A DNA stretch of 64,000 nt from Hormiphora californensis (lineage: Eukaryota > Animalia > Ctenophora): NCBI GenBank assembly GCA_020137815.1, contig CM035352.1, positions 6,448,001 through 6,512,000 of the forward strand, given 5' to 3'. The position numbers and the translations under genes were made by a program. The notes under the pieces were generated by a model that saw only the letters and a list, made by a program, of their open reading frames with translations, had not been told where the DNA came from and ran no database searches. This document shows, one piece after another, positions 1-64,000 of this stretch. Every line of letters starts with the position of its first letter. Position 1 is the stretch's first letter.

Positions 1-226
1 ACAGGAAGCGTATCAAATACAAACCAAGATTTAGAAATAGTGAATTGAGAGAATTGAGAGAATGAGAGGGGGTGACCGAGACGGAGAGAGAGGGATTGAA
101 GGTTAAACTTAAAGTGCAAACAGGAGGGTTGGGGCGGAAGGGGCATTTTCACCGTGCACCACTACTAATGGTATTGCTGTGCACCATTATCATTATCTAT
201 CGGATAGTAGAGTTTACACTGAGGAA

Positions 227-437
<211 letters not shown>

Positions 438-484
438 TGTGAGGAAGCGAGAAATAGAAAGATAAGTATATAGAAGTGTAGTAC

Positions 485-938
485 CTGTAGGGATGGCCAG
501 GTCAGCAGCTGATAGTTCCTCGAGAGGTATACGGTGGAGGAAGTTTTGGAGTTGGGTAGTACCCGAGGAGCTAGCCGATTTGGGAGATGCGGCTTCTGTT
601 GAAGAGGGTGATTTGCTTTCGTGTTTGGGTTGCAGAAGTTGCTGTCCGTTTGTTGTTTGGATAGTATTGTTGATGTTGTTGATGTTGTTGATGTTGTTGT
701 TGTTGTTGTTGTTGTTGTATAGCTGTGAAGATGGTGATGATCGAGCCTCAACAGAGATCAGAGACTTCTCAGGAAGATTCATAAAAAAGGTGGGGTTCAA
801 TAGACAGACACCTTTTTGGAAATGCTCATAACCAGAAGTCGAAGAACGAGAGAGCGCCGTTTGTGTCAACACCATGAGATGTGGTACAAGTGCAAATAAC
901 CCTGAGTCATGGGGAATGCTTCTCTTCACCGCCCTCAT
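485..938 (-). CDS. Probable coding exon of an unidentified Ser/Asn-rich protein; downstream structure unresolved
   Basis: Open frame with poly-Asn tract, ending at a GT donor (ACAG|GTACT) next to a (TC)n tract; a GC-rich promoter-like patch lies upstream at ~1000-1065. No family recognised. Confidence 0.4.
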
Positions 939-1110
939 GCCCTCACCGCCGGCGCGTGGTGGATGTCTTGCGGAGGAGGTCAGCCATGATTCAACTGGAG
1001 TTCGGGCAAAATTTTACGGCGCGCTTCCGCGCGTTTTTTGCGCGTGACATCGCCGCGCGCTTAAAATAAACTTATTTCTAAATTTAATTTTCTCAAAGTT
1101 TAAAGTTAAG

Positions 1111-1404
1111 AGGGATCCCTAAAAAAGTTCAGTATTTACACAGCGTTTACACAGTCTTTACACAGTTGTTACACCCAGAGCGGCGCGTGCTGCGTTTTGC
1201 AGCTTTTTCTAAGAAAATAATGGATTGTGTGCTGCACAATTGAGTAAATTGAGCGCTGCGGCGAAAAAAGTTTCCGAAAACGCTGCAAATCGAGTGCGAA
1301 TGACGCAGTCTTTACACCCAGAGCGGCGCGGGCGCTCTGGGTGTAACGACTGTGTAAAGACTGTGTAAACGCTGTGTAAATACTGAACTTTTTTAGGGAT
1401 CCCT
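1111..1404. mobile_element. MITE with ~70-bp TIRs (AGGGATCCCTAAAAAAGTTCAGTATTTACACAG...)
   Basis: Inverted terminal arms with internal TTTACACAG repeats; flanked by AG on both sides (possible 2-bp TSD). Confidence 0.85.
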
Positions 1405-1597
1405 AGTCAAAGAAAAGTTTTCAAATTCCATCCTTGTTTTTTTTCTTCATTTTTTCCCTGCCCGGGTGAATGCCGAAGGCATTCACCCGGATGCCTTTTT
1501 ACTTTGTAAAAAGGCATAGCAGGGTTAGAATTCGAAAACGACATTTTGGTATACTAACTAATCGGTAGAGGGACATTTTTTGGTCACACTTTCGGTG

Positions 1598-1637
1598 TTC
1601 AAACTTTTCAACACTACTTTAAACAAATTAATTTGAG
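1598..1637 (+). other. Spliced-leader exon sequence (TTCAAACTTTTCAACACTACTTTAAACAAATTAATTTGAG) fused to a 5' UTR
   Basis: Matches the ctenophore SL as recalled from the literature (not searched). Followed by CAG rather than an immediate GT donor, with no Sm site downstream, so it looks like a processed-mRNA 5' end rather than an SL RNA gene. Confidence 0.8.
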
Positions 1638-1692
1638 CAGGTAGATATGGTGATGTGACCGCCCCAAAGGGCAGAAAAGTGAAACGCTGATA

Positions 1693-4527
1693 ATGAAGCC
1701 GATGTACGAAGACAAACGATTGGATAATATTCTTCGCTTACCGTAGCGTCAACGTAGAAGACGCCCTGAGGGATATTGAAGACAGAGAGGCAGAGCTCAC
1801 GCACATCGAGCTCTCCCCTGCAGCCATAGAAGGTGCACTAAAGGAACTCAACCCACAGTCTGCAGCTCCTAAGGGCGACATCCCATCTATTATCCTACAT
1901 GAGGCCAGGGAGCAACTATGCTACCCACTGTGGATACTGTGGAATGCGTCCTTTGATCGTGGATTCATCCCCGATGAGCTGAAGAGGCAACAGATTGCCC
2001 CGATTTTCAAGAAGGGGGACAAGAGCCTTCCAGAGAACTACCGACCAGTAGCACTAACGAGCCACGTTACAAAAACATTCGAACGAGTGGTAAGGCAGCA
2101 ACTGGCTGATTTTGTGGAAAGGGCAGGGATCATCAATGAGGAGCAGCATGGATTCCGGTCAGGGAGGAGCTGTTTGACGCAACTACTCCACCACTACGAT
2201 GCAATCCTGGAGGATCTGAACAACGGCCACGAAGTAGATGTGGCCTATATAGATTTCGCGAAAGCGTTTGACAAAGTCGACATAAGCATCCTACTGGGCA
2301 AGCTGCGAAGATATGGTATCCGGGGTAAACTGTTAAACTGGATCGAGGCTTTCCTAACAGGGAGGTCGCAGACGGTAGTGCTGGAAGGGCATTGTTCCAG
2401 ACCAGAATACGTTATCAGTAGTGTCATCCAGGGCTCAGTGCTGGGTCCACTTCTTTTCATAATCTATGTAAGTGACCTGGCATCTTGTACGATGGGTGGT
2501 ACCTTAACGTTTGCCGACGACACCAAGAGCCGACAAGGTATTGAAGAAGCGAAGGACACGATCCTACTCCAAGGAGATCTCGACAGGATAGCGGATTGGT
2601 CAGAGAAAAACAACATGCTCTTACACAAGGACAAGTTCGAGATTCTAAATTACACGCTCAATAAAACAAAATTGTTGAGAGTCCTTCCATTCAACGTAGA
2701 ATACTACCGATACTACAATTCAGTGGGAGATGAAATTAGCCCTGCCGACTGTGTGAAAGATCTTGGCATCCACATGAAAAACGACGCATCGTGGACCACA
2801 CACATTGATGTCATCACCCGTGAAGCCAAAAGACTAGCTGGATGGGTTCTTGGAGTATTTAGAGATAGGTCTGCACCGACAATGGTTCTCCTACTGAAAT
2901 CACTCATCAGACCGAAGCTGGAATACTGCTCGCCCCTGTGGTCGCCATGCAAAGTGGGAGACATCGCAAAGATTGAGAATATCCAACGCTTTTTCACTCG
3001 AAGGATTGCCGATTGCAAAGGCAAAAACTACTGGGAACGATTGGAACATCTGCAGATCCTATCACTGCAACGAAGACGAGAACGATACATGATAATTCAC
3101 ATGTGGAAAATCTACCAGGGGTTAGCACCGAACAGCACAAACATATCGTTCTACGTTCACCAGCGGCACGGCCCAAAGGCAGTTGTCCCCCGTCTCATAA
3201 CCACGGCCCAAAAATCAGTGCAGACGCTACGAGATGCGTCTTTTGGGGTTAGGGCGGCCCAACTCTTCAATAGGATGCCGGACGACGTACGACTGGCACC
3301 ATCTCTCGACAGCCTGAAAGTTAGACTTGGAGACTTCCTCGCTACAGTCCCCGACTTTCCACCTGTCAGAGGCTACACAAGCCCCCGAGATAATTCCCTG
3401 GTAGCCCGTCTCACCGAGGGAAAGTAGGTTCATTCATTTAGGCCACCTCACTGTTTTGTTCACGCGGAAGTTCTGCTGAGTGCGTTGTATGACTTATGAA
3501 TTGTACATACTAAAACTTTTTTGTAATCTTGTAATCTTGTAATCTTGTAATCTTGTACGAGGGCGATAACCCCAAGATAAAACAACTGATCGAATCCGTT
3601 GATGACTTTGTTTTAGGAGTTGAGCGGCTGCATTGGGCTGATGTTCCCGAACAGATGAGTATCACACCCGAGAACGTTAGTCAGTGCTATAATTCTATCA
3701 AATATGCACCTGCGAGGGCGTTTACCCCTGATTGCTCAAACCCACCCGAAAATCACATGGGGACACTCTTCAAACATTGTCTTAAGGACCTAACTCCAAA
3801 TCAAGTTATTGATGTCACCACTCGTCTCTTTCTGTCCAGTGCTAAACTTGCGCAAGCAGCCATGAACAATTTGAACACAGTAATCACTGCAGAGAAACTC
3901 GAGAAGCAACTCTCTACGTGCAAAGAAGAGCTTGAACGAAATCGTATGTTGGTCATTGAACTGCAACAAACGGTCATAAATGTACAGAAGGAACAACTGA
4001 ACTCAGTAGAAACATCAGTGCAGAAGGTGAAAGCCTACTCGACAGTCCTGGCTCAAAACTTTGCTGCAGCCTCCCCTGTGGCGAAAAAGCTGCCAACTCC
4101 TCCTAAGCCACCAACTTCTAAGCCTCCTGCTACAGTAGTAGCCCAGGCGAACCGAGAGAAGAACTTGGTAATATTTGGGCTCCCAGAAACAACTGAGAAT
4201 GATGCTAGAGCCAATCTGGACGAGCTATTTGAAGAATTGAACGAGAAACCGAAAGTTGCCAACATGAAACGTATCGGTGAGAAAAACGAGGAACGCCCTA
4301 GGCCGCTCTTAGTATCTCTTGAGAATAGAGCAACCCTTTTGGCGTTGCTGAAGAAGGCACGGCAGCTAAAAGAATCCAAAAAACACTCTACCGTATATCT
4401 GTCGCCGGATCTTAACCCCTCCCAACTAAAGGAGCGAAAAGCTCTGCTAGCCACCTTGAAACGGGTTCGTACAGATGATCCAGGTGGCAATTATTACATC
4501 AGAAACAATGTGATCCAAGTCGGATAG
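1693..4527 (+). pseudogene. LINE ORF1p-like protein (coiled coil + RRM-like domain), 340 aa when reconstituted; disrupted by a LINE insertion
   Basis: 1693-1745 (MKPMYEDKRLDNILRLP) joins in frame to 3558-4527 (YEGDNPK...). Motifs NLVIFGLPE, RIG...RPRPLLV and VYLSPDL are typical of CR1/L2-group ORF1p. Confidence 0.82.
1746..3557 (+). mobile_element. 5'-truncated CR1-group LINE (reverse transcriptase, no endonuclease domain) with (TCTTGTAA)n tail
   Basis: Uninterrupted RT frame from ~1748 to 3427 with NYRPVALTS, QHGFR, DFAKAFDKV, QGSVLGP, FADD, RPKLEYCSPLWSP and a C-terminal PDxP..GY; 8-bp tandem tail; GTA duplicated at both junctions. Confidence 0.93.
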
Positions 4528-5512
4528 CGAACTGAACCTTATCGGACTGTTTCTATATGTTACCCCGCTTTAGGTAACTGCCGATGCTTTAAGCCTCTCG
4601 GCCTTGTAGGATTTATATACTTAACTATATAGATCTATAGTGTAAGAGCGGGAAGAGTCTGTTAATGACTCTAATATAAATTGTGATGTTCATTTTCATT
4701 TTCATTTGCGAGGGCAACGGTGTAGCAACTAGAGCCACGCGCACAGTGACGAGCTACTCCTTCATCAAACACCTCATTGACACCGTTTGATGGACGTGTG
4801 TGCGCGCGCCACTCAACAAAACATGAAATGCTCTGCCGCGTGTTTCGCGTGTTACATACACATTTTCATCTTGCGAGTCGAGTGTGAGATGTTAGATAAG
4901 TAGTTAAGTTGGAATGTCAAAAGCTGGTTAGCAAGTGTCATGTGATTGGGAGTTAGCTAACTCTAAGCTATGTGAGAAGTATACTGACAGCTAGATCGTA
5001 TGCATCTCACATTACATTATGACCAAGCCTTGATCCTGTTGGCAGTGACAATGTCACTGACATGTGAAACGGTAGGGCAGGGAAACAACTTAACTACTTA
5101 TCTAACCTCTCACAGTCACACTCGACTCGCAAGATGACAATGTGTATGTAACACGCGAAACACGCGGCAGCGCTATTCATGTTTTGTTGAGTGGCGCGCG
5201 CATACACGTCCATCAAACTGTGTCATTGTAAGTTTTGATAAAGGAGCACCTTGTTGTTGCGTGCGCGGCTCAGTTGCTACGCTGAGTACACCGGGTGGTA
5301 CCGGGTTGCCCCTCGCAACGAAAGTGTGACCAAAATGGTCCCTCTACCGATTAGTTAGTATACCAAAATGTCGTTTTCGAATTCTAACCCTGCTATGCCT
5401 TTTTACAAAGTAAAAAGGCATCCGGGTGGATGCCTTCGGCATCCACCCGGGCAGGGAAATAAATGATTATATTACATTACAATACAGTATTATCGTGTAA
5501 ACTGTTCAGGGT

Positions 5513-6481
5513 ATGGTATGTGTGCTTTCTCGGCTGGCTAACAGACAGTTATCATGGACTCAACCCATCCGCCATCTCGCCAGATCTGCCGGAAGGAAAA
5601 CTATCTCTCAAAATCCTGGACCATCACCATTTAAACAAACTGCTAAACAAGTTATATTTTGTTTTGGAATTATAATTCCAGGTGTCTACTATACTGCCAC
5701 CACCGAAGCTATAAACATGGCTGGTTATGTCATGTCGTTGGATATGTTTCCGAATCCTCCCATCATTACCTGGGATATATGGGATAAAATAAAGCCTAGG
5801 GTTGGGATGGGCGATCACGCTGGAAATCTGTTTTACACCCGCATCCTACAGTTTATGATGTTCAACTGTGCCGTGTTTGGGGTGCTACCCCTACTACTTA
5901 GGAATCGAGGGCACTTGTTTGTTCCCTACTTCACCTCCAGTCCCACCTCCTCTGCCATATCTCCCCTAACCTCAATGTTCGTGCACGGGAGCCTCCTTCA
6001 CCTTATAACTAACATGCTAGGACTATTCGCTCTAACGGTGGGATCGGCTTGGACACGGTCCACCAATGCAGAGGCTCCCTAGACGAAATGTCATATTCTC
6101 ATATAACATGTTTCCTTCTCTCAGCGGGCATGTGTACCGCGTTAGCGTGTTCTGTTCGCGGCCTCATTACCAAATCAGCCTCACCTGCTGTTGGCTTCTC
6201 CAACGCCCTCTACGCACTACTGTTCTATGAAGTATACATCCTAACCTGAATTTCGAGTGAGATTGATTTTCACCGATATAAGTATGTCAGCAGAGAAATT
6301 TTCATACTTTATTGTTGGTCTTGAGGCACTTTTCCTTCTCTTCTCGCGGTATCACCGTATGGACAACTTTGGGCATCTGGCAGGTGCCGCGTTCGGTTAT
6401 TGGTATGCAGTGAAGGGTAGTAAACTGTGGAAGGAGTTCAGGGATTTGCAGGTGCAATTACTTGCAGAAGAAGATGAGTGA
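5513..6481 (+). CDS. Mitochondrial rhomboid protease (PARL-like), intronless, with apparent frameshifts near 6045-6082 and 6241-6247
   Basis: Three abutting ORFs carry SMFVHGSLLHLITNMLGL, PAVGFSNA (catalytic Ser) and GHLAGAAFGYWY (catalytic His); Arg/Ser-rich presequence. Confidence 0.85.
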
Positions 6482-6634
6482 TAAATTGTGTATTTTCAAA
6501 ACTTCTGTTTGAATATTGTTCGTGATTTTTTTTAAACGATTTATAAGATCGGGAGTACCATGTTTTGTTTCACATTCAATTCCCTACTATCATTATTCAA
6601 TAATAACAGTAGTTTCTGCCACTTTTTAGAGGTC

Positions 6635-7036
6635 ATGTCCAAAGCAGCTGAGATCGTTACGTGCATTGAAACTGCAGAGACCTTCCACAAACTTTTCTAC
6701 GAGAAGATGGACAAATCTCGGCAGACGATCGGCAAACTATATCTCGACAATGCTACCCTGAATTGGAATGGAAATGCAGTAAAGGGGAAAGCAGAGATCA
6801 GCGGGTTCTTACAGAAGTTACCCATCTCCCATACCAATGTTTACTCGGTAGACGCCCAGCCTCTTATGGATTCTTCAATCATGATTGTAACCACTGGGAC
6901 AGTGAAATTCCAATCCACAAATTCTAACCGAGATCAGGACTTTTCCCAAACGTTCGTGCTCAAGAAGACAGACACTAAAACTATGAAGGTTTCTTTCGAT
7001 TGTTTCAGGCTTATAAACAAAATTGAGAGCGGCTGA
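6635..7036 (+). CDS. NXT1: NTF2-related export protein (p15)
   Basis: AETFHKLFYEKMDKSR..IGKLYLDNATLNWNGNAV..G..SVDAQP..FSQTFVL..DCFR; ATG follows a TTTTAG acceptor. Confidence 0.9.
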   Translation: MSKAAEIVTCIETAETFHKLFYEKMDKSRQTIGKLYLDNATLNWNGNAVKGKAEISGFLQKLPISHTNVYSVDAQPLMDSSIMIVTTGTVKFQSTNSNRDQDFSQTFVLKKTDTKTMKVSFDCFRLINKIESG

Positions 7037-7245
7037 TTTGTATTGTTGTGGCAGCTGTCTCTGCAGTGAATTTTGTGATTGTGCGTGAATTTATTTTATT
7101 TTTAACCACCCATTTTACTTTAGCTTTTTAATCTTCCAGTTACCACTCTCAAAGTATATACACATGTATGTGTCCCTATAGCCCCTGACTCTCAACCCCT
7201 CCCCTATCGACTATAACAACATCTTTCTCTCTACTAGCTACTAAA

Positions 7246-9797
7246 ATGCCTGGCACCTCCAAAGAAGAGCTGGACGACTTCCTGGCGAAGGCCGATAAAG
7301 CTCATGAACTGATAACCCTCCTCAGTTCAGAAGACGACAGTGTCATTAAGACCACTCAAGACAAGATTGATAACATTCTAAAGTCGGATTGGGAGGAGGA
7401 GGGTGGATGTGTAACGAAAGTGAACAAGTCTCAAATCAACAAAATGGGAGACACCCCTGCTGGTGCTGCTGCTGTATCTCCTGGACCCTCACCAGATTAC
7501 GGGGATGGAAGCCAGGAGGGGTTCATGAGGGTGATGGAGGAAGATGCTAATAGGAGGGCTGAGGAGAGAGCACGAAAGGAGGGGAAGAGTAAAGTGAGGA
7601 GGGAAAAGGGCAATGCCGCTTTCAAAGCAGGAGAGTACGCTAAAGCGATAGAGGAGTATGAGATTGCTATTCGTCTAACAGGGTGGCAGGTTTCCCTGTA
7701 CACTAACAAGGCTCAATGCCATACCCGTCTCAACCAACTTGATGAGGCTATAGCAGCGTGCGACAGGGCACTTTACATAGAGGACGATTTTGTGAAAGGT
7801 TATGTTCAGAAATCTATTGCTTTGATTGCTAAAGGAGCACTTTCCGACTCAGTGGCGTGTCTTGAAGAAGCGATGGAGAAATGTAAGAATACAGTTATCG
7901 TTGAGAAATATCTGGAGAAGGCAAGACATTTGCTGGATATTGAAACCCGTAATACAGAGGTGCTAAAGGGAGCTAGTGAGGATAAGATCAAAGAATTCAA
8001 ACACTTTGTATCCAAACTTGGTTCCGACAAGACATTTGAGAGCCTCATTTCAGCGGAGTTTCTCTTAAAAGCAGTGGAACACACACCGGAAGGGTGCGAG
8101 CTAATTCGAGCACTTGGTGGTATTTCAATTCTTATGAAACAGATCAACTCAGAACAGACTGAGGCGGCTCATTACACCTCACTTTTTACCCTGCTGAAAC
8201 ATCTTCTCGTTACCGACAAATTATCCTTTTTATCGTGGATATACTCCGAGTCAATGTTTGTCCCTCGAGACGATTCCTTTTCCTGCCAAGTCATTCTGCT
8301 CCTTCATAAAATAATCTTTGCTGATAACGAGTATTTCCCGACCACTTTCCTCGAAAATTGGACCTGCAAAGCGCTACTGAAATTATATCTATCCGGATTT
8401 AAAGATCCCGTTTCCAAGCCGATGTGTATGCTAATTTTGGGTCGAATGGTACAAAGCACCAAGTTCCTGGCTCGATTTCAAACGGATTTGGTGGCACAAA
8501 TAAAGAAAACTGGGGAGGAAATTTCTGGAAAACATGAGGACCTAAAAACTCTGATCAGTTCTCTCTCCGCTCTGTCAATGACTAAAACTTCACGGAAAAT
8601 ATTGGATTTGAAATTCTGGAGCAACTTCCTAGAAATTCTAGGTAAAAAAATATGAACTTCCTGTTTATTAATATACAAAACTTACCCCCCCCCCCAATCT
8701 CCATCAACCCCACTCTTGACACAACCCTCTCTTTCTAGATAACGCACCGGATGGGTCCATCGATGATTTATTATCAGCTGGAATGAACTTTGCCATTGGG
8801 AGTGAGAGTTTGAAGACAATTGGAGTGAATATAACATCCCGGCTCATTGAGTTGTGTGGAGAGAGAAAACGTGCAGCCCCTCTTCTAAATAGAGTGCTAG
8901 AGAAATGCCCTAATTCACAACTAGCTGAGGACAAGGTGGGAACAAATTACAAACAAACATACACAAATTTCCAAGTTACGCACCCTTCAAATTTATCTCT
9001 TTCCCCCGTATTCTTCTCTAATCATGGTTTTCGCAGGGTCAGTTTGCGGCGTTATTAAAGGTCATCAAACAGCGGCCTAGTGTTGAAGACGAGAACCTGA
9101 GTACTGCAATAAAACTTCTAGCTCGGACAACTGCTGAATCAGTCCAGGTAGATATTAGGAGAAACAAACACTTCCCTCTAATTGACTTCCCTAAAATCTG
9201 TTGGAATCGGGGACCTTGCCAACAATTTACTTACAAATCTAAATCCCAGGCAAGAAAGTGGGTTGTAAAGTATAAGATCTTGGAGGCGTTGCTCCAGATT
9301 TTAGATGAAAACATTGTGGTAAAGAGTACTCCGAAATCCGCTACCGCCGTTATTTCCAATTCTGCACTGGTGTGTGGTCACTGCTTTTTAGATGGTAAGA
9401 AAATGTAGATAGAGATAGAGATGGAGGGAGACAGAGTTTAAAAATATAGAAACAGATCCCTCGATTTGCGATCAGTTCGATCACCCCAGTTTTACTAGTT
9501 ATTCTGATTTATTCTCTTCGATCATTGTATGTATGAAATTACAAAGAAAGGCTAGATCTTCTAACTATCGTTATTCGTTTCATTTTCTGACACTAACATC
9601 CTATTTCAGAGGCGCTATGTAAGAAACAAGGACCAGAAATAGTGGACCTCTTCCTAAAACACGCTAAAGCTGAGAAGGGGCTGGTGATTCAACAAAATGC
9701 AGCCATTGCCCTCGCTCGGTTAGCGAAGTCTAGCCCCATCCTACTAGAGAGATTGCGGCAGACAAGAGGTTTAGAAATACTTCATTCACGATATTGA
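7246..9797 (+). CDS. TTC12: Tetratricopeptide repeat protein 12 (TPR + ARM), ~5 exons
   Basis: N-terminal LDDFLAKADK; TPRs (REKGNAAFKAGEY, LYTNKAQC); last exon QNAAIALARLAK..LERLRQTRGLEILHS; GT-AG introns. Confidence 0.85.
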
Positions 9798-10320
9798 GGA
9801 TTGGAAATGTTTCAGTAGAGACAGTGACACAAAAAGGGTTTATTTTTCGGGTGGCTAACAATCCCTGTTTTTTATTTTGTGTACAGAGGAAATGTATAAA
9901 GCTGTTTATTTGTATTTTCATGTGTAAACTCCCTGAGTTGTTCCTTACACCACTCTACCCAATCCCGTGAGAAATTCTCAGTTCTCACTTCTCGCCCTAA
10001 ACTCTTGTTCTTGTCCCATTACAACTAAACGGTCACACTCTCCCAGGGTCATGTCTGTACGGCGCGGTGACCGCCTTACCTCAGAGATGCGCGCTGAAGG
10101 TAGTGCGCGGCGTAACTCTTCTCAACGTTTCCCCGACCCAGCATGTGAATGACAATGTGAGAGCTGCATCATGCAACAAGCAAGGATTGCAGTTGGAGAA
10201 TGGAATACTCAATCATCGGGGGATGATTAGAACTGGAAATCTAATTGTACTGCTGCAAAGTAAGTATCGAAGAGACTGGTTGACCGTTTGTTGCCATAGC
10301 AACGTGGTACCAAAACAAAC

Positions 10321-10513
10321 TAGTTAGATTTAGAAGTTTGTATCCTGGTAGAGTGCTCGATCCGGGGATACGGAGAGCTGAACTATTGTGACAAGTGAAA
10401 CAAGGTTTTACAAAATCAACAGATGTTTCACGCAGAAGCTGCGATCGTCAGGATTAAAATTCTGCGTGAAACATTTGTTGATTTTGTAAAACCTTGTTTC
10501 ACTTGTCACAATA
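10321..10513 (-). mobile_element. Penelope-like element remnant with inverted end
   Basis: 14-bp direct repeat GTACCAAAACAAAC at 10307-10320 and 10514-10527; ~55-bp inverted duplication; hammerhead-like core. Confidence 0.65.
10414..10455 (-). ncRNA. Minimal type I hammerhead ribozyme-like motif
   Basis: Minus strand AATC-CTGACGA-TCGCAGCTTCTGCGT-GAAACA-TC-TGTT-GATT: catalytic core with stems I-III; the stem II closing pair is T-T. Confidence 0.55.
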
Positions 10514-12239
10514 GTACCAAAACAAACAATTTGTTTACTTGTTTCCATCTTATTACCAGCCACCTTTCTCGCTCCTCAGGCAGTACAGGTTGAGGGGGCA
10601 AGAAATGAAAATCTAGGAGGAGAGAATGGGGGATATATTTTTGTTGTTTGGAGACTGATATTTAGATACTCACTACTGGCCCTGGGTTGCTTTGTTCATA
10701 CTGATGCAGTGACAAGCGAATCAAGACTGGGTTGATCGTGGATATTTCGCTGAAAATGGAGCAATATGTAGATGACCTGTGCGGGTAAGTTACAATCTCT
10801 CTCTCTCTCTCTCCCTCTCCCTCTCTCTCTCCCCCGTCCCTTTCTATTTCCCTCTATAATTCTCTCTCTCATTAAAAAACGGCTCTTCTAGATCGAGTAG
10901 CTTGTGGCGTGCTGTTTAAAAACACTTGTGTCACACCACGTGACCCTTGTTATCAACAAGGCTGCTGCAGTTGCATGTGTCCCCCTCTCCACACACACTT
11001 GTTCACTCCTTGATTCTGTCTCACTTTGTGTGTGTGTGAGTATTATACCGATCAGAGTCGTGCACCGCTGCACCAGGACACTTTATATATCGGTTCAAGG
11101 AATAGTACAGTCTCTCACCGCCTGTTAAACAGCACGCTTCTTATAGTACAAGGTAAAGTCATTATATGTCCGGCCTATCAGATCAGAGACACGACCCGCC
11201 CCCTGGGAACGGTCCGAGATTGCGTGAGGTGCGTGTAGCTTAGCAAGCACTGTTAATAGAGATAGATATTCTTCTTTATTGGGTCATTCACTGTGTTGTG
11301 ATCGGTCAGTATTGCCAGTAGTGCTGATATATTATTGCTTGTGTTGAAATGATGAAGATGATGATGGTGAGTTATATAGCAATATATATATCTGTATTTT
11401 ATAACAAGCTCTCTCATGCACGTTGACGACCCTACACTTAGAACTAGAGCTGGAGCTGGGCCTCTCTCACTGGAACCCATGTATGGGTCACTGTATGCAT
11501 AGGTAGCATGGGTCACTGCAGCTGTGGTGGGCTGGAGCAGGTGACTGGGCGTGCCATATCTAGGCATCAGGTGTGTTATTGGAAGTGCAAAGTATCGATT
11601 GTTACATAATTGAGTTTTATCCCCGGCAACTGCAGCTGCTATACATTGGGAGTTTCAAGCTCAAAAGGGTATTTCAAGATCAGGGGGTTGGAGATCAGGG
11701 GGGGGGGGGGGTGAAGATCAGAAGATTCAAGATGGGGATCGAGCACACATGGGGCGAGGCAGTATATCGGATATCAGTTGTTGCAAATATAGACACTATT
11801 ATAGTGAAAGTAGCTATTTCTAATCTCATTTGATAGAGAGGCAAAGGGCGTGAGACAGATGGGGAAGAAAAAGGAGGGAAGGGAGAGGGTGAGTGACTGA
11901 ATGAGGCGGGGCCTGAGAACTAGAAAGTGCATGCGGTAGGTTCGAATTACACCTCCACACGGAACGATGCACAATTAGTGTCTCGGTATTCCTTTGTAGG
12001 CCCCTTCCATCATCCTCCCGGTTATTCTCCCTGTCGTGCGCCGTATGACCTCCCTTTTTGGGGTCGGTTTTAGTTTTCACTATAGTTAAAACTTGGATAA
12101 TATATAATACCATCTTCAAATGCTTGAAGAGTTTAGATTACCTAAGTTTTAACCGATATAACTTGGTCAATACAGCTGCAGTAGTAGATTTAATTTGCTC
12201 ATGTTTGCTGGGATTATTTATTAAGTAAGGGGTCCACCA

Positions 12240-12309
12240 ATGCTCTGACCACAGTTGATCTCGCTCACTCCGAGAGAAATGAGAATAGGGCCAGGCCAAT
12301 GCTCTGACA
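12240..12309. repeat. Short interspersed repeat (GAGAATAGGG..CAGGCCAATGCTCTGACAG family)
   Basis: 9-bp direct repeat GGTCCACCA on both sides; related copies at ~16675-16830, 35684-35755, 44070-44255 and 44647-44670 (reverse). Confidence 0.75.
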
Positions 12310-12927
12310 GGTCCACCATCAACAAGAAATTCTACGAATTCCAAATAGGTTTCTTTTCGTGGTATTACTGCTGATGGTTGCAGTACCCGAATATTGTTTA
12401 AATCGAGGAGGGTGGTCTAGTTACTGAGTTTTTATGAAGAGAACTCGAGATTGTCTAACGGGTGGTTCTGTCTGGAGGGGCTGAAGTCTGACTAGCCGGC
12501 TACGCAGGTAGTTAGTATGTCCCACACTAAATATATGTAATTGGTTCACCTTGTTGCATCTGCATACGAAGAGAACAATACAAATATGGTGCAAACTATT
12601 TCGTCTTGTTGAGTAACAAGAAGTACTCAACAAGTTTCTTCACAATCTCCCTAAAATTAGAGTCATCTATAGTCAAGTAGAGACATAGGGGTCCGAAGTC
12701 TAAAAATTAAAGATCACGCTCCATCTAACACAACTCTCAGAAGATTAAAGTAAGAGAACACCAGGTCAGGGATTGATGGTTAAAAGAGAATTAGAAATGG
12801 TCGTGCACAGTGCAACATGTTCCTCAAGTGACTGACCCTTGCGTAGCTCGACCCTCTTTCCATACGCTCCAGAGGTTTAGAACTGACCACATCCACCCTA
12901 TCTACCCAACTGACTCCCTGTTTCAGG

Positions 12928-17135
<4,208 letters not shown>

Positions 17136-18101
17136 ATCTTTTAGAAATCGAGAATTTTGTATCACTATCAAGATAAATTGTTTTGCACTTCGAATTTTCC
17201 TTGTTGAGTCTTCCCCCTTACTCAACAAAATTTTCCAATTAGTTTTGAAGATGTTTGGGTTATCGCCTACTTTTAGTAACCACTTGTAATGATAGTTTAA
17301 AAATCCGGATATAAACAGAAAATAATACAATAATTATTGTTATAAGAATGTACAGGAATTTGGCAGCGAAGCTACCAACTTCGTCGGAGATTATGGTTGA
17401 CCGCGGTCTTTGACGGAACGCGCGAAGTCGCACAACTTTCGTCGGAGAGTTTTTGCCGCGCATTGACTCCAACCTCACGCCGCGCCGAGCGGTGTAAAAA
17501 TTCTGGGTTTTTTAATAATTTTGCACACTCGCTCCATTTTCTAAAAACACTAAAATTCGAACGCTGCCCCAGACCACGTTCAGAGACAAAGAAAGGCTGG
17601 TTCCTATGGGTCCAGGGCCCAATTTTCGGGGGGAAAGTGGGTAAATGACACCATTTTTGATCAAAAACTGTCGAAAATTAAAAATGGACCCGGAATTTTG
17701 GTCGAGAATGGACGCCGGGTACCGGCCCGGCCCTGACCACGTTCCATCAGCTAACCCAAGATTTGAAGCTTATGACGAAATTCACGGTGTGTCCAAATTG
17801 CTCTGCGATTACTTATCATGCCTGAGACCCCCGCTTTTCAAAGACCAGTAAAATAGCTCTAATAATACTCCATCAGTAAACGACGGTATGTTTCGTGGTA
17901 GGGTGTTGTAGCTGCTAGTATAACAGTCGCCTCTCACACACTAGATCCCGTGTTCGATCCTGGTATAGTGCATGTCGTCTAGTCCACTAAACTATGATTG
18001 GTAGGGGCTGTCTTGAGAGATCAGAGAACCGAAAGTGACACGAGTGCATACACTACAACACAATGCCGAAACATTAACTTTTTATAAGTTTGTTAACTTT
18101 A

Positions 18102-18490
18102 GGCCAGCGTTAAAATCTGGGTGTTTCGTGAGTGCTGACAAACGGTTTTTTAGGGTTAGGGCTAAAGTGGGGTTAGGGTTAGGGTTGGGGTTAGGCCTTG
18201 ACATTTCCTACCAGGCAAACTTTGAATTAGCCAAAACGGTTGAGTGGATTGGCGGTTAAAGTCGGATTTTTTGAAACTGCCACCCCCCTTTTCGTGCGTG
18301 GAATGTTTTTGTGTGTCACATCACATGTTAACGTGTGGAGTGTGTGTCAAAACTGATAAATTTCACATGTGCGGTCATTTAGGGGTGACAGTTTCAAAAA
18401 ATCCGACTTTAGAGCCATTTTAGTGAATCAACTTTTTTGGCAGCGCACACCTGTAAACAGGTCACGAAACACCCAGATCCTAACGGTGCC
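18102..18490 (+). mobile_element. Short-TIR element with internal degenerate (TTAGGG)n
   Basis: Homologous to 58083-58331 and 56543-56788 (reverse); ends CGTTAAAATCTGGGTG / CACCCAGAT..AACG. Confidence 0.8.
18257..18411. mobile_element. TA-flanked MITE (TAAAGTC termini) nested in the TTAGGG element
   Basis: ~30-bp TIRs; the empty site GGTTAGAGCC is seen in the 58241 copy. Confidence 0.85.
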
Positions 18491-18825
18491 CTCAACTTTA
18501 TTGGAGTGTCAACCATAGAATTATGAGTAGATGCACAATTTTGGTATTTATTTCCTTATTGTTGTCGTATAGTAATATTACTGATACTAGATTTATATTT
18601 ATGTAATAATAATCATGCAGTCTTTCATGTTTATAGTAGCTTTGAATTTCATTTTGCACACACATTTCTTCACAAAATTAAGGGCCCACAATAAATTAAT
18701 TTATCTGTTTATTAAATCTCGTCTGCACAGGACACATCCCTCGCTCTCTATAGTTATCACTTATCTCTCTCTCTTCCTTTATAAACTTGTAAAATGCTAC
18801 CCTCGCATTTCTCATTTTCAGGTTA

Positions 18826-20233
18826 ATGATCGTCTTGCTCCTCCTGTTCTTGTTACCCATCCTCTTCCTCCTTATCCTCTCTCGCATCCTCCATGACCCT
18901 AACAAAGTTGGAGTGATTGTTCTGGGTGATGTGGGTCGCAGTCCTCGCATGAGAAATCACTGTTTGTCCCTGGCTCAGGAGGATTTTACTGTTCAGTATG
19001 TTGCCGAGAGGGGCAGCACCGTTCATCCTGATCTGCTGAAGAACACTAGCGTCAACTTGTATCTAACAAGCCCATGGAGCCTTCCCAAAATACCCCTACA
19101 GTTGCTAATCAAACCGCTCTGTCAGACCATAACGCTAACCATGGTTTGCTTGCGGCACTTTCTAGGGTGCAGTGCAATTCTCATGCAGAATCCTCCCTGT
19201 ATCCCGGTCATGGCAGTTGTGTGGTTTACATGTCGTCTTTATGGTGCTAGAATGATAATAGATTGGCACAACTACGGCTATACAATTCTCGGCCTGAAAC
19301 TCCCAACTACCAGTCCAGTGGTGAGAGCAGCAAGAATGTTTGAGAGGTTTTTCGGACGGCTGGCGGATGAGAACTTTTGTGTTACAAACGCCATGTCACA
19401 TGACTTGGTAAACAATTGGGGTATAACGGCATACGCTCTTCACGATAGACCTTGCAAGAAAACCAAACTCTCCACATCACAAAAACACGATCTGCTCCTC
19501 CGGCTGGGTAAGGAGTACCCCATATTCAAAGAGGATGAGGAGACTACACTTTTAACAACAACTAATGAAGATGGAAAACCTGTCAAACGGACAAAGAGAT
19601 CCGCGTTAATAGTGAGTAGCACCAGTTGGACACCCGACGAGGACTTTAGTGTTTTGCTGGAGGCACTCCGGGCGTACAACTCGGAGTGGAGTGAAGATTT
19701 CCCAGACCTGGTTGTCGCGATAACCGGTAACGGACCCCAGAAAGCCTACTATCAAGGCCTCATCAGGGACTCACCCCTGGAGCACGTCCAGGTAGTCACG
19801 TGCTGGCTCGAACCGGAGGATTACCCGAAATTGTTAGCCGCTGCTGATCTTGGGGTGAGCCTTACATTGGAGCTCCTCTGGCCTGGATCTACCCATGAAG
19901 GTGGTTGACATGTTCGGAGCGGGACTTCCCGTGTGCTCCCGGGATTTCTCCTGCATCCGAGAATTAGTGATACACGGAAAGAATGGGTGTGTGTTCTCCG
20001 ACGCTGCTCATCTCTCCCGGCAATTCAGGAGTATATTCAAGCGATTTGGCGAACCCGAGTGCCAGCACTTAGCCATACTAGGAAATGGAGTAAAACACTT
20101 CCAATCGTTACCGTGGCACTATCATTGGCAACACGTGGCGTTACCCCTTCTCCGAGAGGGATTCGAGTTCAAGGACTATGGCTCGGACGATGAGCCCTCG
20201 TTTCCGGTTGGAGGACCACTTACCATGATGTAA
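18826..20233 (+). CDS. ALG1: Chitobiosyldiphosphodolichol beta-mannosyltransferase, intronless, one apparent +1 frameshift at ~19861
   Basis: VLGDVGRSPRM, QNPP, IIDWHNYGYTIL, SSTSWTPDEDF; removing one base restores [22 protein letters not shown]. Confidence 0.95.
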
Positions 20234-20531
20234 CGTGCTGTTCTGAGTGGTAACTTCTGTACTGCCACGTGCGTGTCTTTTACTTGTCCTTTTCTGGGAG
20301 TTTTTCGTGTGTTCACTAACTTTGTGCATGGGAGTTTTATTTTATTGAATATAATTTAGTATTTGAGTTGCGTGGTGCATGCAGATAAACTTTAATTGGT
20401 GAACTATCATATAAGTATTGTCCACTACAAATCAATGTATTTCCTCTAAGTGTGGTCCCAATAATTGTACACATGCTGACCCCCCCCCCCCTGTACATGT
20501 TGCAGCTTTTTCTGACCCCCCTTGTGTAGAG

Positions 20532-21124
20532 ATGTCTACAGGCGGTACCCCCTACAAGAACAAAGCGACACACTGGGAAAACCCCTACTGCGAGGGAACT
20601 CCCACCAAAGTCCTTGATGATGTACAAGTTGAGTCATGTGCGGAACTGAGGGAGAAAAACAGGAAAAGCGACATCTTTAATCGAGAGGTATCCAGGAACC
20701 GACCGAGTCAGGAAATACTGGTCCCTTATTGGCTGATAACCAGTCACGTGACGTAAATAACGAGTTTTGATTGGTTGTTTACTTGTGTCGGTCGGTTCCT
20801 GGAGGTATCATGATCACACATTGTCTGATCACATAACACACAGTGTGTTTGCTACTCTTTTGTGACAATTGACAACTGACAAGTTTCACATGCTCTATAA
20901 AAGCTCATGTACATAACCCCCCTCCCTGACAGGTTGTTGACGAGCCCAATCCTAAGCCAATGGAATCCATCCGGTCCAACGATGCAGCTAATGATGCAGC
21001 TAGGGAGAAATTCAAGGCACGAGAGCAGAAGAGCAGTGTGTTTGGAGATGCTCCTCCCTCCCAGAACGTCTCACCCAACAAGCAGCAGGGAAACAAACCC
21101 CACAAAATATCAAACATTTTCTAA
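20532..21124 (+). CDS. Small 2-exon protein (95 aa), weakly Jupiter/HN1-like
   Basis: Exons 20532-20627 and 20933-21124 join in frame; KSSVFG motif and C-terminal SNIF; acceptor just before the ATG. Confidence 0.55.
20693..20801. mobile_element. hAT-type MITE, 109 bp (second copy)
   Basis: Same TIR as the 13595 copy; 8-bp TSD GAGGTATC. Confidence 0.9.
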
Positions 21125-21509
21125 GACAAATAGTAGTTCAGATTATATTGAGACAAAACTAAAAAACTCAGAACTGTACATATAATATTGTTAACCTTGT
21201 TTTGAAAGTATGAGACAGATCCGTTTTTAGTTTTTTGTTGCCTTCTATGTCAGAGATACCGTTAGAATAGACTAGGATATCAGAGATTTTTTTCGTGACT
21301 TTTTTTCCAAACTAAGCTTCAGAAGATGTAACTATAATGTATTGTGACCTAGCATGTTTTTATTATCTTATTTTAACTTATTAAATATATATCCACATTA
21401 CCACTTTAAAAAACGCGTCTTGTTCTAATTCTCTAGTGCCATTTGATGTTAAACTCGGGGGAAATAAACCAATTGCACTTTCCAGCAGATGCGTTACCTC
21501 TAGGCTGAC

Positions 21510-23006
21510 ATGCCAAATCGTCGAAGGCGATGTAAGTCACAAGGCGATACTCCAACTACCCTAGCAAACTTCCCCGATCTTCCAGAGCCACCACAGCTGG
21601 TATGTCTTCTGTGCAGCTCATCCGATCACTCTACAGTCCAATGCAGCTCCTTCGCATTGTTAAGTGCAGAGACTTTGAATAAACTCGACACGGACTGCTC
21701 CTCCTGTTATCAGATTTCTAGTTGTGAGGAGATACCTGGACAACTGGTAACGAGAATTCAACTGTGTGACCACCATAGGTCCAAGTCAGAAGAAGTGACT
21801 TCGCAGTTGAGTTTTTCGCCCCAGATGGTACAACCGTTTTGTGACTTAGCCAGTTTAGAACGAAAGGCTGTGCTCGATTTCGACATGGATACATCACCTG
21901 CAGAGGTAACGGTGGGAACAGAGGAGCAGCACGATCAAATCCCAGATATAGGGCTGGATCTTGAACTAGACAATCTGCCCACTTTTCTAAACTCTACAAG
22001 TAGCCTTCCCTCGGACGATCCCACGAACCGAGTTGTTGTGGAATCTCTGTTAGGGAAGAGGAAGTGGCGGGTAAGTAAAGCTGAAAAGTACATCAGCCAG
22101 TATGTTGATATTCTTGAAGCGTGGAAGCTAGCGGAGACAGCAGAATGTAGAGAGGACAACAACGAGGAACACAATCAAACAGCTGGGTCTAAAGAAAACC
22201 AAGTTCTACCAGATCAAAGCGAATCGCGGAGGCGGCCCTAATTGATATGGATTTCATTGATGGCCTATTCGCTGATCCTAATAACACCATTGCTGATGTT
22301 CAGAAAGGAGCTTCAATCTTCCTAAGGGCTGAGAAGCTAAAAAAGCAAAAAGCTGGGCGGCAATTGGAGGAGAGTGTGTTTGAGAGTGTTCAGTTAGAGC
22401 CAGGTCCGGCGGTTACTGAGTCACTTGTTCCAATTAATGATCCCGTTTTTGAGGATCAATCAGCTAACATGGTCATTCCTGATCCTGTGAAAACGGAGGC
22501 CATTGCTACAATGATATCGAACGGGACCAATCAATCTCATGTTGACATCCAGGGTCATCATCAAGGGGCAGTTGATGTTGGTAATATCTTGGGATTTTCA
22601 CAAAGCAGTCTGAACGATCCTCAACTGGAGTGCCTGCGAAGAATTGAGTTTGATTCAGGGCCGAAGAAAGCGCATTCGGAGAGCTCAGGCAAAGTCTGAA
22701 CAGTATGTAACAAAGTACCTGGGAATTGTGAACAATTGGAAAGTAGCTGAGCAGGAGATGCAACGGGAACAGGGTAGAACGTCAGCGGTGGGGGTCATCA
22801 AACGGCTTGGGTTAAAAAAGACATCATTTTATCAAATTAAGGCCATTGCCGAGGCGGCACTTGTGAATTTAGATTTTGTTGAAAACTTATTCTGTGACCA
22901 ATCATTGTCTTTAGTTGAGCTACAAAAGAAATGTGCGAATTATTTGAAAACGGACGATGCAAAAAGAGTTTTGGCTGACCTTAAAGTGATTGGTGTTGTT
23001 CTTTGA
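21510..23006 (+). CDS. CCHC zinc-knuckle protein with two tandem CCDC106-like domains; three apparent +1 frameshifts
   Basis: CLLCSSSDHSTVQC fits CX2CX4HX4C. Frame-corrected IKQLGLKKTKFYQIKAIAEAALIDMDFIDGLF aligns with downstream IKRLGLKKTSFYQIKAIAEAALVNLDFVENLF. Confidence 0.65.
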
Positions 23007-23168
23007 ATGATATATTTTAATTTTTATGTCTGGTTTATATGTGTGATACTGTGATTTTCTTTTAAACGATCATTTTTTGTTAGTTATATGAGAGTTGTTT
23101 TAGTTCTAGAGTCTTTCAATATGAGCCTGCACAGTATATGAATTCCCACCTTCGTTACATCTAGTGAT

Positions 23169-24791
23169 ATGCCACGAAGAGGAAGCCGTAGGTCAGATAA
23201 ACGAAGAAAATACTCGACTTCATCCTCAGACTCAGATTCTAGCTCCAGTAAGTAGACCCATCTCACAACCGATATATGGCAGCTTTTATAGTCGAAATAT
23301 TTCCTTTCTTGACCCTCTAACAAGCCATATATTCGCAGCACTTGAAAACATATCGGCACTGGGCCTGTTAGAAGGGATTGGAAAAACAATAATTTACCTC
23401 ACAATTATGCACACACTATAATACTCTCATCCTACAGGTTCCTCCTCCTCCTCCTCATCTTCCTCGAGGAGCAGCTCAGGATCAGACAGGAGGAGATCAA
23501 GGAGACGACGGAGGAGGTCTGACTCCCGGAAGAGATATGCAGATAAGCCGAAAGCAAGCGGTGCTGATGCGATGGGAGCCATGGGTGCAATGTTGTTAGA
23601 CACGAAACCAGAGGAGCTAATTGATCAAATATTTATTATTCTAGATGAGTCAGAGGTTAGTAAAACCACTATTTAGCAGAACTTAGAATAAATTTACTAA
23701 AGCAGAGCTATTAATTAAAGCAGAGCTATCAGTTACAATACACTGTATTTTAGGCAGTTTTTAGCACTTTTCAAAATCACAGCCACACTCTGTTTCAGAT
23801 AAAAGACCTGTGTCCTGCGTTGATAAAACACATGTCCATAGCCGAGCTCAAGGAAAAGTCTATGAGGTAAGATCACATTTTCGAAAACGTTGCACTTTTT
23901 GAACTGATTATGATTTTCAGAGAGTCAGATACCCTAAACTTGTAACTATCCACCTCGTTTCAGTGTGGTGGCAGATCTAAAAGAAGCGGATATCCACGCA
24001 CTCTTCCTGAAACAGGAACCAGATCCACAGGCAGAGGAGATTGATAAGGCCCTCATCCAGTTGGGCCTAGTTGGGCCAACTTCCACCCTCCAGGACACTA
24101 GCAAGTGGAGGACTCTTCAGGAAACTGTACCCGAGCCTGCTGCTCCTGAGGATGAACAACCAGCCAACCCGGCTGACGAGGCCATATTCGAGGAAGAAGA
24201 GAAGAAGGAAGAGGAACTACCGGCGGTCAAGGAGCCGACACCGCCACCAAAACGGAAACTGATAGCAGACACACAACCAGAGCCAGCAGACGATGCTGAA
24301 ATGTGGCGTGCAAAGTTGATGAGGGACCGGGAGAAGTTGTCCCAGAACTTGAAACACATCTGGTGTCATTGCGAACAACTTGAGTGACAAACCAAAGGAC
24401 TTTGTTCCGGAGGAGGTTACCGATCAAGAGGAGGGAAGACTCCCCCGATCCGGTTACCCCTCCACCACCCACCGACGAGAAGGAGGAGAATGAAGAGGAA
24501 GAGTTCACTAGTGCTAACCCACCACTGGCAGGAAACCCACCCTTAGCGGAGGAGGAACCCAGGGTATACTCGTACAAAGCGAGAGCAGCCGAAGAGGAGG
24601 AGGAGGACAAGATATCGATTGGTAATCTGAGTAGTTCTGACTCGTCCAGCGCGGAGGAGGGAGAGTTGTCAGATAGTGATGAAGGGGAGGAGAAGAAAGA
24701 TGAAGGAGGCGAGTCTTCCACACCGGTTACACCTGAGAGAAAACCCCAAGACACTAATAAAAGTTCGGAAGTTGACACGTACTCGCTGTAG
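23169..24791 (+). CDS. CAAP1: CAAP1-like protein (RS-rich N-terminus, acidic C-terminus), 4 exons, two apparent +1 frameshifts
   Basis: EELIDQIFIILDESEIKDLCPALIKHMSIAELKEKSMSVVADL resembles the CAAP1 domain; GT-AG introns in phase. Confidence 0.65.
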
Positions 24792-25003
24792 CGGCGGGCT
24801 ATTAATTAATTATGATCGTTTTATCACTGTTTTTACTGTTACCTGTTTTAACTTTATTTTTTTCGCCATAACAGTATGAACTATGACAAGAATTTGTGTT
24901 TACTTCACCCTACAGCCTTCATAAATGAACCTAAACGTTCTAAACGTCCTAAAACGTTCAAACTCAAATCTCTACTTTTTGTTCTAGGAGTTCGAGACCC
25001 ATC

Positions 25004-27847
25004 ATGGATACAAAGTACCAGATCGCGGCAGGTCTAACTACTGTTATTGCCGGTACACTTCTCCTGTGGTGGATGGCCAAACCTGCCAAGCAGGAGAGAC
25101 GGAGAAAGCGAGCACCCAGCCCTGTAGAAGAGAGGGTTAGTGGATTCAAACCACGACCTGATCCCGAGGAGATCAAACGAGATAACGAGTTTAAGAGTGG
25201 TAGAACGATTGAAGCGAGGGTCAGCGAGGGTGGTGTCCTAATGCATGATGTGAAATACGCGGGTCAAGACATACGACAGTTAGATCAAAAGCCTAAAGAG
25301 ACGGTGATTGTGGACGATACTGTGCCAAGAAACGAAACAGAGGAAGGACCGCAACCAGTCGCTTCAGAAATAACCGGAACTGAAGAACCAGATTATGCAA
25401 GGATTCCAGTGATTTCAAGCGAACAAGTAGTGACTACTGAATCTGCTGTTATCAGCAGTAATGAGGCCACAGATATTGAGGAACTAACTCCAGTTGTTGA
25501 GGCATCCCCAGTAGTTGAGGCACCCCCAATAGAAGAAATTGAAGTTCCAAAACAAGATGTTACTGTTCTAGAAAAAGAGATTGAAGTTCCAGAAATTGAA
25601 GTTCCAGAAGTTGAAGTTCCAGAAGTTACATCACATCAAACACCACAGAAACCTACACCCACTAATGGATACCATGCTAACGGAGCTGCAGCAGTGCAAC
25701 ATGTATCTACACCACCCCCTTTAGTACCCATTGTATCCAATACCACGACCCCAACACGACCCCCGTCCTATGGCGGAATGTCGAGAGCCAGTAATGATAA
25801 TTCTGTATACTCTACACCCAACCCTTCTCCCTTCTCGACCCCGTCTAGTGAGACACCAGCCAGAACTAACTACCAACAACCTCAACAACAACAAGTCAGA
25901 GGTTCGATCTATGCATCACAAGAGATAATACAGCAACTCTTCAACATTCCATCAAAGGCCGTGGGTGAGTAGGGATTTAGGTTAACTTGATACTTCAAAA
26001 CCCATCATAACATAGAACAAACTTCTGGGTGGTGGAGTTTGGTACGCTATAATAACCTGATAATCACACGTCATAGAACACTATTGTGCTATCTCCCTCT
26101 CTCTATCTCCCCCTATCCCCTCTTTTTCTTCAGGAAAACTGATAGGTAAGGGTGGACGCACAATCAAAGCGTTACAAGAAGAAAGTGGAGCAAAGTTGAA
26201 ATTCGAATCAAGAAGAGACAATCAGCGACCTACACAGCGTCTCTACATCTCAGGAACCCTTAGACAGGTTAATATTTTGGGAATCTCCAAGTGGTCGGTT
26301 AACTCCTTGCAAAACTATGGATGCGGAGAAGATACGGAAAAAAAACTCCAAGTGGTGTTAAGTTTTCTCCCACTACACACCATGGTCTGATTTTTAGTTG
26401 TTCTGCCGAGCCCTCACAGAGCAGTGTGAACTACAAAAGTTGTTGGTTGTTTTCTTAAAACCTGATTAAAACAACTCTTGGTTCAGCTTTGGATGTAATT
26501 ATCGAAATTGGAGTTCTGATATTATGCATGCTACATGCTTCTCTACCTCTATGTAATTCCAGTAGTGTGTGTACATAATCTCTCAATTTTAGGTGGAGGA
26601 TGCGGTGGCTAGGGTGACCAGTATGATGCCTGCAGATTGTGAGTGTATGGATCTAATTCATTGGAGCCCCGAGAAAGCTGTCCAAGGTTCGTGTAACATT
26701 TTGGGTGTTCAGCTCTGCCTCTACTATTTAGATCATTCTAGATGTTCCAGATTTATCTTGTTACCATGGTTATCATGTTCCAGGTGTCCTAAAGCAGGTG
26801 CAATTCAAGGAAAACGAAACGATAACGGGAAGGGTAACGCACGTGTTATCACCCGAATCAGTTTGGATCCAGGTCTGTCTCAGTCCCACCGGATACAGCT
26901 ATGTCCAGATGTTGGGCAGTCTCACAGACAATATATCGGATACACTCGGCAGGTACGCGCGGGAAACATTTTACAGGGCTCACCGCGCGCACAAATCTTC
27001 ACCCCCATTCTTCTCGAACAACTGCCGGAGTTACAACTTTTACACTTTTGTGTTGACCTCTCTGTTCCGGCCAATTTAAAGCATTATTTCTTATTATGAT
27101 ATCTATTACAGGAAACTCCATAACCTGAGAACAGCTGTGATTCCACTCAAAGAGATTACCCGGGGGACAGTGTGTGCTGTAATGGTCGAGGGACGAGCGT
27201 ACAGGGGTTGTGTTGAGAAAGTGGGCACTGATGTCCACTCTGTCAGACTGGTCGACTTTGGGACACTTCATTCTGTTGAGCATCTCTTCACCCTTGAGTA
27301 AGGATCTTAGTTAAACTAGTCGTGTGTTAACAGCAAGAATTTTATTTCATGATGTGGACTGTGAAATTTTTAGAACTTCTTGTTTCAAATTATTATTATT
27401 ATTATATTATTATGTAACTAGATGTTCCTAACACTACATTTTCTCTCCAGCAATTACTACCAGACACTCCCATCACTCGCTGTTAACTGTTCCCTGGCTA
27501 ACATTACCCGGCTCCACGAGGACCCCTGTTGGCCTGAGGAGGCCGCGGAATTCCTGGAGGAAAATCTCAAGGATTGCCTGGTTAAAGTCAGGATTGTTTC
27601 CTGCCAGGGGGATAAACCTAGTGTTGAGATTTACACTCAACCTGCCTCAGGGGTTAGTGGAATTAGCTGTTTAGCTTCCATCATACATGATGTATAACTT
27701 GTTACCGGAAATAATTATCCGTGACATGATAAAACTCTGATCGCTATTCAGTGAGATGATGTTTCAAACTCTTTGTTTCAGGCACAGACCTACATGAACC
27801 AGCAGCTTGTATACGAAAGGTTTGCTGCTTGGAGCCAATCCGAGTAG
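25004..27847 (+). CDS. Mitochondrial outer-membrane KH + Tudor protein (AKAP1/spoonbill-like)
   Basis: N-terminal signal-anchor; long disordered region; KH domain IPSKAVGKLIGKGGRTIKALQEESGAK; extended Tudor domain (VRLVDFG, LPSLAVNCSL). Confidence 0.8.
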
Positions 27848-28136
27848 AACAGAGATAAGAACAGAGAGAAATGCAATATATTATTGTCTCACAAAAGACT
27901 GCACTCTCGTGTAGTATGACAAATATATTTAGGGTTTTTTTTATCTAAATATTTATTGTGTGACAAGTACCCGTTTTAATTATTTGTATCTTCACTTTTC
28001 ACGTAACTTTTGTTTTTAATCCTCTCTATAAATCGCTCCCTAGATCTATTCGGCTTGATATATTTAAGTTAGCTTTATTAAAACCCCCCACTCCCTTACC
28101 AACCTTTAATTCTAACTCTATTACCTCTCTGTTAGT

Positions 28137-38669
<10,533 letters not shown>

Positions 38670-39594
38670 GATCACCTGGGATCCACCCCATCATGACCCT
38701 CCACGTGCATCTTGCAAACCCAGCATTTGTGTGTGTGACTCAATAATCAATAATAAAGAATCCCCCGGGGCACAAGTTGTGTTTATGTTCTAGAACTGAG
38801 AAGGTGGCCCTCTCTGTCTGAATTGGTATCAAGATGGTGAAGACTTCCATTTTGAGGGGACTCTATTGAGTGTTTAGCAGGGGAGTTTTGATACATGTCA
38901 ACAACCACACTTTTAATTTATTTTTCCGTGCCCTTTGCAAGATTGGTTGTCGTGAACTTTGTCCTACAACCGGGTGATAAAAGTACTTCTTCCTTGGGCA
39001 CAACCGTGCACCAATAGTGGACAGTGGTGTATTGTATGTATACAAGAACTGCGTGGTACATACTAATACGTAGACCGTCTGACGTCACTTCTCTACGTCA
39101 GAGGATCGAGCTCTACAAAACGTCACTAGCCCCTCTCTCATATATATCTCGTCTACCCCCTTCACCGCGTTGTATGATGTCCGACTATCTGTCTATAATA
39201 TTCTGGTGAATAGCCCCCGTTATTGTACTATTTGTGACGTCACATTATCGTCTAGGTATTAGCGATCCCTTCCTCTTTTTAAAGGAGGACCGTAGTTCCA
39301 CTATTAAACTCTTGTTCCCCTTTACTTTCTACTTCTACTTGCCTTATTGCTGTCTGGCGCCGCAGACTCCATCTGAGCGCACTGTCGAGAATCAAATAGG
39401 GTTCTGGCGCCGCCAGACTTGTCTCATATGAGACCCTCCTCTCCGCACCGGGCCTTCGGCCCGGTGCGGCTACGCGAGGCCGCGCGGTGTACAGTCAGTG
39501 TAGGACAACGCCAGACAGCCTTGTTCGACCCTCTCTCTATCCGCACCCCGAGGATGTTTAGAACTGAAAACATATCAACCAACTTCGCACCTTA

Positions 39595-40238
39595 TACAGG
39601 GTGTTCATTTTGGATCTTTACAAGCGTTGGGCTTCACCCAGAAAAAAGTTGACAAGATTAGGTCATGAAACCTCATACTTGGACTATTCTATACGCTCAT
39701 TCAAGGTTCCCGGTGTTTTCGGAGCTCTAGCACCCCGGGAAGTGTGTTTTTGGCATCAAAACTACCAGAAGGAATTTTTTGCTGGTGCTGAGACTTTGCT
39801 AAAATGTTTTTTGGGTATTTTCTATGTTAATCCCAAAGTTTCATGATGATTGAATTATATGTTTTTCGGACTCAAAATTTCGAAAAAAGTGGCTGGAAAG
39901 GCTCGAAAACGGCTCAAAAACGGCAAAAATTGAGTCTTTCCAGCCACTTTTTTCGAAATTTTGACATCGAAAAACACATTCAATCATCATAAAACTTTGG
40001 GATTGACATAGAAAATACCCAAAAAACATTTTAGCAAAGTCTCAGCACCAGCAAAAAATTCCTTCTGGTAGTGTTGATGCCAAAAACACACTTCCCGGGG
40101 TGCTAGAGCTCCGAAAACACCGGGAACCTTGAATGAGCGTATAGAATAGTCCAAGTATGAGGTTTCATGACCTAATCTTGTCAACTTTTTTCTGGGTGAA
40201 GCCCAACGCTTGTAAAGATCCAAAATGAACACCGTGTA
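39595..40238. mobile_element. Tc1/mariner-type palindromic MITE (~640 bp)
   Basis: TACAGGGTG...CACCGTGTA termini; near-perfect ~300-bp arms. Confidence 0.9.
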
Positions 40239-41355
40239 TGCCATTGCTTTACTTTTTTGGTAATTCAGGGGCCATTTCTTATTAGTGAGACTGAGATGGG
40301 AGCACAGAGAGAGTAGAAAGAGATAGGTAGAGATTTGGGGGCGAGAGAGGAATGGAGAGAGTAGAGAGACAGATAGAGAGAAATAGAGAGAGAGGGGGAG
40401 GGAGAGAGATTTGGGGTGAGGGAGTGAGAGAGAGGGAGGCAGAGAGTGTGAGTGAAATTGAAAAGAAAGGATGGCAGGTAACATTGACAAGTCAATATTA
40501 CACCTTACACCGCCATTCTAATAGTCCTTTGAATTGACTTTGTACCTATATTCGCCTTGTTTCTTTGGTGAAACGGAACGGTGAAGGAAGAGAGACACAG
40601 ACAGAGACAGAGACAGAGAGAGAGAGAGAGAGACACAGACACAGAGACAGAGACAGAGACAGACAGAGAGATACAGAGAAAGTGAAGAATGTGAACTCGT
40701 AAATTGGGCCTCAAAGTCTTTGCTTCTCTCTCTCTGTACATCCTCAATCTCAAAAAGACTTTTATCTGCATCACATCCAGTAGACAGCTGTCCCCTCTCT
40801 CTATAAAGTGCTTGTTCTTCTTGGGGCTGCCATTCGATCAGATCTACGTGGTGGCTTCTTGACGTGACCATCGTCACTATACAATATATCTCTTTCATTA
40901 GTATATATCTCTTCATTTTCTTTATATCTCCTCCCACTCGCGTCGATCTATCTCTCTACAGCTGTCGTTTCTCTCTGTGTCTGTCCCCATATCTCTCTCT
41001 CCTCCCCAATCTCGCTGCTTACACCCATCATCATGACGTGAGTAGATGCGATATTGAGAGAGAGAGGACAAGAAAATGAACCTCTCTCCGTGTAAAGGCA
41101 TATCCTTTATTAAGAGAGCTGTTGCTGTTCACCCTACCCCCGCCACTACTACTACTTTTGTCAACAATACTTCGATGGATAGATGTCCTCCTCCCCAACC
41201 GGTGGGTGCAACACTTTGTTGGGTTTAAACTCGTGTATCCACTATTTAATGATCTTTTTTTGGGTTTAAACTCGTGCATTCAGTGATCTTTATTTTGCTT
41301 TCAATTTATGTTGAATTTTCTCTTTTTCCACCCGTTTTCGTTTTTTCAGGAGATC

Positions 41356-43287
41356 ATGTCGTGTTGCCCCTCTACCACTGCAGCATCCGATCAACAGCTC
41401 AACCTAAACACTCAGCCTCCACCTCCCTATTGGGCCATTATCAAGGGGTGAGTGTCAGTGATCTGTATTCTGGTATGTATTCTGTGTGTTACACCTTGGA
41501 TTCCAAGTTTCAAACAAGGCCCCACTTCGATCCAAGTTGAAATCGAAGTTAGGCCTTGTTTGAAGAGGTGTGGCTCTTTAGGCTTCAGACTGGGTACTTT
41601 TTGTAAGTTGGTCAATCGTCAGGGATCTCTCCGGGAAATAATGTTAGGCAGGTTTTCCTAACATTTGAGGTAGTTTTTTTGGGGTTTATTGAGTATTACT
41701 CAGCTCAAGTATATAGCTGGTAGGTAACACGTAACGTAATGAGACGTAATCAGTTTTGTCAGGGAAAACACCCTGGGGAAACGTGTGGCAGAGTTTCTAC
41801 AGCGGCATATCGACAGAGAAACAAACTTTGGCACCACTATAATCGGTTAGTTTTTTTAACTGCTAGATAATGAGGTTGTTTTCAGTTTTACAGCTAGTCG
41901 TTACTGCAGCTGTAAAGTAATAATCTGATTATTGATTACTCTGATTTTCTGAGGTTACCAAAATGTATATCCTCTTGATTGACGATGTAAGGCCAAGGGT
42001 TTACTCAACAACCTCTTGACGTCTAAAATTTCCCAGATTGTGCTAGTATGGGTCTGGAGGAATGGAGCGATGATTTCCAGACTAGTTGGCTTGATGCCCG
42101 TAATGTCAACCCAACCGCCTACACAATGACACTGCCATCCTCAGAGTGCAGGAGAGAACTCCTTGTTCAATCAATGGTATGTTTTGTTCTGAACTGTCTG
42201 GCAGCACCGACCCTGTTTTAATACTCGACGACAGAGCGCTCAAATCGGGTAGTTAATATTTTATTTAGCATTAACCATGCCTAACTTTGTTCCCCAGAGA
42301 GAGATAGATAACGCACAGGGTCTGATAATAGTCACTGGAGAATTCAATCTGAACCTACCGGACACACTGAGAATCCTTTTTGAAACACTTCCCAGGTAAT
42401 AGTAGAGTCGATAAGCAAACTCACCTCCTCTGATTTCGATGAAACTTCTCCCATGCTAAAATATGGTAATGGGGGTACAAATACCGCTTATTTTGAGTAC
42501 GGAAAACTTTTGGTTCGTTAATTATCGCTAATTGAAAAACGCCAAAATGGCCTAAAATTGCCCTTAACATGGTTTTGAAATTTTGGAGTTGGAACTCCAG
42601 ACTTCGTAGAGATGTCTGCTAGGATGCCAAAATGCACCAAAAGTGGACTCAGGCCCAAATTCGTCCGAATTTTTGCGTAAGACCGGATGGACTGAATTTT
42701 GGTCACGTGAATTGGCTCCAAAATCAGTTTTTTGCTATTTGTGCCTACCTCAGATTGCATCGCTTTACTAAAGCCTTTACGTGCCTGCAGGATAGGGGTA
42801 ACTTAGTAACCAAGTGTTCTCTACACTCTAAATCAATCCACTTCAGGTCTTCCTATTTTGGTAAGCCGTGTGCGGTGGTGTGCTATAGTCCAGGGGTTAG
42901 TTCTGGAAGACGGGCAGGCTTTCAGGCCCGAGCCTTTCTGGGGGAGCTATCCTGCCTTACACTTGGAACCATACTAGCAATTCCTCAGGTAAATAATATC
43001 CTGTCTCGGGTCTCCCTTTTCCAATAAAAATTCCACTTTCTAGATACAATTACAGCATAAATCGTCTGTCCCTATCCTGTTTAAGATCTGAATTCCCCCA
43101 AAACACAACACCTCCTCCCTAGTGTTACTACACCAACTCCTCCTCACAGGTACACCTGGCTATAGACACCGATGGGATCTGTAGTAATATGGAGATAATA
43201 GAGGACTTGAGAACCCTACTGGCAGAGCTAACTTGGTTCAGTAACGCTCTAACTCAATACCGAGCCATGGTCCCTCCTCCCCTCTAG
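41356..43287 (+). CDS. NADPH-dependent FMN reductase family protein (flavodoxin-like), 6 exons
   Basis: Spliced translation IDNAQGLIIVTGEFN..LPDTLRILFE..YFGKPCAVVCYSPGVSSGRRAGFQARAFLGEL..LLAELTWFSNAL. Confidence 0.8.
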
Positions 43288-43516
43288 AGATGGGGGAACA
43301 ACTCTATCTTGTTACCAGGGAGATAGTGCATATAGAGACAGTCAGATACATATACAGGGTGTCCCATATATTCTGTGGGTCGGTTACCAGAGAGATAGTG
43401 CATAGAGACAGTCAGATACATATATATGACATCAGCTGGAGGGTTATTAGAATACTGGCCAGGGTTAATAAATGTGACCAGAAGTGTGATTGAGAGAGGG
43501 GTAATGTGTGTATTCG

Positions 43517-43581
<65 letters not shown>

Positions 43582-45107
43582 GAGAGACTAGAGAGGCACA
43601 GAGAGTCTCTGAGAGAAACAGAGAGATAGAAATACTTGAATATTTGAGCTGCTAGATCAAGATGTTTAGAAAAGTGTGTGATTTTGTAGAATTAAATGGT
43701 CATTGATTCATTTTCTCCTGTGCAAATGAATCTTGCTGAGCGTTGAGAACTGCGCGCTCAGATTTGGTCACATTGATACCTGAGTGAGATCGAGGTCGCG
43801 CATCTCACATTCTTCACGGAGCAAGAATAGGTTGCAATGGAACCAACGCTCAGATGGGGTCGGCGGCGCCAGACAGGATCGGCTCGGCGCCCCCAGACAG
43901 ATTAGTAAAGGAGTGAAGTTGACAGTGACACATTATAAATTCCATTTTTCGCCACTAATATTGCCACTGTATTATGTATTGTTCACCCGTTATTAGTATT
44001 CATATTTGTTATGTGCTGTGTTTCACTTTGAACAAATGGATCGTGCAAGATCGGGTCAGTATCATTCTGTCAGGTCAATGCTCTGACACTGACAGGTGTC
44101 ACTACAAGTACACAACATTCACAACTAAAATGTGGTGAATGTAACAGTATCTAAAAGTAAAAGGGCAGCATGTTGTAAGGGACCAACTTACAAAAAGTGC
44201 CCGGGTATCAAGTAGTCTCCGCGAAATGAGAATAGGGTCAGGCCAATGCTCTGACAGCCTCTGACCTCGCAGTCACCGAACTTAGTGTCCGGTGAGGTCA
44301 GAGAGGCGAATGGTGGTACTGATACATGACGTGTGGTGTACACTGTACAGTGTACACTGTCAGACTATCTTGCACGATCCGTGCTCAGAATCAGATCTTC
44401 GGTAGTGGTCCCTCCCCCTGGATGTGGCCACTGGTAATCAAAATGGGCACATTGCATCCCCCTGTAGTGTCAGCTGTCTCAGTCGACTGCAGTCTGCTAA
44501 TGACTTGTTACACAACAACCAATGACAGTGTCATACTGTCTTTCGCCCGTGTGATATAAGAGCAGACAGGCATGTCATTGTCAAGACTCAAGATCGGCAC
44601 CAGATAGCGCCCCTCACGGTCACAGTGAGGGGGGTCGTGATTTTCCTGTCAGAGCATTGGCCTGACATTGATTTTCGCAACTGAGCGAAGGGGAGAGATG
44701 TGCACAAGTTGAAGTAGTGGTAACCATCATGGTAACGGCAGTAAAAGATGAAAACCAAACGGAGGTCAGATGAAAACTGACAAGACCTCCAATTAAGACG
44801 GATGTGATGGCTGGCACTGTCTCGCACTTGGCCGGTGGCCGCGGCCACCGGCCAAGTGTGAGATCAGGTCAGGCCATCACCATCCCTAGCGTGTCATCTG
44901 TCAGACGTTATCCGTTTGGTTACCTCCTTTTAGTTTAACAAATCGAAACAATAAATTTACGGAAATGAATTAATAAATTAAGGATAGTGCTAGCTAGTAA
45001 AGGGTCACACACAAACACAGCTCTACCGCTCTTTCAGTATAAAACAGCTACAAAAGCTAGATAATGATATTAAAAAGTGTCTCTCTCTCTATTTAGCAGC
45101 AGCAGAC

Positions 45108-48100
45108 TTAATGCTCATTTCCTCCACGAGTTTGGTGACAATTCCCGTTCCAATCGTCTTGCCGCTCTCTCTAATTGTGAACCGTTGTCCCATCTCAATG
45201 GGGATGCCTGCGTTACCAATGCAGCTCAAGTCCACAGCGATATTCTCTCCCGGCATGACCATCTCGATATCTTTGGGCAGGAGAATGGCAGCACTAGAGG
45301 TGAACCCTTTAGTGTAGACTATGGGTTGGAAGTTATTGAAGAAGGGCTTGTGGCGACCACCCTCATCACCAGACAGGAAGTAACACTGGGCCTGAAAATC
45401 AGATTGTTGTTAGAATTCACGGAGTTTGAGGCAGCTGAGGGATGGGGTTTGAGGACACATTATATATCTCCCTCGAATAGAACAAATTGTAATATCGAAA
45501 AGTGAAAACCTATACCATGTACACGATTTAGAAGTGCTGGTAAATTGCCCTAACTTCCCCGCCCCTAACTTTACCTGGAATGTTTTGATTGATTTGATAC
45601 TGTTAGGAGCACACACCATGGTGCCACCCTTTACATCATTCCTGTTGATCCCCTTAAACAGAACACCAACATCATCACCAGCCTGGGCCTGGTCTAGCGT
45701 CTTGTTAAACGTCTCAATACCTGTCATGGGGATTGGGAAATTAGCAACAATACGTGGAGGGGGATGGGTAAATAAGCAAATATTTCGTTGGACTAACAGC
45801 AAACTATGGAGAATCGGTAGTGTAGCAGTACACAATGGAATTACAAATCTTTACTCACCGCTCACAACAGTCTTGATACGTTTTCCCTTTCCGATGACCT
45901 CGCACGGGTCTCCCTTCTTGAAGGTCCCCCTCTCTACCCGGCCACTACACACTAGTCCTCGTGGCAGCTGGAAGGACCCCTCAGTGGCCAGCAGGAATGG
46001 AGATGTTAGATCTCGCTCAGGGTGTTGGGATGTGCTCATCGACAATATCAAGGAGTTTCTTAATAGATTCTTCGCCGATGTCAGCCTTCTCGCTGTCTAA
46101 CGCACACCTACAATAAGAGATATAGTTATTCATGGAAGTGGTTGGCGCTGTCTATTGACAATGGCGTAACATGGGCAATCGGAAGAACGGAAAAGATAGT
46201 ACCGCAATGAAGGCTCACACAGCTACTCACTTTGCTGAACCGAATACGAAGGGTGTGGTATCAGGATCAAACCCATATTTCTCCAGCAGCTCCCTGACCT
46301 CCATATCAACTAGCTCTAACATTTCCTCGTCGTCCATCAAGTCAACCTTGTTAATGTACACTACCAGGTTCTTGATACCTAGAAAAATGGAGGGGTCACT
46401 CAACAAGGTAGAACATGGTTCTTGATACCTGAGTTTCAAGTAACGAACACATTGAGTTAAGCCGTTGCCCCAAGTTCACAAATTAGGGACCAGTTACAAA
46501 ATTTGAAACTGATGTCAGTTTCAACTCCGCAACTGGACCAGCTACACAATTTGAAACTGATGTCAGTTTCAATTCTGCAACTGGACCAGTTACAAAATTT
46601 GAAACTGATGTCAGTTTCAAATTTTGTAACTGGAGCGTCAGATGATAAGAATTTTACCGCCCATCGTCTGATTATTGGAACGCAAACGTAAGTTAATATT
46701 TCATATAGGCTACAGTCGCACACTGATCGGGACACTGATTGAACCCAAGTCCCTGGATCTTCTGCATGCGAACAGCTAACCACGCGATATAATAGCTCCG
46801 TAAAGCGTTATGAAAATTGAAACAACAGTTTTTATATGGCGCTGGAAAGTGAAAATATACAGTTGTTTTTACATTACACGTCTTACAATAAAATCTCAAA
46901 TAAAAAGTCAAGTTCTAAAATTCATTCATGTCAGGTATACGCATGGCGTGTGCCAGCGCCTCCTGCCACTCAGCTTCGATCGCGAGCGATCGAAACTCCG
47001 CGTAGGTCATCTGTCTAGGCGGTGGGGGAGGGAAGGATCTTCCAGTTGAAAGTGTCCTGGGCTCTTCGTTATCCACATTCTGTGTCGCGACCTCCACCTC
47101 ATCATTCAGGTTCACTGAGTTCACCTCAATCTTCACCTCTCCTTCACTCTCTGCCTCCGAAACCTCTCCTTCGTCTCCCGAGTCATCACTATCTGAAATC
47201 ATCAGGATTTCACCTTCTTCATATTCATCAGAATCTTCTTCTTCTTCCTCAATAATGAGGCCCATGGATCCCATCCGCCTGTCTCCGCTATTACACAGGG
47301 TGGAAGAAGTGGAGAGGGATAGCATGCTTTGACCTCTGGACATGCCTCCAACATCCTCTCCTTCTTCGGATCCCGTCATGTCAACATCCTCATCAGCTTC
47401 TCCTTCGGATCCTGACATGTTGACTCCATCTTCATTCACGGTCATTTCTTCTTTGACCTCCACTGTTTCTTCTCCCAAGGCAGTCTCCTCAATAATCTCC
47501 TTGGGTATCTCGTTTTCTGTTTGGTCATCCTTGGGCTCATCCTTATCCTCTCGTCGGTAGGCCCACCATATAGCCAGGGCAGCTGCCCCAGCCGTGCAAG
47601 TTGCAAGTAGCAATTTTGAGTTAAACGAAAGCATAACGTAAAGGGTAAACAGATGCACGTGCAGATTTGTGGGCTTGTTTCCATGATGAACCATCTTGCA
47701 CGTGCAACCGGCCCTGGTAACTATGGGCAATGGTGCACCACAGATAGCTTGCAATAATGTGGGCAGTAGCGATCCTACTATATCTTGCCAGTACCTCAGC
47801 CCTATACCCAGCCGGAGAATAGCTAAACATTGAGCTTGCTCAATGTTTTGTTTGTTTGTTTGTCACTAAACCATGGGATACTCAATGCGTGTGTGTGTGT
47901 TTACTCATTACCTCCCGGTGCTACAACCCCTCTACTAATGCAATACTTGGCCATGCAGTTGCACACTGCTGGCACCATTCCAATAGCTATACTATTGTAA
48001 TGACTCTGTTATTGATTGATACGCTTGGTTTTGGGGTCAAGAGAATAGGGAATAAAGAACCAAATATAATATGATGAATACGAACTGACTGACTAGCCAC

Positions 48101-51100
48101 GTCAGTTGTGGACGTGAGCGTGGCTAGACATAACAATCGACTGCAACTAATAACAACCGACTAACCATTAACAATACGTCATATATCCATATCATATCAT
48201 TTCCCAAAAAAAAATAATTATATAATAATTATAAAAATGAACACACTTTAATAAATTTAACAAATGCTTATAGTCCATAGAATAATACACACATAAAACT
48301 CTGTCTCATGCATCTTCAGGCATCTGGGGTTTCACAGACTGCCCACTTCGACCGAGGCCACTAGAAATTTTTTGTTAGAAACCATGATATTAATTAGAAT
48401 CATAATATAAGTATTTTAATTACCAGAAAATGATTGCTACACATAAGCTCCGTTTATTCATATTAAATAAACATAGTAGGCTGCTTGTAGAATCTTTAAT
48501 GATACACTGCGAAGTGTACAATTATGTGCAGGGGAGTGCTTCTAGAAATTTCGGTGGCACCCTTCCAATAGTCCTTGGAAAATCGGACTCTACACATCAT
48601 GTGGATATTATTAGTAGGGTCGGTTGTGGGAAGTTGGGTCTGGAATTGTAAATTTGACTTGCTGATATGATTAGGGACTCTATAAAAAGTCCAAAGTACC
48701 ATCCCACAGGTCTCTACCACCCCCGGTTCACTAATTAGCCGTAATTATGTGATTTATGACGTTATCGCCAATTAGCACTAATAATACCAGTTCCTGGTCA
48801 CTTAGAGCTTAGATTTTGATACCAGCTGATAGAGGATCACTAGATTAGTGGGCATTCAAAATTTTAGGTCGATCAGAGTTATGGTCGAGGAGTTATAACC
48901 GTTTTTCCGTTTGGCTGGCGGTTGGCTGGCACCACGTGGGATTACGGGTTTAGGTCGTCGTGGGAGGTCCTCATTGGTCGCGTTCGATCGGGCTCGATGA
49001 GGTGATCAAAACCTAGTGGGGCCAGACCTTGGCCCCACCCCGTTCTTGGGTTATTAGGCTTTTTCGGTTTCCCGCCAAAATATTTTCCCGCCAAAACCGA
49101 AAAAGCCTAATAACCCAAGAATGGGGTGGGGCCAAGGTCTGGCCCCACTAGGTTTTGATCACCTCATCGAGCCCGATCGAACGCGACCAATGACGACCTC
49201 CCACGACGACCTAAACCCGTAATCCCACGTGGTGCCAGCCAACCGCCAGCCAAACGGAAAAACGGTTATAACTCCTCGACCATAACTCTGATCGACCTAA
49301 AATTTTGAATGCCCACTAATCTAGTGATCCTCTATCAGCTGGTATCAAAATCTAAGCTCTAAGTGACCAGGAACTGGTATTATTAGTGCTAATTGGCGAT
49401 AACGTCATAAATCACATAATTACGGCTAATTAGTGAACCGGGGGTGGTAGAGACCTGTGGGATGGTACTTTGGACTTTTTATAGAGTCCCTAATCATATC
49501 AGCAAGTCAAATTTACAATTCCAGACCCAACTTCCCACAACCGACCCTACTATATCAGATCAACTGAGCTTCACTCGGCTGCAGCTGTTGATTTTTTTTT
49601 TTTTTTTTTTTTGCAACTGATTGTGGTGTCTGCTTTACTATACTAAAGTATTCAAGCATTCCAATGAACACCAAGTTAGCTAATGGTCCCATTCCGAAAA
49701 GGGCGCTAACGGCAATTAGTCAATTAAAGGGTTAGTAAACTTTCTCATATAGAGATGGTTAGGATTAGAAAATTACGGAAAAAGTACTATTAGTATTAAA
49801 CATTTACAATTAAAGAGTCAGCCATTAAAAACAACTCGGAAGCATAATTCATATTAGAAGATCAAATAGAAACTTCTTGAATTTTTTAGTAAACTAGTAT
49901 TTATCCAGTATGTCATCATTATTATTATTATTATATATATTATTATGTTTCAAGTGAGGTGTCACATTATATTAAGGTGATGTGTTAATGTGATGTGGCA
50001 CAAAATCGTCCGATAATTGTGGTGTCAGGTGGGCTGTGTTAGTCAAAACAAAAACGTCAAAGTACGTTAGTGGGACGTAAGCCCACACCCTGAGAATAAC
50101 GTAACTGGTACCTCGAACCGTACCATTAAACTTCATTTATAAATGTTGTAAGTAACATGAGAAAACATAACTTAAAATCCATGTACAGAGGGTAACAAAA
50201 ATTCTGAAAAAGATATCAGAAAAGACCCGTGAGAAAGAAAGTTACTGTTAAATATCTTTAAAAGATATATGTAAAAGGTAGTTAAAACATACCGTGTTTG
50301 AGAAATAGAAGGTAGAAAGAGCTAATTTCTATTCGTCATAGACAATCCAAAGCTCTCTATTAATGTGCAGTATCAGTACTGGTAGAGATCTCGCTTTCTG
50401 ATTTGGTCCTTAACCTTTCTGATGTCCTTGTAGGCTCGCTTTCTGCCTTCTTCTCTTTTGCAGCAGCCTTGCTGCTTTTCTCTGTCTTCGAAAATCATTG
50501 TCAACATCAGGGGTGATCACATCTTCAATTTACCAGGGGTGACGTCTTGAATACCAGGGGTAGAATCAGCAATATCATGGGTAGAATCAGGAGTGCATGT
50601 TTCCAAAACTTCAAAGTTGTGACAGTCGTATCCACTGTATAGAAACACCACCAGATACACTACCAAGATCATTGCAGCTTGTAGATCCTGTATGCTAGTA
50701 GGGGGTTTGCTTGAAGAACGGGTTAGAATAATAATAATAATATTTATTTTTTATCTAGAATACTAGAAGAATTATAAGTAATGGCGACAAGGGGGTTAGT
50801 AATGCTAATAGCCAGAGTGGTATTTGTCCCTGGAACGTATATTACGTCTATTACGAGGTGATCTTCGGTAGCTATAACTAGAATTAGAAGGTATTTCAGA
50901 ATCATGTTCAAACTTTACCTCTGTTCTCAGAACACTAGTATTTTGAGTTGAAGAATCAGTACCGTTGGAAGAAGAGTTGTTACCATTACTGGATCCCATC
51001 ATCTGGTCCACTCTCTCCAATCGTTTCGCCTGCTTGATAGCAGTAGAAAAAGTCTCTATATCGGGGAGCTCATTAAGTTTTCGTCTAAGAACAAGGTCTC

Positions 51101-53583
51101 TAATACCCTTTAGAAACACCATGAGTGAGATCTCCTCTCTATGAGTCCTACTATCAGGGTAGGCCAACTCTGCCTTTTGGCGTAATCTATAAACATAATC
51201 AGTAATTGATTCGCCCTGTTTTTGAACACAATCTTGAAGGCTACTCCGAAAAGCAAATTGTTGATCACCATAAATATTATGTTTAATCTCAGCTAGAAAA
51301 GATTTATGATCAAGTTTGTCGTCGTCGTCAACTTGAATACTGTGTAATCGGTCATAAAATTGATCGTCTGCAATTGTTTGCATGAACAAGGCATACTGTC
51401 TTTCACCAGAAATATTATTAACTATTACAAACTCAGCAAATCTATTACAATGAGTGATAAAACTGTCTCCCTTTTTGAATTTAGGAGGTTCGCTATAAAG
51501 AGAATTACTAGTACTCAAACCTCTTAATGCTGCCACTAATTGGTCAGTGGAGCTGCCTGGCTGTTGACTAGAATCATAACTGCTAGGATCTTCTTTGACA
51601 ATTTTACTAATATTTGTCTTAAACTGCTTGTCCTTAGAACAACGTTTATTAAGATGAGCTATCAACTCTTCTTGAGAAAAATCATCAAGAGACATGATAT
51701 AAATTAAAAACTAATAATTAAAAACTATTAATTAACTATTCAAATAATTAAGAATTCGTATCAGGCTCCAAATGTAATGACTCTGTTATTGATTGATACG
51801 CTTGGTTTTGGGGTCAAGAGAATAGGGAATAAAGAACCAAATATAATATGATGAATACGAACTGACTGACTAGCCACGTCAGTTGTGGACGTGAGCGTGG
51901 CTAGACATAACAATCGACTGCAACTAATAACAACCGACTAACCATTAACAATACGTCATATATCCATATCAACCACAGATAGCTTGCAATAATGTGGGCA
52001 GTAGCGATCCTACTATATCTTGCCAGTACCTCAGCCCTATACCCAGCCGGAGAATAGCTAAACATTGAGCTTGCTCAATGCGTGTGTGTGTGTTTACTCA
52101 TTACCTCCCGGTGCTACAACCCCTCTACTAATGCAATACTTGGCCATGCAGTTGCACACTGCTGGCACCATTCCAATAGCTATACTATTGGAATGGTGCC
52201 AGCAGTTTCACCGACGACAGACAGAAGACGATCTGGTGGTGATTCCGAAAGGATGGTCCGGCACTATGCTGTCTCGCCTGTTCGGTGAGACTTGGCTGTG
52301 TGACTGTTTACAGTCCCAGATGAGCGGCCCAAACCAAACCAAACCAAATCAAACCGTTCGTTACTTTACAAACTATTCAATCACCAAGTACATAATGATT
52401 AGTGGAAATAATGATTGATACTAGCATCTGAGGAAATTTCTGCAATTACCGATTTGTTGAGCTAGGAGAAGGTGCTCCCTTGTCTGGGGCATCTGTCCAT
52501 CAGTAGCACTGACCACCAGAATACACCCATCCATCCTACTAGCTCCCATAATCATATTCTTAACGTAATCAGCGTGTCCAGGGCAATCAACGTGAGAGTA
52601 GTGTCTCTTTTCAGTTTCATACTCAACGTGTTGACTGTTGATGGTGATACCACGGACTCGCTCCTCAGGGGCATTATCGATCATGTCATATCCTTGGTAC
52701 TTGGCAAGGCCCTGATCAGCCAAAACTGAGGGAGGGGATATAAATCAGGAAATATCATTAGGACCTGGATTAGAATTGTCATGCTGTATTGATCATCCGT
52801 TGGGTATGTACAATTTGTACTACAAATTAAGACGTGGTTATTACTAGTTGTTTACGTGTTAATTGTGTAGGTATTGAGTGTTGTAGAGGACATGTAATTC
52901 AATATACCTTTAGTAATAGCTGCAGTTAGAGACGTCTTGCCGTGGTCAATGTGTCCGATAGTCCCAATGTTAATATGAGGTTTCCGCCGCTGATAAGTTG
53001 CTAGATATCGAGCACCAACTGAAACGTGGTTCTTGGTTACTGACACATTTTCATCCCTTGGTTACACATTTTCAGCCCTGTTTCCGTTTCTAGAGTGTTC
53101 TGCGTATTGAGCGCATCACTCTTCACGTGCGCTCCTCTGCTGCTGACAATTTTGATACACTCATCGCGCGCCTGTTAGGCGGTCGCGACTGCGCGCAAAG
53201 GGGGTCTACTGCACAACTCACCCGACGAAGTGTTCAATCCGCTGCTTGCAAGTACAGCCTGAGAGTAATCAGGGTTAGTGAGTGTAAGCACGTGATACAT
53301 GTGGCTGTTAATTTACTTACTGAGTTAAGGGCAGAAATGATCGGTGATGATCCGGCGACTGTGCGACCTGTAAAAAAGAAGTGGTGAGAGAGAGAAAGAG
53401 AGAGAGAAAGATGGAAAATGGAAGAGAGAAAGATAGAAAATAAAACCAAAAGTGAGAAAGCAGAATCTATTTATATGCACACATTATGATACTACAGATT
53501 CAATGACTAATAAACCACCAACAGACATACACACGCTTCTTACCTGAGCATTGCCGTAGAGTGAAACCAATAAGAGACGCCAT
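45108..53583 (-). CDS. TUFM: Mitochondrial elongation factor Tu, 7 exons
   Basis: Presequence exon 53583-53544 ([13 protein letters not shown]); [47 protein letters not shown]; 6.07-kb intron at 46379-52449. Confidence 0.95.
46490..46633. repeat. Three tandem palindromic units (TTGAAACTGATGTCAGTTTCAA) within inverted ends
   Basis: Seen directly. Confidence 0.75.
46915..47634 (-). CDS. Intronless acidic protein with N-terminal membrane anchor, nested in a TUFM intron
   Basis: 239-codon [31 protein letters not shown]..., E/D-rich body, helical C-terminal end; no family recognised. Confidence 0.65.
   Translation of the reverse strand: MLSFNSKLLLATCTAGAAALAIWWAYRREDKDEPKDDQTENEIPKEIIEETALGEETVEVKEEMTVNEDGVNMSGSEGEADEDVDMTGSEEGEDVGGMSRGQSMLSLSTSSTLCNSGDRRMGSMGLIIEEEEEDSDEYEEGEILMISDSDDSGDEGEVSEAESEGEVKIEVNSVNLNDEVEVATQNVDNEEPRTLSTGRSFPPPPPRQMTYAEFRSLAIEAEWQEALAHAMRIPDMNEF
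48612..49552. mobile_element. ~940-bp near-perfect palindrome (TA-flanked foldback MITE) nested in the LTR element
   Basis: ~455-bp arms with only ~2 mismatches seen; central TTTCCCGCCAAAA duplicated. Confidence 0.92.
50805..51695 (-). CDS. Retrotransposon Gag-like protein
   Basis: [20 protein letters not shown] (major homology region-like), [21 protein letters not shown]. Confidence 0.85.
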   Translation of the reverse strand: MSLDDFSQEELIAHLNKRCSKDKQFKTNISKIVKEDPSSYDSSQQPGSSTDQLVAALRGLSTSNSLYSEPPKFKKGDSFITHCNRFAEFVIVNNISGERQYALFMQTIADDQFYDRLHSIQVDDDDKLDHKSFLAEIKHNIYGDQQFAFRSSLQDCVQKQGESITDYVYRLRQKAELAYPDSRTHREEISLMVFLKGIRDLVLRRKLNELPDIETFSTAIKQAKRLERVDQMMGSSNGNNSSSNGTDSSTQNTSVLRTEVKFEHDSEIPSNSSYSYRRSPRNRRNIRSRDKYHSGY

Positions 53584-54074
53584 TTATAAGTTGAGCTTGA
53601 CGCTGAGTAATATAGGTTTAATTAGGGCAAATTATTGGTTAATTAGGGAATATTAACGGACTGGTTAGTGCCGTGAGAAGAAGAACAGTAATTGATGAGC
53701 CGATTTAAATGTTGATGAAGATTGAAATTCAGAAATTTATAACAAACATGCACATTACACAAACTCGTTATGTCATTAGTCGTTTATATAATAGAAACAT
53801 GCACTGCACAAACAACATAGACAGACATACTCCACACACACACACATACACAGACAGATTAGAGATATTTCTTTCCCTCGTTTTAGTCTCTCTCTTTCTT
53901 GCATTACACACAGATACATCATTGAACCACAAATAGTAACAGAGAGAGATGTCTGTGCACAAATAGTTAGTACAGAGAGAGATGTCTGTGCACAAATAGT
54001 TAGGTGGGCGTGGCTGCAGAGAAGAGAATGATGGCAAAAATTCCAGTTGATTTAGAAAAGTGGTTAATATATCC

Positions 54075-56265
54075 CTAGAGAAGTTTAGGTGCGGTGTAAG
54101 TGGGTTTCATGTCCGAAAAGAAATCCACTTCTTCAGGTTCTTGCACCTCAGGAATCTTCATTATATCACTAACAGTAGGGTGATTTCCCTGTAATTCCAA
54201 CTTCAAATCTCTCATCTCTATTCCCTGGTCACTCTCCTCTAATTGTGTATCAAAATCACTCCACCCGCCGTTATCCCACCCAAAAACATCCTCTTCCTCC
54301 TCTCCCCCCGAGGGAGGTTTACTTTCCGTGTTCACTGGGGTGGGAGTATCATCAGGGCCAGCAATATCATCCTCATCGTCTCTACTCTCACTAGCCCTCT
54401 TTACTATCTCTAACAATGATACCCCTCCTCCCTCCTCTCCCTCTCCATCTTCACTAAATTCTAGCTGATCGCTATCAGCCCAGCCAGCCATATCGGACCC
54501 GCCACCCTTGTATTCCATAGTGAATCCATCCCTCTCATGAGCCAACAGCTGAGATCGAGTAAAACGTTCCTTCTTCAGCACATTTGGGTTGGGACTATCA
54601 GTCGTCTCTCCAATTAGTACTTTAGGAGTGGAGATAGGGGGATGTGATGCTACTTCAATCAGCTTTGGACCACTCTCAGGTGCGGCCTCCCGTTTTTTCT
54701 TCGCCTCTCTCCGTTTTTTAAACTCCTCCGCCCGTTTCTCCCTCTCCAGCCGTATAACATCATCTGCATGATGTAGTGGGTACTCTTTCCCCGAATCAAG
54801 ATCACTCTCACTCACCACCTGCCCGTTCATAGCATGTTTGAAACTAGTTTCCTCTTCCCCCGGTGCTAGGGGAGGGGGTGCTGCCGTACCACGGGGTGTC
54901 GCATCATGGAAGTGAGATTTCTGGAGGGAGCTGCCCACGACAGTTGTAGCACCGAGACAGGAGGTAAGAACAGCAAGACCATGGAATGTGGCCATTACAA
55001 TTGCATCATCTGTGTCGTTTAGACCCATCAATATCTCGGGAAGGAGGGCATCTTTAACGAAGTGAGTGGGAAGATAGGGAACGTAGCATCTCGATAACCG
55101 GAGTAAAACTAGCCGGGTGTGTTTAGCTCTTCGTTTATATAGCTCCTTTAGTGCTGGGGCAATAACGCGAGCATAACTTTCAGCTTTGTAAAAACCCTTA
55201 CTTTCACGTTTTGTTTTTACTGTCAGTAACCTCGGAAGGAGGTATTCTCGAGCGTCCTCTTCGGCAAAACAAAGATCGGAGAAAATAAGTCTCATCAGAT
55301 AGCGCTGAAAATGGTCCGAGGAAACGTGAAACAACCCAGAGCTGGCTGTTCTGAAGAAATCTCGTTTTTCATCCTCCGACTTGACAGTGATTGCCTCGAG
55401 AAATGCAATAGAGTTTATTAGATGCATGATTGGGGATTAACAGTAAAGTAGGGGTTGGATAGAAACTCTTCCATATTGGGTCTCTTCCTAGGATCAGCAC
55501 TACACAAGCAGATGTTTCACCATCTGTCTAAACTTTATCAGTTCACCATCTTGTTTAGCTGCTAGTTTCTCTGTCAGCTTTACAATCAGATGACCCAACA
55601 TCCATGCATCTCGGCAGTGTATGGCGTTACTTCGAAACGTTCCATCGATGTCCTCAGGCGAGGCAGGAACATCTGGGGTTGCGGATCTAATCAGACTCCC
55701 GACCATGACATCCTCAATATCGGCAGGTCCGTGTCACATTTTCTAGTCCCGCTAACCGCCACAAGTTATCCGCCTGACTCACAAAAATGGATGAAGTCTT
55801 AACAGTTGTTGTGAGCTTGTTTGGCATTAACATGTAGAAATTGGAGAGCAGAGGCGATAGAATGAACACCAAGGGCAATATCTTCCTCCTTCAGTGTTTT
55901 TAGAAGCGTTCCTAGGGGCACTACTGGCTCGGTAACGAGATACAAGGCATCACCGTCTTCCTGAAAAAAAGAAATGGTAAAACGATTAAATATCGGTAGT
56001 GTTATTTATCTAACTCTGATCACGATTGACGAACCTGACTCTCAATGTAGTGTAGAATCTGTGGGTGCCGGCATAACTTTAAATTCTTAATTAGCAACTC
56101 GCACTGTTTTATCGACCCGGGACCGGCTTTCTTGTGTACAAAAATGCTGCATTTCTGTCCGCTTGCTAGAGTTCCATGATTTATTGACCAGGGAAAGTTG
56201 TCTGACTGTGTAACCACCCGTCCCTCAACTGTCACCGCAGGAGCCCGACTGTGGCTCGCTCCCAT
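54075..56265 (-). CDS. SCYL3: SCY1-like pseudokinase 3 (PACE-1), 2 exons, several apparent +1 frameshifts at 55420-55805
   Basis: Myristoylation-type MGASHS; IKNLKLCRHPQIL; LYLVTEPV; frame-corrected HNNVKTSSIFVS..WRLAGLE; HEAT region LLPEILMGLNDTDD; DFFSDMKP. Confidence 0.88.
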
Positions 56266-56542
56266 TTTCAATCATTTGCCTAGAATAATCAGGTGAAAAT
56301 TTAATTAGGGGTTACTGCACTAACCACTAGCCGCTAGTCACTGCGTATTCAATGTCGCTTGACTGATCACTGATGACGCCTGCCGCAGGAAAACGTTAAA
56401 ATCTGGGTGCCTTCCATTGCTAACATTTCATCGATTTTGGCGTTCGAGACGGGTTAGGGTTTTATTTGGGGTTATCGGTTAGGGCTATCGATTCTCTATC
56501 AGATACCGTTTAGTTTACTCAAATCGGCCATGTGGTTGCGGG

Positions 56543-56788
56543 GCGCCGTTACGATCTGGGTGTTTGAAGGCCTGTTTACAAGTGCACGCTGCCAAAAAAG
56601 TTGATTCACTAAAATGGCTCTAACCGCCAAACCACTCAACCGTTTTGGCTGATTCGAAGTTTATCTGGTAGGGAATGTCAAGGCCTAACCCCAACCCAAA
56701 CCCCAACCCTAACCCTAACCCTACTTTAGCCCTAACCCTAAAAAACCGTTTGTCAGCACTCCCAAAACCCAGATTTTAACGCTGGCCG
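56543..56788 (-). mobile_element. TTAGGG-containing short-TIR element (copy 2)
   Basis: Reverse complement of the 18102 and 58083 copies; extra fragments at ~56394-56490 and 56845-56900. Confidence 0.82.
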
Positions 56789-57035
56789 TGGTTGCGTGGC
56801 TATAGCCGTTTGAAAAAAAGTCGGTCTAAGTGGTTTTAGGTGTACTTTTTTGGCAGCGCGCACCTGTAAACACGCTGCAAGGCACCCAGATTATAATCGC
56901 GCCCCCTGCCGCACACCAAAATTTTGAAAAGAAAGTTGGTGGCTGCTGGCTTTTCAAAAAACAAAAACACTTTCTCTGAAAAGAAGTCCTGAAATCTAAA
57001 TTTATAAAATCCGTTTGCTTTTAGGCAGCGTAAAT

Positions 57036-57948
57036 GGAAAAACAGTGATTCCAAACCGAAAATTATAATAAATTACCCACACACCGTCATACTCTCATAC
57101 TCCCTCTCTCTGCTCACTTGTCTCGAAAGTCTACATCTTCCACACTGACTGGGACAACCCTTCTCTTGGTTCCCCGAAGCGCAACAAGAGTTGATCTTAA
57201 CAAACTGAATCGTGTCTTTTCTCGGATGAAGGACATGGTTTCAGCGTAACTCTCCTTGTGCCTGTCACAGATCTTCCTGGCCGCTCGCTCCAAAACCTTC
57301 CCTACTTCTCCGGCAAAACCTCCCGACGTGGAGAATACGAGGGGCGTGAAGGAACCCTGCTCCACTTCTTGCACCCTTCGCATATAGGCAAGTTTCTTCT
57401 GATTTTGGTGCTGTTTATACAGGTTCGTGATGGGCATCTTCAGGTAGGATGGGGCATTAGGATGGAAAACCCGTACATCCATGAAACTGGTCTGCATGTC
57501 AGACCATAAGCCACGACAGACTATGTCCATTCGTGCTTCAGCTTTGATATTTGCACTGATTGGCAGGTTGAATCCGTCACAGGGCAACATTGGCTGTTCA
57601 GTGTTAACGGGTTTAAATCCCGCATACCGAAGGATATCGGCTAAGGTATCCCGAAGGTGGTCATGTCTCCACATATCAAAGCCTCCAACCTTGCAGATCA
57701 AGGCGTGGTCACTGGTGTTTTGTGCCCCACAGCCGCATTTCCCTATCAGGTCCGGGAAGTGGAAGCCGTATCTGAGCCGAATGGCATCGACAAACTCAAC
57801 CTGGTTAAGCTCATGGCCCAGTTTCTGCAGCGGTCGAGCAGTTAGCCAACTAGAAGCACCGGGTTCGGAGCACAGCTCCATGGCACGCTGTGTCTTCATA
57901 TCAACTTGCAAAGATATCTGCACGGTCCGTTGCATGCCTCTCATCAGT
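57036..57948 (-). mobile_element. 5'-truncated CRE-clade non-LTR retrotransposon (Zn finger + REL endonuclease; ORF 57114-57944)
   Basis: GASSWL, CGCG..DHALIC..RHDHLRD, ARMDI, FMDVRVFHPNAPSY, FTPLVFSTSGG; GGCAGCGTAAAT repeated at 57024-57035 and 57949-57960. Confidence 0.85.
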
Positions 57949-58082
57949 GGCAGCGTAAATTAAACTTTTATCGCGCGTACCATTAAAAGCTGGTCCACGC
58001 GGCGTTAAAATTAAAAAATATGCCAAGCGATTCTATTCGTGAATCGTGAACTGTTTTTTGTTGTTTTTCTTCGGCAAAAATT

Positions 58083-58331
58083 CGGCCAGCGTTAAAATCT
58101 GGGTGTTCCGTGAGTGCTGGGTGCTGACAAACGGTTTTCAGGGTTAGGGCTAAGGTAGGGTTAGGGTTTGGGTTGGGTTTAGGCTTTGACATTTCCTATC
58201 AGATAAACTTTGAATTAGCCAAAACGGTTGAGTGGTTTGGCGGTTAGAGCCATTTTAGTGAATCAACTTTTTTGGCAGCACGCACCTGTAAACAGGCCAC
58301 CAAACACGGAACACCCAGATCGTAACGGCGC
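58083..58331 (+). mobile_element. TTAGGG-containing short-TIR element (copy 3)
   Basis: Uninterrupted homolog of the 18102 copy. Confidence 0.82.
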
Positions 58332-58759
58332 TCGAAAAATTCCCCTGGACCTAGCTCGTGGGGGTGGGAAGTTTTACCCCCACTCCCCCTGACCCGGGCT
58401 GCCACCCAAGATGTGATGTTTATCAGTTTTTGACGCATACCGCACACGCCACACGCAAAAAATGAGCGCACACGAAGGGGGGTGGGGGGCGTGAAAACTT
58501 CATTCGACTTTATACATCAACCCTCTAGCCTCTGTTCTTAATAATTGAGACTCAGCTTTTAGCGCTTAAAACATTTAGAACCAATTACCTTTTTAGAATT
58601 ACTATAAAATTAGGGGCATTAATGTCATGTGACAAGATTTATGAAAATCCAAGTGATGGCTATTTTTTGCAAATTTCAAATAAATGAACCCAGCTGAAAG
58701 AAGCGGAGCTTCATACCTAAATTACCAGTCTAATAAATTTCAATAATTCCACCAGGTCG

Positions 58760-59785
58760 ATGGTTTTAGAATGCTGTCAATTATGTGGTGTCCACTCCTC
58801 CAAGTTCACCTGCCAGACGTGCATTAACTCTGGTAATTTCTGGATCGGTAAAGCTCAGTTCTCGTTCAGCGGCAAGAAGCAGATTGTTTCCAATTTGAAG
58901 GCAGAGAACGATGACCTGAGGAAGATATTGTCAAATGTTTATAAATCATCTTTGTCATACAAAGAAAGTATCAAAACGTCACTTAGTTGTGAGAATCGAG
59001 AGAGGGTTGAGAGGATTCAAAAACTGCGTTTGGAGACAGTCCAATTGGAGGATAAAATAGGGACACTTCGCTTGTGTAATGTGCAACGGGAAAAGGATAT
59101 TTTTGAAAAACAGACTAAGATTGAAGCATTCAAACAGCAGATAAAGTCAGCTGAACAGTGTTGCTCGGTAGAAAAAGCGAAGATTTCATCCGTTAAAACC
59201 CACCTCCAAGTTGAGTGTCGAAGTATAATTCGTCAAATCAACACCATCTTCTCGATCGGCCCACAAAATGTTCTGGGTATCCCATTCCGAGAATGCAAGT
59301 CACTAAAGGACTATGTTCGACAGATCAGAATTGATGAAGGTGAAGCTGAAAACACCTCAGTTGTTCTCTCCCATTTGATCCAGTTTACGAATGTGCTATC
59401 AAGTACATTCAGTGTTCCACTGCCCTTCCCAAACCTGTCTCTCAGATTAACCCTCCCCCGACGACTACTCCTCAAATCACTCCAACAACTTGACTGCAAC
59501 GTCCTCTACCTATGTCTCTCCCAGCATGTTCACCCAGACCTCCTGGCACAGCGACACTTCCTCTCCAATCTTGTCCAACTTCTGGAATCTGAAGACACGT
59601 GTTTATATCGGGAGTTTGATTGTTGTCTTGAAGAAGCGGAAGAAGAGGAAAGCGAGTTGAGCAGCTCTGAAAGTGAGGAAGGAGACTGGGAGAGATTGGG
59701 AGGACCTGAGGAGGGAGGAGAGGCACAACAAGAATCCATTCCTCGCAGGCAGTCCTACATTGGGTCTCTTATCTGGAAAACTTGA
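58760..59785 (+). CDS. ATG14: Autophagy protein ATG14 (Barkor), intronless
   Basis: N-terminal CQLC..FTCQTCINSGNF, coiled coil, LDCNVLYLCLSQHV, acidic GDWERL tail. Confidence 0.85.
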   Translation: MVLECCQLCGVHSSKFTCQTCINSGNFWIGKAQFSFSGKKQIVSNLKAENDDLRKILSNVYKSSLSYKESIKTSLSCENRERVERIQKLRLETVQLEDKIGTLRLCNVQREKDIFEKQTKIEAFKQQIKSAEQCCSVEKAKISSVKTHLQVECRSIIRQINTIFSIGPQNVLGIPFRECKSLKDYVRQIRIDEGEAENTSVVLSHLIQFTNVLSSTFSVPLPFPNLSLRLTLPRRLLLKSLQQLDCNVLYLCLSQHVHPDLLAQRHFLSNLVQLLESEDTCLYREFDCCLEEAEEEESELSSSESEEGDWERLGGPEEGGEAQQESIPRRQSYIGSLIWKT

Positions 59786-60096
59786 CACCCCGATTTCGAT
59801 TTGCTAGGAAAATTTGTGTTTCGCTGTTCTGTGATTGTTGTATCTACCTATACATTTTGTGTGTGTGTGCCACTTCTGTGGCACTACAGAAATTCAATTA
59901 AGTGTCTCTTCTTCTACTTTTTCCCAGACTCTCTCACTTCCCCTTGGTCGTAGCAGCAGCAGCAGCCATATCTCACTAAATTCTCTCTCGACCTCTTCCG
60001 GTCACATTCTGTGCATCCTTTACCCCATTTTAATAAGGCCTTCTATGTACATGTAATACTGTTTTAATGTCGTGCATTACCCAATATTTCTCTCTC

Positions 60097-60171
<75 letters not shown>

Positions 60172-60657
60172 ACTCATCTGTTGTGTATTGTATAGTCTTT
60201 CCGGGATGGACCATTTGGGTTCTACATGACTAATACATCCTTATTAGCTTCTTGCTTGCCCCCTCTCAGATCTGCCCCCCTATCTCTCTCTCTCTTGACG
60301 TCAGAATTCTTTTTTTGATCAATGCCCTCTATAATTGCAATCCTTGCATATTTTATTTGCAGTCCCTTTCTATCGCCCCGCCTCTTTTATTTAATTCCGT
60401 ATTCACTATTCGCAATTCTCAACATCATGTTATGACCTTGCCCGGCTCGACCCTGTCTCACCACGCCCCAAAACAAGTTATTATGACAGCTTGAACATTC
60501 ACAATAATACCATGGTCCGACTCACGCTTCCTCTATCCTCACTCTTCCTCTATCCCTCACTCACTCTTTACATTGCTCCAACAACCAACTCTATCTCTCC
60601 AACACCTCTTCCTATCTCTACAGTTACACCCCTCTCTATCTCTAGCTCAGAACTAAT

Positions 60658-63600
60658 ATGATGGGGGAACCGGACACCGATGAGGGGACGGGAGGTCAAC
60701 TATTGAAAAGGAGGAAAACTGGCAGTCGCATACTTAGGAAACTATCACTCTCCGGCAACAAGAAACGGTGCGTTTAAATTGTTTGTTTGTTTGAACCATA
60801 TTTATCGGGTAGTATAAACTTCCCCCGACACAGGAAATTAACAGTATTTGACCCATATTTACCGGGCAAAACTCCTTTCCCCCGACTCGACCGAGTATCC
60901 CGGTAAATCGGGGTCCGACTGTATGTAGAAAGCTTGTGGCACTGACGGTGCTACTTTTGATGTCACAATGTAATACACTCGGCCTATATTAGATGTGTGT
61001 GAGCGCTTGTAGGTTATCCCTTATGTGCATATAATGTGGGAACATGATATATTCCAATACTAAGTCACTCTCTCTCGATTTGGGAAACTAGGATGCTTTT
61101 TAATTTTAGTAATATTACTTTGGAAATGTCACACAGTTGGCACCCTTCACAGTCAGGCATCATAACCCATCACTTTCCACTCTGTAAAACACACTGTCTC
61201 ATACACCATGGGGGTATTACATTATGTATTTTGGCTTGGTGGCATCTTTTGGGCGTTTTACGTGAGCAAAATTACTGCCACGTAACGTTAATATATGTGC
61301 ATGTATATGCCAGCCTAATAATAATTGCCGAGAGAGAAAGAGAGAGGGAGAAAGAGAATGAGAGTGAGAGAGACAAAGAGAGAGAGGGAGAGAGAGATAG
61401 AGAGAGAGGGAGAGAGACAAAGAGGGAGAAAGAGAATAACGTTGAGACATGAGTGAATAATGAATGAGACTAAATGAGAATGAGACAGTTTAGGAAAGAG
61501 AGAATGTTTGTTTGTGTCAAAAAGCTTTTAGTCACTAAAATACCCTGGTTTCTAAAATACCGAAGCGCTTTCTGTATACATTATCTTCCCTTCTCTCTAA
61601 ATACAGAATGTGTCTTCTAGGTGGGACATGTGTATGTCGTGTGGTAAGGAGCTACATCGCCCCACCCACATATCACAGCTAGTTACACTGGTGTGGTTAC
61701 CATGGTTACCACAAACCGAATCATCTGTTTCTACCTGGCAGCTACTGCACTCATACACTTCATTACGATTGCCAATAATAAGCGGTGTTTATATTTCTTG
61801 GCAACATTTGAGAGATAGAGATTGTGACTAATTGATATATTGCCAGGGAGAGTATTATATACAAGCAGATGAAGAACGATGGAGAGGACGCAGGGGAGGA
61901 TGACTCGCTACTAGATGCCTCTAATGTCCGGTTTAAGAGGTCTATTGTACAAATCAACAGATCTAATGCATCAACACCAGTCAGTAAGTTGAAATGTAAA
62001 GGAACTTGAGTCGCAGCTTTAATATATAGCATGGCCCGTTTTGAGTCATTCGTATGTAAATTATGTTATGTTATTCAAGAAAACACGGTGACTTTTGGGG
62101 CTGTGGCATTGCCACCACAGTTGAACTTAATTCGAATGGCTCATTTCCCCTGTTTGTAACATCAAACATGTGCTACTATCCCTGTACTATTCCAAACCCA
62201 AACACGCTGCATGTGCAGTATACTGATTTGTGAGTGGCCCAGCTGTTGCACCACACGTTATTTGTTTATACACACACACACACACATGTCTCTCCTTGCA
62301 GGGACATGATTACACAACATAGTACTCCACAGCACATATAGATCATACATGACGTAATTCTGTGGGGTACTGTAATCTTGCCTTGTTGGTCCCCCCTCTC
62401 TCTCATGGTTAGGAGGGTTAGAACATAACAGCTGTAATCCCTTCCTTATATTGCTCCGTTACACGTCAGCATTATAAGTCCCATGTTATTCGCTGCAATG
62501 TAATTATTATGTGTAATACACATTGTGTGTGTAAGTCCTGTCTTTAGCTCTGAATTTCAGAAAACTATGCAAAGTTTGAAATGTAATTGATATATATGTC
62601 TACACTCACATGACACTTTATGTAGTGCACTCACCCCTCACACCTGCAGTATGACTTGTCTCTATATGTAATTGAAATAAAATTAGAATGCTGTTTTAGA
62701 GAAACGCAAGAAAGACAGTTGGGGGTCTAGGAAAGGAAAATATTAAAATCTAATTGGGTTATTTTAAAGTACATACTTTCTATTAACTTCTAGGGTTTAA
62801 TATAATGTCCCTTTCAGAAAGTGAGCCAGCCTCCCGGCCCGGCCTGTTTGAGAGGTTTAGAGCTAGTTTTAGGAAGGGACGGTCAACCAGCACTACCCCA
62901 GAATGTGATCCACTTGATGAAAGTGAGGTAGGTATTCCGGGGGCAGTTTTGAAAGATTGGCTGCTCCTTACTTGTACTGAATTCGCCAGTTGCATTCCCG
63001 ACATATCTGCGCCAAGATATGAGACGGAGAATCAATCTTACAGAACCATATAAACTATTCGTCAATTGCATTCCCGACATATCTGCGCCAAGATATGAGA
63101 CGGAGAATCAATCTTACAGAACCATATAAACCCATTAAACTATTCGTCAGTTGCATTCCCGACATATCTGCGCCAAGATATGAGACGGAGAATCAATCTT
63201 ACAGAACCATATAAACCCATTAAATTATTCGTCAATTGCATTCCCGACATATCTGCGCCAATATTATAGACGGAGAATCGTAAACACTTAACAATGTTAC
63301 AGAACCATAAACCCATTAAATTATTACAATCAGGTGACATGCGAGGACGGGGAAGATAAAGAGAACACTTGCGTGGAGCCAGCTGTACTACCAGCTGAAG
63401 GTGTGGAGCCAGCTGTACTACCCGAAGGTGTGGAGCCAAACAAGGAGGAAAGTAAGGAGGAAGTGGAGGCCGGGGACTCAATGAGTGATGTTATTGGGGA
63501 TGATGACGTTGACGAGATATTTAGCGATGGATCAGGTAATGATTTGATCGACCCTGTACTGTTCTATATAACTATTTAAAGTACAATTAAACTGTAAAGG

Positions 63601-63939
63601 CTCTCTCTCTACACACGTGATCCATAAACGTAGCTTCTTTCGCCACATTGACAGGTTGCACTCTGAAATATATTCCTGATATGGTAATCATATACGTTCA
63701 GCAGACTTCCTGGATCTCAATCTGACATCTTTTCAGTGAAAGGTCGAACAGCATACCAGTTTACAAATGCAGACCCCAACAACCAATCATGGAAACAGCG
63801 GATTTACAGGTCTTTCAGAAAGACGAAGAAAAACAAGCAGATTGCTGAGGATGAACCCTCGCCAGTGCCATTCAAACGGAGATATTCTCTGCCTAACTTT
63901 CGTCGAAAAAAGAAAAGTATAACGTATGAAGCACTGTAA
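60658..63939 (+). CDS. Unknown disordered protein, 5 phase-compatible exons
   Basis: Exons at ~60658-60767, 61847-61983, 62818-62927, 63334-63535 and 63737-63939; recurring basic motifs RKLSL, RFRASFRK, RIYRSFRK, RRYSL. Confidence 0.65.
62980..63325. repeat. Intronic tandem repeat, ~75-85-bp unit, ~4 copies
   Basis: TTGCATTCCCGACATATCTGCGCCAAGATATGAGACGGAGAATC repeated. Confidence 0.9.
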
Positions 63940-64000
63940 GAGATTTGACTAGAGGCAGCTGGGGAGAGAGACTGGGAGCTGAGAAAAACTTGTGAAGAAG

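What the first reader, a model, noticed from the sequence alone, without database searches (positions are those of the whole stretch)
1595..4705. Spliced-leader-headed, ORF1-only retroposon
Seen: the insert boundaries are fixed by the uninterrupted opposite arm of the host foldback. The insert starts essentially at an SL-like 40-mer, then has a 55-nt UTR, a single ORF1p-like gene (340 aa once the inner LINE is removed), a ~160-nt 3' UTR and a (TTCAT)n tail. It has no ORF2 and no poly(A). Recalled knowledge: the 40-mer matches the ctenophore SL, and tandem-repeat tails are typical of CR1/L2 LINEs and the elements they mobilise. Inference: this is a 'half-LINE' whose RNA is SL trans-spliced before target-primed reverse transcription. 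It could therefore be promoterless, being cut out of host or operon read-through transcripts by trans-splicing and copied by an ORF2 supplied in trans. That would be a bipartite LINE system that exploits trans-splicing, and it would scatter SL copies around the genome.
Basis: partly seen in the sequence, partly recalled or inferred. Interest (0 to 1): 0.92.

Follow-up and report, generated by a model that had tools for sequence, protein, structure and literature searches.

The report
Leader-capped half-LINE in comb jellies
A short, repeated jumping gene in a likely comb-jelly genome encodes only a protein predicted to fold like a LINE RNA-packaging protein and begins with the leader that comb jellies splice onto their messenger RNAs, while close relatives begin with a second leader-like sequence, so it is likely copied from leader-spliced RNA by a borrowed reverse transcriptase and would get its front end from the host rather than from a promoter of its own.

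Summary
Confirmed. Window 1598-1637 equals the last 40 nt of the published Hormiphora spliced leader. The 3111-nt insert splits a foldback arm without a target duplication. Without the nested, 5'-truncated LINE, a 1299-nt unit remains. This form exists as DNA in three runs, at about 5 times the depth of this locus's own junction. Its one protein is predicted to fold like L1 ORF1p and is under purifying selection. Relatives L002 and L003 also end in tandem tails without ORF2.

The leader does not follow the element's tree: two sister subfamilies (dS about 1.5) each occur with the published leader and with a second leader-like head, and some joints step to the next AG. That fits repeated trans-splicing before retroposition.

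Not shown: lack of a promoter, and the partner reverse transcriptase. 'Bipartite' is unsupported. ORF1-only LINEs and leader-bearing retrotransposon copies are each in print; I found no description of this combination. The scan noted this family, and leader-headed full LINEs, earlier on other pieces of this genome (unchecked notes). New variant of a known kind.

The parts
1447..1594 (.). Left part of the host foldback arm (target of the insertion)
   Evidence: 95% inverted match to 5316-5466; very high summed depth in X1 and X2
1595..1597 (+). Three extra bases between target and leader; they match neither the target nor the first bases of the published leader
   Evidence: comparison with the leader printed in PMC8527503
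1598..1637 (+). Spliced-leader exon (leader A), last 40 of 44 nt; followed by CAG, not by a GT donor
   Evidence: identical to the published Hormiphora leader; heads unrelated contigs in RNA run X8 and many different DNA contigs in X2
1638..1692 (+). 55-nt 5' UTR opening with closely spaced AG dinucleotides (AG at 1636, 1639, 1643)
   Evidence: 46 of 58 identical to the L001 UTR; joint variants at these AGs
1693..1743 (+). ORF1, first 17 codons; cut off by the nested LINE, which brings a stop at 1744-1746
   Evidence: same N-terminus in P0001-P0003
1743..3557 (+). Nested 5'-truncated LINE, 1812 nt (ends ambiguous by 3 nt): RT-bearing frame to 3427, short 3' UTR, (TTGTAATC)n tail at 3521-3557; inactivates this copy; its 5' junction is seen only in run X1
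   Evidence: RVT_1 E 8e-24; tandem repeat; joint table; junction contig in X1 only, of X1, X2, X19; full-length endonuclease-RT relatives up to 69% identical
3556..4527 (+). ORF1, remaining 323 codons and stop: coiled coil + RRM + C-terminal domain (type II, L1-ORF1p-like fold, predicted)
   Evidence: AlphaFold model; the 11 best Foldseek hits are all human L1 ORF1p, best E 6.8e-6; dN/dS 0.16-0.22
4528..4688 (+). 161-nt 3' UTR with blocks conserved in L003
   Evidence: score 75 against shuffle mean 17.5, 0 of 300 shuffles as high; alignment
4689..4705 (+). Tandem tail, TTCATT x3 (last T shared with the target); no poly(A), no target duplication
   Evidence: X7 contig runs 4375-4704 at family depth
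4706..5466 (.). Rest of the host foldback: continuation of the left arm (4722-4911) and the uninterrupted right arm (5086-5280, 5316-5466)

Best explanation
The insert is one copy, broken by a nested LINE, of a repeated 1.3-kb element that encodes only a protein predicted to fold like LINE ORF1p and begins with the comb-jelly spliced leader; it likely spreads as leader-spliced RNA copied into DNA by the reverse transcriptase of an ordinary CR1-group LINE acting in trans. Steps: (1) a copy is transcribed from upstream, most likely by read-through or a nearby host promoter (inferred); (2) the host spliceosome adds whichever leader RNA is at hand onto an AG at the head of the element, usually the AG ending the old genomic leader and sometimes the next AG 3 nt on, which sets the 5' end, cap and short UTR anew (the joints and the two leader types are shown; that genomic copies are re-spliced is inferred); (3) ORF1p is made and likely packages its own RNA, which would explain why it is conserved (purifying selection shown, packaging inferred); (4) a LINE ORF2p primes at the tandem tail and copies the RNA to its 5' end, leaving a tail, no target duplication and a leader in the genome (product shown, enzyme inferred, partner not identified).
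For: Repeated and ORF1-only. The joint without the nested LINE has depth 1230 in X1, 391 in X2 and 6.2 in X7, against 239 for the junction specific to this locus in X1. One X7 contig runs from inside the leader (1612) through the UTR and across the joint, and another runs 4375-4704 to the tail, at like depth (6.2 and 5.3). L002 and L003 end in tandem tails 221 and 206 nt after the stop; L001 ends 2 nt after its stop and says nothing on this. 24 of 26 and 44 of 48 ORF1-bearing contigs are 2 kb or shorter (the two sets overlap).

Leader as a rule. In X1 the contigs that hold the UTR start inside leader A (depths 1172 and 1767).

Leader not inherited with the element. Window against L001: leader 26 of 26 identical, UTR 46 of 58, ORF dS about 1.5. 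The window's clade has leader A here, but leader B in P0063 (a Pleurobrachia bachei gene model) and in run X19. The L001 clade has A in L001, but B in P0307 and in X1. Both clades are fully supported and starred branches force at least 2 changes of leader.

Splice-like joints. Leader B is joined to the L001-type UTR without its first CAG (X1, depth 524); 3 nt are left out at 1636 in X2 (220) and X19 (71).

ORF1 identity.
Against: No transcription start, cap or unspliced precursor can be read from contigs. RNA run X11 laid nothing on 1622-1765, and X8 covered only parts of ORF1 and may hold DNA. Leader B is not confirmed as a spliced leader: a text search found it in no relevant paper and the key paper was not held. 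It is judged by likeness to leader A at both ends and by its position. The leader ends in GAG, a weak 3' acceptor next to a stronger CAG (established knowledge of splice sites), yet most copies keep the CAG; that also fits a source locus with its own outron. The 3' UTRs of the window and L002 are unrelated (160 of 300 shuffles as high), so no single partner-recognition signal is shown. The tree has only 2 leader-A rows, P0063 fills 16% of the columns, and the shuffle test is uninformative (500 of 500 as low). The tool warns that depth is not copy number.
Confidence: 0.68

Rival explanations
1. Master-locus model: each subfamily has one or a few promoter-bearing source loci with an ordinary outron (possibly domesticated ORF1 genes). 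Their trans-spliced mRNA is retroposed often, and the leader-headed copies are dead ends.
For: It explains equally well the two leaders, the joints at neighbouring AGs and the purifying selection. Most copies keep the CAG after the leader, as expected if the true acceptor lies in a source outron. Leader-bearing retrotransposon loci in flatworms are explained this way in outline (PMC12582326, PMC5832876; passages).
Against: No contig with non-leader sequence just before 1638 appears in the 17 of 21 loose-end rows shown for X1, X2 and X19. The non-leader loose ends shown are two adapter-like strings (recognised from memory) and two copies cut inside the UTR at 1655 and 1677. Four rows were hidden and a filter drops some contigs. 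Several subfamilies, 37-64% identical in protein, coexist with tandem tails rather than poly(A). One joint carries 2 extra nt that could be a relic of an old leader end (X1 depth 88, X2 150), though slippage explains it too.
Confidence: 0.2
2. The leader was captured once and is now a fixed, inherited head that acts as an internal promoter or translation signal. A/B differences come from recombination or from reverse-transcriptase template switching onto leader RNA, as proposed for snRNA-headed SINEU.
For: A promoter role for relic leaders was proposed in dinoflagellates (PMC5585692, passages). Repeated 5' addition of snRNA pieces by template switch is proposed for SINEU (PMC4494074, passages).
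Against: The leader part compared is unchanged (26 of 26) while synonymous sites approach saturation. Every joint seen uses the leader's 3' end, and on the element side it falls at or within a few nt of the AG cluster, never with SL-RNA intron sequence. Template switching would be expected to scatter the joints.
Confidence: 0.08
3. Obligate bipartite system: this ORF1-only element and an ORF2-only element complement each other and share 3' ends.
For: The L002 tail and the nested LINE's tail are similar short TTGTA-containing repeats. No ORF1 could be seen for the nested LINE, which is 5'-truncated.
Against: The 3' UTRs of the nested LINE and of the element, L002 or L003 are no more alike than shuffles (77, 90 and 212 of 300). 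The eight full-length ORF2 relatives that I aligned lie on 3.5-4.8 kb contigs, 0.7-1.9 kb longer than their ORF, which leaves room for an ORF1 in most (inference, DNA not seen). ORF1 homologs precede ORF2 in L008 and, as C-terminal pieces, in L005, L007, L017 and L021.
Confidence: 0.04

Closest known systems
ORF1-present non-autonomous LINEs: HAL1 (L1 clade), HeT-A (Jockey), Ag-Sponge (CR1) (PMC5786205 and PMC5753468, passages)
   Same: Only ORF1p encoded; repeated; needs an ORF2p in trans; ORF1 kept intact.
   Different: Begins with a host spliced leader that changes independently of the element. HAL1 derives from L1, whereas this has a tandem tail, no poly(A) and no target duplication. No parent LINE sharing its 3' end was identified.
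Leader-bearing retrotransposon loci in flatworms (PMC12582326: 597 discarded loci; PMC5832876: six elements) and leader-bearing TE transcripts in Hydra (PMC12220107: about 30% of TE Iso-Seq reads) (passages)
   Same: Genomic leader exon fused to a retroelement, explained there as integration of trans-spliced transcripts.
   Different: In the passages read these are side observations, mostly partial leaders on LTR/LINE copies, and no family is defined. Here the leader is the regular 5' end of an old ORF1-only family, with two leader types and AG-stepped joints.
Dinoflagellate retrogenes with relic leaders (PMC5585692, PMC12014239; passages)
   Same: Trans-spliced RNA written back into DNA; an AG inside the old leader is named as a possible acceptor for the next round.
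   Different: There the cargo is host genes and relics pile up in tandem. Here the cargo is a LINE ORF1 element, and the AG at the leader's very end would replace the old leader exactly, leaving no relic.
SINEU, SINEs with U1/U2 snRNA heads (PMC4494074; abstract and passages)
   Same: Non-autonomous retroposon with a recurrently added small-RNA-derived head and no recognisable promoter.
   Different: SINEU is non-coding and its head is ascribed to template switching. This element codes for ORF1p and its head ends at the leader's 3' end.
SL-gene-targeting non-LTR elements NeSL, SLACS/CZAR/CRE (recalled; no call)
   Same: A retroelement found next to a spliced-leader exon.
   Different: Those insert into SL RNA gene arrays and are autonomous. 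Here the leader arrives with the element at unrelated sites (a foldback at this locus), and no SL-gene remainder flanks it.

Membership tests
ORF1-present non-autonomous LINE (HAL1/HeT-A/Ag-Sponge kind) | Encodes a LINE ORF1p and no ORF2 | tested here: met
   Fold matches L1 ORF1p; homolog precedes ORF2 in L008; the window unit, L002 and L003 end in tails about 0.2 kb after the stop
ORF1-present non-autonomous LINE (HAL1/HeT-A/Ag-Sponge kind) | Dispersed, repeated copies with retroposition-type ends | tested here: met
   Depth about 5-7 times the locus-specific junction in X1; many variant contigs; copies cut inside the UTR; tandem tails. No genome was held for a direct count
ORF1-present non-autonomous LINE (HAL1/HeT-A/Ag-Sponge kind) | 3' end shared with an autonomous parent LINE | tested here: inconclusive
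   Only the nested LINE could be compared, and it does not match; other LINEs of the genome were not available
HAL1 proper (L1-derived) | L1-type ends: poly(A) tail and target-site duplication (recalled L1 hallmarks) | tested here: not met
   Tandem hexamer tail, no duplication
CR1-group origin (CR1/L2 and allies) | Parent RT falls in a CR1-group clade | not testable with these tools
   No labelled LINE reference set; type II ORF1 occurs in L1, CR1, L2 and R1 (PMC4120745); tail and lack of duplication only suggest it
Type II LINE ORF1p | Coiled coil, single RRM, C-terminal domain | tested here: met
   Long helix 112-171 then an RRM-type alpha/beta domain, pLDDT about 80 in the C-terminal part; 11 best hits are L1 ORF1p chains including 2yko, 2w7a, 2ldy; definition. 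Pfam and PDB sequence searches alone gave no such hit
SL RNA gene | GT splice donor directly after the leader exon, then intron with Sm site | tested here: not met
   CAG and an mRNA-like UTR follow; Rfam gives one weak unrelated match in 1400-5500
Trans-splicing-renewed retroposon (proposed) | Leader type independent of the element's lineage; joints at acceptor AGs | tested here: met
   leader B's status as a true leader is inferred
Trans-splicing-renewed retroposon (proposed) | No own promoter; leader-headed genomic copies are transcribed from upstream and re-spliced | not testable with these tools
   Only contigs were served; no raw RNA reads or 5' ends
Processed pseudogene of a single host gene | One-off copy of a non-mobile parent gene, poly(A) tail | tested here: not met
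   Many subfamilies and copies, LINE ORF1 protein, tandem tails

The most novel reading that the evidence does not exclude
A promoterless, self-renewing retroposon. Because the comb-jelly leader ends in AG, every full-length copy carries its own trans-splice acceptor; any host transcript that reads through it is cut there and given a fresh capped leader, which regenerates the element's exact 5' end each generation. The family would have lived this way long enough to bring synonymous sites near saturation. Such retroposon heads, not SL RNA genes, would make up much of the 718 and 491 genomic leader copies reported in Hormiphora and Mnemiopsis.
Probability: 0.45. Interest if true: 0.82.

Novelty: new variant of a known kind. 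Interest (0 to 1): 0.64.

Why it matters
LINE-type elements lose any upstream promoter when they are copied. Known solutions are internal promoters, or co-transcription with a target plus ribozyme cleavage. Using host trans-splicing to define and renew the 5' end would be a further solution, and this family makes it directly testable: a leader-B read from a leader-A genomic copy would prove it. It also offers a concrete explanation for the hundreds of dispersed leader copies in ctenophore genomes, which the Hormiphora paper says may cause artefactual shared first exons in annotation. The leader also tags full-length insertions, which allows dating and counting.

Tried and rejected

Searches that gave nothing:
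- Pfam gave no ORF1 family for the window protein (one DUF7165 match below cut-off) or for 25 homologs.
- The PDB sequence search with alignment A1 gave 7 weak unrelated hits.
- The leader pattern gave 0 matches in viral contigs and 0 in genome contigs.
- The ORF1 alignment in viral contigs matched 167 stretches, none confirmed.
- The metagenome scan confirmed only 3 of 113 stretches.
- The ORF2 scan of genome contigs gave 32 loci of 294 stretches, all distant LINEs inside prokaryote records. They served only to show ORF1 before ORF2 (6 of the 32 had an ORF1 hit).
- Among 337 fetched proteins, four carry 12-14 residues of the leader-B frame ahead of ORF1 (P0024, P0033, P0063, P0307). No ORF2 protein carries a convincing leader peptide; the 4-6 residue matches are chance.
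- RNA run X11 laid nothing on 1622-1765, which is no proof of absence.

Rejected readings:
- SL RNA gene: no donor after the leader; the GT 3 nt later is not kept in L001.
- Nested LINE as the partner: 3' UTR unrelated.
- ORF1-ORF2 fusion: of the best 150 representatives only P0034 exceeds 400 aa, and it is joined to a PSF3 domain. The 'longer' protein search was not run.

Papers: Derelle et al. 2010 was not held and no supplement of PMC8527503 could be read; either may list leader B. PMC7986045, PMC11067881 and PMC4233971 (passages) added nothing on this point.
Full report
Observation. The window around 1400-5500 holds three nested parts. The outermost is a foldback whose right arm (5086-5466) is whole and whose left arm is split after 1594. 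After 3 extra bases, 1598-1637 is identical to the last 40 nt of the 44-nt leader printed for Hormiphora californensis, where it is on 56% of Iso-Seq reads and has 718 genomic copies (PMC8527503, passages). The window is therefore most likely from a ctenophore; named relatives of its proteins are from Pleurobrachia, Mnemiopsis and Bolinopsis.

The unit without the nested LINE is real and repeated. No genome was held, so I laid public contigs. The joint 1742 to 3555 stands in 3 of the 4 runs laid, at depth 1230 (X1), 391 (X2) and 6.2 (X7). The junction of ORF1 with the nested LINE occurs only in X1, of X1, X2 and X19, at depth 239; I take that as a rough one-locus yardstick. The uninterrupted form is then about 5 times, and the leader-UTR contig at 1630-1706 (depth 1767) about 7 times, one locus, and sister subfamilies that share the UTR add more. 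The tool warns that depth is not copy number, so this is an order of magnitude only. Up to 14 different contigs carry one variant site. An uninterrupted protein 99% identical to the window's is on record (P0001).

The protein is a LINE ORF1p. Pfam and PDB sequence searches failed. The AlphaFold model (mean pLDDT 67, about 80 in the C-terminal domain) has a long helix and an RRM-type domain, and its 11 best Foldseek hits are all human L1 ORF1p (best E 6.8e-6). This is the type II ORF1 found in L1, CR1, L2 and R1 elements (PMC4120745, passages). A profile of 152 homologs finds a relative directly before an endonuclease-RT ORF2 in locus L008 (E 2.6e-19; hhalign 96%). There are 30 close homologs and 1466 representatives at E up to 0.001. 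Pairwise dN/dS among the window, L001, L002 and L003 is 0.16-0.22 over 6 pairs, with dS 0.5-1.9.

ORF1-only is a family trait. Of the 3 metagenome loci, L002 and L003 end in short tandem tails 221 and 206 nt after the stop; L001 ends at the stop. In X7 one contig runs from ORF1 through the 3' UTR to the tail at family depth. 24 of 26 contigs and 44 of 48 are 2 kb or shorter (the sets overlap, and some may be RNA assemblies). Full ORF2 relatives of the nested LINE lie on 3.5-4.8 kb contigs for the eight aligned. The 3' UTR keeps conserved blocks with L003 (0 of 300 shuffles as high) but not with L002 (160 of 300) or the nested LINE (77 of 300). The helper is therefore unidentified.

The leader is the regular head, and it does not travel with the element's lineage. 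In X7 a single contig runs from inside the leader through the UTR into ORF1. In X1 the UTR contigs begin inside leader A. L001, 63% identical in protein, begins with the last 26 nt of the same leader, unchanged, while its UTR matches at 46 of 58 and dS is about 1.5. L002 begins, after 9 other bases, with a 42-nt sequence that resembles leader A at both ends (leader B). Its open frame stands just ahead of ORF1 in P0024, P0033, P0063 and P0307 (4 of 337 proteins), and its last three residues in P0008. In the ORF1 tree of 23 rows the window's clade (100/100) holds leader A (window) and B (P0063), and the sister clade (100/99) holds A (L001) and B (P0307, P0008). Starred branches force at least two changes; the shuffle test is uninformative with two A rows. 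DNA agrees: leader B precedes the window-type UTR in X19, and within one run (X1) the L001-type UTR occurs with A (depth 411) and with B (depth 524). Leader B is not confirmed as a spliced leader: a text search found only the Hormiphora paper, for leader A, and Derelle et al. 2010 was not held.

The joints look spliced. All use the leader's 3' end. On the element side most keep the CAG that follows, but the X1 leader-B copy lacks it, and 3 nt are left out at 1636 in X2 (depth 220) and X19 (71), as expected from use of the next AG. Smaller variants also occur: 2 nt put in after 1634 (X1 88, X2 150), 1-2 nt left out at 1641-1642, 1 nt put in after 1646. In the 17 of 21 loose-end rows shown, none places non-leader sequence just before 1638. 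The others are two adapter-like strings, two copies cut inside the UTR, sister families that diverge at 1674-1676 or 1695, one repeat-like end at 1717 and the expected continuation at 1745. A source locus with its own outron was thus not seen, but is not excluded.

Mechanism. Shown: a repeated ORF1-only unit with leader head, tandem tail and no target duplication; leader exchange across the tree; AG-stepped joints; selection on ORF1. Inferred: transcription from upstream, re-splicing at the genomic leader's terminal AG, packaging by its own ORF1p, and copying by an ordinary CR1-group LINE. I give the whole 0.68. The main rival (0.2) is a few promoter-bearing master loci whose spliced RNA yields dead-end copies; it fits most of the same data, and the weak GAG acceptor speaks for it. 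A fixed inherited head with template switching (0.08) does not explain the exact joints. An obligate ORF1/ORF2 bipartite pair (0.04) has no support.

What is known. ORF1-only non-autonomous LINEs are a named kind (HAL1, HeT-A, Ag-Sponge; PMC5786205 and PMC5753468, passages). Leader exons fused to retroelements were noted and discarded in flatworm genomes, with integration of trans-spliced transcripts as the suggested cause (PMC12582326 and PMC5832876, passages). About 30% of Hydra TE Iso-Seq reads bear a leader (PMC12220107, passage). Dinoflagellate retrogenes carry relic leaders, with an inner AG named as a possible new acceptor (PMC5585692 and PMC12014239, passages). Ten searches of the held library (listings read, not all hits opened) showed no description of a leader-headed ORF1-only family or of ctenophore leader-headed retroposons. 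Subscription journals, Repbase and supplements were not searched and may hold one. Earlier unchecked notes of this scan describe the same kind of element on other pieces of this genome, and full two-ORF LINEs headed by the leader. I did not test those loci; they fit an ordinary helper LINE and suggest the leader head is common to ctenophore LINEs.

Verdict. Observation confirmed; interpretation partly supported. New variant of a known kind, interest 0.64. If the promoterless self-renewing cycle holds (0.45), it deserves about 0.82.

Noticed in passing
window 1598 (joints): In X1 a copy of the nested LINE family is joined at its position 3082 to the leader through 5 letters that complete the published 44-nt leader (depth 353); in X1 and X2 an ORF1-element copy is joined at 4486 to a leader start. 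These are further leader-headed insertions, at least one with the full-length leader.
   Followed up: no
window 1637-1647 (loose ends): In X2, 17 and 20 contigs continue after the leader with mixed sequences (agreement 0.42 and 0.55), and 18 and 13 precede it with mixed flanks. One continuation recurs in X2 and X7 and may be another leader-headed family.
   Followed up: partly
window 1674-1676: Other elements share the leader and the first ~38 nt of the UTR and then diverge, among them a 2170-nt contig in X19 that is longer than an ORF1-only unit; its sequence could not be read.
   Followed up: no
window 1447-5466 and 1111-1404: Two foldback (MITE-like) elements side by side; the larger is very abundant in X1 and X2 (summed depth in the hundreds of thousands).
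   Followed up: partly
window 14875-15552 (-): Second LINE RT fragment, 42% identical to the nested LINE's full-length relative P0178.
   Followed up: no
window 29255-33547: 4.3-kb palindrome whose arms are filled with a 32-nt tandem repeat; further palindromes at 39594-40239 and 48612-49552.
   Followed up: no
window 18099-18491, 56541-56788, 58081-58331: Related repeats with degenerate (TTAGGG)n arrays, two of them in inverted orientation about 1.3 kb apart.
   Followed up: no
window 5501-8655: Closely spaced host genes on the + strand just downstream: rhomboid-like (weak, below cut-off), NTF2-domain and TPR proteins; the NTF2 gene has a T-rich AG a few bases before its ATG, like a trans-splice acceptor. 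Possible operon.
   Followed up: partly
L004-L035: 32 contigs in prokaryote genome records encode eukaryote-type LINE ORF2 relatives, which points to host contamination in those assemblies.
   Followed up: partly
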